Assembly (NCBI GenBank): GCA_050290185.1
Contig: JBNKHE010000008.1
Coordinates: 64,001-128,000 of the forward strand
Direction of reading: 5' to 3'
Length of the DNA: 64,000 nt
From: Pontiella sp.
GTDB taxonomy: Bacteria > Verrucomicrobiota > Kiritimatiellia > Kiritimatiellales > Pontiellaceae
Shown one piece after another: positions 1 through 64,000 of this stretch. The first letter of the stretch is position 1; every line of letters starts with the position of its first letter. The notes under the pieces were generated by a model that saw only the letters and a program-made list of their open reading frames with translations, was not told where the DNA came from and searched no databases. The position numbers were made by a program, and so were the translations under genes.

Positions 1-798
1 TGTTCCATGTCCAAGAATTTCAGCATACAAAGGAGCATTTCTGCTTTGGGCATGTTGCATGGATTCGAGGATGACAATCCCGCTGCCCTCGGCAAGTACT
101 CCTCCGTCTCTGTTAATGTCAAAAGGGCGGCTTGCATGCATAGGGTCGTCGTTGTTCACGCTGACCATTCCGGCCGCGCAAAAACCGGCCATGGCTGACG
201 GGACAATGGGAGCCTCGGTACCTCCGCAGATGCAAATGTCGGCTTTGCCTTCTTTAATTAACTTAGCTCCTGCGGCGATCGCATCAAGTCCGCTGACACA
301 GGTATTGGAAATCGTGCTGATTTCCGTTTCTACTTCAAGCATGGCGCCTAGTAAACTGGACGCGGCTAAGTGAATGCATCCTTCTACCGCATATGGGACA
401 AGTTTATTGGGGCCCATTTTGGCTACCCGGAGAATTTGGTTCTCAATGTGGTCAAACCCACCTAGGCTAATGCCTAGGATGATTGGTATAGGGGCCGCGC
501 TTAGAAGGTCGGTATGCGCAATTCCCGCATCTACATTCGCATCGGCGGCAGCCCTCAAGCCCAATTGCACATTTCGACTCAGGCGCCTAGATTTTATGCG
601 CCCATCCATATAGTCCTCGGGCACAAATCCAGTAACTTCTCCTGCAATTTTTGATTTAAAATCTGTTGCATCAAAAAGGGTAATCGGCCCGATGCCAGAT
701 TCTCCTGCAAGAAGGGAGTTCCAGAAGGCGTCTTTGCCGATGCCGTTGGCGGCTAGTACGCCGATGCCGGTAATCACAACCCTGTTTCTTCCGATCAC
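1..798 (-). CDS. fabF: Beta-ketoacyl-ACP synthase (FabF/KS family), partial, runs off the left edge
   Basis: Not in the ORF track; translated by hand. GTG at 798 gives MIGRNRVVITGIGVLAANGIGKDAFW, then catalytic-Cys motif SNTCVSGLDA, CGGTEAP and HASRPFDINRDGGVLAEGSG. The frame reaches position 1. Confidence 0.85.
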   Translation of the reverse strand, partial: MIGRNRVVITGIGVLAANGIGKDAFWNSLLAGESGIGPITLFDATDFKSKIAGEVTGFVPEDYMDGRIKSRRLSRNVQLGLRAAADANVDAGIAHTDLLSAAPIPIILGISLGGFDHIENQILRVAKMGPNKLVPYAVEGCIHLAASSLLGAMLEVETEISTISNTCVSGLDAIAAGAKLIKEGKADICICGGTEAPIVPSAMAGFCAAGMVSVNNDDPMHASRPFDINRDGGVLAEGSGIVILESMQHAQSRNAPLYAEILGHGT

Positions 799-900
799 GC
801 GCTTTGCCCCCTGTGCCCTTATTCGATGCTGACTCGATGGAAAATGATGCCGCATAAGCGCTTCCGTCCGAGAGTCCTGTGCTATTTTGTCTCAATTAAA

Positions 901-913
901 TATCAATATATTG
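901..913 (+). promoter_or_regulatory. Putative IHF binding site
   Basis: TATCAATATATTG matches WATCAANNNNTTR, in an AT-rich tract upstream of a sigma54 motif. Confidence 0.5.
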
Positions 914-963
914 TATAGATCAAGAATTATCACACAACCTGTGGACAAAAACTGAGTGACAAA

Positions 964-979
964 TGGCATAACTGTTGCT
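964..979 (+). promoter_or_regulatory. Sigma54 (-24/-12) promoter for the fadL operon
   Basis: TGGCATAACTGTTGCT has exact GG-N10-GC spacing and is close to consensus TGGCACG-N4-TTGCW, about 50 nt upstream of ATG 1028. Confidence 0.7.
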
Positions 980-1027
980 ATCAACTATCAGGTTAGATTT
1001 GACCAATTCAACTTAAGGGGCAGTATT

Positions 1028-2257
1028 ATGAATAAACAAAGTTTTTACATCGTTTCCAGATCGGCAATATTTGGTGCGGCAGCGGCAGCGGCAGCGGCAA
1101 TGGCAAGCACTGTAATGGCTGATGGCTACCGGAACCCGCCACCGACCGCTGAAGGCATAGGTAAATCCGGTGTGAATAGCGTATTTGTGGATGATGCGTC
1201 GGCGATTTCGTACAATCCCGCCAACCTCGCACTGCAAGGCAACAACTCATTGGTTGTTGCGGCAACCTGGGCCAAGACGGAGAATTCTTATTCCAATCCC
1301 TTGAATCCGGCGGGACGTGTGGATTCGAATGACGAATGGGTTTTATTGCCCAATCTCTATATTTCCATGCCTTCAAGTTTTGACGGTGTGGTTTTGGGGC
1401 TTGGCATAACAACGCCTTATGGTCAGGGAATCGATTGGACTCCCACGGATCAATACAATCCGTTCGCGCCTATATCGATCTACCAGGCTGAAATCAGTCT
1501 GATAAATATTAATCCAACGGTTGCGTTTAAGATGGGTGATAAAGTGTCTGTTGGGGTTGGCGCGGATATCTATTATTCCGAACTGGTGTTCAATGCTTTG
1601 ACTGGCCTCGGCATAGGCGCTCCTCCGAATGGGAAGGCGAATGCAGAAGGCGATGACTTTGGGTATGGGGGAAATCTTGGCGTTACGTGGCAAATCGATG
1701 AACACCATCGGGCTATATTCACATACCGTAGCGAAGTGAAACTGGACTATGAAGGCGATTTGACGGCAACACCGGGCTCTTCGCTGACCAGCAGTAGCTT
1801 TGGTCTGGGCGTTACTTATCCCAACACGTTGGCTGCAGGATATGGTATTGAGCTGACGGAAGACATCCGCATTGAAGCCAATATCGAATGGCTTGAATGG
1901 TCTTCGACCAAGGTGCAGGTTGCCGATCTCGGAGCAAACGGAGCCCTGCCGCTGCCGCAAAACTGGGACGACACCTTTACCTTTGGGATTGGTGGTGATT
2001 GGAAGCTCGATGAAAATTGGGTGATCCGAGCAGGCTATGCCTTTATTGAGTCACCGATTCCGGACTCTACTATTTCACCGTTGCTCCCTGATTCCGACCG
2101 TCATGCTTTGAGTTTGGGGGCGGGCTATACTTCGGGGGGCCATACCGTGGATGTCGCCTATACGTTCAGTATTTACGATGATCGGGGCATGACGGCTTCA
2201 GGCACATATGACATTGATTCCGACTTGGTGGGTGTGACATATTCCTACTCGTTTTAA
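1028..2257 (+). CDS. OmpP1/FadL/TodX family outer-membrane transporter for hydrophobic compounds
   Basis: Signal peptide, DDASAISYNPANL hatch motif, GITTPYG, LPDSDRH, C-terminal YSYSF beta-barrel signal. Confidence 0.9.
   Translation: MNKQSFYIVSRSAIFGAAAAAAAAMASTVMADGYRNPPPTAEGIGKSGVNSVFVDDASAISYNPANLALQGNNSLVVAATWAKTENSYSNPLNPAGRVDSNDEWVLLPNLYISMPSSFDGVVLGLGITTPYGQGIDWTPTDQYNPFAPISIYQAEISLININPTVAFKMGDKVSVGVGADIYYSELVFNALTGLGIGAPPNGKANAEGDDFGYGGNLGVTWQIDEHHRAIFTYRSEVKLDYEGDLTATPGSSLTSSSFGLGVTYPNTLAAGYGIELTEDIRIEANIEWLEWSSTKVQVADLGANGALPLPQNWDDTFTFGIGGDWKLDENWVIRAGYAFIESPIPDSTISPLLPDSDRHALSLGAGYTSGGHTVDVAYTFSIYDDRGMTASGTYDIDSDLVGVTYSYSF
1076..1099 (+). repeat. (GCGGCA)x4 tandem repeat encoding poly-Ala in the FadL signal peptide
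   Basis: Read directly from the sequence. Confidence 0.8.
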
Positions 2258-2272
2258 CCGGAGGTAGGAACC

Positions 2273-3460
2273 GTGGAATCGAAACAGTTGCAAGGCACGA
2301 TTTTAGTAATCGATGACGAGCGGGGACCGCGTGAAAGCCTGCGCATGGTACTCAAGTACGATTATGAAATGTTCCTCGCCGACCGCGTTGATGGCGGAGT
2401 GGAGCTGTTGCGCGAGCATCAACCGGACCTTGTGATTATGGATATCCGCATGCCGGAGAAAAGCGGTATTGAGGGGTTGCAGGAGATCCGCGAGATCGAC
2501 CCGAACGTTTCCATTGTCATGCTTACCGGCTACGGGGATCTGGAAACCGCCCAGCAGGCCATCCGCTACGGGGCCAACGACTATCTCCAAAAACCTTTTG
2601 ATGCCAATGAGATTCAGGAAGTCGTAAAGAAGTATGTCGATCGGAGCAAGCTCTACTCGCGCAAACGGCAGGCACAGGAAGAGCTTCAGAAGATGACCCA
2701 GTCGTTGGGTCGGGAAGTCGGGAAAACCAATAAGCTAACATCGTTGGGCGCAGCCTCGTCCGAGTTGGTTCATGATCTGCGTAATCCGCTCACCATCATT
2801 CGCGGCTATCTTGATCTGCTCAACTACGAGCTGAAGGAAAAACAGGAATCAACATCCGATGAAATGAACGAATATCTGGATCAGATCGAACGCAACGTCG
2901 AACGTTGCGCTGAGCTGGTCGAGTCATGGCGTTCGCTGGGCCGGTTTGATTTTTCCCAGTTGCAACGGCTCAATCTTCCAAAGCTGCTGAACGACTGTTT
3001 CCGCGATGCTGCGGCGCATTCCGATATCTCCTTTTCGCTGCAGGTGGAAGGAGGGGAAGAGCAGTATGAGATGCTGGGAGAGCGGTTGCAGATGCAGCGG
3101 GCTTTCCAGAATCTGATCGACAATGCCGTTGAAGCGGTTGCCCAGGTCTCTTCTCCGGGAATCACGATCTTGTTCTCCATGAATCATGCGGATATAACGG
3201 TCAAGGTAAAGGACAACGGATGCGGCGTTGATGCAAAAAATCTGAGATGGATTTTTGAACCGTTCGATAATATGGCCACAATTGAAAAGGGCGCCGGCCT
3301 CGGATTATTTATCACCAAAAAGGTGCTCGAAGAGCATCGTGGCACCTTGCAGTTTGAAAGCAAGGTGGGGGAAGGTTCCGTCGTTACGGTTCACGTTCCG
3401 CAGGCCCACACGGCCCTTGGATATTTTTCCAGTCCCGAATCTATGATCCAAGCCCGATGA
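2273..3460 (+). CDS. Hybrid response regulator / histidine kinase (REC-HisKA-HATPase), cytoplasmic
   Basis: VIDDE...MDIRMP...KPF receiver; VHDLRNPL H-box; NLIDNA, DNGCG, GAGLGL boxes; GGAGG RBS. Confidence 0.9.
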   Translation: MESKQLQGTILVIDDERGPRESLRMVLKYDYEMFLADRVDGGVELLREHQPDLVIMDIRMPEKSGIEGLQEIREIDPNVSIVMLTGYGDLETAQQAIRYGANDYLQKPFDANEIQEVVKKYVDRSKLYSRKRQAQEELQKMTQSLGREVGKTNKLTSLGAASSELVHDLRNPLTIIRGYLDLLNYELKEKQESTSDEMNEYLDQIERNVERCAELVESWRSLGRFDFSQLQRLNLPKLLNDCFRDAAAHSDISFSLQVEGGEEQYEMLGERLQMQRAFQNLIDNAVEAVAQVSSPGITILFSMNHADITVKVKDNGCGVDAKNLRWIFEPFDNMATIEKGAGLGLFITKKVLEEHRGTLQFESKVGEGSVVTVHVPQAHTALGYFSSPESMIQAR

Positions 3461-3467
3461 ACTCCCG

Positions 3468-5084
3468 ATGAGTATTTCCGATTCTGTCTCTGCCGCAATC
3501 GCATCCTGGAAACAGGATCTTGGCGAGTCGGCCGTGATGACTGAATCCGGTCCGCTGGATGACTATACAAGCAGTGTTTGCGCATCATCACGTGAAGTCG
3601 TCGCTGTTCTTAAGCCCACTTCAATGGAGCAGGTTCAATGCATCGTTGCAAAGGCCAATGAACACAAGGTTCCGCTCTACCCCATCAGCTGCGGCAAGCA
3701 GTGGGGAATGGGGTCAAAATTGCCCGTGGAAGATGGCGCCGCCATTGTCGACCTTTCGGGAATGAACCGGATCATCGAAGTCAATCCCCGGTTCCATTAC
3801 GCAGTCGTCGAACCGGGTGTGACGCAACGGCAACTGCTCGACTATATCAAAGAGCACCATTTTCCGCTTATGCTCAATGTAACGGGCTCCACATCCGATA
3901 CCAGCCTGATCGGGAATGCGATGGATCGTGGTGTGGGCTACTTTGATTCCCGGGCACACGGAATTTCCGATATGCAGGTTGTTTTGGGAAATGGGAAAAC
4001 CATCCAAACCGGATTCAGCCACTACGGGAATGCCAAAACAAAAAACCTGTACGCTCACGGTGTGGGACCTTCGCTTGATGGACTGTTTCCTCAGGGAAAC
4101 TTTGGCATTGTAACCTCCGCGTGTATCGACCTTATGCCCAAACCCGATGAGCATATGTCGGTTATTTTAAAGATCGATGCAGAGGAGAAGCTTCCGGCGC
4201 TCATCAATACGCTGGTGTCGTTGCGATCGAGAGGTGTATTCGCAACGATAGCGCACATGGGAAATCGTGAGCGCTCGTACATCACATTGGCGCCGTTGCT
4301 TTATGAGCAACTGGTAAAATCCGGCGAACCAGAAGGAGAAGCCACTCGAACTAAGGCCGTGACCATGCTGGAAGACGGCGGCTTCGGACCATGGAGTGCG
4401 GCCATCGGCATCCTCGGAACCAAGGACCAGCTCAAGCTGGCAAAAAAAGAAATTCGCAAGGCGGTCAAAGGCTTTGCCTCGACGATGTTCCTGAATGACA
4501 ATCTGATTGCCTGGGCAAAGGCCTTTGCCCAAAAGCTGACCTTCATTCCGGCGGTCAAGAACCAGCTCATGATGCTCAAGGCCATAGAACCCGTCTATGG
4601 ATTTACGGCGGGCGAAGCCACCAATCAATCGCTAAAGGCTGTGTATTGGTCAGCCGGCGACTATGAACACCTAGACGCTTCCGATCCCGACCAGTCTGAT
4701 AGCGGCCTGTTATTCTGCCTACCCATCATTCCTGCCGACGGTCAAGCTGTGAACGAAGTCGTCCGCGATACCCGCGATACTTTTTCCCGCCACGGTTTCG
4801 AGGCCGCGATTACTGTAAATCTAATGAGTACCAAGGCGATGGAAGGCGTTGTCAGTCTGGCATTCGATCGCCGCGATCCGGAGCAAACCCAACGGGCGCA
4901 TACCTGCATTCAGGAGATGGAAGCGCGCTACATGACGCAGGGTTATCCTCCATACCGGGTTGGAATCAATTCCATGCACCATGTGGTTCGGGAAGACGAT
5001 TCGTTCTGGCAAACCATCCGGGAACTCAAGACCGTGCTCGATCCGAATAATATCATTGCGCCCGGCCGTTACAACTTGGTGTAG
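3468..5084 (+). CDS. FAD-linked oxidase, VAO/p-cresol methylhydroxylase flavoprotein family
   Basis: PISCGKQWGMGS, VEPGVTQ, GPSLDGLFPQGNFGIVT, GYPPYR, LDPNNIIAPGR motifs. Confidence 0.88.
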   Translation: MSISDSVSAAIASWKQDLGESAVMTESGPLDDYTSSVCASSREVVAVLKPTSMEQVQCIVAKANEHKVPLYPISCGKQWGMGSKLPVEDGAAIVDLSGMNRIIEVNPRFHYAVVEPGVTQRQLLDYIKEHHFPLMLNVTGSTSDTSLIGNAMDRGVGYFDSRAHGISDMQVVLGNGKTIQTGFSHYGNAKTKNLYAHGVGPSLDGLFPQGNFGIVTSACIDLMPKPDEHMSVILKIDAEEKLPALINTLVSLRSRGVFATIAHMGNRERSYITLAPLLYEQLVKSGEPEGEATRTKAVTMLEDGGFGPWSAAIGILGTKDQLKLAKKEIRKAVKGFASTMFLNDNLIAWAKAFAQKLTFIPAVKNQLMMLKAIEPVYGFTAGEATNQSLKAVYWSAGDYEHLDASDPDQSDSGLLFCLPIIPADGQAVNEVVRDTRDTFSRHGFEAAITVNLMSTKAMEGVVSLAFDRRDPEQTQRAHTCIQEMEARYMTQGYPPYRVGINSMHHVVREDDSFWQTIRELKTVLDPNNIIAPGRYNLV

Positions 5085-5256
5085 GTTACAACGGGCCAAA
5101 GTGTGCAAAGAGCAGATCGTTTGCGCCCTGTTGTTGTGGACGGCTTGTAAGAGCGTTCTTCCGGAAGATTTATTCTTTGGTCTGGAGGGATATGGAGCGA
5201 GCACCTTTTTTCCCTCGGGCGAAATCAGCAGCTTCCAGCCGATTAACGGCAAGCCG

Positions 5257-5754
5257 CTATGAGTAAGTGAATTCCTTTATCACATGCCGGTTAACCCTGT
5301 TGGTCGCGTGCTGCACCTCAAGGATTTTAGCATCGATCGCTACCAGTTTACTTTCGGATAGTTGTGTGGTTTCTGTGGTGTCGAGTATGTGTCGGTCGAT
5401 TTTTTCTATCATGTCGATACAAGCGCATAGCGCTTGTTTGAAGTTTGACCCCAGTGATAGGTCTTCGTGAGGTACATGCAGTTCGGCGGCAACTATGCAT
5501 AGGGTGCGAAAGGCGCTTAGCATCAATTCCTTCGAACTCTCCCAGGCTTCTTCAGTATCAATCATCTTCCAATAGATATGTGTTGGCGTGGGTGCCATCC
5601 GTTTCTTTTTGTAGTGCAGAACCTCCATCAAGCACACCCTGATGGCGCATAAATGGGCATCCAGCAGATCCCCGTCAATACCCGGTTCCATAGGCGATTC
5701 GCTTGCGGCGTGGTCAGCTTGATCAACCTTGTTTCTCTTGAAAAATGTGAACAT
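5257..5754 (-). CDS. Hypothetical protein (165 aa, helical)
   Basis: ATG with GGGAG RBS; fills the gap; no family recognised. Confidence 0.6.
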   Translation of the reverse strand: MFTFFKRNKVDQADHAASESPMEPGIDGDLLDAHLCAIRVCLMEVLHYKKKRMAPTPTHIYWKMIDTEEAWESSKELMLSAFRTLCIVAAELHVPHEDLSLGSNFKQALCACIDMIEKIDRHILDTTETTQLSESKLVAIDAKILEVQHATNRVNRHVIKEFTYS

Positions 5755-6378
5755 GCTTTCTCCCGTATGCTATGCGGTTGCTACCGATTAAAATACGTAT
5801 ACATAGTCCGCATTAAAAAACATAAATATTTAGTGGAAACAAGTAAAAACAGTATGGCAAATGTGGGTATTTTCGGGCTGTTGCTGAATCGTTGAATCTT
5901 TGTCGGAATGGATCTGACGGTTAACGCATGAATCCAAACAGGCGTCCTCGATCTTCCAGAAGAGTTGTGTTTGGCCGGTTCTGGGTTGAACGTGCCATTT
6001 CCAGTGTTTGCAGGCAGATTGCCTGTTCATCAATCAACAGGACTTAACGTATCGTAGTGGTTGTGCCCTGCCGGGAAAAGAACGGCGCTATGATTCCTGT
6101 TGCGCTGCCACATCAGAGGCACAGGTTGCAACAAGGTATGGAGACGGTTGATAGAAATGCGGATGCGACCGGCCATGGGATTGACCGACAGATATGCGTT
6201 GAGTTCCTCCTCGACCCAATCCTTGTGAGGGCGAACCATATGGAAAAGATCACTCCCATAAGTTTGCGGCATTTCATTCGCAAGGTTCGCTAGATGTTCT
6301 TCAATGGACAGATGCAGGACTAAGAGCGTTCAGCGGGAGTTGCCTGTACTGAACAGAGCGCTTTGTCACGGAGCTATG

Positions 6379-7479
6379 TTACGCAGAAACCGGTCGTTCG
6401 GCCACCCACTGGCGCATGGCATCCTTGGTTTTCTTCCAAGCCGCCGAATCATTGCGCTCTTTCACGAATTCGCGGAAGAGGTGGAAAAACATCTGTCGGA
6501 AGGTCTCGAGCAGGACCATGCGTTCCTGGAACTTGCCAACGCGGTCGAAGGTTTCGGTTTGCGGGAGCTTCAGGCTGCGGAAGACAAATTCGTCGGCGTC
6601 GAACGTAAAGGCCCAGGCCTCCTCGCCGCGCACGAACTGGAGTTTGGCCTTCTTGAGTTTCTTGCCGCTGAGCAGGGCGGTGCGGGCTTCGGCGCTGAGC
6701 ATCGGCTCGCCCTTGCGCAGGGTGATTTCATGCGCTCCCTTTCCTTCCATCACGAATGTCAGTGGGCCCTCTACCATGAAGGCGATTTCCCCGACATCGG
6801 GAATTTGGGACAGTCCGCCGCGTTTTTCGGAACAGTACCACAGCCACATCAGAAATTCGCGCCCGGCGGTGCCGTCGACCATGCCGTCTTCGAGTTCGCC
6901 GGAAAAGCTGGCCGGGCCCCAGTTTTGCACATCGATACTTTCTGTTTTTGCGGCCATCGTTTCCGGATCGGCCACTTGTGCGGAACAGCCGGTTGTTTGC
7001 ATTAGGGTAAGCGCGAAAGCATCGAGTTGCTTTTCGGACGTGGCCGAGGCGTAAATCATATGCGAGCGTTCATCGAACACAAAATCGATGCCCTTGAGCT
7101 GCGGCGGCATATCGGGTAGCAGGCGTTCCTTGACCTGTTTCTTGATTTCGGAGCGCGCCTGCTGGTTGAGGTATTGCTTGTCGTCCGCTTCCATGACCGC
7201 CATTTCTTCGACCGCGCATTCGGCAGCCAGCAGGGAGGACGGCACTGTTTTTTTTGCTTGTGTCAGGGTCAGACGGAGGTAGCCGCCCAGAAAGGCGCTT
7301 TCCTCGGTAATGTTGCGGTCGAGCAGGTGGCGTCCGGCCACCCAGCCGTGGACTTCCTCTTCAACCAGAGTGTTCAATGGCGGCAGCGCCGCGGCGGAAA
7401 ACTTTTCGACATCTTCCGCTCCCAAATCCCGCGATGCGAAAAACATACGGAAGCTCAACGATCCCTTTTCAAATCCCAT
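6379..7479 (-). CDS. rdgC: Recombination-associated protein RdgC-like
   Basis: MGFEKGSLSFRMF start after GAGG; GREFLMWLW; AEARTALLSGKKLKKA motifs. Confidence 0.75.
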   Translation of the reverse strand: MGFEKGSLSFRMFFASRDLGAEDVEKFSAAALPPLNTLVEEEVHGWVAGRHLLDRNITEESAFLGGYLRLTLTQAKKTVPSSLLAAECAVEEMAVMEADDKQYLNQQARSEIKKQVKERLLPDMPPQLKGIDFVFDERSHMIYASATSEKQLDAFALTLMQTTGCSAQVADPETMAAKTESIDVQNWGPASFSGELEDGMVDGTAGREFLMWLWYCSEKRGGLSQIPDVGEIAFMVEGPLTFVMEGKGAHEITLRKGEPMLSAEARTALLSGKKLKKAKLQFVRGEEAWAFTFDADEFVFRSLKLPQTETFDRVGKFQERMVLLETFRQMFFHLFREFVKERNDSAAWKKTKDAMRQWVAERPVSA

Positions 7480-7514
7480 CTCAAAACCTCTTCTATCAAA
7501 TTTATTTGGCCCTG

Positions 7515-7577
7515 GCAGCGACGCTGAGGGCGCAGAGTTTATAACGTGCACTTCTCCGCGATCTCTGCATCTCTGCG
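7515..7577. repeat. Imperfect inverted repeat built from 8-9 nt (C)GCAGAG / CTCTGC(G) units
   Basis: gcagcg acgctgag ggcgcagag ... ctccgcg atctctgc atctctgcg, intergenic. Confidence 0.5.
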
Positions 7578-7588
7578 AGGAATGTCTT

Positions 7589-9229
7589 TTACCAAGTCAT
7601 GGTAATTCCGGTGGAGACGGAGGTGGGGCGCGGCTTCAGGCCGGGTATGGCTTGGAAGTCGGATCCCCACAGGTTTTCCACCAGGAACGAAAGGCGCACA
7701 TTCTTGGCGAAGCGGGGGTCGTAATGCAAGCCCAGGGATGCCTCGGCACCGAAGTCGTTGCTGGTACGCACCTTGTTTCCTGTCTGGTAGCGCAGGTTCT
7801 GGGAGCCGATCAGCTGAAGCTCCGGCGTAATCTGCCAGAAGCCGGCCAACGCCAGCAGATGTTCCGGATAATCGAGTTCATACAGTCCCGCATAGACGTC
7901 GTATTCATCCTTTGTGATCCACTGGTAGTACAGCTCGATCTTCAATTCATCCGAGGTCCGATAGTTCACTTTGGCGTTGATTCCCGAAACGTTCAGATGG
8001 CCGAGGTCAGTTGCCCTCCATGCCGTGTCGGCGACGGTTGTCTTCGTCCAGGCCGAAGCGTTTTCCAATCGGCGGTGGAAAGCCGCGGCTTTCCAGTCGA
8101 GCCGCGCCGAAAGAAACTGGTGAAGTCCCAGTTCGGTGTTTTTCGATCGTTGCAGGTTCAGTGCATTGTTGCCCGTGTGGTAGGGATCCGAGTAGTAGAG
8201 CGTTTGATAGTCCGGTTGCTGCACGGTTTCCGAATAGGAGGCGTAGAGCTTGATGTTGTCGGTGGCGAAGTAGTCGATGCCCGTTTGCGGGAGCCATTCG
8301 GTGGATTCGTCGGTTTGGAAGACGCTGTTCAGGCCGGCCTTGAAGGTAAAGCGCTCAAAGCGCGCCTCCGGCAGGATTAGGACCGAAGCGCGTGTACGGT
8401 CATGGTTGCCGATGTCGCCGTCTACCCGCTCGTGCTCAATATCGCTCCGCAGGTTCAATGCAATGTTTTGGATTTCCAGCGTACGGCCTTCGACGAAGGC
8501 CGTACCCAGATACGAATGGATACCGTTGTCAAAGGTTGCACTGGGAATGCGGTACTCATCGTCGAACGCCCGGAACGCAGTGCCGGCACGGAGATAGGAT
8601 CCATCCAGTTCGCCGTATGTCGCGCCAAGGAACAGCAGCGTATCCTTTGTTTGCTCATCGGCATATACATTGGTGGGAATGCCGTAATAACCCTGAGCGC
8701 CGAAGTTCTTCTGCTGGTATCCCGCCAGCAGATCCAGCTGCCAGTCGTTGACGGACTGCTTGACATAGGCGCCGCCCGAATAGCGGTTGAGGCCGTTGGC
8801 GTCGTGGTCGATTTGCAACGCCTTTTCACCTTCAATGAAACCGCCGATACCGGAGTCGAATACCGACATGTCTGCCGAATAATGCTCCCGCGTGCCGATG
8901 CCTAGCGTGGTCTGCAGACGAGCCGCTTGCGGTATGGTGCGGTAGGCGGAGGTTCCGACAAGATAGCCTGATGCATTGTCTAGCCCATAGTGTGCGGCAG
9001 GATCGGAGAGCAAATAGGCGGGAATGGGAGCTTCGTTGTTGAAATGGGCGGAATAGGGAACCTTCAGGTTCAGGCCGTTCAGCGAGATTCCCGTGCCTGC
9101 ATAGCTACTCCCCCGGATCGAAAGATCCTGCTGGGCCAATCCCTGCGAATTGACCAGAATCTCCGGCGATCCCGCGAATGCGAGTGCCGGGGCAATCAGT
9201 CCGATCAGCCCGATCCGTCTGATGTTCAT
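7589..9229 (-). CDS. TonB-dependent receptor-like outer-membrane protein with shortened plug
   Basis: Signal peptide, plug motif DLSIRGS...LNG, barrel motifs GNNALNLQRSKNTELG and VENLW, terminal W; TGATG overlap with the bioA stop. Confidence 0.8.
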   Translation of the reverse strand: MNIRRIGLIGLIAPALAFAGSPEILVNSQGLAQQDLSIRGSSYAGTGISLNGLNLKVPYSAHFNNEAPIPAYLLSDPAAHYGLDNASGYLVGTSAYRTIPQAARLQTTLGIGTREHYSADMSVFDSGIGGFIEGEKALQIDHDANGLNRYSGGAYVKQSVNDWQLDLLAGYQQKNFGAQGYYGIPTNVYADEQTKDTLLFLGATYGELDGSYLRAGTAFRAFDDEYRIPSATFDNGIHSYLGTAFVEGRTLEIQNIALNLRSDIEHERVDGDIGNHDRTRASVLILPEARFERFTFKAGLNSVFQTDESTEWLPQTGIDYFATDNIKLYASYSETVQQPDYQTLYYSDPYHTGNNALNLQRSKNTELGLHQFLSARLDWKAAAFHRRLENASAWTKTTVADTAWRATDLGHLNVSGINAKVNYRTSDELKIELYYQWITKDEYDVYAGLYELDYPEHLLALAGFWQITPELQLIGSQNLRYQTGNKVRTSNDFGAEASLGLHYDPRFAKNVRLSFLVENLWGSDFQAIPGLKPRPTSVSTGITMTW

Positions 9230-10488
9230 CAGCAGAATTCCTCGATGGTTTGCTGGAGCGCATACACGGCGCCGCGGAGTTCGTCGTCGGTGATGACCAG
9301 CGGCGGCATCAGGTAGAACATGGTGCCGAGCGGCCGGAAGAGGTAGCCTTGTTCCTTGAGTGATTGCTTGATTTTAGCGATCAGAGGTTTGGTTTCCGGC
9401 TTGAGTTCAACCACGCCGATCATGCCGAGGAAGCGCAGTTCCTTGACGCATTCCAGTTCCTCCATCGGCAACATCCATTGTCTCATTTTTTCGGCCATTT
9501 CTGCGGCGCGTTTAACCGTATCTTCGGCCTCGTAGATATCGAGGGCAGCAAGCGCGGCGGCGCATCCGATTGGGTGGCCGGCATAAGTGTTTCCGTGGTA
9601 GAAAGTGCAGTCTTTTTCGCCGTCGTCGGAAAAGGTGTTGTAGATTTCGTCTTTCACGATGCAGGCGCTCAGCGGCATGTAGCCCGCCGTCAAAGCCTTG
9701 CCGACGCAGACCATATCCGGATCGATGGAGGCATGGTTGAAGGCGAAGCGCTGGCCGGTGCGGCCGAAGCCCATCGCCACCTCATCGACGATGAGCAGGA
9801 CGTCGTTGGCGGCGCAGCAGTCGGCCAGCTTTTTCAGATAGCCTGCCGAATAGATCTTCATGCCTGCGGAACCGAGGCAGAGCGGTTCGACGATCACGGC
9901 GGCGAGCTGGTCGGCATGCAGTTCAATTACCTGTTGGCTCGGAATGAATCCGTCGGGATCGTCTTTGGTCGGAATGGGGAAGGGCAGTTTGGCCGGATGC
10001 TTGACCGTTTTCTTGTAGGGCTCATGGAAGCCGTCGACAAAGCCAACGGAGAGGGCTCCGAGCGAGTCGCCGTGATAGCCCTGGTCCATGCCGATCAACC
10101 AGTTCTTTTCCGGCCGGCCCACGTTGTACCAATATTGCACCGCAATCTTCAGCGCGGCCTCCACGGCACTGCAGCCGTCGCTCGCGAAAACCGAATGGCG
10201 CTCCGGCGTCGGCATCAGTTGGGCCAGGCGGTCGGCCAGCTCCAGCACCTTCGGGTGGGTCATGCTGCCGGTGATGCTATGCTGCAAAACCGCAGCCTGC
10301 TCCTGGATGGCCTTAACCACCTTCGGGTGGCTATGGCCCAGTGCGGTGGCCCACCAGCTTGAAACGATGTCGACATACTGGTTTCCCTGGTCATCGAACA
10401 GATAAATGCCATCGCCCCGAACGATGTTCGGTAGTTCATTCTTTAATGCGGAAAACGGTGTATAGGGGTGGAATATCCTGTTTTGCAT
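9229..10488 (-). CDS. bioA: Adenosylmethionine-8-amino-7-oxononanoate aminotransferase
   Basis: FHPYT, SSWWATALGH, GYHGD, DEVAMGFGRTG, PLP Lys in GKALTAG. Confidence 0.95.
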   Translation of the reverse strand: MQNRIFHPYTPFSALKNELPNIVRGDGIYLFDDQGNQYVDIVSSWWATALGHSHPKVVKAIQEQAAVLQHSITGSMTHPKVLELADRLAQLMPTPERHSVFASDGCSAVEAALKIAVQYWYNVGRPEKNWLIGMDQGYHGDSLGALSVGFVDGFHEPYKKTVKHPAKLPFPIPTKDDPDGFIPSQQVIELHADQLAAVIVEPLCLGSAGMKIYSAGYLKKLADCCAANDVLLIVDEVAMGFGRTGQRFAFNHASIDPDMVCVGKALTAGYMPLSACIVKDEIYNTFSDDGEKDCTFYHGNTYAGHPIGCAAALAALDIYEAEDTVKRAAEMAEKMRQWMLPMEELECVKELRFLGMIGVVELKPETKPLIAKIKQSLKEQGYLFRPLGTMFYLMPPLVITDDELRGAVYALQQTIEEFC

Positions 10489-10526
10489 GAGCTCGATCCT
10501 TCTCTACGGAATAGCATTTCGGGAAT

Positions 10527-11948
10527 CTATGCCATCTTGCGCACTTTGCCAAGCAATGCCGCAATGATGAAGGGAATGAAGCCGGCCACGATGCCGGGGG
10601 CGGCGCAGTAGATGACCGAGCCAACGCCGGATTTCGAGCAAACGATGAATACGGCCAGACCGGTGAGAATCATCAGCACTTCAACCCATTCGGAGGTTTT
10701 GCGTCCCATAACGTTCACGAGCAGCAACGCGACAAAGGCGGAACCAAGCATGGCCCAGGCATCCAGCACCAGATTGAAAATAGAATCGTTTCCGGTGATG
10801 GCGATCAGGGTGGCGAAGGCGACCACCAGCGCGGTTGTGAGCTTGCTGACCCATAGCGCCTTGATAGGCTGTTCCGTGAGGTCGTGCGTGACGGAGGCCG
10901 AGCAGGAGAGCACCAGCGAATCGGCCGTGGACATGGTGGCCGCAAAGAGCGCGGCGAGGATCAGTCCAATGAAGATTTTCCCGAAAACCGGAATCGAGCT
11001 GAACAGTTCGATGGTTACCTTGGGGAGTGCCAGCTCGGCGTCGAAGCCATCGAGAGGAATGTCGAGAATAAGCCGGGCGAGCATGCCCACGACGATGGTG
11101 CTGGCATAAAAGAAGGTGAACCAGCCATAGTAGTAATATCGCATGCGTTTGACGCTGTCCACGGAAGGGAGTGTCATGAAGCGCACCACGACATGGGGTT
11201 GGCCGATGATGGCAATCCCGCCGAAGAGCCAGCCCACGATGAACAGGATGATGCCTCCCGTACTGCGTTGCGGGAAGAGCGATAAATAGTGGGGATCGAT
11301 CGCGGCAAGTTGTTCGCGCAAGACGCCCGGCCCGCCGGCGTGGTGGAGGCCCGTCAACATGAGCATGAGCATGCCGACCAGCATGACGATGGCTTGGGCG
11401 GCATCGGTCCATATGGACGCGCGGATTCCGCCGGCGGCGGAGTAGAACAAGACAATGATGGCGCCAATGATGATCCCCGCATTGGGATTCCAGTGCAGCA
11501 GTTCAACGGTGGCCTTGCTGCCCGCCTTCAACTGGGCGGCGGCATAGATGCCGAGAAAGACGACAATGAGAATGCTGGCCAGTGTGCGCGTGATGCGGTT
11601 GCGGTCGCCAAACCAGTTTGCCAGCAGGCTTCCGTATGAATTGAAGTTGAACTGTTCGGTACGTGCCTTGATCTTGCGCACCGTGAGCAGGGACATCATC
11701 AAATCCCCCACAATCCATCCCACCATGAGCCAGACCGACTCCAGTCCGTAGGCATAGGTGTAGCCGATCATGCCAATGAACATAAAACCGCTATTGTTGG
11801 TCGCGACGGCGGATAGACCAGCCAGCCAGGGGCTGATCGTGTTGCCAGCCATCAGATAGTCGTCGGTGGTCTTCTTGCTGTGCCGCATGGAGGCTCCGCC
11901 GATCGCGGCAAATGCCAGTAGGCAAAGCACAAAGCTAATGGTGATCAT
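10527..11948 (-). CDS. Sodium:proline/solute symporter (SSS, PutP-like)
   Basis: DDYLMAG, SAVATNNSGFMFIG, GGIRASIWTD, GQPHVVVRFM; multiple TM helices. Confidence 0.9.
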   Translation of the reverse strand: MITISFVLCLLAFAAIGGASMRHSKKTTDDYLMAGNTISPWLAGLSAVATNNSGFMFIGMIGYTYAYGLESVWLMVGWIVGDLMMSLLTVRKIKARTEQFNFNSYGSLLANWFGDRNRITRTLASILIVVFLGIYAAAQLKAGSKATVELLHWNPNAGIIIGAIIVLFYSAAGGIRASIWTDAAQAIVMLVGMLMLMLTGLHHAGGPGVLREQLAAIDPHYLSLFPQRSTGGIILFIVGWLFGGIAIIGQPHVVVRFMTLPSVDSVKRMRYYYYGWFTFFYASTIVVGMLARLILDIPLDGFDAELALPKVTIELFSSIPVFGKIFIGLILAALFAATMSTADSLVLSCSASVTHDLTEQPIKALWVSKLTTALVVAFATLIAITGNDSIFNLVLDAWAMLGSAFVALLLVNVMGRKTSEWVEVLMILTGLAVFIVCSKSGVGSVIYCAAPGIVAGFIPFIIAALLGKVRKMA

Positions 11949-11971
11949 GGATGTTGCTCCTGGGCGGTCGC

Positions 11972-12376
11972 CTAAGCCTCGATGGGGTCCGCTTCGAGGT
12001 TATACGACCCGTCCGGATTGTGGACTTCCTTGCCATGCAGCGGCGGGTTGAATACGCAGGCCATCTTCATCTCCTCAAAGGCGCGGAGTATATGCTTGTC
12101 GTTTTCGTTGAGGATATAGACGGTTCCGGGCTCGATCGGGTGCTTTTTCCCGTCGCTGAGCGTTTCCACCTCGCCGCGTCCCGACATGCAGTAGACGGTT
12201 TCAAGGTGCCGCTTATAATGCAGCATGAAGTCCGCGCCCTTGTAGATGGTTGTGATGTGGAACGAGTAGCCCATGCCATCCTCTTTCAGCAACAGGCGGG
12301 TGCTTTCCCAGTTGCCGTCCGGGGAGACGATTCGCCGGTTGCTCTTTTCGGCGTTCTTCAACTGTCTAACGATCAT
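11972..12376 (-). CDS. ectC: L-ectoine synthase
   Basis: [26 protein letters not shown] cupin motifs. Confidence 0.97.
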
Positions 12377-12378
12377 GA

Positions 12379-13710
12379 TTAATCCTTGTTGTTTTGCTGT
12401 GGTTCGGTGTCCACGGTGACGTCATCGAAATAGTCGCTCTCCTCGGGGATTTCGTCGAGGCGGCCGCAGACGGCCTTGACTGCGCTTTCGATAATGTCGA
12501 TGCCTTTCTTTAGGTTCTCATCGGAGATGATCAGCGGACAAAGCAATTTGATCACCTGGTCATCCGCTCCGCTGGTTTCAATGATCAGTCCCTGCAGGTA
12601 TGCGGCGTGGGTGATCTGGCCGGCAATATCGCCGTTTACGCAATTAATCCCTTGGAACATTCCGCGACCGCGCGTGGTGAAGTTTCCTTCACCATATTGC
12701 GCAACAATGCAATCCAGTCGTTGTTCGATGTATTCCCCCTTGCGACGAACCTCCTTCGCAAAGGTATCGTCGCTCCAGTATTCATCGAGCGCCGCCTTGG
12801 CCGTCACGAAGGCCATGTTGTTGCCGCGGAAGGTGCCGTTGTGCTCGCCGGGTTTCCATTGGTCGTATTGCGGGCGGATCAGCACCAGCGCAAAGGGCAG
12901 GCCGTATCCGCTGATGGATTTGGATATGGTAACAATGTCCGGTTCGATCCCTGCGGGCTCGAAGCTGAAGAAGGTGCCGGTTCTCCCGTTGCCCGCCTGG
13001 ATGTCGTCGACAATCAGCAGCATGCCGTGCTTTTTACAGACGGCCTGCAGGCTCTGCAGCCATTCCATGCTGCAGACATTGATGCCGCCTTCGCCCTGCA
13101 CGGTTTCCACAATGGCCGCGGCGGGTTTATCAATACCGCTGCTTGAATCTGACAGCATTTTGTCGAGGTATTCTATCGTATCAAGGTCTTCCCCGAGATA
13201 GCCGTCGTAGGGCATGCGAGAGCTGCCGGGCAACGAAACGCCGGCGGCCCCGCGGTGGTGGGAGTTCCCGGTGCAGGCCAGCGAGCCGAGGCTGACTCCA
13301 TGGAAGCCGTTGGTGAAGGAGATGATGTTCGACCGGCCGGTATAGTTGCGTGCCGCTTTCAGCGCCGCCTCGACGGCGTTGGTGCCGGTTGGGCCGGTAA
13401 ACATCACCATGTATTCCAGCTTGCGGGGGGCGAGAATCTTTTCCTGGAACGTTTCTAGAAACTCTCGCTTGGCTTCGGTGTGCAGGTCCAGACTGTGGGA
13501 AATGCCGTCGCGGGCAATATACTCCAGCAACTTTTCCTTAAGGATCGGGTTGTTGTGACCGTAGTTGAGCGATCCGGCGCCGGCCAGAAAGTCCAGATAC
13601 TGGTTTCCTTCGTCGTCGTAGACATGCTCCCCCTGGGCCCGGTCGAAAATGCGGGGGAAATTACGGGCATAGCTTTGGACTTCGGATTCGATTTCTTCAA
13701 ATATTTTCAT
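12379..13710 (-). CDS. ectB: Diaminobutyrate-2-oxoglutarate transaminase
   Basis: [16 protein letters not shown] start after [35 protein letters not shown]. Confidence 0.96.
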
Positions 13711-13714
13711 GTGA

Positions 13715-14224
13715 TCAACCTCTTTCGTTATGTGCAATGGGGCCGATGTGCCAGAGTTCTTCCGACTCATGCTGGCCGTTGAAGTGTTCGGACTTGTCAA
13801 AGCCTTGCAGGATTCGTGCTTCGGTCGACAACGTGTCGGCCAGCCGTTTGAATAGGGCCTGCGAGGCCGCATTGTCCGGAGTGATGGTGGTTTCTATAAA
13901 GTCGACGTTCTGGCAGGCCGGTTGTTTCAGCAAGGCCTGCAGCATTCGGATCGCCAATCCCTGCCCCCGCGCTTCCTCGGCCACGACGACCTGCCAGACG
14001 AACAAGGTGTCCGGCTTCGCCGGAAGCAGGTAGCCGGAAACAAAGCCGACCAGCTTGCCATCGGATTTGGCGCAGATGCAGGTATCCTGGAAGTGGGTGC
14101 ATTGCAGTAGATTGCAGTACACGGAGTTGGGGTCCAATGGCGGACTTTTTTCTATAAGACGGTTCAATTCATAACCGTCACTCGACTTGGGTGATTCTAT
14201 GGTAACTTCAGTTGTATGTCGCAA
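13715..14224 (-). CDS. ectA: Diaminobutyrate acetyltransferase
   Basis: [34 protein letters not shown] start after GAGAGG. Confidence 0.95.
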
Positions 14225-14413
14225 AACGCCTCTCTCGTTGTTGCGGTTAAGTCTTCTTGCGGTCCGGCGATAAACAGTCGTGTTGCAGTCCGGAATTTGG
14301 CATCCCTCATGTCCCGATGTGGAACTGCTGGGATGTATTTTGTTTTGCTAGTAAGAGGGGACAAACAAGCAGACATGCGGAGGCAATGCAAGGGATAGTC
14401 GGGTTTTTCTTGG

Positions 14414-15190
14414 CTAGATGGCCAGCTGGTTCACGATCTTTTCGATTGCTGCCGCGACGGGAATGGGGAGATCGGCATAGCGGGGATTGGGATCGGTTAA
14501 TTGGGCGCAATAGGGGATGGTTCCAAGGATCGGAACCTTGCCGAACTGTTCAATCGTGGCGGCGTTATCCTCTTCGATGAAGCCAGGTTCGCCGGGTTCG
14601 TTGTCTACAAACACCACACCGCTGATTTCCAGATCGTCGGATCGCAAAGCACGGATCGAAAGCAATGTGTGGTTGATCGTTCCAAGTCCAGGACGAGCGG
14701 CGATAATGATCGGGAACTTGAGCGCCTGCATCAGGTCGAGTGTGGTTTCACGTCGGTTGAGCGGAACCATAATACCGCCGGCACCTTCCGCAATGATAAA
14801 TTCGTATTCCGAGGCCAGTGTACGTGCGGCAATCACGATTTCGGCGATATCGATGTCGGTTCCCGCCAATTCTGCAGCGAGATGCGGCGAACAGGCCGGT
14901 TCGAATGTGTATGGCGCCATGTTGGTGTAGGTTTCGGTGTCGATCTTTAGCGACGCCATTGAAAGGGAGTAGTCGAGATCGGGGACCGTGAGCCGTGACG
15001 GTTGAGCCGTGATACCACTATTGCCTAATGCCTCTTGCCTATTGCCTGTTGCGGAAACGCCGCAACCTGTCTGCACCGGTTTGATGGGGGCAGCGTTGAT
15101 GTTGCGGCGGCGGATTTCGGCAAGCAACAATGCGCTGAGTGCCGTTTTGCCAATGCCAGTGTCGGTTCCTGTAACAAATAGTCCTCTCAT
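14414..15190 (-). CDS. bioD: Dethiobiotin synthase
   Basis: FVTGTDTGIGKT, KPVQTG, SPHLAA, EGAGG, LGTINHTLL. Confidence 0.95.
   Translation of the reverse strand: MRGLFVTGTDTGIGKTALSALLLAEIRRRNINAAPIKPVQTGCGVSATGNRQEALGNSGITAQPSRLTVPDLDYSLSMASLKIDTETYTNMAPYTFEPACSPHLAAELAGTDIDIAEIVIAARTLASEYEFIIAEGAGGIMVPLNRRETTLDLMQALKFPIIIAARPGLGTINHTLLSIRALRSDDLEISGVVFVDNEPGEPGFIEEDNAATIEQFGKVPILGTIPYCAQLTDPNPRYADLPIPVAAAIEKIVNQLAI
14986..15052. repeat. Degenerate heptamer tandem array inside bioD
   Basis: ccgtgag ccgtgac ggttgag ccgtgat accacta ttgccta atgcctc ttgccta ttgcctg ttgc. Confidence 0.7.
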
Positions 15191-15213
15191 AATAGGCGCA
15201 CTTTGCCCGAAAA

Positions 15214-16008
15214 CTATTTGGTCAGCAAGAACGTAGCGCTTTCATAGGTGGCGTAAACGTCGTCGTCGGAGGTGTAGTTGTCCTGATAGTCCGCCACCAG
15301 TTGCGCGAGTTCGGTGCGGGAGAGCGGGGCATTGCCCGCGCTAACCTTGCCGCCGGTCACACCCTGTTCATGGATGGCTTTGAGAAAGGACGTGGCGTTG
15401 TCGTAGAGAATCTCCTCTTCGCTGTGCTTGCGGCGTTCCAGCTTGAATCCGGCCGCCTGAAGGCAGGCCTTGGTTTCCTCGTAGGTCGGCAGTGTAACCA
15501 CCGGGGTTTTTTCAGGGGCAATCTCATTGCGCAGTTCGCGCAGCTCCTTGAGGGTACCTTTCAGCATCATGCCCAGTGCGAAAAAACCGCCGGGTTCGAG
15601 ATTGGCATAGATGTTTTCGCAGGTGGCTTTGAGGTCGGTGGTCCAGTGCAGGGCGGCACTGGAAACGATCAGCGGATACTGATCTTTGGCGTGCCACGTC
15701 TGGGCATCGCCTACGACCCAGTTAATCTGCGGGAATCGGCGGAATTTGGCCTGGCTGTGCATAACCATTTTTTCCGCCAGATCGACTGCATCGATGAGAA
15801 CATCCGGGAATCGGTCCGTAAGCAGGCGGGTCAGCTGGCCGGTCCCGGCGCCGAATTCCAGAATTTGTTCCGGATACATTTCCGGCAACATGGAGATTAC
15901 CGATTGGGCCAGCGCCAACTGCGGGCGGGCATGGCGGTCGTAGGTTTCGGCCGCAGCTGAAAAACGTTTAGAAATCATGACATGCTTCCTCAATTCAGGC
16001 GCGGACAT
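15214..16008 (-). CDS. bioC: Malonyl-ACP O-methyltransferase
   Basis: RFSAAAETYD, LEFGAGTG SAM motif, SSAALHW, GTLKEL; directly upstream of bioD. Confidence 0.9.
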   Translation of the reverse strand: MSAPELRKHVMISKRFSAAAETYDRHARPQLALAQSVISMLPEMYPEQILEFGAGTGQLTRLLTDRFPDVLIDAVDLAEKMVMHSQAKFRRFPQINWVVGDAQTWHAKDQYPLIVSSAALHWTTDLKATCENIYANLEPGGFFALGMMLKGTLKELRELRNEIAPEKTPVVTLPTYEETKACLQAAGFKLERRKHSEEEILYDNATSFLKAIHEQGVTGGKVSAGNAPLSRTELAQLVADYQDNYTSDDDVYATYESATFLLTK

Positions 16009-16055
16009 TGCGTCATTTGACCGGGCAATGCAACCATGGTTCGAGACGTTTTTAC

Positions 16056-18455
16056 CTATTGCAGATGCCGGATAAAGAAGTTTTCGCGCAGGCGCGTCCC
16101 ATACGGACCCATGCCCGCGCCATGTCCTGCGGAGGGGAAGACCATGAGCTCGAAATCCTTGTTGGCCTTGATGAGTTCATCGACGACTTGCATGGTCGAG
16201 GAGGGATCCACGTTGCTATCCATCGCGCCTACGGTGAGCAATAGCTTGCCACCGAGCTTGTGGGCGTCTTCCATGTTGGAGTTGCGGGCATAGCTCTCGT
16301 CGACCGGCCAGCCCATCCACTGCTCGTTCCACCAGATTTTGTCCATGCGGTTGTCGTGGCATCCGGAGTCGGCGGCCGCGGCCTTGTAGAAGTCGGCGTG
16401 GTCGATCACCGCCCGCATGGCGCTTTGGCCGCCGGCGGAGGTGCCATAGATGCCGACCCGGGTTAAATCCATCCACGGATATTTTTTTGCGGCGGCTTTC
16501 ATCCAGGCAATACGATCCGGGAAGCCGGCATCCTTGAGGTTCTTCCAACAAACATCGTGGAATTCCTTGGATCTCCAGTTGGTACCCATGCCGTCGATCT
16601 GCACCACGATAAACCCGAGTTCGGCGAGACGCTGGACGTTGCGATACGGGCTGAATTCCTTTGGCACGAAAAAGTCCTGTGGGCCGGCATAGATGCTTTC
16701 CACAACCGGGTATTTTTTCTTGGGATCGAAATCCGAGGGGCGATAGATCACTCCGTAGATATCGGTTTCTCCATCACGCCCTTTTGCGCAAAAGGGTTCG
16801 GGAAGGTACGGGTGGATTTTCAATAGTGCGGAAGCATCCGCCTTTCCGAGAGGCATAACCTGCCTGCCGTCGGAAGCGCGGCGAAGCACATGTGCAGGCG
16901 GTTGATCGACCCGCGACCAGCTATCGACATAATAGTCGCCCTTGGGCGAGAAGCTGACGGAATGGGTGCCGTTGCCCTCTGTGAGCCATTTCAGGTTTGA
17001 GCCATCAAACGAGATGAGGCCGTAGTGAATATAGTAGGGGTCCTGTCCGGGATGGGTTCCGGCAGCGCGGAATAGGATTTCGCGTTTGTCCTCGTCGACT
17101 TGCTCAATGCTTCGGACAACCCATTCTCCGGAGGTGATCGGATTGATTTTTCCGGTTTTGCGGTCGACGAGATACAGGTGGTTCCAGCCGGAGCGTTCCG
17201 ACATCCAGATGGCTTCGTCGGTATTGTCGAGATGGCGGACCATAAGCTTATTGGTCCAGTCGATGAAGGTTCGGCTCTTATCTTCAGCCAAAACGGCCAT
17301 CTTTCCGCTCTTTGCCTGCACGGCGAGCAGGCGAGCGGTCTGGTGTCCGCGCTCGTTGTAGATAAAGAAAAAGCGCTTGCTGTCCGGTGCCCAGTGGAAG
17401 TCGTCGACGGACCAGGGATTGGGAAACAGCGTATCGTCGAGAGGAATGGGTTTCATGGTTTGCAGGTCGAACAGGCAGGGTTTGCGTATCGGTATCTGGT
17501 CGCCCGGTTTGAGGTAGGGGATCGATACGGTCCGCGGCTGGAGTTGCTCTTCGGGAGCGGCCTGGATCAGATCGATGTGCCGGTCGTTGACGGCTTTTTC
17601 GCGTATGACAATCAAATAACGTCCATCTGGCGACTCGATGGCTGGTTCGCAGTATTTCAATTCCGAACTTCCATCGGTGGTGAGTTGGGATTCCTTGCCG
17701 GTTTCGGGATTCTTGACGAACAGGTTGTCGTTTCGGAAATAGGATTCCCATTTTCCAGATGGCTTCCATTCCCGATTTTGCTCCTGTGCCTCAGGTGTTG
17801 CAGCCAGATAGGCGATCGCCGGTTCATCGCCGGCGACGAATGCGAGGTTGCCAGCAACCCATGCATGGCCTGCAAAAGTATGCTGCCGGTAACACTCGCC
17901 GGGTTTCAGGGTGTTGTAGGGCTGGTGAATGCCGGCGGAGTCGGCCCAGAATAGTTGGACGGATTGGTCGGTGTTGTTAATGAAGATGATGGCGGATACA
18001 GGCCCGTTTGCAACGCTTCGGACCGGTTCATTGCCTGGACGGGCTTTCAGGGCAAAAGGATCGTCTTCCGGTGCAACGTGGTCGATGTCGTTTCCGTTAA
18101 TCCGCAGGGTCGAATGGTCGCTTCCTGCCGAAACGAGGCAGATAAAATCGCCGTTCCCGGCAATCGCAAAACGTTCGATCCGCGGCGATTCGTCTCCAAC
18201 TTGTTTGGCGATGGCCTTAAAATTGATCATGGGCTTGGATTTTCCGGTGCCGGTATCGACCCGCAGGATCTGGTCGCCCCTTTGGATGTAGAGGGCGGTG
18301 TCGTCGGGCGCCCATGCGGGATGCATGTCAATCCCGCTGACACTTCCGTTCAGGCGCTGGGCCAAGGTCTCTGCCGATTTTCGGTCGGCGGACGCGGTAT
18401 TCCCCATGGTAGACAGCATGAGCAATAGTAAAATTGATCTGAGTTGCGTAGTCAT
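16056..18455 (-). CDS. Secreted S9B dipeptidyl-peptidase IV family protein with an inserted VHL-beta-like domain
   Basis: Signal peptide; SERSGWNHLY propeller motif; catalytic GTSAGG, DSNVD, AGHG. Confidence 0.9.
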   Translation of the reverse strand: MTTQLRSILLLLMLSTMGNTASADRKSAETLAQRLNGSVSGIDMHPAWAPDDTALYIQRGDQILRVDTGTGKSKPMINFKAIAKQVGDESPRIERFAIAGNGDFICLVSAGSDHSTLRINGNDIDHVAPEDDPFALKARPGNEPVRSVANGPVSAIIFINNTDQSVQLFWADSAGIHQPYNTLKPGECYRQHTFAGHAWVAGNLAFVAGDEPAIAYLAATPEAQEQNREWKPSGKWESYFRNDNLFVKNPETGKESQLTTDGSSELKYCEPAIESPDGRYLIVIREKAVNDRHIDLIQAAPEEQLQPRTVSIPYLKPGDQIPIRKPCLFDLQTMKPIPLDDTLFPNPWSVDDFHWAPDSKRFFFIYNERGHQTARLLAVQAKSGKMAVLAEDKSRTFIDWTNKLMVRHLDNTDEAIWMSERSGWNHLYLVDRKTGKINPITSGEWVVRSIEQVDEDKREILFRAAGTHPGQDPYYIHYGLISFDGSNLKWLTEGNGTHSVSFSPKGDYYVDSWSRVDQPPAHVLRRASDGRQVMPLGKADASALLKIHPYLPEPFCAKGRDGETDIYGVIYRPSDFDPKKKYPVVESIYAGPQDFFVPKEFSPYRNVQRLAELGFIVVQIDGMGTNWRSKEFHDVCWKNLKDAGFPDRIAWMKAAAKKYPWMDLTRVGIYGTSAGGQSAMRAVIDHADFYKAAAADSGCHDNRMDKIWWNEQWMGWPVDESYARNSNMEDAHKLGGKLLLTVGAMDSNVDPSSTMQVVDELIKANKDFELMVFPSAGHGAGMGPYGTRLRENFFIRHLQ

Positions 18456-18599
18456 AGCCTATGAATGCGCCATTCACCCGATGGTTCGCAAGTAAAAGCA
18501 GAGGTTATTCTAGGGCTTGAATTTACCGATATACTTTACATTGGAGCACTTTCAGCGTATTGGTCATCACATGACCATGGACCTTGCCGGAGACGTTTT

Positions 18600-19532
18600 A
18601 TGATCGAGAGAATAGCCGAACTGCTACACATTCCCTCTAACCTAGCTGTAAAACTGATCTATACCTTAAGCTGGATGCTGGTTTTGTTTGCGCTCAAATT
18701 CTTTACCGCCAAACTGGTCTGCCGGCAGGTTGACGATGACAAGCGGCGATATCATATCCGCCGGACGATTAGCTATGTTTATACCTTTATCGTCGTGATT
18801 GTGATCGGGTCGATCTGGTTTAAGGGCATTGCGTCACTAAGCACCTTTCTCGGTCTGGCCAGCGCCGGCCTGGCGGTGGCCATGCACGATACCATTGCCA
18901 ACATGGCCGGCTTCTTTTTTATCGAGGCCCGCAAGCCCTTTCGTGTAGGTGATCGCATCCAGCTCGAAGATTTTAAAGGCGACGTCATCGATATCCGGCT
19001 CTTCCAGTTCAGCATCGTGGAAGTCGGAAACTGGGTCGATGCGGATCAAAGCACCGGTCGGATTGTTCACGTTCCCAACAGTCTGGTGCTGCGATCACCC
19101 CTCTCCAACTATCACATTGGCTTCGAGTATATCTGGAACGAGATCCCCATCCTGATCACCTTCGAAAGCAACTGGAAAAAGGCCAAGGAACTGCTGCTGG
19201 GAATCGGTCGCGAAAACGCGGAATACCTTTCGCAGGGCGCGCAGGCACAGATCCGCCACGCCGCCCAGAAATACCTCATCGTAGCCGGCAAGCTAACCCC
19301 CACGGTCTACACCTCCGTGAAGGATAGCGGCGTTATGCTAACCATTCGCTACCTCGTCGATCCGCGCCAGCGGCGCGGCACGGAGCAAAAGATCTGGGAA
19401 AACATTCTCGATGCCTTCGCCCAGGAACCGGATATCGATCTGGCCTACAACACGACCCGGTTTTATGTAACTTCCGGCGGTGAAATGAAGGACCCCGGAG
19501 GAACGGTCATCCAGGATGAAAAACATTCTTGA
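18600..19532 (+). CDS. Small-conductance mechanosensitive channel (MscS family)
   Basis: GLASAGLAVA, PFRVGDRI, GDVIDI, QSTGRIVHVPN; ATG after GGAG. Confidence 0.92.
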   Translation: MIERIAELLHIPSNLAVKLIYTLSWMLVLFALKFFTAKLVCRQVDDDKRRYHIRRTISYVYTFIVVIVIGSIWFKGIASLSTFLGLASAGLAVAMHDTIANMAGFFFIEARKPFRVGDRIQLEDFKGDVIDIRLFQFSIVEVGNWVDADQSTGRIVHVPNSLVLRSPLSNYHIGFEYIWNEIPILITFESNWKKAKELLLGIGRENAEYLSQGAQAQIRHAAQKYLIVAGKLTPTVYTSVKDSGVMLTIRYLVDPRQRRGTEQKIWENILDAFAQEPDIDLAYNTTRFYVTSGGEMKDPGGTVIQDEKHS

Positions 19533-19740
19533 ACGATATTGGTGTGATAACGCCGGCGTATGGGTTGCCGGCGCTTGCTGCCAGGGGGAAGTCAGGATCT
19601 TTAATCTGCAGGCCTGATTTTCGGTTTTTTTAACGGTTTATTAAATGTAAAACATTTTAAGTTGTATTATTAATACTTTTCGTTTGCTACTGTTCGGGTG
19701 ATTTGTTAATCCCCACCAACTCAAGGAATTAGGTCTGATT

Positions 19741-22494
19741 ATGGAGGAGCACATATACAAGCTGGTTGAAAAGTTTCCATTTGCTGTATATGAGTGTAAA
19801 CGCTCGGAAAACGGGCAATTTGTCTTCACATACTGCAGCGAATCCATTGAGCAACTTTTGTTCGTCGACTCCGGGGAGCTGACCCCGGATGGTAATGTCG
19901 CATGGCGTCATGTCTGCCCGGAGTTTGTCGAATCCATACGTTCGGCATTTGAATCCTCGGCGAAATCACTCGTTCCCCTGGAAATCAAGTTCAAGGTTCG
20001 CACCCCCGAAGGCGTGCGCCTGTGGGTGCGCAGCAGGGGCTTTCCCAATCGGGAAGAGGATGGAAGTGTTGTCTGGAATGGTTTCATGGAGGATATTACG
20101 GGTTTGGTCCAGGAGGATGATGAGGCCAAGCGGAGAGACTCCCTGCTGCGGAATATCTTCGAAAACCTGCCGGACTCGATCTACTACAAGGATGCCAAAG
20201 GACGGATGATCGATGCCAACGAGGCCTGTTGCCTGCATCATAATACAACCAGAGGGGAAATCCGGGGGAAAACCGACCTGGATCTTTATCCGGGGCCAAG
20301 GGGAGAAGAAGCCCGGGAAAAGGAACAACGGTTGATGGCTGAGGGCGCCGTGCTTCGGTTGCAGGAAAGTTTCGATGAAGCCGATGGTCGCACTCTGTAC
20401 TTGGATACGGTCAAGATCCCCTTGTTCAGCGAGTCCGGCCGCTTGCTCGGGTTGGCTGGCATCTCGCGCGATGTAACCGCTCAGGTGCTGGGGGAACAGG
20501 CGTTGGTTCGGGCCAAGCAGGAGAGCGAGCACCACGCCGCATTCATTCAGGCGATTTTCGACAATCTCGACGATCAGTTCTACTACAAGGATGCCCAGTC
20601 GCGTGTGATTGGCGGCAACAAGGCATGGGTCAGGTATTGCGGTGCAGCATCGTTGGATGAACTGATCGGTAAAACGGATTTGGAACTGCACCCCTTCCCC
20701 CTGGGAAAACAACTGTACGACGGTGAACAGGCCCTGATTGCTTCCGGCGAAAACATCCGAATGCGCGAATGCCACAAACAGGATGATGGCCGCGTCTGTT
20801 ATGTTGAATCCATCAAGTGTCCGATGAGAAATGAAAATGGCGAGGTGATCGGGCTGGCCGGCATTTCCAGGGATATCACGGCACAGGTGGAAGATGAAAA
20901 TGCGTTGGTCGAGGCGCGGCAGGCTGCTGAAGTCGCCAACGAGGCCAAAAGCATGTTCCTTGCGATGATGAGCCACGAAATAAGGACCCCGATGAACGGG
21001 GTCATTGGCGCGGCAAGCCTGCTTTCCGGCACGCCGCTTACCCCGTTGCAAAGCGAATTTGTCCACACCATCAACGTGAGCGGCGAAAACCTGCTGTGTC
21101 TTATCAATGATATTCTCGACTACTCGAAAATCGAAGCTGGAAAGATTGAGCTTGAACAGGTTCCTTTCAGCCTGCGCTCTTGCATTGAGGACTCGTTCGA
21201 CCTCTTCGTCCGGTCCGCGATCAAGAAGAACCTGGAGCTGTTCCATTTCATCGATCCCGCCATTCCCGAAACCCTGGTTGGCGATCCGTCCCGCTTGCGG
21301 CAGGTCATCATCAACCTGGTGGGAAATGCGGTCAAATTCACCGAAACGGGGGAGGTTGGTCTTCGAGTGGTTCCGGTGGAAGGTCAATCGGATGGGGATA
21401 GGCAGCGCATAAGGATTTCCGTACGCGACACAGGCATCGGCATCCCGGACGATGCGAAGAAAAATCTTTTCCAGGCCTTTACCCAGGTTGAAGGATCCAG
21501 TACGCGCAAATATGAAGGAACCGGACTGGGCCTGACGATCAGCCGCCGGATGATCGAACTTATGGGCGGGCGGATTTGGTTCGAAAGCAAACACGGAGAA
21601 GGTAGCACATTCTTCTTCGAACTTGAGTTGCCGGTCTCACCGGAAAGTCCCGAATCCCTTAATCGTCCGGTTCACCCTGCGGTCCTGGTCGGCAAGCGCG
21701 CCCTGATTGTCGACGACAACGAAACAAATCGCTGGCTGCTGGTCGACCAACTGGCCCGGTGGTCGATTGATTCCAAATCGTTTTCTTCCCCGAAAGAGGC
21801 GTTGCGCCATCTGGGCGAGGGCCACGAGTACGATATTGCATTGCTTGATTTCAATATGCCGGAAATGGACGGACGGGAGTTGGCCTCGGCTATATGCGAC
21901 CTCCAAGGAGAAGCACGCCTTCCGGTGGTTATCCTGAGTAGTTCGTGTGAAAACTATTCATCCGACTCCGCCATCGATGCATGGCTTTCCAAGCCCGTCA
22001 AGCAGGAGAAATTACGCGCTCAACTTCTCCATGTGTTTTCTGCCGCGCCCCGAATGGGCGAGGATGAGGTTGAATCATCAACCACGCGTGTACAGGTTCG
22101 TAAGGATTACGACCTTCGCATCCTCGTTGGCGAAGACAATGCCATTAACCGGCGCGTCGTGAAAATGATGTTGGAGCGGCTTGGCTATGGCAACGTAGTC
22201 GTTGTTCCAGATGGTGAGGATGCGGTGGCGGCCGCAACCGACATGCAGTTCGATGTGGTTCTCATGGATGTCCAGATGCCGGGCATGGACGGGCTGGAGG
22301 CAACCCGACAGATCAGGAACCATACGGGCAACAAGGAAATACCTTGGATTGTTGCGTTGACGGCAGGGGTTATGGAAAACGAGCGAAACACTGCATTCGC
22401 TGCCGGCATGAACGGATTCCTTCCCAAGCCACTGAGGGTGGAAATGCTTGAAGAAGTTCTGGATATGGTGCGGGAGAAATACCGAAAAGGCTAG
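19741..22494 (+). CDS. Cytoplasmic hybrid sensor kinase (3 PAS - HisKA - HATPase - 2 REC)
   Basis: PAS/PAC repeats (YYKD...GKTD...GISRD), MSHEIRTPMNG, GTGLGL, two receiver domains. Confidence 0.93.
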   Translation: MEEHIYKLVEKFPFAVYECKRSENGQFVFTYCSESIEQLLFVDSGELTPDGNVAWRHVCPEFVESIRSAFESSAKSLVPLEIKFKVRTPEGVRLWVRSRGFPNREEDGSVVWNGFMEDITGLVQEDDEAKRRDSLLRNIFENLPDSIYYKDAKGRMIDANEACCLHHNTTRGEIRGKTDLDLYPGPRGEEAREKEQRLMAEGAVLRLQESFDEADGRTLYLDTVKIPLFSESGRLLGLAGISRDVTAQVLGEQALVRAKQESEHHAAFIQAIFDNLDDQFYYKDAQSRVIGGNKAWVRYCGAASLDELIGKTDLELHPFPLGKQLYDGEQALIASGENIRMRECHKQDDGRVCYVESIKCPMRNENGEVIGLAGISRDITAQVEDENALVEARQAAEVANEAKSMFLAMMSHEIRTPMNGVIGAASLLSGTPLTPLQSEFVHTINVSGENLLCLINDILDYSKIEAGKIELEQVPFSLRSCIEDSFDLFVRSAIKKNLELFHFIDPAIPETLVGDPSRLRQVIINLVGNAVKFTETGEVGLRVVPVEGQSDGDRQRIRISVRDTGIGIPDDAKKNLFQAFTQVEGSSTRKYEGTGLGLTISRRMIELMGGRIWFESKHGEGSTFFFELELPVSPESPESLNRPVHPAVLVGKRALIVDDNETNRWLLVDQLARWSIDSKSFSSPKEALRHLGEGHEYDIALLDFNMPEMDGRELASAICDLQGEARLPVVILSSSCENYSSDSAIDAWLSKPVKQEKLRAQLLHVFSAAPRMGEDEVESSTTRVQVRKDYDLRILVGEDNAINRRVVKMMLERLGYGNVVVVPDGEDAVAAATDMQFDVVLMDVQMPGMDGLEATRQIRNHTGNKEIPWIVALTAGVMENERNTAFAAGMNGFLPKPLRVEMLEEVLDMVREKYRKG

Positions 22495-23156
22495 CCTTGC
22501 AGAAACGACCGAATTTCCTTCATGACCGATTCGAAATGATGGGCCGGCAAGGCGTGTCCACCGTTTTCGAAGATCTTCAAGGTGCTATTCTGCAGATGCG
22601 CTTGCAGCCATTCACTCGCGCCGGAAGGGATGATGCGATCTCCGGCGCCGTGCAGCAACAAAACCGGAAGGTTGATTCCGGAAATCTTTTCCCGGAGATC
22701 CGACTGAAGCAGGTATTCGAGCCCCGCCACGAGGCCGGTCAAATCAAGCGACGCGTTTTTTCTCATCGCGGCGGCTTGGCGGCTTTCCCTGCGCGGGAAA
22801 TGCACGTTCTTGAAGAATTCATCCAGCACGGATTCAGAATCTCGCTTGAGTTGGAGAATCATGCGCCGCAACACCTTTTCGTGTGTTCCGCATGGGTAGC
22901 CATCGGTGGAACAGAACTTGGCGGTCGATGAAATCAGAACCAGCTTTTTGCAAGATGCCGGCAATAGCTCCATCGCCAGTAACCCGCCCATTGAGCCGGT
23001 GACAATATAATCCGCCGCAGGAATTGTTCGGGTATTCAAGACTTCGCTGCCGGTGACCAGTTGAACATCAAAGACCTTTTCCATCGCCTCGCCCATCGGC
23101 TTGATGGCATCGATACCATGTGCCCATCCTGAAATAATGACTACGCTTTGTTTCAT
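22491..23156 (-). CDS. bioH: Pimeloyl-ACP methyl ester carboxylesterase-like alpha/beta hydrolase
   Basis: SGW oxyanion motif, GSMGG nucleophile, HGAGDRIIP, GHA; directly downstream of bioF. Confidence 0.8.
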   Translation of the reverse strand: MKQSVVIISGWAHGIDAIKPMGEAMEKVFDVQLVTGSEVLNTRTIPAADYIVTGSMGGLLAMELLPASCKKLVLISSTAKFCSTDGYPCGTHEKVLRRMILQLKRDSESVLDEFFKNVHFPRRESRQAAAMRKNASLDLTGLVAGLEYLLQSDLREKISGINLPVLLLHGAGDRIIPSGASEWLQAHLQNSTLKIFENGGHALPAHHFESVMKEIRSFLQG

Positions 23157-23160
23157 TTAA

Positions 23161-23215
23161 ACACGAAGGCACGAAGATCACGAAGCGAGAGCTTCCTTTG
23201 TGCCCTTTGAGTCCT
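23161..23215. repeat. CACGAAG x3 with a degenerate complementary arm, between bioF and bioH
   Basis: acacgaag gcacgaag atcacgaag ... ctttgtgc cctttgagt cc. Confidence 0.6.
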
Positions 23216-23222
23216 TTCTTTC

Positions 23223-24383
23223 TTAGTGTTTTATGGTCTCAAGAATTGCTTTGGCAGCGTGTTCGAGGTCGTCGATGTGGTGGGCGAGGGTGATGGAGAT
23301 GCGCAGCCGGGCGGAGCCGGCGGGAACCGTCGGCGGCCGGATGGCGGTGGCAATGATGCCCTGTTCGCGCAACTTCTGCGAAACAGTCACAGCTTTTTCA
23401 TTGTCGCCGATAACGACCGGAATGATCTGGCTTTGGCTTTGCAGGGTGTCGACTCCTGCTTCATGCAGCAACGACCGGAAATATTCGGCGTTGGCCTGCA
23501 GGACGTTTCCGAGATTCGGCGAGGCGTCCAGCACATCGAGTACGCCAAGGGCTGCACCGATGACCGCAGGTGGCGGGGCGGTAGTGTAGATAAAGGCGCG
23601 CGCGGAGTTGACCAGCAGCTTGCGCAGGTTTTCGGAGCAGGCCACGAAGCCGCCGAAGCCGGCCAGCGCCTTGCTCATGGTTCCCATCGAGACGGTGATG
23701 GAACTTTCCAGTCCGTGTTCGCGGATCAGTCCGGCACCGTTGGGTCCGAACGTGCCCGTGCCATGGGCTTCATCCACCATGCACATGGCGGCGTGTTTTT
23801 CCGCGAGCTCGGCGATTTCCTTTAAGGGAGCAATGTCGCCATCCATGCCGAAAACGGATTCGGTAATGATCAGTTTGCGACATTGGGTATCCGCATACTG
23901 TTCCAGCCGCTGTTCCAACGCCGCGGCATCGTTATGCGCAAAACGCACGAGCCTAGCTCCGCTCAGCCTGCAGGCATCGATCATGCTGGCATGGACGAGC
24001 TTGTCGGCAAAGATCAGGTCTTCTCGTCCGGCGAGTATGGGAATAGTGCCGGCGTTGGCCATGTAGCCCGTGCCAAACACGAGTGCGGACGGGTAGCCTT
24101 TTTTCTTGGCGAGACGTGCTTCCAGCTCTTCGTGGATCGGCAGCGTTCCCGTGACCAACCGCGAGGCCGTCGACCCGATGCCGTATTGATCCAGTGCTTC
24201 GCGGGCGCGATCCATCACGTGGCGGTGGTGCGATAGATCAAGATAGTCGTTGCTCGAAAAGTTGAGCACTTCCTTCCCGTTGATCACAATTTTCCCGCCC
24301 GCTTCGGGATAGACCCGTGCCGTCCGCTCGAGTCCCTGGGTTTTTGCCTCGTCCAGTATTGGTTGTATCCAGTCTTCACGCAT
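23223..24383 (-). CDS. bioF: 8-amino-7-oxononanoate synthase
   Basis: FSSNDYL, ASRLVTG, GYMAN, HASMIDA, VDEAH, PLP Lys in TMSKAL, IRPPTVP. Confidence 0.95.
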   Translation of the reverse strand: MREDWIQPILDEAKTQGLERTARVYPEAGGKIVINGKEVLNFSSNDYLDLSHHRHVMDRAREALDQYGIGSTASRLVTGTLPIHEELEARLAKKKGYPSALVFGTGYMANAGTIPILAGREDLIFADKLVHASMIDACRLSGARLVRFAHNDAAALEQRLEQYADTQCRKLIITESVFGMDGDIAPLKEIAELAEKHAAMCMVDEAHGTGTFGPNGAGLIREHGLESSITVSMGTMSKALAGFGGFVACSENLRKLLVNSARAFIYTTAPPPAVIGAALGVLDVLDASPNLGNVLQANAEYFRSLLHEAGVDTLQSQSQIIPVVIGDNEKAVTVSQKLREQGIIATAIRPPTVPAGSARLRISITLAHHIDDLEHAAKAILETIKH

Positions 24384-24447
24384 AGTTGACACTTTCGCCA
24401 ACTTGCGGAATTGGCGCAATCCCGAAAAGGGAATATAACTCGAAGGC

Positions 24448-25068
24448 ATGATTAACCTAATGGCCCCTTGGATTCCCTATGTAGCTGTATTGATCGGCAT
24501 GTATGTATTGCATAGTGCGTGGATTGCTATCCTGCTTTACCATGCAGGGATCGCCGCATTTCTATTTCTTCGCAAGCCAGCCGGCCTATGGATTCGAATG
24601 AGAACGGGCTTCAAAACGCCGCTGCTCATGCCTGGATTGCTCATCGGCGCACTGGCTGCGCCGGTCGTCTATTTCCTGTGGCCGTGGTTTTCGGTCTCGG
24701 ATAATATCCTGCCGCAGTGGATGGCGTACTATGGCTTGAGCGGCTGGGCATGGCTGTTGCTCATTCCCTACTTTTCAATGATCCACCCGATTCTGGAAGA
24801 AGCGCTTTGGCGTGAAATTGCTCCGAAACGCTTTACCTGGTTCTGCCGCCAGGATCTGCTATTTGCGGGCTACCACGTGCTGGTGTTGCTGCAGCTCATG
24901 AAGACGCCGTGGCTCGTGCTGGTTTTTCCCATCCTGGCGGGGAGCTCTATATGGTGGCGCTGGTCCGTTGCGCGTTGCGGCGGTTACGGGGTGTCGCTCC
25001 TTACCCATGCCACGGCCGATGCAGGCGTCGTGATAGCCGTACTTTTACTGTTGCGGCATTATTCATGA
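24448..25068 (+). CDS. CPBP (CAAX/Abi) family intramembrane protease-like protein
   Basis: Hydrophobic; LEEALWR, FAGYH, HATAD motifs. Confidence 0.7.
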   Translation: MINLMAPWIPYVAVLIGMYVLHSAWIAILLYHAGIAAFLFLRKPAGLWIRMRTGFKTPLLMPGLLIGALAAPVVYFLWPWFSVSDNILPQWMAYYGLSGWAWLLLIPYFSMIHPILEEALWREIAPKRFTWFCRQDLLFAGYHVLVLLQLMKTPWLVLVFPILAGSSIWWRWSVARCGGYGVSLLTHATADAGVVIAVLLLLRHYS

Positions 25069-25129
25069 TCGGTTTTGACAACGGGTTGAATGCGACTAAT
25101 GTAGTCCTGTTAAGGATAGGAGTTTTGCT

Positions 25130-25306
25130 ATGAGAAAATCACCCAAAGAACTGATTCAACAAGCCAAGGGTCCATGTGGCTGCCTGGAGCTTGACGATCC
25201 CTTTATCGAATATGTCAACGGCGCGGATTATGTGAAGTTAAACGGCGAATACTCCGCCGAAGAACTGCATACCATTGCCCATTGGATGGAAGGGAAAGTA
25301 GAATAA
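25130..25306 (+). CDS. Small hypothetical protein (58 aa, contains CGC)
   Basis: Below the ORF-track cutoff; AGGAG RBS; MRKSPKELIQQAKGPCGCLELDDPFIEYVNGADYVKLNGEYSAEELHTIAHWMEGKVE; followed by a hairpin. Confidence 0.65.
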   Translation: MRKSPKELIQQAKGPCGCLELDDPFIEYVNGADYVKLNGEYSAEELHTIAHWMEGKVE

Positions 25307-25364
25307 AAAGTACGTGCCTTTAGACGGCTTCTGCGGACGGGCCGTCTAAAGGCACGTACTTTTT
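25305..25364. terminator. Perfect 24-bp inverted repeat, bidirectional terminator-like
   Basis: AAAAAGTACGTGCCTTTAGACGGC-N12-GCCGTCTAAAGGCACGTACTTTTT. Confidence 0.75.
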
Positions 25365-25389
25365 CAACGCCGGTTTAACGGAGGACGCT

Positions 25390-26181
25390 ATGGAACTGGG
25401 ACTGCGCGGAAAGGTAGCGATGGTGGCGGCATCGAGCAAGGGGCTGGGCTTTGGCATTGCCCGCGAACTGGCACGGGAGGGCGCGCTGGTCTCCATCGGA
25501 AGCCGAACGGAATCCGATATTTTTGACGCTGCCGCACTGCTGGCCGATGAGACGGAGACCGAGGTGCTTCCGAACGTGCTCGATGCCTCCGACCCTGATT
25601 CCATCAATCTGTGGCTGGACAACACGATCAATGCCTTTGGCGGCGTGGATATGTTGGTGGTCAATGCCGGCGGACCTCCGGCCGGGATTTTTGATGACTT
25701 TGACGATGACGACTGGCAGAACGCTTTTGAACTGACGCTCATGAGTGCTGTACGGATGATACGCGGCGTTTTGCCCTTTATGCGGACAGCTGGCGGCGGT
25801 TCGATCCTGACCATTACCTCCTGTTCGGTGAAAGAGCCGATCGATTTTCTACTGCTTTCCAATGTGATGCGCTCCGGCGTGACGAGCCTGGCCAAAAGCT
25901 TGTCTCAACAGCTTGCGCCGGAAAACATCCGCGTCAACAACCTGATGCCGGGGCGGATCAATACCGACCGCGTGCAGTCGCTCGATGCCATGAATGCCGA
26001 AAAGCGCGGCCTGGATATCGAGGATATCAAAGCGGCCAATGAACTGGGCATTCCGTTGCGCCGCTATGGCACCATCGAGGAGTTCGGGCGGCTCGGCGCC
26101 TTCCTGCTTTCCGATGCCGCCAGCTACATCACCGGCCAGACCATCGCCGTCGACGGAGGCTCCATCAAGACGGTCTGGTAG
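25390..26181 (+). CDS. SDR family oxidoreductase (FabG-like)
   Basis: ASSKGLG, NAGGPP, SNVMR, ITGQTIAVDGG. Confidence 0.9.
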   Translation: MELGLRGKVAMVAASSKGLGFGIARELAREGALVSIGSRTESDIFDAAALLADETETEVLPNVLDASDPDSINLWLDNTINAFGGVDMLVVNAGGPPAGIFDDFDDDDWQNAFELTLMSAVRMIRGVLPFMRTAGGGSILTITSCSVKEPIDFLLLSNVMRSGVTSLAKSLSQQLAPENIRVNNLMPGRINTDRVQSLDAMNAEKRGLDIEDIKAANELGIPLRRYGTIEEFGRLGAFLLSDAASYITGQTIAVDGGSIKTVW

Positions 26182-26263
26182 CCGCTAATTTAGACACGGT
26201 CTCGGTTTACTTCACCGCCGATGCTCTCTACTCTCTGCCGCTCATTTTCAACGAGGAAGAACA

Positions 26264-27250
26264 ATGGACTGGAAAGCTTTGGCAAACCGAATTCTGGATG
26301 GTGGAGAACCGATCACGCGCGATGAGGCGTTGGCGGTGCTGAACTCGTCCGACGACGAGCTGCTCGACGTGCTGCAGGCGTCGTACCTGATCCGCAAGAA
26401 CTTCTTCGGCAAGAAGGTCAGCCTGCATGTGCTGAAGAATGCCAAGAGCGGCGTCTGTCCCGAAGATTGCTCATTCTGCAGCCAGTCGAAAAGTTCCAGC
26501 GCGGATGTCGAGGAATACGAAATGCAGTCGGCCGATGAAATCGTGGCCGGCGCGCAGGATGCCGCCGACATGCAGGCCTTGCGCTACTGCGTTGTGACCA
26601 GCTCGCGCGCACCGTCCGAAAACGAGATGAAGACCATTACCGATGCCGCTTCGCGCATAAAGCAAGAATATCCCCAGCTCGAACTCTGCGCTTCCATGGG
26701 TTTTCTGACCGAGGACAAGGCGCGCCGCCTGAAGGAATCCGGCGTCGACCGCTTCAACCACAATCTCGAAACCTCGGCCAGCTTCTATCCTTCGATCTGC
26801 TCCACGCACCAGTACGAAGACCGCGTTGCGACGGCAAAAACCGTCAAGAAAGTCGGGTTGGATCTCTGTTGCGGCGGGCTGATCGGCATGGGCGAAGCCC
26901 TCGAAGACCGCGTGGATCTGGCGCTGGCGCTCAAGGAATTGAAGGCCGATTCCGCGCCGATCAACTTCCTCGACCCGCGCGAAGGCACCAAGCTCGAAGG
27001 ATCCGCGCGCGTGACGCCCAACGATTGTCTGCGTACGCTCGCTATGTTCCGCTTCGTGCTGACCTATGCCGAAGTGCGTATCGCCGGTGGCCGCGAAACC
27101 TGTCTGCGCAATCTCCAGCCGCTCTCGCTCTATCCCGCCAACTCCATGTTCACCAACGGTTATCTGACCACCGGTGGACAGAACTTTGATGCGGATAAAC
27201 GCATGATCGAAGATGCCGGTTTTGAAATCGGCCATCTGGTGAACGCGTAG
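26264..27250 (+). CDS. bioB: Biotin synthase
   Basis: Radical SAM motif CPEDCSFC, FNHNLETS, CCGGLIGMGE, RIAGGRE. Confidence 0.97.
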   Translation: MDWKALANRILDGGEPITRDEALAVLNSSDDELLDVLQASYLIRKNFFGKKVSLHVLKNAKSGVCPEDCSFCSQSKSSSADVEEYEMQSADEIVAGAQDAADMQALRYCVVTSSRAPSENEMKTITDAASRIKQEYPQLELCASMGFLTEDKARRLKESGVDRFNHNLETSASFYPSICSTHQYEDRVATAKTVKKVGLDLCCGGLIGMGEALEDRVDLALALKELKADSAPINFLDPREGTKLEGSARVTPNDCLRTLAMFRFVLTYAEVRIAGGRETCLRNLQPLSLYPANSMFTNGYLTTGGQNFDADKRMIEDAGFEIGHLVNA

Positions 27251-27259
27251 AAACGTTCC

Positions 27260-27310
27260 TGGAGGGGCATCGGCCTCGATGCCCGAGAATGCGGGGACAG
27301 CGTCCCTCCA
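27260..27310. repeat. REP-like palindromic element (TGGAGGG...CCCTCCA)
   Basis: Terminal inverted repeat with internal hairpins GGGCATCG/CGATGCCC and GGGAC/GTCCC. Confidence 0.55.
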
Positions 27311-27393
27311 TCCATTACCCCTTTTGGGTCTGTACGTTTAGCGGCGGATTGGATATAGTCTTTCGTTATTAAACCGAATTTCCGGGGTATAGA

Positions 27394-28596
27394 ATGAATA
27401 AGACCACATCGCTTTTCCTGGCATGCTTGCTGTTGACCGGAGGGTGTGCAACCGCACAAAACGGTGAGCTGGAAAAGTCCATCAACCATGCGCTGCAAGT
27501 GGCCAGGAGCCAGAGCATCGACATGGCCAAAGCCTTGGAAGATCAGGACGAACGGTTGCCGAAAACCATCAATGGCAACGGCGATCTGGAAACCTGCGCA
27601 TCGAGTTGGTGGGTCAGCGGCTTCTTTCCCGGCGTATTGTGGTATCTGTACGAGGAGTTTGAAACGGACCAACTGAAGGATTTTGCCGAAGAATACACGG
27701 ACCGTGTGGAAGACCAGAAACGTACTACCGACAACCATGACGTTGGATTCATGATTTTCTGCAGCTTTGGCAACGGCTATCGCATCACCAAAGACAAGGA
27801 ATATGCCAGGGTCATCAAGACGGCCTGCAAGTCGTTAAGCACACGCTTCGACTCTAGGATCGGTTGCATCCGGTCGTGGGATTATGCCGAGTGGAACAAG
27901 CAGTGGAAGTATCCGGTCATCATCGACAACATGATGAATCTGGAAATGCTGATGTGGGGCGGCAGGGAATTCCACAACAAGAAGTTTACCGATATTGCTA
28001 TCAGCCACGCCGATACCACGCTCAAGAACCACTTTCGCGAGGATGGAAGTTCCTTCCACGTGGTTTCCTACGAGTCGGACGGTGCTGTGGAAAAAAAGAA
28101 CACCTCGCAAGGCTATAGCGACGATTCGGCCTGGGCGCGCGGGCAGGGCTGGGGGCTCTACGGCTATACGATGATGTACCGTTTTACAAAGGATAAGAAA
28201 TATCTCGACCAGGCCGTCAAGATTGCCGAGTTCATCACCAATCATCCGCGTCTGCCGGAAGATAAGATTCCCTATTGGGATTTCGATGCGCCCGATATTC
28301 CTGATACGTTGCGCGATGCCTCCGCCGGGGCGCTGATCTGTTCCGCGCTGCTGGAGTTGAGCCTGTATGTAGACGACGCCCATTCGAAGAAATACATGGC
28401 GGTCGCCGAAATGCAGCTCAAAACCCTCTGCTCGCCGGAGTATCTCGCGGAGCCCGGCACCAACGGGCATTTTATCCTCAAGCACAGCGTTGGACACATG
28501 CCCAACAGGACGGAGGTCGACGTCCCTCTGACCTACGCCGACTACTACTTCATGGAAGCGTTGACTCGCTACAAGAAGATCAAGGGGTTGAAATAA
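27394..28596 (+). CDS. Glycoside hydrolase family 88 (unsaturated glucuronyl hydrolase), probable lipoprotein
   Basis: LTGGC lipobox, WVSGFFPG, HDVGF, IIDNMMNL, WARGQGW, RDASA, YADYYF. Confidence 0.92.
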   Translation: MNKTTSLFLACLLLTGGCATAQNGELEKSINHALQVARSQSIDMAKALEDQDERLPKTINGNGDLETCASSWWVSGFFPGVLWYLYEEFETDQLKDFAEEYTDRVEDQKRTTDNHDVGFMIFCSFGNGYRITKDKEYARVIKTACKSLSTRFDSRIGCIRSWDYAEWNKQWKYPVIIDNMMNLEMLMWGGREFHNKKFTDIAISHADTTLKNHFREDGSSFHVVSYESDGAVEKKNTSQGYSDDSAWARGQGWGLYGYTMMYRFTKDKKYLDQAVKIAEFITNHPRLPEDKIPYWDFDAPDIPDTLRDASAGALICSALLELSLYVDDAHSKKYMAVAEMQLKTLCSPEYLAEPGTNGHFILKHSVGHMPNRTEVDVPLTYADYYFMEALTRYKKIKGLK

Positions 28597-28602
28597 CGTA
28601 GT

Positions 28603-28654
28603 TGGAGGGATGACCTCGGGGTCGTCCTTCGGCCGGAACGGAGCCCGGCCCTCC
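28603..28654. repeat. REP-like palindromic element (TGGAGGG...CCCTCC)
   Basis: Internal hairpins GGATGACC/GGTCGTCC and GGCCGG/CCGGCC; same architecture as 27260-27310. Confidence 0.55.
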
Positions 28655-28808
28655 GGTTTAGGAAATATCCCGGATCTTCACCGGGCCGTAGGCGTTGAGT
28701 TTGCCGGGACTGGCGACGCCTGCGCTTAGGGACGTAAATTCGCCCACGAAGGGCTTGAGGTCATTTCGCGGTTCCAATCATAGGAAGCAACACGCTATAA
28801 GTGGTGGT

Positions 28809-29000
28809 ATGAAACTTCAACAAAACCAGCTATATAAAAAGGGCGAAGACTACATCCGCATTGTGGAATTGGCGCGTCTCGCCGTGAGTTACAAAATAAT
28901 GCAAAATCCGATGACTGGAGAGGGGACCACCCATCTTGTCACCAAGAAGGAGTTTTGCCGGCTCATCAAAGACGCCGAACTGCTCGACTACGAACCCTGA
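28809..29000 (+). CDS. Small hypothetical protein (63 aa)
   Basis: MKLQQNQLYKKGEDYIRIVELARLAVSYK...TKKEFCRLIK; protein-like composition; GGTGG upstream. Confidence 0.65.
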   Translation: MKLQQNQLYKKGEDYIRIVELARLAVSYKIMQNPMTGEGTTHLVTKKEFCRLIKDAELLDYEP

Positions 29001-29208
29001 GCATGGGGTTGTTCAATGTTCTGAAGACAAAGCATCCCACTTCTGTCAGGTGGCCGGCCCCAGACTTGTGTCTGGAAATCCCGGGCCTCCGGCGATGACG
29101 ATCTTTCCGGTAGGTATCGGATCCTTTGTCATGATCTTCTCCTCATCCCGGATGCGGTGGCCTTAGCTTGTAGGGAGGGAGCTGTCAACGACCTTCGCGC
29201 CGCGCGGC

Positions 29209-29970
29209 TCACGGATAGTCCTGGCGGGTGGCGCGGACGACGATATCGCTGATGTTCACGTTGGGCGGCTGGCTGATGACATAGTGCATCGCGTTGGCAA
29301 TATCGTCGCAGGTTGGCAAGGGACCGAATTTTTCATGGAAGCTGTCGACCAGTCCGTCGCTGTAGTTGGCGCCGGCCTGGAACCCGCTGATCACGATGCC
29401 CGGCTGTATCAACGAGACGCGCACCCCTTTGGGGCCGACGTCTCGGCGCAAGCCTTCGGCCAGTGCATGAACGGCAAATTTTGTGGCCCCGTAGACCGCA
29501 CTGAAGGGCGAAATATGTTTCCCGACCACCGATCCGACGATGACAATATCGGCCGCCGATTCCGGGAAGGCGGTCTTTTGGGTTTTCACCATATGTTGCG
29601 CCGCCTTTTGAATGAGCTGAAGCGTGCCGGTGACATTGATGTTCAGTAGATCCTGAAATTGCGATAGATCGGCATCTTTGACCGAGCCGCCGAGTCCGCG
29701 GCCGGCGTTGGCCACCACGATGTCGGCTTCATGGCCGAATCGGTCAATGGCGGTTTCGAAAAGCGAGTCCAGCACGGCCTCGTCCGAAGCATCGCCGGCC
29801 ACGCCAACGAAGGTATCGCCGAGTTCCTGCTCAAGCGCCGACAGCTTTTCGGAGGTGCGTCCATTGCCGACCACGTTGATTCCGCCGGCTACAAATTTCC
29901 GCACTGTTGCCTCCCCGATGCCGGAGGTGGCTCCGGTAATGATCGCGATACGGTTTTTATTTGCAGTCAT
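29209..29970 (-). CDS. SDR family oxidoreductase (YdfG/ribitol dehydrogenase-like)
   Basis: TGATSGIG, NAG, YGATK catalytic motif. Confidence 0.92.
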   Translation of the reverse strand: MTANKNRIAIITGATSGIGEATVRKFVAGGINVVGNGRTSEKLSALEQELGDTFVGVAGDASDEAVLDSLFETAIDRFGHEADIVVANAGRGLGGSVKDADLSQFQDLLNINVTGTLQLIQKAAQHMVKTQKTAFPESAADIVIVGSVVGKHISPFSAVYGATKFAVHALAEGLRRDVGPKGVRVSLIQPGIVISGFQAGANYSDGLVDSFHEKFGPLPTCDDIANAMHYVISQPPNVNISDIVVRATRQDYP

Positions 29971-30160
29971 GATTCATTTTTCCTTTCTTGCAGTGGGCTG
30001 GAGTGATCACGCTTTGTCCAGTTTTTACGGGTAGGGGGTGGTTGGTGAATACCTGGACAAACAGGAGCCAGTAGAACGGGATCAGGACCAGGCCAAAAGG
30101 GCGACAGGGATGATGGCTGTATGTTTTCGGGTTGCTGTCACGATTGGTTTCCGAACCTGC

Positions 30161-30721
30161 TCAATTGTCGCCGAGCGCAGTCTCGATGGCTTTAATGAGT
30201 TCGGCATCATCCGGTTCCACGGCGGACCGGTAGCGGCCGATTAGGTCTCCGTTGCGGTTGAAGAGGAATTTCTCGAAGTTCCATTTAACCGGGCCTTGGT
30301 CGGAGAGGGGAATCGTATCGGATGTCAGGTATTGGTAAAGGGGAGAGGCGTTTTCTCCGTTGACATCAATCTTGCTGAACATCGGAAAATCCACGGAGAA
30401 CGTTTTCTCGCAGAACGTCTTGATCTCGGCCTCCGATCCGGGCTCCTGCTGGCCGAATTGATTGCATGGGAAGCCCAGAACAACGAAGCCGCGCTCCTGA
30501 TATTTTTCATAGACCTTTTGCAACTGCTCGTATTGCTTTGTGAAGCCACAGTGGCTCGCCACATTGACGACCAGTACGACCTTTCCCGTGTAGGAACCCA
30601 GTTCAACCGGTTTGCCATCAATCGACATGACGGTTCCCATCAGGGGCTTTGTTTCAATGTCCGCCGCCAGGACAGCTGTAGCGGTAATCATCAGGACTCC
30701 TATCCATGCAAATCGACTCAT
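30161..30721 (-). CDS. Glutathione peroxidase family protein (Cys type), with signal peptide
   Basis: NVASHCGFT, FPCNQFG, WNFEKF motifs. Confidence 0.93.
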   Translation of the reverse strand: MSRFAWIGVLMITATAVLAADIETKPLMGTVMSIDGKPVELGSYTGKVVLVVNVASHCGFTKQYEQLQKVYEKYQERGFVVLGFPCNQFGQQEPGSEAEIKTFCEKTFSVDFPMFSKIDVNGENASPLYQYLTSDTIPLSDQGPVKWNFEKFLFNRNGDLIGRYRSAVEPDDAELIKAIETALGDN

Positions 30722-30909
30722 CGGGTTTCCTTTCGTTTGGGCTCCCTTTTGCGGAGATAGTACGGGGGTAAAGAAAGAATACAAGACGTAATCGGAGTGT
30801 AAGCGGGGGCGAATATAACGTTGTATCGGTGGGCTGCGGGAGGTTGATGCAGGCGAGTGCGAAAGCGCTGAAACTCTTACATTTCGCTCAATGCCGCCCG
30901 GCAGTCCAA

Positions 30910-31482
30910 TTATTTAGTCATGCGCTGCAGATCCTCATGCACGTGATACAGCTCTTCATTCACTTTCTTCATGAAATTGCAAAGTGAACACGAACTCCCG
31001 AGATAAATACTCCCACATGAATTGCACTGGGAATAATTGTTTTTGTATTCGGGATGGGTATGTTTTTCGGGGGCATACTCCGGGTGGTTATGGTCTGTAG
31101 GCGCATATTCATTGTGGTCATGAGAAACAGAAGCATACTCGGAATGTTCATGATCCATGGGAGCGTACCCGGAATGTTCATGCACCATGGGAGCATAATT
31201 GGAATGTTCATGATCCAGAAGGGCATACTCGGAATGCCCATGGGCGAGGGCAGCGTACTCGGCGTGTTCGTGGTCTAAAAATGCATATTCAGAATGATTG
31301 TGATTTTGATCGGCTTTGATGCATGCAGGGCAGTGATCGCCCCTGTATAGAACCCTGCAAGAATCACATTCCTCAAATACAAGGGCATCTTTTGCATCGA
31401 AGGCCATTGCAGCTACATAGATAATAACGCCCCACATCAATAGGATGTTCACGAATATGGCAACTGTGGTTTTTCTGCTCAT
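30910..31482 (-). CDS. Membrane-anchored His-rich repeat protein with two CxxC-x8-CxxC motifs
   Basis: GGAG RBS; N-terminal TM helix; CDSC...CPAC, nine HxHxxY units at 10-aa period, CNSC...CSLC. Confidence 0.8.
   Translation of the reverse strand: MSRKTTVAIFVNILLMWGVIIYVAAMAFDAKDALVFEECDSCRVLYRGDHCPACIKADQNHNHSEYAFLDHEHAEYAALAHGHSEYALLDHEHSNYAPMVHEHSGYAPMDHEHSEYASVSHDHNEYAPTDHNHPEYAPEKHTHPEYKNNYSQCNSCGSIYLGSSCSLCNFMKKVNEELYHVHEDLQRMTK
31045..31302 (-). repeat. 30-nt coding tandem repeat, about 9 units
   Basis: Recurrent 'gcatactc ggaatgttca tg' and variants at 30-nt period. Confidence 0.85.
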
Positions 31483-31611
31483 CGCTCTCCCCTTGTAATC
31501 AAGCGGGCCAAACTAGCCCTCATACTTTTAAAGATTAATCCTTCTGCTATATTAAGAGGGTAAGTATGAAAAACAAGAAGCAATTGGGGGCGAAGAACCG
31601 ACGACTTGCTG

Positions 31612-31696
31612 CAGACAGAGGCTGGTAGAGCGACGGCAGAGAGAGCTGAGGGTTGTTTAGATTAATCGGCTGTGTTTGCTCTGCTGGCTCTGTGTG
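31612..31696. repeat. Long imperfect inverted repeat with CAGAG/CTCTG units
   Basis: cagacagaggctggtagagcgacggcag ... ctgtgtttgctctgctggctctgtgtg. Confidence 0.45.
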
Positions 31697-31842
31697 AGGA
31701 ACATAGTACCATGCGGTGTAGATCGAAGGCGGGAGATTGTCGCATTTGCGGCGCATTTCCACGGTTTGGATTTCAAATCATCGGTCGGTCGTGCTAGTTT
31801 CTGTCCCGCTGTTGAAAACACAAAATGAAAAGCCGCTGAAGT

Positions 31843-32715
31843 ATGAATATTGATCAGGTATACAAACAGGTTGTTGAAAAAATCCTCCGGGAGGGAAAGA
31901 AGAAAACCAACCGGACGGCCACGGATACCATTTCCGTCAGTGGCTGTATGATTGATTACGACATGGCCAACGGCTTTCCGTTGCTCACGACCAAAAAAAT
32001 GGCGTGGAAGACCCTCCGGGTCGAACTGGAGGGATTCATCAAAGGCGTGACCGACAAATCGTGGTTTCAGGAGCGCGGTTGCAAAATCTGGAACGAGTGG
32101 TGCTCCCCGGCGAAGGTACCGTACGGCCATGACGAGGCTACGCTCAAAGCCATGGCAGAGGAACCAGACCTCGGCCCGATCTACGGTTTCCAGTGGCGCA
32201 ACTTTAACGGTCGGTACGAATTCGGTGCCGAAAAATTTACCGGCGGGATTGATCAGCTGGCCCGTGCGATTGAAATCCTGAAGACCAATCCGGACAGCCG
32301 CCGCATCCTGGTGAATGCCTGGAATCCGCAGCAGCTCGACCAGATGGCGTTGGTTCCGTGCCACTATTCCTATCAGCTGCTCTGCAACGATGGCGTACTG
32401 GATTTGCTCTGGAACCAGCGGTCGTGCGATATCTTCCTTGGCATCCCCTTCAATATTGCATCGTACGCCCTGCTGCTGGAGCTGATTGCCAAGGAGTGCG
32501 GCATGAAAGCCGGCAAGCTGATTGGCTTCCTCGGCGATGCCCATATTTATGTAAACCATCGGGCGCAATTGGAAGAGCAGATGAAACGCGAGCCCTATGC
32601 GCCGCCGACGCTGAAGCTGGAAGGATATAAATCTATTTTTGAGTGGGAATGGAGTAATGCCACATTAGAAGGCTATGAATGCCATCCCTCCATTAAAGGC
32701 GAGGTGGCGGTTTAA
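31843..32715 (+). CDS. thyA: Thymidylate synthase
   Basis: FPLLTTKK, IWNEW, LGPIYGFQWR, MALVPCH, QRSCDIFLGIPFN, DAHIY. Confidence 0.97.
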   Translation: MNIDQVYKQVVEKILREGKKKTNRTATDTISVSGCMIDYDMANGFPLLTTKKMAWKTLRVELEGFIKGVTDKSWFQERGCKIWNEWCSPAKVPYGHDEATLKAMAEEPDLGPIYGFQWRNFNGRYEFGAEKFTGGIDQLARAIEILKTNPDSRRILVNAWNPQQLDQMALVPCHYSYQLLCNDGVLDLLWNQRSCDIFLGIPFNIASYALLLELIAKECGMKAGKLIGFLGDAHIYVNHRAQLEEQMKREPYAPPTLKLEGYKSIFEWEWSNATLEGYECHPSIKGEVAV

Positions 32716-33158
32716 TGATTGCGATTGTTGCCCGGTCGGTAAACGGCATCATCGGAAAGGACGGCGGCTTGCCGTGGCGCTGCAAGGGCGATCTACAGTT
32801 TTTCAAGCGTACCACGATGGGGCGGAAAATTGTGGTTGGCCGCACCACCTTTGAAGGACTACCGCCGTTGAAAGGGCGTGAAATCTTTGTGCTGACCCGC
32901 AATCCGTCCGTACGTTTTGAGGGGGGCACCGCCGTTTCCAATCCCGTTGACGTTCCGGCCGATGCCATCGTATGCGGCGGCGCGGCGATTTATGACCTGA
33001 TGATCCCGCAGTGCGACCGGTTGCTGGTGACTACGGTGAAACAAGAGGTCGAGGGCGATACCTTCTTCAATGCCCAATGGCTGGATGGATTCGAACCGGC
33101 GGAAACCCTCGAAGAGACCGCTGAATATTCGATTGTTTCCTACCGACGATCGGTCTGA
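32715..33158 (+). CDS. folA: Dihydrofolate reductase
   Basis: IGKDGGLPW, DLQFFK, VGRTTF, PLKGR, GGAAIY, EGDTFF; TAATG coupling to thyA. Confidence 0.95.
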   Translation: MIAIVARSVNGIIGKDGGLPWRCKGDLQFFKRTTMGRKIVVGRTTFEGLPPLKGREIFVLTRNPSVRFEGGTAVSNPVDVPADAIVCGGAAIYDLMIPQCDRLLVTTVKQEVEGDTFFNAQWLDGFEPAETLEETAEYSIVSYRRSV

Positions 33159-33310
33159 TCGGCGTGTAACGCGAGTGGGACAAAGAATAATCAACTGGGC
33201 AAAGCGTGCCACAGGTATTCGCTTAAAATGACGACCCGAGATGAAGTCGAGAGAGGCTCCGCATCTGCGGGCAACGAAGTGGCAAATAATAGAACGGGCA
33301 CTTTTCCACG

Positions 33311-33342
33311 TCAGGCCGTCCGTTGGGGCGGCCTTTTTCTTT
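33311..33342 (+). terminator. Intrinsic terminator-like hairpin
   Basis: AGGCCGTCC-gttg-GGGCGGCCT followed by a T-run. Confidence 0.7.
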
Positions 33343-33361
33343 TCCGCTTGATTGAAAGTGG

Positions 33362-34975
33362 ATGAGAGCGGATTTTAAAGACATGTTACGCTGGCTTAAA
33401 CTCTGGATCGTCCTGTTCCCTTTCTTCGCATGGGGCGCACTGGACTTGACGCCGGCCGAGAAGGCCTTTCTAAAAGAGCATCCAGTGCTGCGCTACAGTA
33501 CGCTGCCGGATGCGCCGCCGCTGGAGTTCTGTAACGGACGAGGGGAATGTATCGGCCTGACCCATGATTATATGCGGAGGGTGGAAGAACAAACCGGACT
33601 GCGACTGGAGCATGTGCCGGCACAAACCCGCGCGGAAAAATTCGGAAACCTTCAATCGGGCCGCTGTGATTTTCTGCCGACCTTCTCCCCTTATGATGTG
33701 CCATCCGATGCGTTTTTGCAGGCGGACACCTATTTGGATTTCCCGCTGGTGGTTGCCACCCGGATGGATGTGCCGTACCTTAACAGTTTAAAGGCGCTGG
33801 CGGGGCATCGCGCAGGTCTCGTGGCCCGCATCGGCGTGCTGGAAAAATACAGGAATGATTTTCCGGGCGTGGAGTTTGTCCGCTGCTCGTCTGTCGGCGA
33901 CGGCCTCCAGCGGCTGTCGCAGGGAGAGATTTTCGGTGTGATCGGTCCGCATCCGGTCGTGGCGCACCAGATTCAGGAGCTCTATCTCGGCAACCTGAAA
34001 ATAACCGGAACGCTGGAAGAATCGCTGTCGCTTTGTGCACTGGTGCGTAAAGAACACGGACCGCTTCAGAGCATTCTGAACAAAGTATTCCGCTCCATCT
34101 CTTCGGAAGAAAAGGAGCGGATGCTGAACCACTGGTTCAGCATCCGTTTCGAGCAGGGATTCGATTACAGTCTGTTCTGGAAAATCATGAGCGGGACGGG
34201 CTTTTTGTTTGTGCTGATTATGGTCTGGTTAGGAACCGTGGTTCGCTATAACCGCAAGTTGAAGACTCTGAATGGCGAATTGGCGGATACACTGAGCGAG
34301 CGCGACCGGATTATGTCGATTATCAGCCACGACCTCCGTCAGCCGATGCACAGTTACGGTCGCTTCTTGGCTCTGCTTCAAAAAGGGGATGTTGATCCGG
34401 ATTCAGAAGAGGGTCGACGGATTCTTATACAATCCCGACAGCGTGGCGAACTGGCCATTGAGTGTATGGAAAATCTGCTGGCGCGCCTGAGTGCAGGGCG
34501 GAGTGTGCGGCATCCGGTACTGCTCTCGCCCTCTCGCATTATCGAAGACTGCCGCGAACTGCTTTCTGCATCGCTCGAAAACAAAGAGCTAACGCTGGAT
34601 AACCGCATCGATCCGGATATTCGTATTAAAGCCGACGAACAACGTCTGGCCGCTGTGCTGCGCAACCTGTTGAATAATGCCATCAAATTTTCAAATGCCG
34701 GCGCATTCATTGAGGCGGAAGCGGAGTCGCTTGACGGTGGGCTCCGCCTGAAAATCTGCGATCACGGCATCGGCATGGACGCGGAAACGGTTCGGCAAGT
34801 TCTTTCCGATGCGCCCACCGAAAGTAGGCGGGGGACCGGCGGGGAACGCGGCTCGGGAATGGGTCTTGGCCTTTGCCGGCAGTTTTTGAAAGCCGCCGGC
34901 TCGGAGCTGGAGATTAAAAGCGAACCGGAGAAAGGGACGTGCGTTTCGTTTGTTTTAAATGCGGAAGGAATATAG
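33362..34975 (+). CDS. Sensor histidine kinase with periplasmic substrate-binding (PBP2-type) domain
   Basis: Signal peptide, LTPAEKAFLKEHP PBP start, TM helix, SHDLRQP, NLLNNAIKF, DHGIGM, GSGMGL. Confidence 0.9.
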   Translation: MRADFKDMLRWLKLWIVLFPFFAWGALDLTPAEKAFLKEHPVLRYSTLPDAPPLEFCNGRGECIGLTHDYMRRVEEQTGLRLEHVPAQTRAEKFGNLQSGRCDFLPTFSPYDVPSDAFLQADTYLDFPLVVATRMDVPYLNSLKALAGHRAGLVARIGVLEKYRNDFPGVEFVRCSSVGDGLQRLSQGEIFGVIGPHPVVAHQIQELYLGNLKITGTLEESLSLCALVRKEHGPLQSILNKVFRSISSEEKERMLNHWFSIRFEQGFDYSLFWKIMSGTGFLFVLIMVWLGTVVRYNRKLKTLNGELADTLSERDRIMSIISHDLRQPMHSYGRFLALLQKGDVDPDSEEGRRILIQSRQRGELAIECMENLLARLSAGRSVRHPVLLSPSRIIEDCRELLSASLENKELTLDNRIDPDIRIKADEQRLAAVLRNLLNNAIKFSNAGAFIEAEAESLDGGLRLKICDHGIGMDAETVRQVLSDAPTESRRGTGGERGSGMGLGLCRQFLKAAGSELEIKSEPEKGTCVSFVLNAEGI

Positions 34976-35035
34976 CCATCGGGTTTTATGGGCTCTGCGA
35001 GTCGGAAAAAATGGATGCGCGCCTGTCCTGCGTCT

Positions 35036-35755
35036 CTACACACTGCAAGCGAGCTGTTGAAGCTTTTTCATGGCCGCGCGGCTCAGTTCGATGGTGGTGT
35101 TTGAGTTTTTAAACCAAAGCACCCCTCCGCCGCTTTTTGTTTCCAGGCGGTCGATGAGGGTCATATTGATCAGGTGGCTGCGGCCCACACGGAAAAACAG
35201 ATCTGGCGGCAGTTGCGACTCCCATGCGGCGAGTGTCTTTTTCAGCACAAACCGTTTGCCGTCGGCGCGGATCACATGCGTGTAGTTCTGATCGCTCTCC
35301 ACAGCAACCAGATCGCTGACTCGCGTAAAATATTTCTGGTTGTTGGTGTTCAGCAGGATCAAGTCGTCCGCCTTCCGCGTTGCGGGCTCGGAGATCGTTG
35401 CTGTTGTATCGGTGTTGAGTCGTTCGAGGGCACTTTCGAGCCGCGCGCGGGTCAGCGGCTTCTGGATGTAGTCGAGCGCATTGATTTCAAATGCGCGTAG
35501 GGCGTAGGCTTCGTAGTTGGTGATAAAAATAATTTTTGGCGGGCTTTCAACCTGTTCAAGCAGATCAAAGCCGGTGCCGTCGGGCAACTCGATATCGAGA
35601 AAAACCAGTTCTGTTTCAGGGTGTTCTTTCAGTAGCGCCAGCCCCTCGGCGTAGCTCGCCGCTTCGCCCAGCAGGCTCAGGCCGCCGATCTCTTTCAGGA
35701 GGCCTCGCAGCTGAATCCGCCCGGCCTCTTCATCTTCAATCAGGATGCAGTTCAT
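35036..35755 (-). CDS. LytTR family response regulator
   Basis: LIEDE, FLDIELP, AFEINALDYIQKP; LytTR domain FFRVGRSHLIN. Confidence 0.93.
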   Translation of the reverse strand: MNCILIEDEEAGRIQLRGLLKEIGGLSLLGEAASYAEGLALLKEHPETELVFLDIELPDGTGFDLLEQVESPPKIIFITNYEAYALRAFEINALDYIQKPLTRARLESALERLNTDTTATISEPATRKADDLILLNTNNQKYFTRVSDLVAVESDQNYTHVIRADGKRFVLKKTLAAWESQLPPDLFFRVGRSHLINMTLIDRLETKSGGGVLWFKNSNTTIELSRAAMKKLQQLACSV

Positions 35756-35858
35756 GGCATCAGCGTATAGCACACGGCGGCATGCTTTAAAAAGAGGTTT
35801 TCAATGTTCGGAAAAATGAAGCGGAATATTCGGAGGCGTTGGAAAATGCCGCTGATTA

Positions 35859-35891
35859 TTTCGTCACCCAACAACGGCGGTTTCATCACCC
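35859..35891 (+). promoter_or_regulatory. Direct repeat pair, candidate LytTR operator
   Basis: TTTCGTCACCC-N11-TTTCATCACCC (22-bp period), upstream of the PEP-CTERM gene and divergent from the LytTR gene. Confidence 0.6.
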
Positions 35892-35969
35892 CTTTGCCGC
35901 GATTTATAAATATGGAATAGAGTGTGCGGGTTTTGTTGCTACGTTTTTCTCAAAACAAGGAGATCACGT

Positions 35970-36809
35970 ATGAAAAACAAACTCATTTTAAGTGTGGCGG
36001 TTTTGATCGCGGTTTTGCCGCTGACCAGTTCGGCGATTCTCATTACGCGCAGCTATAACAACAGCACGTTGGACAACGATGATCATTTGCAGGAAGACGC
36101 TTCGTCTTCACAGGCAACAATCGGTTCGTCCAGTGCAACTGTGGATACCGCCGGAAATTCCAGTGGAAACATGGGATACCGCTTTACTGGGCAGACCTCC
36201 GCCTACAAAGCGGGATATATAATTCAGACGATTGACGTGACGGCGACATGGACTGTTACGGCAGAAGACTGGGAGGAATACAGCATTACCATTTCACCGG
36301 AACTGCACGCCTATCTCAATATTTATGATTACTCAACGGATGAAACTGATGATATCGCGGCCTTTAGCGCCTTAAGCTCGGTCCTGCGGGTAAACGGCTC
36401 CATCGTTTCGGATACGCTGGACGGCTTGAGCGGTGCGGTACGAGCAACGGACGGACCTTTTACTTTGGACAACACCGACTCACAAACCCTGAGCGGTTAT
36501 ACGGGCAACAATGTTTTCAGCCTTCAGCTCACCACAACGGCCTTTGTGCGGGCCCATGACGGTGGAGGACTTTTTGATAATCCAACCGGAAATGCGGTGC
36601 TTTGGGGGCAGGACGGCACGTTGGATTTTGAACAGAACACGTCCCACAACGGGTTTGACGAATATCCCTCGTCCTCGGACCTTAATGCAGATGGAATTTT
36701 TGTGGATGCAGATGTGACGCTGACCGCTATCCCCGAACCAGCCACCCTCAGCTTGATCGGTCTTTTTGGAATTGGAGTTCTCGGTGCTCGTCGTATCTTC
36801 ATGATGTGA
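35970..36809 (+). CDS. PEP-CTERM sorting-domain surface protein
   Basis: AAGGAG RBS, signal peptide, Ser/Thr/Asp-rich body, IPEPAT-TM-RR C-terminus. Confidence 0.93.
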   Translation: MKNKLILSVAVLIAVLPLTSSAILITRSYNNSTLDNDDHLQEDASSSQATIGSSSATVDTAGNSSGNMGYRFTGQTSAYKAGYIIQTIDVTATWTVTAEDWEEYSITISPELHAYLNIYDYSTDETDDIAAFSALSSVLRVNGSIVSDTLDGLSGAVRATDGPFTLDNTDSQTLSGYTGNNVFSLQLTTTAFVRAHDGGGLFDNPTGNAVLWGQDGTLDFEQNTSHNGFDEYPSSSDLNADGIFVDADVTLTAIPEPATLSLIGLFGIGVLGARRIFMM

Positions 36810-36830
36810 TTCCTAATGACGCGTGGTGGA

Positions 36831-36858
36831 TCAGGCCGTCCAATTGGGCGGCTTTTTT
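36831..36858 (+). terminator. Intrinsic terminator, near copy of 33311-33342
   Basis: TCAGGCCGTCC-aatt-GGGCGGCTTTTTT. Confidence 0.75.
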
Positions 36859-36949
36859 GTTGTTTCGCCGGGTAGGGACAGGGCGGAGGTTCCGGTGGGC
36901 GGTAATCAAACAATCATTACAGAGGACACGGGGGTGCACAGGGGTATTT

Positions 36950-37095
36950 CCGCAGTGCGACCGGTTGCTGGTGACCACGGTGAAGTCACCCGTCGAGGGT
37001 GATACCTTCTTCAGCGGCCAGACGGTTTTAAGCCGGCGGAAATCATCGAGGAGACCGATGAATATTCGATCGTCTCCTACCGGAGATCGGTCTGA
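36950..37095 (+). pseudogene. folA: Decayed copy of the folA 3' end
   Basis: Aligns with 33006-33158 (PQCDRLLVTTVK...EGDTFF...EYSIVSYRRSV*), with many third-position changes and a 7-nt deletion. Confidence 0.88.
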
Positions 37096-37275
37096 TTTCC
37101 TGCCCCATCAGGTTTCAAAAGCCGCCCTTTCCGGGCGGGTCAAGGCGGTGCCATTCAGGGTTGACACCATGGGTGTTCAAGATAAATTTATACACTGACT
37201 CTTTATGTTCAATGCGAGAAGGATACGCTCGATGTAAGTGAGATGAATCGATTAGAAAAACTATAGGGGGGTAAG

Positions 37276-38529
37276 ATGAAATTCATAATCGACTTGGGTG
37301 GTTACCCTTTAAAGAAATTGCTTTGCATTTCTCTGCTGGGGTGTGGGTTGTCAGTGAACGCGCAAGAGTCAGATGCTCTCGGGAAAAAGATCCCGATTCA
37401 TAATTCTGTTGCGGTAATCAATGTGTCGAGCCGTACGGGGGATTCTGCCGGATCCGGATTCATAACTGAAATGGATGGGAAAAAGTACCTGATAACAAAT
37501 CAACACGTAATTGACTGCATGGAGAGAATTGATGTCCGGACATCCTCGGGGACACGAATAATCCCAACGTCATTCGAGGTTTGTACGTCTATCGATCTTG
37601 TACGGATGGAAATAACCAACGACATCCCTCCATTAATTCTATCTCGAAATCCTCCGAACATGGATGATGCAGTCAGTGTATATGGAAACAGTGATGGCAG
37701 TGGGGTGATCACGAAAACCGATGGGAAAATCCTGGGTATTGGGCCAAACCGAATAGAGGTGGATGCTGAATTTATTCAAGGAAACAGTGGATGCCCGATT
37801 CTCAACAGCTCCAACGAGGTTGTCGGTGTGGCTACCTATGCATTATTGCATGATGATCCCGAAGAGTGGGTGTCGAAAGGAACCCGGTATCGGGAAATTC
37901 GGCGATTTGGTTTAACATTGGACCATTTAAGATGGACCGATATGCCTGCAGGATTGTTTTCCAAGCAAAGTGCATATCTATCCGATGCAAGCTATTCGGC
38001 CCTTACCTATGCGATTACCTACTGTTCATTCCGGATGTACCTTTCCCGCAAGCACGAGCCACGCAAACCTTCTCCAACGAGACAGGTACCGAAAACCAGG
38101 CGATATCGGGATAGCTACGGCCAATGGCAGACTGAGACCTATTATGTGACTGAGCCAAACCCAAACTACGATGCTGAGCTTGCTACCTGGGAAACGGCGC
38201 ACAAAGAGTGGCTTGAGTACGAGAAAGAGAGGGAATCCAGGCAGGCGTTGTTTAGACTGGGGTGCCCGAACCAGTTCCCCTTTTTTGATAAGGAAACCCA
38301 AGAGAAATGCATAAACCACTATCGCACCGCAAGCGATGTATACAGGTCCGTCTCTCCGCACAGGGCTCACAAGGGAAGGATCGGTATAAATCTCGATGCA
38401 ATCGATCGCCTGGAAGACATAAAAAAAGATATGGAATCCCAGCGGTTTAGCTCGAAATATCTGCGTGATAAAGCCGCCGAGATAGTGAGTCTCTGCCAGT
38501 ATGTTTTGGATTTCCACGGAAAGCTTTAA
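37276..38529 (+). CDS. Secreted trypsin-like (S1) serine protease with unknown C-terminal helical region
   Basis: GSGF, TNQHVI (His), IDLV (Asp), GNSGCP (Ser); signal peptide; visibly AT-richer DNA. Confidence 0.85.
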   Translation: MKFIIDLGGYPLKKLLCISLLGCGLSVNAQESDALGKKIPIHNSVAVINVSSRTGDSAGSGFITEMDGKKYLITNQHVIDCMERIDVRTSSGTRIIPTSFEVCTSIDLVRMEITNDIPPLILSRNPPNMDDAVSVYGNSDGSGVITKTDGKILGIGPNRIEVDAEFIQGNSGCPILNSSNEVVGVATYALLHDDPEEWVSKGTRYREIRRFGLTLDHLRWTDMPAGLFSKQSAYLSDASYSALTYAITYCSFRMYLSRKHEPRKPSPTRQVPKTRRYRDSYGQWQTETYYVTEPNPNYDAELATWETAHKEWLEYEKERESRQALFRLGCPNQFPFFDKETQEKCINHYRTASDVYRSVSPHRAHKGRIGINLDAIDRLEDIKKDMESQRFSSKYLRDKAAEIVSLCQYVLDFHGKL

Positions 38530-38636
38530 GCGCTCCTCAACTGGCACGTTGCCATTCAGAACCGATTCCCTGGACAAGGCTATTGGTCGCTCCTTCCCGG
38601 GGTATCAGATGCAATTCCTGTTATGAACGATTTGCA

Positions 38637-38718
38637 GCGCATGGTTGACATTGGCCCCGGAAAGCGCATCAATGCGCATCACTTTTGAGAAAATGTGATC
38701 ATCGGGAGTGATGCGCAT
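38637..38718 (+). promoter_or_regulatory. TTGACA promoter element, four GCGCAT motifs and an RBS-masking inverted repeat
   Basis: TTGACA 38645-38650; ATGCGCATCACT 38672-38683 / AGTGATGCGCAT 38707-38718, extendable by G-U pairs over the GGGAG Shine-Dalgarno. Confidence 0.55.
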
Positions 38719-39898
38719 GTCGACGTTTGAGGGAACAGGGATCAGGAATCTGAAGCTGCGGGGCGGTATCTACTACTGGCGGCAGCGGATTGGTGGCGTC
38801 CAATACTCTGAATCACTTCAGACCGGTAACCGTGAAGATGCATTGAAAAGGATGTCCGAAAAAGTGGACGCCGTGAAAAACGGGCAGGGGTTAAAGGAGA
38901 GAAAAATGACGAAAGCAAAAGAGACCAATAGCGAAGCCGCGGATAAGAGCAAGGGCTGGGTAACGTTCGATCCGAATCTGAAGATTTTGGACTGCACCGT
39001 GCGCGACGGCGGGCTTTGCAATCAGCATCAGTTTCCCGAAGGATTCTTTGGCGATATCTACAAGACGTGCGTGGCCGCTGGCATCGACTATATGGAAGTG
39101 GGCTACAAGGCGGATAAGGCCCTGTTTGCCGGCAAGGGTTTCGGCCCGTGGAAATATTGCGACGAGGATGATATCCGCCGCGAAGTGGGCGACAATGATA
39201 CCGGTCTGAAGCTTTCCGTTATGGCCGATACCGGCCGGACCAATCCGTCCGATCTGCTTCCAAGAAGTGAAAGCGTGATCGATCTGGTTCGTGTGGCGAC
39301 TTATATTCACCAGATTCCGGCGGCGTTGGAGCTGGTGAAGGATGCCAAGAACAAGGGCTACGAGGTCGCGCTCAATCTGATGGCGGTATCGACTGTGCCG
39401 GACTACGAGCTGGACAACGGGCTGGATGTTATTTCCGGAGTGGAGGAGATCGATTTTCTCTACGTGGTCGATAGCTTTGGCTCGCTCTACTACGAGCAGG
39501 TCGACGATCTGATCAAGCGCTACAAGGAAACCGGCAAGACGCTTGGTATCCATGCGCACAACAACCAGCAGCTGGCCTACGCCAACACCATCCATGCGGC
39601 GATCAACGGCGTGAAGCTGCTCGATACCACCATGATGGGCATGGGTCGTGGAGCGGGCAACTGCGCCACCGAGCTGTTGGTCGGTTTTCTCAAGAACCCG
39701 AAGTTCAACCTGCGTCCGATTCTCCAGTTCGTGCAGGACACCATGTTCCCGCTCAGCCAGCAGATCGACTGGGGCTACAGCATTCCCTACATGATCACCG
39801 GGCACTACAACGAGCATCCGCGCTCGGCCATTGCGCTGCGCGATGGGGATCGCAAGGATGATTATGTCGGCTTCTACGACGAAATCGCGAATCCGTGA
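38717..39898 (+). CDS. DRE-TIM metallolyase (4-hydroxy-2-oxovalerate aldolase-like) with in-frame N-terminal arm-type DNA-binding-like segment; alternative start at 38906
   Basis: LDCTVRDGG, MEVGY, VDSFGS, HAHNNQQLA, GMGRGAGNC; strong AAGGAG before ATG 38906. Confidence 0.85.
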   Translation: MSTFEGTGIRNLKLRGGIYYWRQRIGGVQYSESLQTGNREDALKRMSEKVDAVKNGQGLKERKMTKAKETNSEAADKSKGWVTFDPNLKILDCTVRDGGLCNQHQFPEGFFGDIYKTCVAAGIDYMEVGYKADKALFAGKGFGPWKYCDEDDIRREVGDNDTGLKLSVMADTGRTNPSDLLPRSESVIDLVRVATYIHQIPAALELVKDAKNKGYEVALNLMAVSTVPDYELDNGLDVISGVEEIDFLYVVDSFGSLYYEQVDDLIKRYKETGKTLGIHAHNNQQLAYANTIHAAINGVKLLDTTMMGMGRGAGNCATELLVGFLKNPKFNLRPILQFVQDTMFPLSQQIDWGYSIPYMITGHYNEHPRSAIALRDGDRKDDYVGFYDEIANP

Positions 39899-40020
39899 TG
39901 CAGTCGTTAGCCCGCGCTTTTCGGGGTTATTGATTGTAAGGCGATCTGGAATTAAGCTATAACCGCGATCTTGTTTTGAAAAGCCCTTTTAAAAAAGGGA
40001 AGAAAGAAGGAGTTTCAGTA

Positions 40021-40683
40021 ATGAATATTTTGCATGTATGCGCGAACCCGAAGCCGACCGAAGAGTCGGTTTCCAAGCAGTTGGCCGCCGCCTTTTTCGG
40101 TAAACTGATCGAGTTGAAGCCGGACGCGGAACTGGTAAACGTCAACCTATACGATGAAAAGCCGCCGTTCTATTCCTACGAGCTGTACAAGGGTGCCTGG
40201 TATCCGGTTTTCGACGAATCCTACGAGCCCTCCAAGGTTGAGGAAATGGCCCTGAACTATGCCACCAAGCAGGCGGAAATGTTCAATGAAGCCGACGTAC
40301 TTGTCCTCACCATGCCGATGTGGAACTTCAGCGTTCCTGCCATCATGAAGGCTTGGATGGACCAGGTCCTCACCCCCGGGTTGACATTCTCGATCAGCAA
40401 GGAAGACGGCATCAAGCCGTTGCACAAGGTGAAGAGCATTGTGCTGCTGGTTTCCTCGGGCGGCGTTTACAAGGAAGGCGACGAGCGAGATGCATTGAGC
40501 AGCCAGGTACGCGCTGCATTTGGTTTCATCGGTATCGATGATCTTGAAATCGTCTGGGCCGAAGGACAGAATCCACTCTTCTTCGATAACCACGAGGAAA
40601 ACAAGGCCATCGCCATCGAGGCTGCTTCCGAGATTGCGGAGGATATTGCCGATATGGATCTGGCCGAGGCTGTTGCTGAATAA
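40021..40683 (+). CDS. azoR: FMN-dependent NADH-azoreductase / quinone reductase
   Basis: MNILHVCANPK, ADVLVLTMPMWNFSVPAIMKAWMD, SSGGVY; AAGGAG RBS. Confidence 0.85.
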   Translation: MNILHVCANPKPTEESVSKQLAAAFFGKLIELKPDAELVNVNLYDEKPPFYSYELYKGAWYPVFDESYEPSKVEEMALNYATKQAEMFNEADVLVLTMPMWNFSVPAIMKAWMDQVLTPGLTFSISKEDGIKPLHKVKSIVLLVSSGGVYKEGDERDALSSQVRAAFGFIGIDDLEIVWAEGQNPLFFDNHEENKAIAIEAASEIAEDIADMDLAEAVAE

Positions 40684-40688
40684 AGCCG

Positions 40689-41336
40689 ATGGGCACATTC
40701 ATAAAAATCTGCGGAATCTGCTCGGAGGGCGACCTTGGGCAGATTTCTGCATTAGGGCCCGATGCGGTCGGCTTCATCCAATGGCCGCAATCCAAGCGGT
40801 ATGTCGACCCCAAAGCCGTTGGCCAGTGGGAAACCCCTGATAGCATCAAGCGCGTTGGCGTTTTTGTCAGCCCCACCGAAGCCGAGCTGGCCCACGCCGC
40901 CCAGCATGCCCGCCTTGATGTGCTTCAAGTGCATCGTGTTCCCGATAGCTGGGAGTTTGACCGGGAAATCTTCCAGGGACTTGAAGTTTGGCGGGCACTG
41001 AATCCGGACGAGCTCTATTTCGCGGATCACGGATTCCGGTTTGATCGCTATCTACTGGATTCCTACGATCCAATAACGGTCGGGGGAACCGGTCAAACCT
41101 GCGATTGGAGCAAGGCCCGCGACTTGGTGCGTGCGTCAGATACTCCAATTCTGCTGGCCGGAGGCCTGACGCCCGAAAATGTGGCCGAAGCCGTCCAGAT
41201 CGTAAACCCGTGGGGCGTTGATGTCAGCTCCGGTGTGGAAATCGAGCCTGGTCTGAAGGATATCGCCAAGGTCGCATCCTTCATTTCCGCTGCGCGGGGT
41301 GCGGATCGGCAATCGGGATTCGTCAATCGGCAATGA
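40689..41336 (+). CDS. trpF: Phosphoribosylanthranilate isomerase
   Basis: KICGI, SKRYV, VGVFV, GGTG, LAGGLTPENV, VDVSSGVE. Confidence 0.95.
   Translation: MGTFIKICGICSEGDLGQISALGPDAVGFIQWPQSKRYVDPKAVGQWETPDSIKRVGVFVSPTEAELAHAAQHARLDVLQVHRVPDSWEFDREIFQGLEVWRALNPDELYFADHGFRFDRYLLDSYDPITVGGTGQTCDWSKARDLVRASDTPILLAGGLTPENVAEAVQIVNPWGVDVSSGVEIEPGLKDIAKVASFISAARGADRQSGFVNRQ
41305..41332 (+). repeat. Heptamer tandem repeat x4 at the trpF/gluQ junction
   Basis: atcggca atcggga ttcgtca atcggca, then ATG. Confidence 0.65.
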
Positions 41337-42217
41337 TGGTTACTCGCTTCGCTCCCAGTCTGACCGGCTATCTGCACTTGGGCCATGTGCTCCATATGCT
41401 CTACGTTTGGGGTGTCGCCCGCGCCAGGGATGGAAAGGTCGTCTGCCGAATCGAAGACCACGACCTTTCCCGCCGCCGTCCCGAATACGAAGCCGCCATT
41501 CTTGAAAACATGGAGTGGCTCGGCTTTGTGCCGGACGAGGGCTTGACCTTGTCCAACGCGACCGGCGTGTCGGAATTCCGCCAGAGCGACTGCGGCGACC
41601 ACTATGTAAAAATGCTGGGCCTGCTGGAAAAGCAGGGGCTCGTCTACGGCTGTGAATGCACCCGCAAGCAGATTCTCGATGGGCAGGAGGACGCAGCTGA
41701 TGAGTTGTGCTACACGGGAGCTTGTGCACAGAAGGGCCTCCCGCTTGACGGCAACACCGTCCGTTTTCGTGTTCCGGCCAGGGAGGTTGTATTCGAGGAT
41801 TTGCGCCTCGGTACCCGCTGCCAAATTCCGAAGCGGCAGTGTGGCGACTTTTCCCTGCGCGACCGGCAAGGTCAGTGGACCTACCAGTTTGCCTGTGTGT
41901 GCGACGACATCCGGCACGGCGTTGATCTTGTTGTACGCGGAGAGGATATTCTTGCGAGTACCGCCCGCCAAAACCTATTGTTCGAAGCCTTGGAAGCAGT
42001 TGCGCCCAGCTATTTTCACCATCCCCTAATCTGCGACGAAAAGGGCGAGAAACTCAGCAAGCGCCAACGCTCCGAAAGCATATCCCAGCTCCGCGATGCC
42101 GGTATCTCCGCCGAGGAAATCATTGGCCGCGCCGCCGTCGCCGGAGGACTCATATCTGAAACCGGCCCATTACCATTGGCAAACGCGCTGAGCCTAATCA
42201 CCGACAGGTTAGGGTGA
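41333..42217 (+). CDS. gluQ: Glutamyl-Q tRNA(Asp) synthetase (GluRS catalytic domain only)
   Basis: RFAPS, HLGH, RIED, CEC...Y...C zinc site, VRGED, KLSK; no anticodon-binding domain. Confidence 0.85.
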   Translation: MMVTRFAPSLTGYLHLGHVLHMLYVWGVARARDGKVVCRIEDHDLSRRRPEYEAAILENMEWLGFVPDEGLTLSNATGVSEFRQSDCGDHYVKMLGLLEKQGLVYGCECTRKQILDGQEDAADELCYTGACAQKGLPLDGNTVRFRVPAREVVFEDLRLGTRCQIPKRQCGDFSLRDRQGQWTYQFACVCDDIRHGVDLVVRGEDILASTARQNLLFEALEAVAPSYFHHPLICDEKGEKLSKRQRSESISQLRDAGISAEEIIGRAAVAGGLISETGPLPLANALSLITDRLG

Positions 42218-42278
42218 ATTGCCTTGAATTGAATGGGCTTCGATCACATTATTCCGCCTTTTACCGAGGATTTTGACG

Positions 42279-43481
42279 ATGAAACCAACCCAGCCCGATA
42301 AACATGGTCATTTTGGAGCGTACGGCGGAATGTTTGTTCCGGAGACGCTGATGGAGCCGCTGAACGAATTGACGCGCGTCTATCATGCCGTGCGCAAGGA
42401 TCCGGAATTCAAGAAGGAGCTCCAATACTATCTGCGCGAATATGTGGGTCGTCCGACGCCGCTCTATTTTGCCGAGCGCATGACGAAGCATCTGGGCACC
42501 GCAAAAATCTATCTGAAGCGCGAAGATCTCTGCCATACCGGCGCACACAAGATCAACAATTCCATGGGCCAGATCCTGCTGGCCAAGCGGATGGGCAAGA
42601 AACGTATCATTGCCGAAACCGGTGCCGGCCAGCACGGCGTGGCGACGGCGACCGTCTGCGCCATGTTCGGTATGGAATGCGTCATATACATGGGCAAGGT
42701 CGACATGGAGCGTCAGGCCCTGAACGTATTCCGGATGGAAAGTCTCGGTGCCACGGTGGTGCCGGTCACGGTCGGCCAGCAGACGCTGAAGGAAGCGGTA
42801 AACGAGGCCATGCGCGACTGGGTGACCAATATACGCAGCACGCACTATATTCTCGGTTCCGCGCTGGGATCGCATCCGTATCCGATGATGGTGCGCGATT
42901 TCCAGAGCGTGATCGGCATAGAGGCGCGCAAGCAGATCCTCAAGGCCGAAGGCCGACTTCCCTCTGCGTTGATTGCCTGTGTCGGCGGCGGCAGTAACTC
43001 AATCGGCCTGTTCCATCCCTTCATCAAGGATGAAGGCGTTCGCATGATCGGCGTCGAAGCCGGTGGTTTCGGAATCGAAGGCGGCATGCACGCGGCCCGC
43101 TTTGCCGAGGACAAGATTGGCATTCTGCAGGGCACCAAGACCTTTGTTTTGCAGGATGACGATGGCCAGATTGCACTGACGCATTCCATCAGCGCCGGCC
43201 TCGACTATGCGGCCGTCGGCCCCGAGCACAGCCTGCTGCGCGATCTGGGACGGGCGGAATATTCCTATGTCACCGACGAGGAAGCGGTGGATGGATTCGA
43301 CAAGCTGTCGCAGTGGGAAGGCATTCTGCCGGCGCTCGAAAGCTCGCACGCGATTGCGTGGACGATCAAGAATGCGGCGCAATTCACTTCGGACGACTTG
43401 CTGATCGTCAATGTATCCGGGCGTGGCGACAAGGACGTCATGCAGCTAGCGGAATGGAAGCAGCAGCGTAGCAAAGGATAG
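42279..43481 (+). CDS. trpB: Tryptophan synthase beta chain
   Basis: [43 protein letters not shown]. Confidence 0.98.
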
Positions 43482-43503
43482 TTTCCGATCCGGCGTGAAT
43501 GGT

Positions 43504-43530
43504 AAAAAGGGGGCATGTGCCCCCTTTTTT
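43504..43530 (+). terminator. Intrinsic (bidirectional) terminator after trpB
   Basis: AAAAAGGGGGCA-tg-TGCCCCCTTTTTT. Confidence 0.8.
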
Positions 43531-43652
43531 ATTTCATGGGGTTACGAGATATGGTTGCAGGCTTATTTTCTTCAATAAGAATTGTTTTGAGTTTCATTAT
43601 TTACAGGAAAAAGTGCAATGTCTGCCGGTCGGGAAACGTTTACAGGAATGAT

Positions 43653-43820
43653 ATGATGAAAATAGGAAAGCACAGGATGAACGGCAAAAGCGGCCAGGTT
43701 ATGCTGGAGTATGTTGTTGCCATCGGTGTTTTTCTCGCCCTTGTGGGGATATGCGCGGTATTGCTCTATGTTTTCCGTGCGTATGGCAACCGGGTGATTG
43801 ATATCATTGCTGTTTCCTAA
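43653..43820 (+). CDS. Flp-type prepilin-like small protein
   Basis: KSG|QVMLEY followed by a hydrophobic helix (class III signal, Glu+5, Tyr+6). Confidence 0.7.
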   Translation: MMKIGKHRMNGKSGQVMLEYVVAIGVFLALVGICAVLLYVFRAYGNRVIDIIAVS

Positions 43821-43862
43821 GCATTTCGGCGGACACAATCTTGGAACCCTAGGAGGAAGTAG

Positions 43863-44090
43863 ATGAAGACGTTCCCAAAACGTAAGGCCGGTCAGGCCAT
43901 GGTTGAGTATATCATTATTGTCGTCGTTATTGCGATTGCCGCTCTGGTGATCTTTGGCATGTTTGGCGACACGATCCAGAAAAAGCTGGGCGGAGCAGTC
44001 GACCAGCTAGAGGGCGATTCTTCCGGCAGCGATCAAGTGCAGTCGTCGAAGGGCTATCTTGAGGATCTGGGCGACGGCAATACGAAATAA
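43863..44090 (+). CDS. flp: Flp family major pilin
   Basis: AGGAGG RBS; KAG|QAMVEY Flp motif; 75 aa. Confidence 0.88.
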   Translation: MKTFPKRKAGQAMVEYIIIVVVIAIAALVIFGMFGDTIQKKLGGAVDQLEGDSSGSDQVQSSKGYLEDLGDGNTK

Positions 44091-44106
44091 TAATCGAGGA
44101 TGATCT

Positions 44107-44772
44107 GTGCCGTCTAGTTTCCAGCGCAAGCAAGGCTCCGCGATGGTGGAGTCCTGCCTCGTCATTGCCTTGCTATGCGTGGTGCTGTTCATGATGTTGC
44201 AGGTTTCGTATGTGGTCAGTTCTCGAAACATCATCAGCTATGCCAGCATTGCCGCCGCGCGGGCGGCTGCGGTGGGCTTGGATGAGGACATGGTCAAAAC
44301 GGTCGTGCATTATGCCACCATTCCAACCGCTGGCCCTATGATTTTTCCTGATCCGAAGGTGTTCAGGAAATACCGGAATGAGGGCAATACCGTAGGATCG
44401 CAATGGGACTATGCCCTGTCCTCTTCTACGGAGCCCCGATCGGAGCGCGGCGAGTATGAGGTGGCCATGCGGACGGAATTCCACCGAAGGGATTATCCCT
44501 TGGCGGTGCTGGCCTATGAGAATTGGTCCCCGGAGGGGGAGGCGGAGGTCTATTCTGACTTCACCGATGACGACTATAACGAGGAGATTCTGGAGGTCAC
44601 CGTTTCGCAGAAGCTTCCCTTGACGTATCCCTTTTCCCGCGTGTTTTGGGGGCACCTTCCCTTGGTTAAAGTCAGCCGCGGCGGGCGGACCGAGGAGTTT
44701 CCGTCCAAGCAGATCGATGCCACGTCCTATATCGAAAACCATGCTAGGTTTTATTTAAAAAGAAACTATTAA
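44107..44772 (+). CDS. TadE-like minor pilin
   Basis: QG|SAMVE, TM helix, YASIAAARAA. Confidence 0.8.
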   Translation: MPSSFQRKQGSAMVESCLVIALLCVVLFMMLQVSYVVSSRNIISYASIAAARAAAVGLDEDMVKTVVHYATIPTAGPMIFPDPKVFRKYRNEGNTVGSQWDYALSSSTEPRSERGEYEVAMRTEFHRRDYPLAVLAYENWSPEGEAEVYSDFTDDDYNEEILEVTVSQKLPLTYPFSRVFWGHLPLVKVSRGGRTEEFPSKQIDATSYIENHARFYLKRNY

Positions 44773-44811
44773 AGGAAACTCGATCCCACGGATCGGGAGC
44801 ACACATCGTCC

Positions 44812-46323
44812 ATGCATAAAAACCACCACCTGAAATCAGGACAGGCGATCATCTTTCTGATGGTTGTTGTTGTGATTGGGCTGTTTGTGGTGATCTGGAA
44901 CTTTGATCTGCACCGGATCATCACCGCCAAGGTTCAGGTGCGCAATGCCGCAGATGCCGCGGCCATGGCCGGTGCGCGCTGGCAGGGCGTTACCTTGAAT
45001 ATGATCGGCGACCTGAATCTCATTCAGGCAGCCATCTTGACGGAAGCCTATGCCAACAACGATGATCTCCACGAATTCGAGGTGCCGCCCGAGGTTCTCG
45101 ATTTGCACGATCTTCGTAACCGACTGTGTCTGTTTGGGCCGCTGGCGGCGTTTTCGGTTGCCCAGCAAGCCGCTTTTGACAACGGCGCATTCAATGATCC
45201 GGAACTCGCCGCCGACCTGCAGTGGTTGGCGGAGGAGTTTATGAAAATACACGGCTCTCCTTATAACAATCTATCCTATGAATATTACGGGGAACTTTTG
45301 GCGAATATCGTTGCTCATGGGGTTGCCGTCAGTTCCTACACGGTCCAGTTTCCGGATCATCCGCTGACGCAGGAAAAATTTTATACGGGCATTGCCTATG
45401 CGTTGGGCGGTGTGTGGTGTGGTCTGGAGAACTATGAATATGAGCTGGAGCACTATGAGGGTGTCGACAGCTGGTCTAAGCTGGATACAGAAATCGGTGT
45501 TTATCGCATGCTGGATCTCAAGCTGCGCGAATTTCGTACCATGGCCGCCGGAACGGAGGAAAATATCTGGCCTCCGCCTCGCCCGGGAACGGCTATGTTT
45601 GATAAGGATTGGCAGGAGTTTCTGGACTATGTCAGGGCCGACGAGCGGGGAATCTTTGCAAGCTTTCCGGGGTCTGACGCCAGTCTTTTACTAGAAAGCA
45701 TGGTTCCCTATAATCCGACAGAAGATATCCAATGGCATGTTTTCAGCGGAGCATGGCTGCGCACGTGGCCTCAGCCGCGCGATGGAGAAGACGATCTGGA
45801 AGACGACAAGGATCAGGACCGGTTTCCCATCTGGGCGGAAGTTCAGGACAAGTATAACTATATAGGTGCCGAGACGGGCGTCGGCATCTCCATGCCGGTG
45901 CATCGAGGCATTCTGGCCACTTCATCCCGGGAAACCGTGGATCTGGAGTATCAGGCCAAGGCCAAGCCCTTTGGCTATTTTGAAGGCGCAGCCCAGGATT
46001 CGCCGCCCTATTATCTCGGCTTCGTTTTCCCGGTGTTCACGGATGTCCGACTCATTCATTCCGAGATCGGCGACAAGCAGGTTCCCACCGAATTTTTCCG
46101 GCATGTTCTTCGCCATCTGGATGCCTATCTGGAAGGCGGGCCGGACGCGCTCAATCCCACTTGCCATTATTGTCAACTGCTGAAGGCATGGGAAACGCTT
46201 GATCGGGAAGCGGGCCTCGAGTGGCTCGAAGACGCCGAGGATATGGATGACAATCCCTGCGATCCGGATGACGACGGTTCAGAATATGAAGGGCTGATAG
46301 GAGGGGCACGCCGTGGATCGTAA
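44812..46323 (+). CDS. TadG-like pilus tip protein
   Basis: SG|QAI, TM helix, VRNAADAAAMAGA Tad motif; acidic C-terminus. Confidence 0.78.
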   Translation: MHKNHHLKSGQAIIFLMVVVVIGLFVVIWNFDLHRIITAKVQVRNAADAAAMAGARWQGVTLNMIGDLNLIQAAILTEAYANNDDLHEFEVPPEVLDLHDLRNRLCLFGPLAAFSVAQQAAFDNGAFNDPELAADLQWLAEEFMKIHGSPYNNLSYEYYGELLANIVAHGVAVSSYTVQFPDHPLTQEKFYTGIAYALGGVWCGLENYEYELEHYEGVDSWSKLDTEIGVYRMLDLKLREFRTMAAGTEENIWPPPRPGTAMFDKDWQEFLDYVRADERGIFASFPGSDASLLLESMVPYNPTEDIQWHVFSGAWLRTWPQPRDGEDDLEDDKDQDRFPIWAEVQDKYNYIGAETGVGISMPVHRGILATSSRETVDLEYQAKAKPFGYFEGAAQDSPPYYLGFVFPVFTDVRLIHSEIGDKQVPTEFFRHVLRHLDAYLEGGPDALNPTCHYCQLLKAWETLDREAGLEWLEDAEDMDDNPCDPDDDGSEYEGLIGGARRGS

Positions 46324-46960
46324 ACACATGCTCCTTTGTCCCGGTCGAGCAAGACAGGCCCTTCGGCCCGCTTCCTCCTCCGCCACACGAAGTGAGGCGG
46401 GGTATAGCCGGCAGCAAATCGATAACGCAACAGCGGGACGATCAGGGCAGGCGATGGCGGAGCTGCTGGTCGGGCTGGTTTGCATCATGCTCCTCGTGGC
46501 TGGCTTGCAACAGGTTTCGATCCTTTCGCAAAAGGGATTTCTTGCGATGAACAACGCCCGTCATGCAATGGCTCTTCAGTACGCCGAAGATCCACCGACC
46601 CAATGGCCGCGGTTTAATTTTTCCAACCCAACCCAACCCGGTTCCGATGGGGAGCATTTAACGGCCGACGACCGGAAATCCGGGGGAGATGACACGTTCT
46701 ATCAGGATAACAATGGCTATCTCGACATGGTCTTTGACGATAATCTGGAAGGGCATCTGCTCGAAGCGGGCCGGATAAGCCCCCATGTCGACCTGAAATA
46801 CAGTGGCGGTGTGTTCAGCACGACTACGGCGCTCGATATGATGCATACCGCGGGGCATGAGTCGGCCGATACCGTTCTGTTCATGGATAAGGTGCTTGGC
46901 CGCGACCATATCCTTCTGAACCATGATTTATGGATGCCTAGATGGGATGCGATACCATGA
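46313..46960 (+). CDS. TadE/TadF-like minor pilin (start uncertain)
   Basis: RSG|QAMAEL followed by a hydrophobic helix; long atypical leader. Confidence 0.72.
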   Translation: MDRKHMLLCPGRARQALRPASSSATRSEAGYSRQQIDNATAGRSGQAMAELLVGLVCIMLLVAGLQQVSILSQKGFLAMNNARHAMALQYAEDPPTQWPRFNFSNPTQPGSDGEHLTADDRKSGGDDTFYQDNNGYLDMVFDDNLEGHLLEAGRISPHVDLKYSGGVFSTTTALDMMHTAGHESADTVLFMDKVLGRDHILLNHDLWMPRWDAIP

Positions 46961-47652
46961 TGCGCGGTCAATCCTCCATATTGCTGATAGCATTGGTCGC
47001 CGTCCTCTTGCCGTGGGCGGCGAAAAGCCGGGTATTCCAGATCGTTGGCAATACGCGCGGTCGTTTGAATGTTGTCGGCCTGCCCTGGGAAGAGGCCTAC
47101 ACAACCACGATGAACGTCAACGGGCGTAAAAACGATGTGGTGGTTTATTCCGCGAACTATTCCGAGCCGGTTGCTGAGCAGTTGAAGGCCCAGTTTGAGC
47201 TGCAGGGTGCGACTGTGAAGATACGCAAGAGTCCGGATGGAGGGGCTATGGGGGTTGCCAAATGGGATGGCGGCGAAGCCCGCATTCTGGTGCTCGCGCC
47301 TGAAACCCCACCAAACCACCTGGTATTTTTGTTCTATCCTGAGGCGGAGGCTTCAAACAAACCGAAATCCCCGGTGCCGGAATATCCGCGCGGCCGCACC
47401 ACGAACACGGTGTTCAGCGAGGAGACCAAGGCGTTTTGTAAAACGCTTACGACGGAGGATTCGGTCATGCAGGTGCAGCGTTTTTATGTTGATGCGTTGG
47501 CTCGCGAGGGCTGGACGCCGGTACTGCCGATGCGGCTTTCTGGAGGAATGACCTATTTCCACCGGAAGGAGCAAACCTGCTGCGTGCTGGCGAGCAGACA
47601 TAATAACGGCGCGACAGTGGTGACGGTGCTTGTTAGGGATGTCGGGTTTTGA
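46957..47652 (+). CDS. Exported hypothetical protein in the Tad operon
   Basis: ATGA overlap with the previous gene; N-terminal hydrophobic segment; VQRFYVDALAREGW motif. Confidence 0.7.
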   Translation: MMRGQSSILLIALVAVLLPWAAKSRVFQIVGNTRGRLNVVGLPWEEAYTTTMNVNGRKNDVVVYSANYSEPVAEQLKAQFELQGATVKIRKSPDGGAMGVAKWDGGEARILVLAPETPPNHLVFLFYPEAEASNKPKSPVPEYPRGRTTNTVFSEETKAFCKTLTTEDSVMQVQRFYVDALAREGWTPVLPMRLSGGMTYFHRKEQTCCVLASRHNNGATVVTVLVRDVGF

Positions 47653-47680
47653 TACCTATTGGGAATATTGCGAGGTCTGT

Positions 47681-48472
47681 ATGAAGAATAAATTGATAAT
47701 GATTGTGGCGCTGTTGATGGCTGCCTTGGCATTCTGGTTGAACTGGAGCTATCTGAAGAAGCAAAAGGAAGATTTGCTCAAGGGCCATAAGACCATCAGG
47801 GTAATTGCGGCCAAGCAGGATCTTCCGGCCATGACGGTCTTAACCATTGCAGACCTCGGAGAGATCGAAGTATTTGAATCCTCCGTCGGGCAAAATGTTT
47901 TTCGTCAGGAAGATCTCAGTTCGCTGCTGGGTAAAAAACTGATTTATCCCGTGCGCAAGCGTGACCCAATTCTGTGGACGCAGGTCGACATGCCCCGCCG
48001 GCGGGGAAGCGGTCTTTCCGCGGCCGTTGAAAAGGGGAAGCGCGCCTTGTCGCTGGCCATATCGGGAGCACAGGGCGTTGCCGGCATGGTTCAGCCCAAC
48101 GATCACGTCGATATCATGGGTACCTTCACGTTCCCGTCGCCGACCAATCCCACGCAGGTTGAATCCGTCACCCTGATGCTGTTGCAGAATGTGACGGTGC
48201 TGGCCGCAGGCTCGCAGGTGGCGGGGCAGGCCGAAAACGGCCGGCGTTCCGGTGGGGGCTACAGCACCATCACCTTCTCGGTTAAGCCGATGGAGGCGGA
48301 GATCCTCGTCTTTGCCCAGCAGGCCCGCGGGCAGCTCTACCTGTCGCTTCGCAATCCGGACGACCGCAATGCCGAATCGGAAATTCCTTCCGTCAATTTC
48401 GACTATATTGAATCCATCCTCAAGCAGCTCAACGAGCAGCGTCAGCAGGAAATCCGCTCGGAGCCCCGATAA
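47681..48472 (+). CDS. cpaB: Flp pilus assembly protein CpaB/RcpC
   Basis: TM helix, SAF domain VIAAKQDLP, GKRALSL, GVAGMVQPNDHVD, LLQNVTVLA, LSLRNPDD. Confidence 0.92.
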   Translation: MKNKLIMIVALLMAALAFWLNWSYLKKQKEDLLKGHKTIRVIAAKQDLPAMTVLTIADLGEIEVFESSVGQNVFRQEDLSSLLGKKLIYPVRKRDPILWTQVDMPRRRGSGLSAAVEKGKRALSLAISGAQGVAGMVQPNDHVDIMGTFTFPSPTNPTQVESVTLMLLQNVTVLAAGSQVAGQAENGRRSGGGYSTITFSVKPMEAEILVFAQQARGQLYLSLRNPDDRNAESEIPSVNFDYIESILKQLNEQRQQEIRSEPR

Positions 48473-48477
48473 GTTCT

Positions 48478-50130
48478 ATGTCATCCATACTCCAGATTCT
48501 AATCAACCACGATCAGCGTGATCTCCAGACCCTCGATGCCAACTACGGGGTGTACCTGATTGGCGCGGACGCCTCATGCCGCATCGTACTTGATGATGGC
48601 AGCGTAGAGGATGCCCATGCCGTCCTGACCCTGATGGAGGATGAATCCTATATCGAGGATCTGATGGGGACGGGCGTTTTCGTGGCGGGCGAACGGATCA
48701 AGACCCGGAGGCAGGTTTTCCCCGATGTCCCGATGCAGATCGGCAACTATACCCTCGTGTTCAAGCCGGCAGGCGATGCCGGCCAGAGTCTAGTGGAAGC
48801 TCCGAAGTCCGTGGAGGAGGTCTTTAAGCCGCAGGTGCAGGAGCGCCACGTATCGCGTACTCAGGCCGTCAAGCAGCAGATCCATACCGAGCTGGTGGAT
48901 CGGCTGGATCTGAAGCGGTTGAGCATGAGCAAGTTTCAGGAAAGCGATCTGCAGAAGAAGATCCGCGCAACGCTCACGGAGATCATCGATGAAATCCGCT
49001 CGCGGCTGCCCGAGGGGATTGATCCGGACCGCCTGCTTAAGGAAATCTTTGATGAATCGGTCGGCCTCGGTCCGCTGGAAGACATGCTCGAGGATGAATC
49101 GATCACGGAAATCATGGTAAACGGTCCGAGCCAGGTTTATGTGGAGCGCTCCGGGCGGTTGGAACTGACCGACTGCACCTTTATCAGCGACACCTCGGTA
49201 AATTCGATCATTGAACGCATTGTATCTCCGATCGGACGGCGCATTGACGAAAGCCAGCCCTATGTAGATGCGCGTCTGGCTGATGGTTCCCGCGTGAACG
49301 CTATTATCCACCCGTTGTCGCTGGTGGGTCCATGCATCACGATCCGAAAGTTCTCCAAGGAGCCGTTCACGGTGAACGATCTCATCGGATTCGGGACGCT
49401 CAATGCCGAAATTGCCGAGTTTATGCGCGTCTGCGTGCTGCTGCGAAAAAACATTATTGTTTCGGGCGGTACGGGCTCCGGGAAGACCACACTGTTGAAT
49501 GTTCTTTCGAGCTACCTGCCCAGCAGCGAGCGCATTCTGACCATCGAGGATGCCGCCGAACTGCGCCTTACGCAGCAGCATATTGTCCGGCTGGAAGCCC
49601 GGCCGGCCAACATCGAGGGACGCGGTGCCATCACAATCCGCGACCTCGTGCGCAATGCGTTACGCATGCGCCCCGACCGCATTGTGGTGGGCGAGTGCCG
49701 CGGAGCCGAAGCGCTCGACATGCTGCAAGCCATGAATACCGGCCACGAAGGGTCGCTAACGACCATCCATGCCAACACCCCGCGCGATGCTCTGGCCCGT
49801 CTTGAAACAATGGTGCTGATGTCCGGCATGGATCTGCCCATCCGCGCCATCCGCGAGCAAGTGGCCTCGGCCGTGCATCTGGTTTGCCAGATTGCCCGCT
49901 TCAGCGACGGCTCGCGCCGCGTCAGCCGGATTACCGAGGTTACGGGCATGGAGCGTGACATGATCACGATGCAGGATCTGTTTGAATACAAGCAGACGGG
50001 TGTCGATGAAAACGGTCGCGTGCAGGGATATCTGCGTCCGACCGGAACCGTGCCGACATTTGTTGAGGAAATTGGTGTTCGCGGCATAAACTTTGATCGC
50101 AATATTTTTGATCCAAGGAAGGGGCGTTAA
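48478..50130 (+). CDS. cpaF: Tad pilus ATPase CpaF/TadA with N-terminal FHA-like domain
   Basis: GLGPLE, EIMVNG, Walker [36 protein letters not shown]. Confidence 0.95.
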
Positions 50131-50133
50131 TTC

Positions 50134-51009
50134 GTGTTCTGGCTGGTTCCATCCCTGTTTGCCGTCTGTACCGCGATGCTTGTGTATGTATTGCTGGTGG
50201 CTTTGCGCGATGCGGAAGAGGAGCACGTCACCGAATACTCGGCCAACACGGCCCGACAGCTCGAAGATATGTTCCTGTTCATTCCGCCGGAGCAAATCCG
50301 CCGTCTGACCCATATTACGGCCCTCGTGGTCTTCCTGCTTTTGTTCATGGTGGCCGGTAGCATGATCTCGCTGACCGGCGTGATTCGGGGCGGTGCCGCC
50401 GGTGCGGTGGGTGCGGCGGTCGTCTATGTGCTGCCCCTCCTCATTCTGAAGATCATGAAACGCCGCCGGCTAGAGCAGTTCAACGCACAGCTGTCCGGCG
50501 CACTCAACGGGATGAGCAATGCACTCAAGGCCGGATTCAGCATTCAACAGGCCTTTGACACCGTAGTCAAAGAGGGGGAAATGCCCATTGCCCAGGAATT
50601 CGGCATGTTCCTGCAACAGTTGCGCGTGGGCGTGCAGTTTGAAGATGCGATGGATCAGATGGACAAACGGGTCGGCAGCGAGGACCTTACCCTGATGCTC
50701 CAGTCCATCGAGATCGCCCGGCAGACTGGCGGCAACCTGACCGAGGTGTTCGACCGCATCGACGAAACCATTCGCGAACGTCAGCGCATCGAAGGCAAGA
50801 TCAAGTCCTTGACCGCGCAGGGCAGGATTCAGGGCCGCGTGGTAGGCGCCATGCCGTTCGTGCTGGGTGTGGTTTTGTATTTGCTCGATCCCGGCATGAT
50901 GATGACCTTTTTCCGGTCGGTATGGGGCATCGGTGCCCTGTGCCTTATTCTTGTGATGGAAGTCCTGGGAGCGTATTTCATTCGGCGAATTGTGGATATC
51001 GACGTATAG
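50134..51009 (+). CDS. tadB: Tad platform protein TadB
   Basis: T2SSF-type domain, LKAGFS, QTGGNL, SLTAQGR. Confidence 0.9.
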   Translation: MFWLVPSLFAVCTAMLVYVLLVALRDAEEEHVTEYSANTARQLEDMFLFIPPEQIRRLTHITALVVFLLLFMVAGSMISLTGVIRGGAAGAVGAAVVYVLPLLILKIMKRRRLEQFNAQLSGALNGMSNALKAGFSIQQAFDTVVKEGEMPIAQEFGMFLQQLRVGVQFEDAMDQMDKRVGSEDLTLMLQSIEIARQTGGNLTEVFDRIDETIRERQRIEGKIKSLTAQGRIQGRVVGAMPFVLGVVLYLLDPGMMMTFFRSVWGIGALCLILVMEVLGAYFIRRIVDIDV

Positions 51010-51010
51010 C

Positions 51011-51943
51011 ATGGACACATTTATTACATTTGGAATCAGCCTGATGCTTTGCCTTTCCGTGGGTGCGGTGGCCTGGATATTCACCGGCGCGGCGCGGGAT
51101 GTCACCTATGTCACGCTGGCCGATGGACGCCGTCAGGAGCGGTATCTTCCGATCATTATCCGGGCCACCCTTCCGCTTTGCATCTTTGTGCCGCTGGCTT
51201 TCACGAATCTCGGTCTGTTCGAAGACAGCCGCGAACGCCTCAAACGAAAACTGGTTTCAGCGGGTTACGAAGGGTTGATCAAGCCGGGCGAAGTCATTGC
51301 CTTGCGGGTCATGGTACCGCTGGTGATGGGCGGTCTGATGTGCGGGCTGCTCTTTTTTGCGTTTCCCAGAATACCGGAAGCCATGGGCAAATGGTTGCAG
51401 GAACGGCAGTTCTTTCTCTATTTCTTTGTGTTCTTGTTTTTTGGGTTCTATCCCGACGCGTGGTTGAAGCATGCGGTCAAGATGCGGCATAGGAGCATCG
51501 AGCGCGCGCTGCCGTTCGTACTCGACCTGCTGACGTTGTCGGTCGAGTCCGGCCTCGACTTCATGAGCGGCATGAACCGCATCATCGCCCATCGCGACAT
51601 CGATGCTCTGGGCGAAGAACTCATCCGGGTCTTCCGCGAAATCCAGGTAGGCCGGTCACGCAAGGAGGCCTTGCGGAACATGGCGATCCGGGTGAATCAC
51701 TCGGATATCCGCGCGCTGTCCAGTGCGCTGATCCAGGCGGATGAACTGGGCACGGGCATCGGCCATGCTTTGCGAATCCAGGCCGATCAGGTGCGGACCA
51801 AGCGCTTCCAGCGTGCGGAAAAAATGGGCAACGAAGCCCCGGTCAAGTTGTTGTTTCCGCTGGTGGCTTTTATATTCCCGTCGGTACTTATTGTCCTGAT
51901 GGGGCCGTTGATCCTGCAGGTTGTGATTCGCGGAGGATTTTAA
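51011..51943 (+). CDS. tadC: Tad platform protein TadC
   Basis: LPFVLDLLTLSVESGL, LIQADELGT, APVKLLFPL, FIFP. Confidence 0.92.
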   Translation: MDTFITFGISLMLCLSVGAVAWIFTGAARDVTYVTLADGRRQERYLPIIIRATLPLCIFVPLAFTNLGLFEDSRERLKRKLVSAGYEGLIKPGEVIALRVMVPLVMGGLMCGLLFFAFPRIPEAMGKWLQERQFFLYFFVFLFFGFYPDAWLKHAVKMRHRSIERALPFVLDLLTLSVESGLDFMSGMNRIIAHRDIDALGEELIRVFREIQVGRSRKEALRNMAIRVNHSDIRALSSALIQADELGTGIGHALRIQADQVRTKRFQRAEKMGNEAPVKLLFPLVAFIFPSVLIVLMGPLILQVVIRGGF

Positions 51944-52066
51944 ATTGTTGAATTCCGGTTTTCGATTGACGGTTTACGGGAGGGCAACGCTTGTTACAAG
52001 GTAGCGTCGGCGTAGCCACCCGATAAATCAAAAGCCGAAAATCAAACATCGAACATAGGTAGAGCA

Positions 52067-53368
52067 ATGTCTCATTTAATCATTGAACAGGGTAAAGAGG
52101 TCGGGAAGGAGATTTCGGTTCCGGCTTCAGGTATCAAGTTTGGCCGTTCGCCGGCAAACGATCTGGTGCTTGAGGATGAAGTACTGATGTTGTTTCAGGG
52201 ACGTTTCTTCTTCAAGTCCGACGGAACGCTTTGGATTACCGACTTCAGTGTGGGTGAAAAATCGCATATCGGTGGTGTGCCGATTGATGAACAACAGTTG
52301 AAGGTGGGTGATCTGGTGGAGGTCGGCTCCACCGCCTTCCGCGTCATCAGTACTCGACAGGGCGAAGGCGCTGCTCCGGCGCCACTGCCGGTGGTCAAGG
52401 ACGAGAAGATTGATCTCGGATTCAAGCCTGCGGCAAAGACGCATCGCGACAGTCCGGCAAAAAGCCACGAAAAGCATGCGTCCCCGATCTTTCGTATCCT
52501 GCAGGTGCTCGTGATCGTGCTTATTCTTCTGCTGGTTGTGGTGGGGGCCACGGAAGTCATGCGTTCCAAAAAAAGTTCCGGCAACGGGGTTCGGATGAAG
52601 GGGATATTCTTCAACTATGAATTTGTGCATGGCAGCGGCCGCAATATTTTCCGGTATACGGTGGATCTGACGCCGGATGGGGTGGTCACGCTCAGGGCAG
52701 ACGATGTGCGCAGCCGCCAATTCAGCAAATCAGCTCAATTGTCTGCTGAAGAGCTGGCCACGCTCAAGCGCCGAATTGAAAACAGCGACTTCTTCAAGGT
52801 TACGTCCGATCACGTGGGCAAGACGTCTAACGATCAATATGACTTGTGTGACATTGCGCTGGGCTGCGACGGCCAATTCAATCATGTCCGGGTGCTTAAT
52901 CGCGAAATTCCGGCCGATGTGCGGCAACTCAAGAATACGCTCGAGGACTATGCATTCGATGTGCTTGATGTTTCGCAGACGCTGCTGAAGGATGACAGCG
53001 AGCTGATTGAATTATCGAAGGAAGCCTATCGCGTTGCCGAAACCTTTTACCGTGAGCGCGCGACCAGCTATGACAATCTGGCCCAATGCATCAAGCACCT
53101 CCATGAATCGGTCAACTTTCTCGAAACCATCGAGCCGAAGCCGGAGCCTTACGGGAAAGCCACGGACCTGCTGGCGAAAGCCGTGGTTGAACAGAGTGAG
53201 CGTTACAAGGAATACATGTTCCTCGTCGACAAGGCCATGCGCATCTCCGAATGGGAAGTCGCCCGGCGCAATCTGCAGATCTGTTCGCAAATTATTTCGG
53301 ACCGTTCGGATGTGCGTAATGAAATCATTTCCAAGAAAACGCTTGAGGTGGAGGACAAACTGAGATGA
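52067..53368 (+). CDS. FHA-domain transmembrane protein with periplasmic and TPR-like helical region
   Basis: FGRSPANDLVL...LKVGDLVEVG FHA; one TM helix; helical C-terminus. Confidence 0.8.
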   Translation: MSHLIIEQGKEVGKEISVPASGIKFGRSPANDLVLEDEVLMLFQGRFFFKSDGTLWITDFSVGEKSHIGGVPIDEQQLKVGDLVEVGSTAFRVISTRQGEGAAPAPLPVVKDEKIDLGFKPAAKTHRDSPAKSHEKHASPIFRILQVLVIVLILLLVVVGATEVMRSKKSSGNGVRMKGIFFNYEFVHGSGRNIFRYTVDLTPDGVVTLRADDVRSRQFSKSAQLSAEELATLKRRIENSDFFKVTSDHVGKTSNDQYDLCDIALGCDGQFNHVRVLNREIPADVRQLKNTLEDYAFDVLDVSQTLLKDDSELIELSKEAYRVAETFYRERATSYDNLAQCIKHLHESVNFLETIEPKPEPYGKATDLLAKAVVEQSERYKEYMFLVDKAMRISEWEVARRNLQICSQIISDRSDVRNEIISKKTLEVEDKLR

Positions 53369-54765
53369 AGGCGGCCATGAAACAATCAAACAAGGAAAGC
53401 ATGGCGACATTCAGCCGCTGGTTATGTGCCGCAATGGCCCTGCTACTGACCGCTTGCGGACCGGGCAAGGGGAGCGTTACCATTACCTCCACACCCACCG
53501 ATGCCACCATTACGGTAAACGGAGTATCGAAGGGAACCACGCCGGCAACGCTGGAAGAGCTGCCACCTGGCCAATATGTGATCGAAGTGCAGAAAGAGGG
53601 ATATGACACGGCGTACAAAACCGTGGCCCTGTTGGATAAGCAGAAGCTCAATATCGAGTTGGATCTGCCGCAGACCATGGGATTGCTGCTGGTAGATTCT
53701 GTTCCGCAAGGAGTCGATGTCCTGATGGATGGTGTGTCCAAAGGGAAGACCCCCTTGCTGCTCACCGAACTTGGATTTGGGAGCTATAAACTGGATTTTA
53801 AGTCACCCATTCACCTGCCGCTCACCATGCAGGCCGATCTGGTTGACCGGAAGCCCGTGCGGGTTTGCGCTGAACTGACTTCCAACACCGCCACGTTGGT
53901 TCTCGACTCCAAGCCCGCCGGTGCTGATGTACTCATCAACGGTGTAGTACGCGGAACCACACCCGTTACGCTGGATGATGTGGTGGTCGGGAAAGCCGAT
54001 GTCAAAGTGGCCAAGGTCGGCTACAAACCGTATGCCCGCCAGATGGATCTGGAGGCTACCGGAAACTATGAAATTACCGCCGAGCTGGAGGCGTTGCCGT
54101 CAGGCCTGACAGTGGACACAAAACCGGCGGGTGCTGCCGTGACCATCGATGGCCAGCCCGTTGGAAGCTCACCGCTGACCGTCAATGTGGCGGACGGCTC
54201 CCGCGAGGTGAAAATCGTCCTCATGGGCTATGAAACCGTGAAGACCAACATGGTGCTCAAACCCAACGTGATTGAGCCGCTTGAGCTTGATCTCGTGAAG
54301 AACAGTGGCACGCTCGTGCTCGACACCGAGCCGGCGGATGTAAAGGTGTACATCAATGGCGAGCTGTATGCCACCACCGAGCCGAAGGGCGGAATGGATT
54401 CCATGTCGAAGCCGATTAATATTCTGCTTACAGCCGGCGTCGACCACACTATCCAGCTGGTGCACGGAGGGTATGCTGCAACCACCTTTACACTGCAGAC
54501 TGAATTGGATCAGCTGGTTACCCGCCATGAAGCACTTAAAAGGATCTTTGTCCGCGACACGATGATCACCACCAAGACGGAGGTCATCAAATGCCGTTTG
54601 GAATACAAACTGCCCAACGGCAATATGTACTTCGAGCGGTTCCCGGGCGTCTACGATACCGTCAAGGCCGAAGACATTGTCGATGTCCAATCTCTCGGGC
54701 TCGACGACGAAAGCAACCGCGAAGCCCGCCGTTTGCTGGAGCTGAACAAGCAAGTCTCGCCGTAA
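53365..54765 (+). CDS. Multi-PEGA-domain lipoprotein
   Basis: LLTAC lipobox; about five S/T-x-P...V...G.TP...GY repeats; ATGA coupling to the previous gene. Confidence 0.88.
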   Translation: MKAAMKQSNKESMATFSRWLCAAMALLLTACGPGKGSVTITSTPTDATITVNGVSKGTTPATLEELPPGQYVIEVQKEGYDTAYKTVALLDKQKLNIELDLPQTMGLLLVDSVPQGVDVLMDGVSKGKTPLLLTELGFGSYKLDFKSPIHLPLTMQADLVDRKPVRVCAELTSNTATLVLDSKPAGADVLINGVVRGTTPVTLDDVVVGKADVKVAKVGYKPYARQMDLEATGNYEITAELEALPSGLTVDTKPAGAAVTIDGQPVGSSPLTVNVADGSREVKIVLMGYETVKTNMVLKPNVIEPLELDLVKNSGTLVLDTEPADVKVYINGELYATTEPKGGMDSMSKPINILLTAGVDHTIQLVHGGYAATTFTLQTELDQLVTRHEALKRIFVRDTMITTKTEVIKCRLEYKLPNGNMYFERFPGVYDTVKAEDIVDVQSLGLDDESNREARRLLELNKQVSP

Positions 54766-54821
54766 TGATCGGCTGATTATCCAAGTCACGAAAAGCCCGT
54801 ACTTGCGCCGGCAAAGTGGGC

Positions 54822-55166
54822 TTATTCTTTTTCGGTCAATTGGTCGCCGGCATGAAGCTCTTTCAGAGCCCCTGCTGCGGTTTCCAGAACGCAATGGGTT
54901 TTGCGGGGAGCCCAGCCCAGCGCCCACGGACGAAGGTTTCTAGAAATCTTCAGCACGCACAGATCGACATCCAGAAAAGCGGCGTCGATGGGAAAGCGCA
55001 TAAACCACATGTGGATGCTTCGGCAGGGACGGATCAGCAGACCGGTGTCGCTCGACAGGCTGTCCCTGCCGAGCAGGCCCCGCATACGGTCCGTGGCGGA
55101 TTCCGCCGTGAGCAGCTTTTTCACTACGGCGTTACCGTTGGCCTGATTGATCAAAATGCGTGACAT
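54822..55166 (-). CDS. DUF192 family protein
   Basis: RMRGLLGR, IHMWFMRFPID, VLE motifs. Confidence 0.88.
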   Translation of the reverse strand: MSRILINQANGNAVVKKLLTAESATDRMRGLLGRDSLSSDTGLLIRPCRSIHMWFMRFPIDAAFLDVDLCVLKISRNLRPWALGWAPRKTHCVLETAAGALKELHAGDQLTEKE

Positions 55167-55217
55167 GACCTACAAAATCCTAAATTCTGGGACGTCATTC
55201 AAGTTTAAGGAACAACT

Positions 55218-56099
55218 ATGGCACTCAAGAGCATGACAGGTTTTGGCGAGGGTTCGGCATCCGCTTCCGGTATCAAGGTGGTGGTTGAGCTTAGTTCCGT
55301 CAACCGCAAGCAACTCGACATCAACATTAATCTTCCCCGCAATCTGGTGACCCTCGATGCCCAGGTGCAGAACATGGTCCGCAGCGAGTTTTCCCGGGGA
55401 CGTGTGTCGGGCATCGTCAAGGTCGATGCCACCAACGGGTTTGCCGGTACGGTCACCATCGATGACAAGCTGGCGGCGAAATATATTGAAGGATTGCGCA
55501 AAACCGCGGGCAAGCTGAAACTGGATGACGACCTCGGTGCGGAAACGATTGCCCGGTTGCCGGGCATCGTGACGGTGGATCAGGCCAATCTGGACGCCGA
55601 TCACGTATCGGCCGTACTGGAAAAGGCGATGGGCGCCGCCTTGCGCGGGCTCGCCCGGATGCGGCTGGCCGAAGGCAAGGCGCTGGCTGCCGATTTCCGG
55701 GAACGCGTGGATTTGCTTGATGGCATGGTTACGTCTATCGGGCAGTTCGCTCCGAACGTGGTGGCCAGCTATCGCGACAAGTTGCACCAGCGCCTGCAGG
55801 AGGCCGGCCTTGAAAATTTGGCCGGGGACGAGCGGGTGATCAAGGAAGTGGCCTTGTTTGCCGACCGTTGCGATATCAGCGAAGAACTCACGCGTCTGAA
55901 AAGCCATCTGAAACAGGTCCGGCAACTGCTGCGGTCGTCCGAGCCGGTGGGGCGTACGCTCGACTTCCTGTGCCAGGAATTGTTCCGCGAAATCAACACC
56001 GTCGGCTCCAAGGCAAACGAGGTGGAGATTACGCGTCATGTCGTAGCCTTCAAAACGGAACTGGAGCGTATCCGTGAACAGGTCCAGAATATCGAATAG
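55218..56099 (+). CDS. yicC: YicC/YloC family endoribonuclease
   Basis: SMTGFG, SVNRK, DISEELTRL, GRTLDF, REINTVGSK, REQVQNIE. Confidence 0.95.
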   Translation: MALKSMTGFGEGSASASGIKVVVELSSVNRKQLDININLPRNLVTLDAQVQNMVRSEFSRGRVSGIVKVDATNGFAGTVTIDDKLAAKYIEGLRKTAGKLKLDDDLGAETIARLPGIVTVDQANLDADHVSAVLEKAMGAALRGLARMRLAEGKALAADFRERVDLLDGMVTSIGQFAPNVVASYRDKLHQRLQEAGLENLAGDERVIKEVALFADRCDISEELTRLKSHLKQVRQLLRSSEPVGRTLDFLCQELFREINTVGSKANEVEITRHVVAFKTELERIREQVQNIE

Positions 56100-56108
56100 G
56101 GAAACGCC

Positions 56109-56750
56109 ATGGCCAAGCATGATTTGATAGAAGAATCCCCCCTGGCGCCACGCCCGTCCCGTCCATTGTTGATTGTGGTATCGGCCCCGTCCGGAGCGGG
56201 AAAGAGTACGCTGTGCGACCGGCTGGTTGCCGAATTCCAGAAGATCGTCTATTCCGTCTCCTGCACCACCCGCAATCCGCGGGGCCAGGAAAAGGACGGT
56301 GTGCACTACTATTTCCTTTCCAAGAAGGAATTTAAAGCACGCGTGAAAAACGGGGAGTTTCTGGAGCACGCCAAGGTGCACGGCAACTTTTACGGCACGC
56401 TCGAAGACACGGTGCTGTTCGCGATGGAGGAGGGACGCCATGTCCTGCTCGATATCGACGTGCAGGGGGCGCAACAGATCCGCGATTCGCTTTTTCGACT
56501 CGATCCGCGCCATCCCATCCGCCGCGGCTTCATAGACATCTTCATCTCACCGCCTTCGTACGAGGAACTGGAGAGCCGGTTGCGCGGTCGCGCCACTGAT
56601 AACGATCATGTCATCAAGAAGCGCCTCGAAAACGCCAAGGCCGAAATGGAGCACGCCTCCGAATACGGTCATCAGATCGTTAACGATGAGCTGGAAAAAG
56701 CCTACGCCGACCTTAAGACCATCATCCTCTCGGCGCTGGGGCTGGAGTAG
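56109..56750 (+). CDS. gmk: Guanylate kinase
   Basis: SAPSGAGKST, TTRNPR, YGT, DIDVQG. Confidence 0.96.
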   Translation: MAKHDLIEESPLAPRPSRPLLIVVSAPSGAGKSTLCDRLVAEFQKIVYSVSCTTRNPRGQEKDGVHYYFLSKKEFKARVKNGEFLEHAKVHGNFYGTLEDTVLFAMEEGRHVLLDIDVQGAQQIRDSLFRLDPRHPIRRGFIDIFISPPSYEELESRLRGRATDNDHVIKKRLENAKAEMEHASEYGHQIVNDELEKAYADLKTIILSALGLE

Positions 56751-56763
56751 CTTTGATCAAGGG

Positions 56764-59019
56764 TTAGTCCTTGTCTGAGATGCCGATCACCTGCCGGAAT
56801 TCGATGGCTTCGGAGGCGAGCACCAGCGCCAGCTGTGGCATATCCTTGGTGCTTGCCATCAGGGTGCCGTAGTAGCGGCCATAGGCTTCGACCGTTTCTG
56901 TTGCGGCGGGCGGACGCATGCCGATCAAGACCAGGCCGGCCTCGGCGGAAGACAGCCGGATCACGTCATAGATGCTCGGCTGGTTTTGGACCAGGATCTC
57001 GGTTTCGGCCGGGATTCGCTGCTCTTTAATAAAGGTCTCCATCCGTTTTGTTGCATCTTCCCGCCCTTCTTCGGTGTCAACGATGGTCTTAATGACCAGC
57101 TTGGACTGCTTCCATAACGGGCTTTTTTGGATCAGGTAGGCCAGCGTCATGATCAGGCCTATGTTGTCTTCGTTGCCCCCCCACCAGACATCGATCGTTT
57201 CGGCCTCCTCGGGAGGGGGCTCGTCGTCTTCCTTCGTTTTGGCTTTCTCCGCTGAGGTTTCGCTCTCGGGTTCCCTCAGCAGAACCAAATTGCGGTTGGT
57301 ACTGTAGATCAACTGGATCAGCTCGGCGAAATCGGCAAAGTCGGAGCGGTTTTCAGTGTCGCCCAGCAGGATGGTATTCGGGCTCAGCGGGCCATATCCA
57401 TAGGCCCGCACCAGCGCCTTTGCGCCGGTCAGCATATCGGGGCAGGGGAAGATTTTCACCAAGGCATCGACTTCGCGTTTATTCAGGTATTCACGGATCG
57501 TGTCTTCCGTTGACTGGACCTTTTCCGCCGACCAATCCTCCACCGGCAGGATGCTGGCAACGGTCAGCGCGCTGCCATGCCGCGCGAGGGAGAAGGCCAT
57601 TTCCACCAGATTCCAGCGCGACTTGGGCGATCTGCTCAGAACGAGAACATTGGGCCGCCAGGTGCGTTCGTCCGGCTTCAGTCGGCTCAGTCGTTGAATG
57701 GCGAACTGCGCCAGCAGGGTCAGGATTCCGTAGCGCATATCGCCCCAGTGCGCCTTCAGGTTCCGCCTTTTCACGAAATAGTAGACCGAGCTTGTCACGA
57801 TCACCGCAACGATGGTGGCCCCCGCGTTGACCATCATCATCACGCTGAAGCAACCGACGGCTCCAAGCAGCGAGAAGGCGTAGTGCGCCTTGAACTTGGG
57901 GCGCCAGGAAGGGCTTTGGATCAGGCCTTCCAATCCGGCGGAAAGATTTACCAACCCGTAGGAGGTGAGGAAGAACATCGAGAGGATCGGGGCAATCATG
58001 TTGAGGTCCCCCAGCAGTACCGCCGCCAGCGCGACGAAAAACGCGATGGCCGTGGCAATGCGCGGATCGGCCTTGTCCTTGCCGAAGCCGCGGCCGATGA
58101 AGCGGGGGATAATGCCGTCGTTCGCCAGTGCCTGCAGGGTGCGCGGCGCGCCGAGCAAGGCGCCGAGGGCGCTCGAAAGCGACGCGGCGAACACGCCCGC
58201 AACGATCAGGAACCCCCAGCGCGCCACCGATCGCAGGGCATTCGGATTAAACAGCATGCTGGAGTCGGCCACGCTATGGCTCAGAAAGATTGGCAGGGCC
58301 ATGTAGACGATGTATCCGGTGAGTACGGCACCCAGCGTACCCAACGGCAGTGCCCGGGCAGGGTTTTTCAAGTCGCCTGACATGGCCAGCCCGGCCTCGA
58401 TCCCGGTGACGGCCGGGAAGAATACGGCGAAAACGGCCCAGAAGCCGGTGCCTTTAGGGATGAATACGTCGCCAACTACTTCCGATACGGGGCTACCCAT
58501 GAAGTATGAACCCAGCGAAGCGATAATGGTGGCGAGGATGACAAACTGCACCTTCAAGGCCAGATCGGCGGAGATGTAGGCCAGAATCGTGAGCAGCACA
58601 AGCGTTGAAACCGCGATCACCTTGGCGGTCAGGAAGATCGGGAGGTAGGGGCCGAGGTTGCTTATCACCGCTTCCGTGAAACCGGCGATGTAGAAGGCGA
58701 TGCCGAACGACTGCGCGAAAAAGAGCGGCAGGCCGATGGCCGCGCCGGACTCGATGCCGAGGGATCGCGAAATGATGAAGTAGGCCCCGCCGCCGCCGAC
58801 CTTCATGTTCGTCGCCATCGCCGAGATCGACAGCCCGGTGAGGAAGGTGATCGAAGTGGCTATCGTGACAATCAGCAACGTGGCGGGCAGTCCGACACTA
58901 CCGAGCACCCAGCCGAAGCGCAGATACATGACCACGCCCAGGATGGTGAGGACGCTGGGGGTGTAGACCCCCTTGAACGTGCCGAACGAGTAGCCTTTCT
59001 TTTCCGTTTCTTCGGCCAT
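56764..59019 (-). CDS. SLC12-like cation-chloride cotransporter (paralogue 2)
   Basis: FGTFKGVYTP, GVVMYLRFGW, GGAYFIISRSLG, FFPAVTGIEAG, WRPN, cytoplasmic C-terminal domain; AAGGAG RBS. Confidence 0.9.
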   Translation of the reverse strand: MAEETEKKGYSFGTFKGVYTPSVLTILGVVMYLRFGWVLGSVGLPATLLIVTIATSITFLTGLSISAMATNMKVGGGGAYFIISRSLGIESGAAIGLPLFFAQSFGIAFYIAGFTEAVISNLGPYLPIFLTAKVIAVSTLVLLTILAYISADLALKVQFVILATIIASLGSYFMGSPVSEVVGDVFIPKGTGFWAVFAVFFPAVTGIEAGLAMSGDLKNPARALPLGTLGAVLTGYIVYMALPIFLSHSVADSSMLFNPNALRSVARWGFLIVAGVFAASLSSALGALLGAPRTLQALANDGIIPRFIGRGFGKDKADPRIATAIAFFVALAAVLLGDLNMIAPILSMFFLTSYGLVNLSAGLEGLIQSPSWRPKFKAHYAFSLLGAVGCFSVMMMVNAGATIVAVIVTSSVYYFVKRRNLKAHWGDMRYGILTLLAQFAIQRLSRLKPDERTWRPNVLVLSRSPKSRWNLVEMAFSLARHGSALTVASILPVEDWSAEKVQSTEDTIREYLNKREVDALVKIFPCPDMLTGAKALVRAYGYGPLSPNTILLGDTENRSDFADFAELIQLIYSTNRNLVLLREPESETSAEKAKTKEDDEPPPEEAETIDVWWGGNEDNIGLIMTLAYLIQKSPLWKQSKLVIKTIVDTEEGREDATKRMETFIKEQRIPAETEILVQNQPSIYDVIRLSSAEAGLVLIGMRPPAATETVEAYGRYYGTLMASTKDMPQLALVLASEAIEFRQVIGISDKD

Positions 59020-59141
59020 GAACGATTTCCTCTCCTTGGGAGATGACGGCTGGAGTCTCCCAGACCAGGAAACAAAAGGGAAGAAAACTTCCCGGCGCGG
59101 ATGAGGGAACACCGATCCGCAGTGCGCCGGGCGGGCAACGC

Positions 59142-61370
59142 TCAATTCATCCGGGCCATGCCCATAATCTGCTGGAATTCGATGGGTTCGGCCGCAAGGA
59201 CAAAGGCCAGCGGGGGCATGTCGTGAGTCGCCTGCATCAGGCTTTCGTAATAGTGGCTGTACGTCTCCATCGATTCGTCCCCGCCCGGGGGGCGCATGCC
59301 CATGAAAACCAGTCCGGCGTTGGCGGACGCGATGCGGATCATGTCATAGTAGCTGGGCTGATCCTTGATCAGCACTTCAGCGGTGGCGGGCAGGCGCTGG
59401 TCGTCGATGAAGTGCTCCAGCCGTTCGAGCGCGCCGGCGCGTTCGTCCTCGGTCTGGACAATGGTCTTGACGATGAGCTTGGACTGTTTCCAGATCGGAC
59501 TCTTCTGGATCTGGTAGGCGAGCGTGAGAATCAGGCCTATATTGTTGGTGTCGCCACCCCACCAGACGTGGATTTCATCTTCATCGCTCAGGGGTTCAGC
59601 ATCGGTGTCGCGGACCATGATCAGGTTTCGCTGTGTGCGGTAGACCAGCTTGATAAGCTCGGAAAATTCGGCGAAGTTTTCGCGGTTTTCCGTATCGCCG
59701 AGCATGATCGTGTTCGGCGTGAGCGGGCCGTAGCCGTAGGCGCGTACGAGGGCGGAAGCGCCGGAAAGCATATTGGGCGAGGGGAAGATCTTGACCATGG
59801 CATCGACTTCGCGCTTTTCGAGGTATTCGCGTAGCGAGTTTTCCATGCTTCGCACTTTTTCCGCCGACCAGTCTTCGACGGGGAGTACGCTGGCGACGGT
59901 GAGCGAGCTGCTGTGACGGGTGAGCGAAGAGGCCATTTCGACCAGATGCCAGCGTGATTTCGGCGATCCGCTCAGCGCCAGGATGTTGGGTCTCCATGTC
60001 CGTTCGTCGGGCTTAAGCTTGTTGAGGCGGTGGACGGCAAAACGGACGAGCAGGGTCAGGATGCCGTAGCGCATGTCGCTCCAATGGGCGTTCAGTCGTC
60101 GGCGCTTCACCAGATAGAAGACGATTGCGGTGATCAGTATCGCGATAATGGTTTGGCCCGCATCGATCATCAGCATGACGGCGAAGCATCCCGCCGAACC
60201 CAGCAGCGAGAAGCCATAATACACCTTGAACTTGGGACGCCACGACGGGCTTTCAATCAGTCCTTCGAGCCCGGCCGACAGGTTGAGCAGACCGTAGGAG
60301 AGCAGAAAGAACATGGAGAGGATCGGCGCGATGGCGTTAAGGTCACCCAGCAGCACGGCCGCCAGCGCCACGGCAAATGCAATGGCGGTGGCAATGCGCG
60401 GGTCGGCCTTGTCCTTGCCGAAGCCCTTGCCGATGAAAGGCGGGATGACACGGTCGTTGGCCAGTGCCTGCAGCATGCGCGGCGCCCCGAGCAAGGATCC
60501 GAGTGCACTGGAGAGCGAGGCGGCAAAGATGCCGGCGACAATCAGCCAGCCCCAGCGGGCAATGGATTGCATGATGTTGTAGTCGACCCGCAACAGATCA
60601 GGGTTCTTGACCTTGGCGGCGATGAACATGGGCAGCAGCATGTAGACGATGTAGCCGACGGCAATGGCGGCGAGCGTTCCGCGGGGTAGCGATTTGGCCG
60701 GATCCTTTAGGTCGCCCGACATGCCCAGTCCGGCTTCGATGCCGGTAACGGCGGGGAAGAAAACCGCGAAGACCACCCAGAACGACTTGGCTTCGGGGAT
60801 GAAGGTGCCTTCGGGGATTCTCAGGATTCCCGCATCGCTGACGCCTAGGAAGAAGGAGACGAGCGAAGCGATGATGGTGGCCATGATGAAGAACTGCACC
60901 TTGAGCGCGAGGTCGGCGGAAATGTAGGCCAGCGCCGTCAAGGCCACGAGGGTTCCGGCCGAGATCAGTTTGCCGGTCATTGCGTGGGTGGCGGGATCCA
61001 TGCCCATCAATGCCTGAACGGCTTCGGTGAAGCCGGCGATGTAGAAGGCGACCCCGAAGGAGCGTGCAAAGAAGAGCGGGATGCCAATAGCCACGCCGGC
61101 CTCGATCCCGAGGGAGCGGGAGATGATGTAGTAGGCACCACCGGTGCCCACTTTCATGTTGGTGGCCATCGCGGAGATGGACAGGCCGGTAAAGAAGGTG
61201 ATCGAGGTGGCAAGCGTTACAATGATCAGGGTCTGGGCGATGCCGACATTGCCGACGACCCAGCCGAAGCGCAGGTACATGATGACGCCGAAAATCGTAA
61301 GCACGCTGGGCGTGAATACGCCCTTGAAGGTGCCGAAAGCGTATCCCTTCTGTTTCTCGATTCCATTCAT
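59142..61370 (-). CDS. SLC12-like cation-chloride cotransporter (paralogue 1)
   Basis: Same motifs as the downstream paralogue; AGGAG RBS. Confidence 0.9.
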   Translation of the reverse strand: MNGIEKQKGYAFGTFKGVFTPSVLTIFGVIMYLRFGWVVGNVGIAQTLIIVTLATSITFFTGLSISAMATNMKVGTGGAYYIISRSLGIEAGVAIGIPLFFARSFGVAFYIAGFTEAVQALMGMDPATHAMTGKLISAGTLVALTALAYISADLALKVQFFIMATIIASLVSFFLGVSDAGILRIPEGTFIPEAKSFWVVFAVFFPAVTGIEAGLGMSGDLKDPAKSLPRGTLAAIAVGYIVYMLLPMFIAAKVKNPDLLRVDYNIMQSIARWGWLIVAGIFAASLSSALGSLLGAPRMLQALANDRVIPPFIGKGFGKDKADPRIATAIAFAVALAAVLLGDLNAIAPILSMFFLLSYGLLNLSAGLEGLIESPSWRPKFKVYYGFSLLGSAGCFAVMLMIDAGQTIIAILITAIVFYLVKRRRLNAHWSDMRYGILTLLVRFAVHRLNKLKPDERTWRPNILALSGSPKSRWHLVEMASSLTRHSSSLTVASVLPVEDWSAEKVRSMENSLREYLEKREVDAMVKIFPSPNMLSGASALVRAYGYGPLTPNTIMLGDTENRENFAEFSELIKLVYRTQRNLIMVRDTDAEPLSDEDEIHVWWGGDTNNIGLILTLAYQIQKSPIWKQSKLIVKTIVQTEDERAGALERLEHFIDDQRLPATAEVLIKDQPSYYDMIRIASANAGLVFMGMRPPGGDESMETYSHYYESLMQATHDMPPLAFVLAAEPIEFQQIMGMARMN

Positions 61371-61522
61371 TGGCGCTCTCCTGCAAGGTGGGTGGGCTTG
61401 AAAAATATTTAAGTATCGGTACGTTTATAACTGGCCATAATAGTGGTTTATGGCGACAATTTTTCCAGTCTAATCGCGTGGCAATATGGGTCGCGGTGCC
61501 GGATGGATGGGATATGACGGGC

Positions 61523-62055
61523 ATGAAGAAAATCAGGTTGGCCATCACGACAGGGTGTCTTGCGGTTTTTCCGTGGGCAGCGGGGGATGAGCTTCTCGTC
61601 GGTGCCGGCTAAGGGGAACAGGTCGGGTTTGGCGAGTACTCGCAGAACAATACGATCGTCGATGTGCTTTATGATTTCTACCGCATCGATCAGGGGGAGT
61701 TTCAGCTTTCCTTCGGCGTCGGCCTTTCCTGGCTCTTGAACGATTTCGATCGTAAAGAGGTTTTGCTGGGCTGCATCTACCCGTCGTTCCGATACTATTT
61801 GACGGGAAGTGAATTCTTCACGACCTACGTCTTCGCCACGACGGGATTTTCGTACATGACGGACCCGTCGTTCGGCCACCAGATTCTCGGCGCTATTTTT
61901 CCTTCAACGATTTTATCGGGGCAGGAACCTATGTGGGGCGCGAACGGGTCTGGAGTATAAATGTTTGCTGGCGTCATATCTCCAATGGCGGCATTTTCAA
62001 ACCCAACCGGGGCATCGATATCCCGCTGTGTGTGTTGATCGGATATCGGTTTTAA
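61523..62055 (+). pseudogene. Acyloxyacyl hydrolase / PagL-like lipid A deacylase, disrupted
   Basis: Signal peptide MKKIRL; in-frame TAA at 61610-61612; 1-nt deletion in the T-run at 61896-61900; the repaired end reads RHISNGGIFKPNRGID...IGYRF*. Confidence 0.75.
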
Positions 62056-62342
62056 AAGGCCGGCTTCACCGGGGCCCGCAAGTGCACGCGTGCCCGGTCA
62101 CCGGCTCCGATGGCGCGGGTAATGATCGACGCCGAGCCTGTGGAAAAGCCGATTGAGAGTGCCCCGACCATCATGACCACGGCAAAGGTAAAGCCCATGG
62201 CCGCCAGCTCTTCCGTGCCCAGCCGCGATACAAACCAGGTATCGGTCAGGTTAAACACCATGATGGCGAACATACCGCCGATGCTCGGCAGGGTCAGCCG
62301 GGCCAGGTGTGCGGGCACGCTTCCGCTGAGAAGCTTGCTCAC
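62052..62342 (-). pseudogene. Truncated MATE efflux transporter (N-terminal ~85 aa only)
   Basis: LARLTLP, NLTDTWFVSRLGTEELAA, IGAGD; GTGA-coupled to the RND gene; ends prematurely. Confidence 0.8.
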
Positions 62343-64000
62343 TGTGGCCGCTGATCCTTCCGTCCCTTGAAGATCCGTGAAACATCGTCAAGGATCATCG
62401 TCAGCGCCGGAATGAGCAGCAGGGTGATGCCGGTGGCGAACAGAATGCCGAACCCCAGCGAGATCGCCATGGGGATCAGGAACTTGGCCTGGCGCGAGGT
62501 TTCAAAAATCATCGGCGTAAGCCCAAAGAAGGTGGTGAGCGTAGTCAGGATGATCGGGCGGAAACGCTGCACGCCGGCCGCGACGACGGCATCGTGCATG
62601 TTGGCCCCTTCGCGCCGGCGGCGGTTGGCGAAGTCGATAAACACGAGCGAGTCGTTGACCACGACCCCGGTGAGCGCTACCAAGCCAAAGAGGCTGATCA
62701 GGCTGAGGCTGTAGCCCAGGACCAGGTGACCTATGACCGCTCCGACGATGCCGAAGGGAATGCTGACCATGATGATCAATGGTTGGCCATAGCTCTTGAA
62801 CGGGATGGCAAGGAGGACATAGATGAGCAACTGGGCAATCAGCAATCCGGCCAACAACCCGCCCACACTTTCCTTGCGATCCGCCTGCCGGCCTTCGAAG
62901 GAATAGGAGAGGCCGGGATATTTCTGCATGACCTCCGGCAGGATTTCGGTCTTCAACACCTCCAGCATCTGCGCCACCTGGTCGCGGGGTTTGACGTCGG
63001 AGGAGACGGTAATGACGCGTCGGCCGTTGCGGCGGGTAATGGAGGTGTAGGCCCGTCCGCGCTTGACCTCCACGACCTCGCGCAACGGCACTTCGGTTCC
63101 CGCCGGGGTGCGCACAATCATTTCCTCCAGACTGTGTTCGGTGTCGCGTTCCGATTCGGGTAGGCGGACCATCACCTTGATTTCGTTGCGCCCGCGTTGC
63201 TGGCGGATGGCCTCCGCGCCGTAGTAGGAGTTGCGCACCTGCCTCGCGATATCGCGGGAGGTCAGTCCAAGGCTGCGCCCGGCGGGCAGGATCGAAAAGT
63301 CGATCTGCGGCTTACCGGGGGTGAAGCCATCGTCGATATCCTTGACCATGGGAAAGTCCGCGAGCCGCGCCGCCACGTCTTTACTGGCCTGTTCGAGCAC
63401 TTCCATACTGCGGTGCGACAGTTCCACCGTGAGGGCATCAGAACCGCCACCGGGGCCGCCGCTGTCGTCGCGGAAGCGAATGTTTTTCAGCCCGCCGATT
63501 TCGCCGGCAGCCTTGCGCCATTGATCCACGAATTCCTTGGTGGAGACGGGTCGGGTATCGGGATCTTCCAACTGGAAGGTTACCCGTCCAACGTGGCTTC
63601 CGCCCGGGCCGCCGCGCCCGCCAATCCCAATTTCAGATAGCACACCGACTCCCAGTTTCTTGCCGGTTCTCTTTTCGATGTCGGCGATGAGCTGGTTGCC
63701 GGCTGCGAGCACGCGGTCGTGCACGGCCTTGGTTTTTTCAACCGGTGCGCCGTAGGGGAGGGTAAAGCTACACATGGCCAGGTCGGATTCAACGCTGGGA
63801 AACATGTCGAAGCCCAGCCGTCCGCTCTTCACGTAGCCGATGGTGATGATCAGGATCACCAAGCCGATCGAGAGCGTGACGTAGCGGAGGTGGAGGGCCC
63901 GGTCTAGGAACGGACCGTAGATGTCGCTTACAAAGTGCCGGAACTTGCGGCTGAAGCGTTGCTGGAAACGGTGAACGACGTTGGACTGGTCCAGATCCTT
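62339..64000 (-). CDS. AcrB/AcrD/AcrF family RND efflux permease, partial (5' end outside the window)
   Basis: Frame open to 64000; LAIPFKSY, IPFGIVG, GVVVNDS, RFRPIILTTLTT, PMAISLGFG. Confidence 0.93.
   Translation of the reverse strand, partial: KDLDQSNVVHRFQQRFSRKFRHFVSDIYGPFLDRALHLRYVTLSIGLVILIITIGYVKSGRLGFDMFPSVESDLAMCSFTLPYGAPVEKTKAVHDRVLAAGNQLIADIEKRTGKKLGVGVLSEIGIGGRGGPGGSHVGRVTFQLEDPDTRPVSTKEFVDQWRKAAGEIGGLKNIRFRDDSGGPGGGSDALTVELSHRSMEVLEQASKDVAARLADFPMVKDIDDGFTPGKPQIDFSILPAGRSLGLTSRDIARQVRNSYYGAEAIRQQRGRNEIKVMVRLPESERDTEHSLEEMIVRTPAGTEVPLREVVEVKRGRAYTSITRRNGRRVITVSSDVKPRDQVAQMLEVLKTEILPEVMQKYPGLSYSFEGRQADRKESVGGLLAGLLIAQLLIYVLLAIPFKSYGQPLIIMVSIPFGIVGAVIGHLVLGYSLSLISLFGLVALTGVVVNDSLVFIDFANRRRREGANMHDAVVAAGVQRFRPIILTTLTTFFGLTPMIFETSRQAKFLIPMAISLGFGILFATGITLLLIPALTMILDDVSRIFKGRKDQRPQ

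Follow-up and report, generated by a model that had tools for sequence, protein, structure and literature searches.

PutA, BirA and NadR are enzyme-repressor fusions, or trigger enzymes, and genes with two in-frame starts are also known, among them those of the Tn5 transposase and its inhibitor, infB and cheA; in Tn5 it is the DNA-binding end that is missing from the short form. Vibrio fha is reportedly a further gene with two in-frame starts. Integrases can likewise control their own genes: IntS of KplE1 is described as a repressor of its own gene whose arm site P'1 overlaps the -10, autoregulation is predicted for 61.5% of 1273 tRNA-linked integrases, and the single P' mutations reported in the same source did not derepress intS (PMC2951348). 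The IntS protein of ICEMlSym is likewise stated to be negatively autoregulated (PMC11963761).

Here we describe a locus from Pontiella sp. that resembles each of these systems and departs from each of them. As far as the published descriptions of KplE1 IntS and ICEMlSym IntS go, it has, like those genes, arm-type repeats (here candidates) over its own promoter, one of them on the -10, and self-repression is expected; it differs in having no core-binding or catalytic domain, no att core and no element, the head being placed on a chromosomal enzyme and inherited across an order. As in PutA, BirA and NadR, a DNA-binding-like domain stands at the N-terminus of a metabolic enzyme and probably controls its own expression, enzyme and domain forming one selected polypeptide with a candidate operator, but the DNA-binding fold is a different one, the domain appears to come from a mobile element, the operator seems to have been imported with it, a second start would serve the headless enzyme, and there is a single target. 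As in the two-start genes (Tn5, infB, cheA, Vibrio fha), a conserved internal ribosome site is predicted to give an isoform without the N-terminal domain, the difference being that the short form here appears to be the ancestral complete enzyme and the long form the addition. Each part (integrase autorepression, enzyme-repressor fusion, two-start gene) has a precedent, and their union is new; the main texts of the open-access literature yielded no description of this fusion of an integrase head with an enzyme.

Results

The window, meaning the whole stretch of DNA analysed, comprises 64,000 nt of Pontiella sp. (GCA_050290185.1, contig JBNKHE010000008.1, positions 64,001–128,000 of the forward strand). 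Within it, 38717..39898 is a single open frame of 393 amino acids. As a preliminary description of the sequence had stated, 63 open codons precede the aldolase-like enzyme that begins at ATG 38906, GGGAG (38704–38708) lies 8 nt before ATG 38717, and a strong AAGGAG (38894–38899) lies before ATG 38906; we find this last distance to be 6 nt. The peptide quoted in that description corresponds to residues 11–45 of the long form. GTG 38708 and ATG 38711 are also in frame with 38717, which we take as the long-form start because relatives align from M-x-T-F. The features of the locus are as follows.

38645..38650, + strand: putative -35 hexamer TTGACA; a -35-like hexamer lies at the same place in relatives.
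38665..38671, + strand: box 1, CGCATCA, candidate arm-type site over the putative -10 (38667–38672); CATCA is invariant in 50 of 50 loci.
38675..38681, + strand: box 2, CGCATCA, direct repeat one helical turn past box 1, identified by spacing and core conservation.
38696..38701, + strand: degenerate central box TG(A/T)TCA (TGATCA in the window), in 33 of 35 long-spacer loci.
38704..38708, + strand: Shine-Dalgarno of the long isoform, GGGAG, running on as TGA into box 3, identified by sequence and duplex energy.
38709..38715, - strand: box 3, inverted CGCATCA (TGATGC from 38709), placed after the first Shine-Dalgarno and ahead of ATG 38717, in all 50 loci.
38717..39898, + strand: long isoform (arm-like domain, linker and enzyme), 393 aa, an open frame kept in relatives.
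38717..38881, + strand: candidate integrase-derived arm-type DNA-binding-like domain, residues 1–55, basic, with three strands and a helix (AlphaFold, DUF6538, dN/dS).
38882..38905, + strand: end of the linker with the internal Shine-Dalgarno AAGGAG (38894–38899), marked by codon bias at Lys60 and Glu61 and by low pLDDT.
38906..39898, + strand: HOA-like DRE-TIM metal-dependent enzyme, 330 aa (HMGL-like, 72.5 bits), which by itself is the short isoform and also forms the C-terminal part of the long isoform.

The N-terminal extension is a protein domain under selection. By the Nei-Gojobori method, 21 long genes (a set from which locus L007 was dropped for an internal stop) gave dN/dS values of 0.075–0.105 for residues 2–46 and 0.077–0.121 for the enzyme, and 14 disjoint pairs, drawn from 44 full-length genes after 6 of the 50 had been left out as truncated, gave 0.106 for residues 2–46, 0.073 for the enzyme and 0.48 for the linker. 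A ratio below 1 had been proposed beforehand as a check on the fusion; at about 0.1, selection on residues 2–46 is purifying, like that on the enzyme.

The internal start is under selection as well. Its ATG (codon 62–67) is retained in 49 of the 50 unique long loci, within a variable linker, and the Shine-Dalgarno ahead of it is fixed at synonymous sites, with Lys60 encoded by AAG in 40 of 41 Lys codons (53% in the enzyme part) and Glu61 by GAG in 39 of 40 Glu codons (44% in the enzyme part). Measured against a generic anti-Shine-Dalgarno sequence (no 16S tail was found in the own genome), the internal start reaches -7 kcal/mol or lower in 45 of 49 loci, compared with 6.5% of 613 other internal ATGs and with 9 of 50 at the invariant Met46; the Shine-Dalgarno of the long isoform, against the same generic sequence, has -10.1 kcal/mol in the window and a median of -9.1 over 50 loci. 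One locus, L085, has lost Met64 together with the Shine-Dalgarno codons and carries a new AAAGGAG-7 nt-ATG at codon 53, a replacement that in this single case looks compensatory. Both starts are thus predicted to be translated, and one gene probably yields the plain enzyme and a longer, self-repressing form. The long form can be missed in annotation, as in a public Pontiella desulfatans protein (P0024) annotated from the internal ATG.

The sequence relatives of the head are integrase N-termini. Residues 1–63 match DUF6538 with 25.5 bits (E 1.1e-5), under the 27-bit cut-off, and the whole protein does so with 17.8 bits. In a search of 1.84 billion representatives the domain profile gave 40 matches, the top four being fragments or chimeras of the same protein and the remainder mostly integrase N-termini (PF00589 in 8 of 38 scanned, two repetitive matches having been left out); one relative, P0135, is 48% identical over 48 residues (probability 97.5). 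A tyrosine-integrase profile matches only residues ~9–70 of the 393-aa frame, from which the core-binding and catalytic recombinase domains are absent, the remainder being a TIM barrel. AlphaFold predicts strands at residues 12–15, 18–25 and 28–33 and a helix at 39–54 (mean pLDDT 82), with pLDDT below 50 in the linker (residues 59–81); a three-stranded sheet packed on the C-terminal helix is predicted in both models. The domain has a pI of 9.9, and the leader MxTFEGTG is invariant at the long-form start.

Fold comparisons were less specific. The domain model matched lambda Int (1z1b; Z 4.4, rmsd 3.1, 51 aligned) and the HPI arm domain (3jtz; Z 4.3, rmsd 2.6, 51 aligned), both of which tie with unrelated folds, Mur ligases being at Z 4.9; Foldseek with the domain model gave no match at E 0.001, and the domain profile gave none among the sequences of solved structures. 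As to the proposed DUF6538-like integrase arm N-terminus, integrase N-termini are the nearest non-self profile matches, the DUF6538 score stays under its cut-off, and of the HMM and structure searches suggested for residues 1–63 the former gave that score while the latter does not single out arm domains. Like the solved arm domains (lambda Int 1z1b, HPI 3jtz, Tn916 1bb8) and DUF6538, the head is basic with three antiparallel strands and a helix, its relatives are integrase N-termini, and it is accompanied by tandem 7-mer repeats about one turn apart; unlike them, it lies below the DUF6538 cut-off, has weak fold scores (Z 3.5–4.4), is highly conserved rather than fast-evolving and has the invariant MxTFEGTG. 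On these sequence relationships an integrase origin of the arm-like domain is supported.

In a search of longer proteins for other fusion partners, at least 120 of 138 matches were the same enzyme or, in four that were read, its fragments. The arm-like domain also precedes GIY-YIG-like (MUG113/T5orf172) domains in P0154 and P0160, and in P0125, a protein of 112 aa from a 522-nt contig that is probably a chimera, it stands before TPR repeats.

Upstream of the long start, GCATCA repeats span 38665–38715, with the direct copies of the hexamer at 38666 and 38676, beyond what had been described before. A TTGAC-, TTGAT- or TTGC-type hexamer lies 21–22 nt before box 1 in 48 of the 50 unique long loci, so that the -10 falls on box 1. 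The hexamer at this putative -10 is CATCAT in 38 loci, CATCAA in 11, where it is a poor -10, and CATCAC in 1; a consensus promoter scanner made no call at the window promoter because the -10 is weak. Box 1 and box 2 are spaced by 10 nt (23 loci) or 11 nt (27 loci), and both cores are perfect in 47 of 50; the box script misplaced one locus, L084, whose first box is TTCATCA. From box 2 to box 3 the distance is 12–14 nt in 13 loci and 31–34 nt in 35. The central box ends 19–20 nt, or two turns, after box 2 and 6–8 nt before box 3, a gap equal to the inverted gap between box 2 and box 3 in the 13 short-spacer loci, and box spacings among the long loci vary by whole helical turns. Box 3 starts 8–12 nt before the ATG in all 50 loci, with a perfect core in 49.

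The exact three-box pattern stands directly before 45 of the 50 long genes and was found in none of 19 short-form genomes and none of 19 enzyme-less genomes; there are four other matches, two of them in genomes whose enzyme match is without its start. The tandem pair is single-copy in the own genome of 3.6 Mb. A regulon was considered and rejected, as 25 of the 35 tandem matches in 41 genomes precede the long gene, 9 fall within long open frames and the last is in an intergenic region of phage-like character. Because the boxes adjoin the domain, their joint presence and loss is partly a matter of linkage, and because box 1 lies on the -10 and box 3 on the Shine-Dalgarno, part of the conservation may be promoter or ribosome signal. 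Linkage explains the joint loss; the invariant cores among diverged spacers remain beyond it.

Other elements were seen near these promoters. Many long loci have a TCAAA-3 nt-TTTGAA palindrome ahead of the -35, and each of the 11 short loci examined has one like it, which suggests that a further factor probably works at these promoters. Those 11 short forms (L008–L015, L081–L083) carry a GCAAATAA-ATGGTT-AAAATATTCG-like motif about 60–95 nt before the start, ahead of an extended -10. In a genome without an enzyme match, a filamentous-prophage-like region (L127:1480–1600; judged by eye from a small divergent repressor-like gene and coat-like proteins) shows repeats built on TGCA along a divergent promoter, and two of these are TGCATCA.

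Similar repeats occur before related integrases. In 401 genomes of the phylum the arm-domain profile gave 29 matches outside the order, all weak; 11 of 17 loci read there have the HSLRH integrase motif, and 11 of 14 scanned adjoin a tRNA. The best of them, L149, has GCATCA and GTATCA 11 nt apart before its start, and a profile of its integrase family matched in 22 of 401 genomes of the class. From 25 such integrase loci we kept the 11 with an intact N-terminus, leaving out 14 in which it was missing or which were duplicates. Four of these 11 (L149, L167, L173 and L176), which are 25–53% identical to each other, have a tandem G(C/T)ATCA pair in the 200 nt ahead of the integrase N-terminus; since the pattern was chosen after L149 had been seen, the fair test consists of L167, L173 and L176. 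In 2000 shuffles the mean was 0.0025 loci with a tandem pair and the maximum 1, and in the own genome the pattern occurs in 1 of 2342 upstream windows, that of this gene. The three best domain-profile scorers (33.9, 24.1 and 15.2 bits) all carry the pair; seven of the 11 are without it, and L176 has it though its domain scores -0.4 bits. The layout of L173 is that of the window: TTGACA, 17 nt, CATAAT overlapped by box 1, box 2 and then TGATCA. These repeats before related integrases are the strongest sign that the boxes may be the domain's own arm-type sites and arrived with it, by which a DUF6538-like domain gains a concrete predicted target. Among viral contigs P0135 had no match and the arm domain one weak match, and a metagenome scan with P0135 gave one distant locus.

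More distant arm-domain integrases (L150–L159) have, by eye, their own tandem repeats about 10 nt apart, of the GGTGCCA/AGTACCG type, which could be used to pair arm-domain residues with site sequence. The own genome contains a separate DUF6538 integrase (L031 on G000:C7, 56 bits) with CACTTGA/TAGCTTG-like repeats upstream and without the tandem GCATCA. A tRNA-Leu(CAA) gene 80–340 nt downstream of the fusion gene (L029:2720–4120, L068, L073, L047 and others) is an integration spot; the N-termini of integrases found there weakly resemble the arm domain (E 0.008–0.04), and some of these loci have a partial tRNA duplicate. Integrases linked to this tRNA-Leu are a plausible source of the head and its sites.

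Of 89 genomes of Kiritimatiellales, an order of aquatic bacteria, 70 have the enzyme, with 71 matches: 50 long forms, 19 short forms and 2 without their start. The long form is present in all four families of the order, with named relatives in Pontiella, other Pontiellaceae, Tichowtungia and other Kiritimatiellales, and the fusion is conserved, a point that the preliminary description had proposed to check. All 19 short forms belong to the window's own genus, which makes the extension dispensable there. In a domain scan of 185,579 species genomes, all 45 loci found were fused to this DRE-TIM enzyme, and all were from Kiritimatiellales or unranked Verrucomicrobiota, apart from one labelled Victivallales. 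The enzyme itself is present in 71 of 151 genomes of the class, and 34 enzyme loci from its other orders have neither arm domain nor tandem repeat.

A quick enzyme tree (92 unique rows) places all 47 long rows inside one 58-row clade (SH-aLRT 95), with 11 short rows of the own genus nested among them. In the genomes of these 11 short loci the arm-domain profile found nothing, and the loci share another 5' module, with the extended -10. A single clean loss was rejected, since the AU test, run on the enzyme tree with 38 chosen rows, rejects one clade of long forms (p 3e-35), and L041 and L042 join a head of the own-genus type to the other enzyme type; together these indicate that 5' modules were repeatedly swapped or lost. 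Our reading is one gain at the base of the order followed by repeated swaps or losses in one genus. L007 has a TAG after about 269 codons in the enzyme part, with head and boxes intact, and may be an error, a pseudogene or a regulator-only remnant. One genome (G011; contamination estimate 8%) has two long copies, L121 and L123, 94% and 63% identical to the window protein, each with boxes.

The enzyme part matches PF00682 (HMGL-like) well above its cut-off of 29 bits. R96, D97, H279 and H281, the R-D motif and H-x-H metal ligands of DRE-TIM metallolyases, are invariant, and an enzyme with aldolase or lyase activity that depends on a metal and uses a 2-oxoacid is therefore probable. The closest solved structure is 3dxi (BVU_2661, an uncharacterised putative aldolase; TM-score 0.81, 30% identity). 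With it and with DmpG/BphI (1nvm, 4lrs, 4jn6) the enzyme shares the DRE-TIM barrel, the R-D motif and the H-x-H ligands. The His of the R-D-G-S-H motif is catalytic in DmpG/BphI. The enzyme differs from these in being only 22–23% identical to HOA, in lacking the motif His and in having no dehydrogenase partner: R-D-G-G-L, with Leu in place of that His, is invariant in 85 aligned sequences, and no acylating acetaldehyde dehydrogenase lies next door, the neighbours in the window being a trypsin-like protein and an azoreductase. Identity with 4-hydroxy-2-oxovalerate aldolase was rejected on profile scores also (TIGR03217, 97 bits with a cut-off of 286; NF006049, 107 bits with a cut-off of 229). 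A pyruvate-type aldol or related reaction, rather than that of DmpG, would fit, and the database names of relatives ('4-hydroxy 2-oxovalerate aldolase', 'nucleoid-structuring protein H-NS') are transferred labels.

Recurrent neighbours in relatives, read by eye from the top 30 clusters listed, include thyX, thyA and folA; among the clusters listed none is shared beyond the order, and the neighbours gave no substrate. In the slot upstream of the enzyme (L016–L080; by eye), thyA-folA on the same strand alternates with a divergent thyX, often after ackA and orn, an in-place displacement of the two thymidylate synthases. In the window, a decayed copy of the 3' end of folA (36950–37096 versus 33006–33159; 80% identity, frameshifted) lies between folA and the aldolase, which suggests that the genes between the folA copies were inserted with duplication of the folA tail. 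The window also contains a tad/flp pilus-like cluster at 43515–50130 (by eye: pilin-like, TadE/TadG-like and CpaB-like proteins and a CpaF-like ATPase) and, at 30910–31482, about nine tandem H-x-H-x-E/G-Y-A repeats with Cys pairs at both ends that possibly bind metal.

Discussion

The fusion, the selection on its domain and second start, the boxes, how they are phased and how unique they are, and their occurrence ahead of related integrases were all computed here. We suggest, with a probability of about 0.7, that a self-repressing integrase was the source of a single captured cassette of promoter, arm-type sites and arm-domain codons, so that the long form now acts as the repressor of its own gene and most of the enzyme is the short form. 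Recombination would have set the 5' end of such a tyrosine integrase gene in frame before the enzyme's old ribosome site, an event that we place in the ancestor of Kiritimatiellales. The internal start would then give the plain enzyme and the upstream start the enzyme with a tethered arm domain; oligomerisation of the enzyme would make the arm domains multivalent, replacing the integrase's own multimer. By binding the (C/T)GCATCA boxes, which lie in phase across the -10 and the start of transcription, the arm domains would repress their own promoter; negative feedback would keep the enzyme near a set point, and in mixed oligomers the short subunits would dilute the DNA-binding heads. That the protein binds DNA, that it represses rather than activates, its oligomeric state and its control by substrate or metal are what we infer from the computed features. 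Against this reading stand the fold matches of the arm domain, which tie with Mur ligases, the 19 genus mates that do without the module, and the stable hairpin and flank covariation in RNA considered next.

The boxes might instead act as RNA, box 2 (or box 1) pairing with box 3 to hide the first ribosome site and the basic domain binding this hairpin to control translation or the isoform ratio. Boxes 2 and 3 do fold in the window (-30.9 kcal/mol with G-U pairs, z -4.3) and in L054 (z -3.8), the domain fold resembles dsRNA-binding domains (Z 3.7–4.0), and the box-flank positions -3 and +8 covary (P 0.002–0.003 over 50 loci, uncorrected for kinship). However, the four positions next to the box core do not covary (P 0.6–1.0; C-A mismatches at -1 in 9 of 50), L044 and L055 fold weakly (z about -1.6), and the box region has no match in Rfam. 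With the conserved -35, transcription would begin within box 2, and the transcript would lack box 1 and some of box 2; direct repeats spaced by whole turns, found before integrases as well, suit a role in DNA, which makes an RNA mechanism improbable. Unlikely, too, is that the domain binds the boxes as an activator, or that another host regulator reads them while the domain docks on the barrel or tethers it to DNA. The weak -10 is as in activated promoters, the TCAAA-3 nt-TTTGAA-like element provides a further site upstream of the -35, and the MxTFEGTG leader is without an assigned role; yet sites on the -10 and the start are repressor positions, as is generally known and as the description of KplE1 also indicates (PMC2951348), and of another regulator one would expect several targets and survival in short-form genomes, whereas the pattern is nearly single-copy and missing from those genomes.

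We consider it a distant prospect that the long isoform is kept mainly to silence the integrases of incoming elements by sitting on their GCATCA arm sites, with self-regulation limiting its dose. Within the class there are elements that carry these repeats, 33 of 70 long-locus rows (counted with duplicates) have the tRNA-Leu integration spot after the gene, and the integrase family occurs in 1 of 56 other genomes of the order and 21 of 344 outside it, but this apparent difference is small and includes short-form genomes; no tandem-pair element was found in any long-form genome searched, and tight self-repression would leave little free protein. An in-frame integrase scar with only ATG 38906 in use, the other alternative raised in the preliminary description, draws on the strong internal Shine-Dalgarno, the annotation of P0024 and the viability of short forms, and is hardly credible: it is rejected by a dN/dS of about 0.1 at dS 0.7–1.5, and the extension has no stops and few length changes, all of whole codons. 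A frame broken or absent in relatives, with only 38906 used, had been named as the sign against a domesticated module; the frame is intact, under purifying selection and spread over four families, and with both starts under selection the sequences support the domesticated module giving long and short isoforms.

The capture of an integrase cassette would have consequences beyond this gene. We tentatively propose, as a possibility less likely than not, that hosts use the 5' cassette of self-repressing integrases as an off-the-shelf feedback module by attaching it to oligomeric enzymes, and that here it could act as a dosage sensor through the ratio of long to short form, tuned by substrate or metal in the barrel. 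The locus adds a selected two-start gene to the bacterial examples, and it has a cultured carrier, Pontiella sulfatireligans F21 (L044), with natural loss variants also known. How a regulator and its operator originate jointly is an old puzzle, and the locus suggests that both can arrive in one event from an integrase. If true, a new transcription factor would have been gained together with its operator in a single step, with donor elements still present in the same class.
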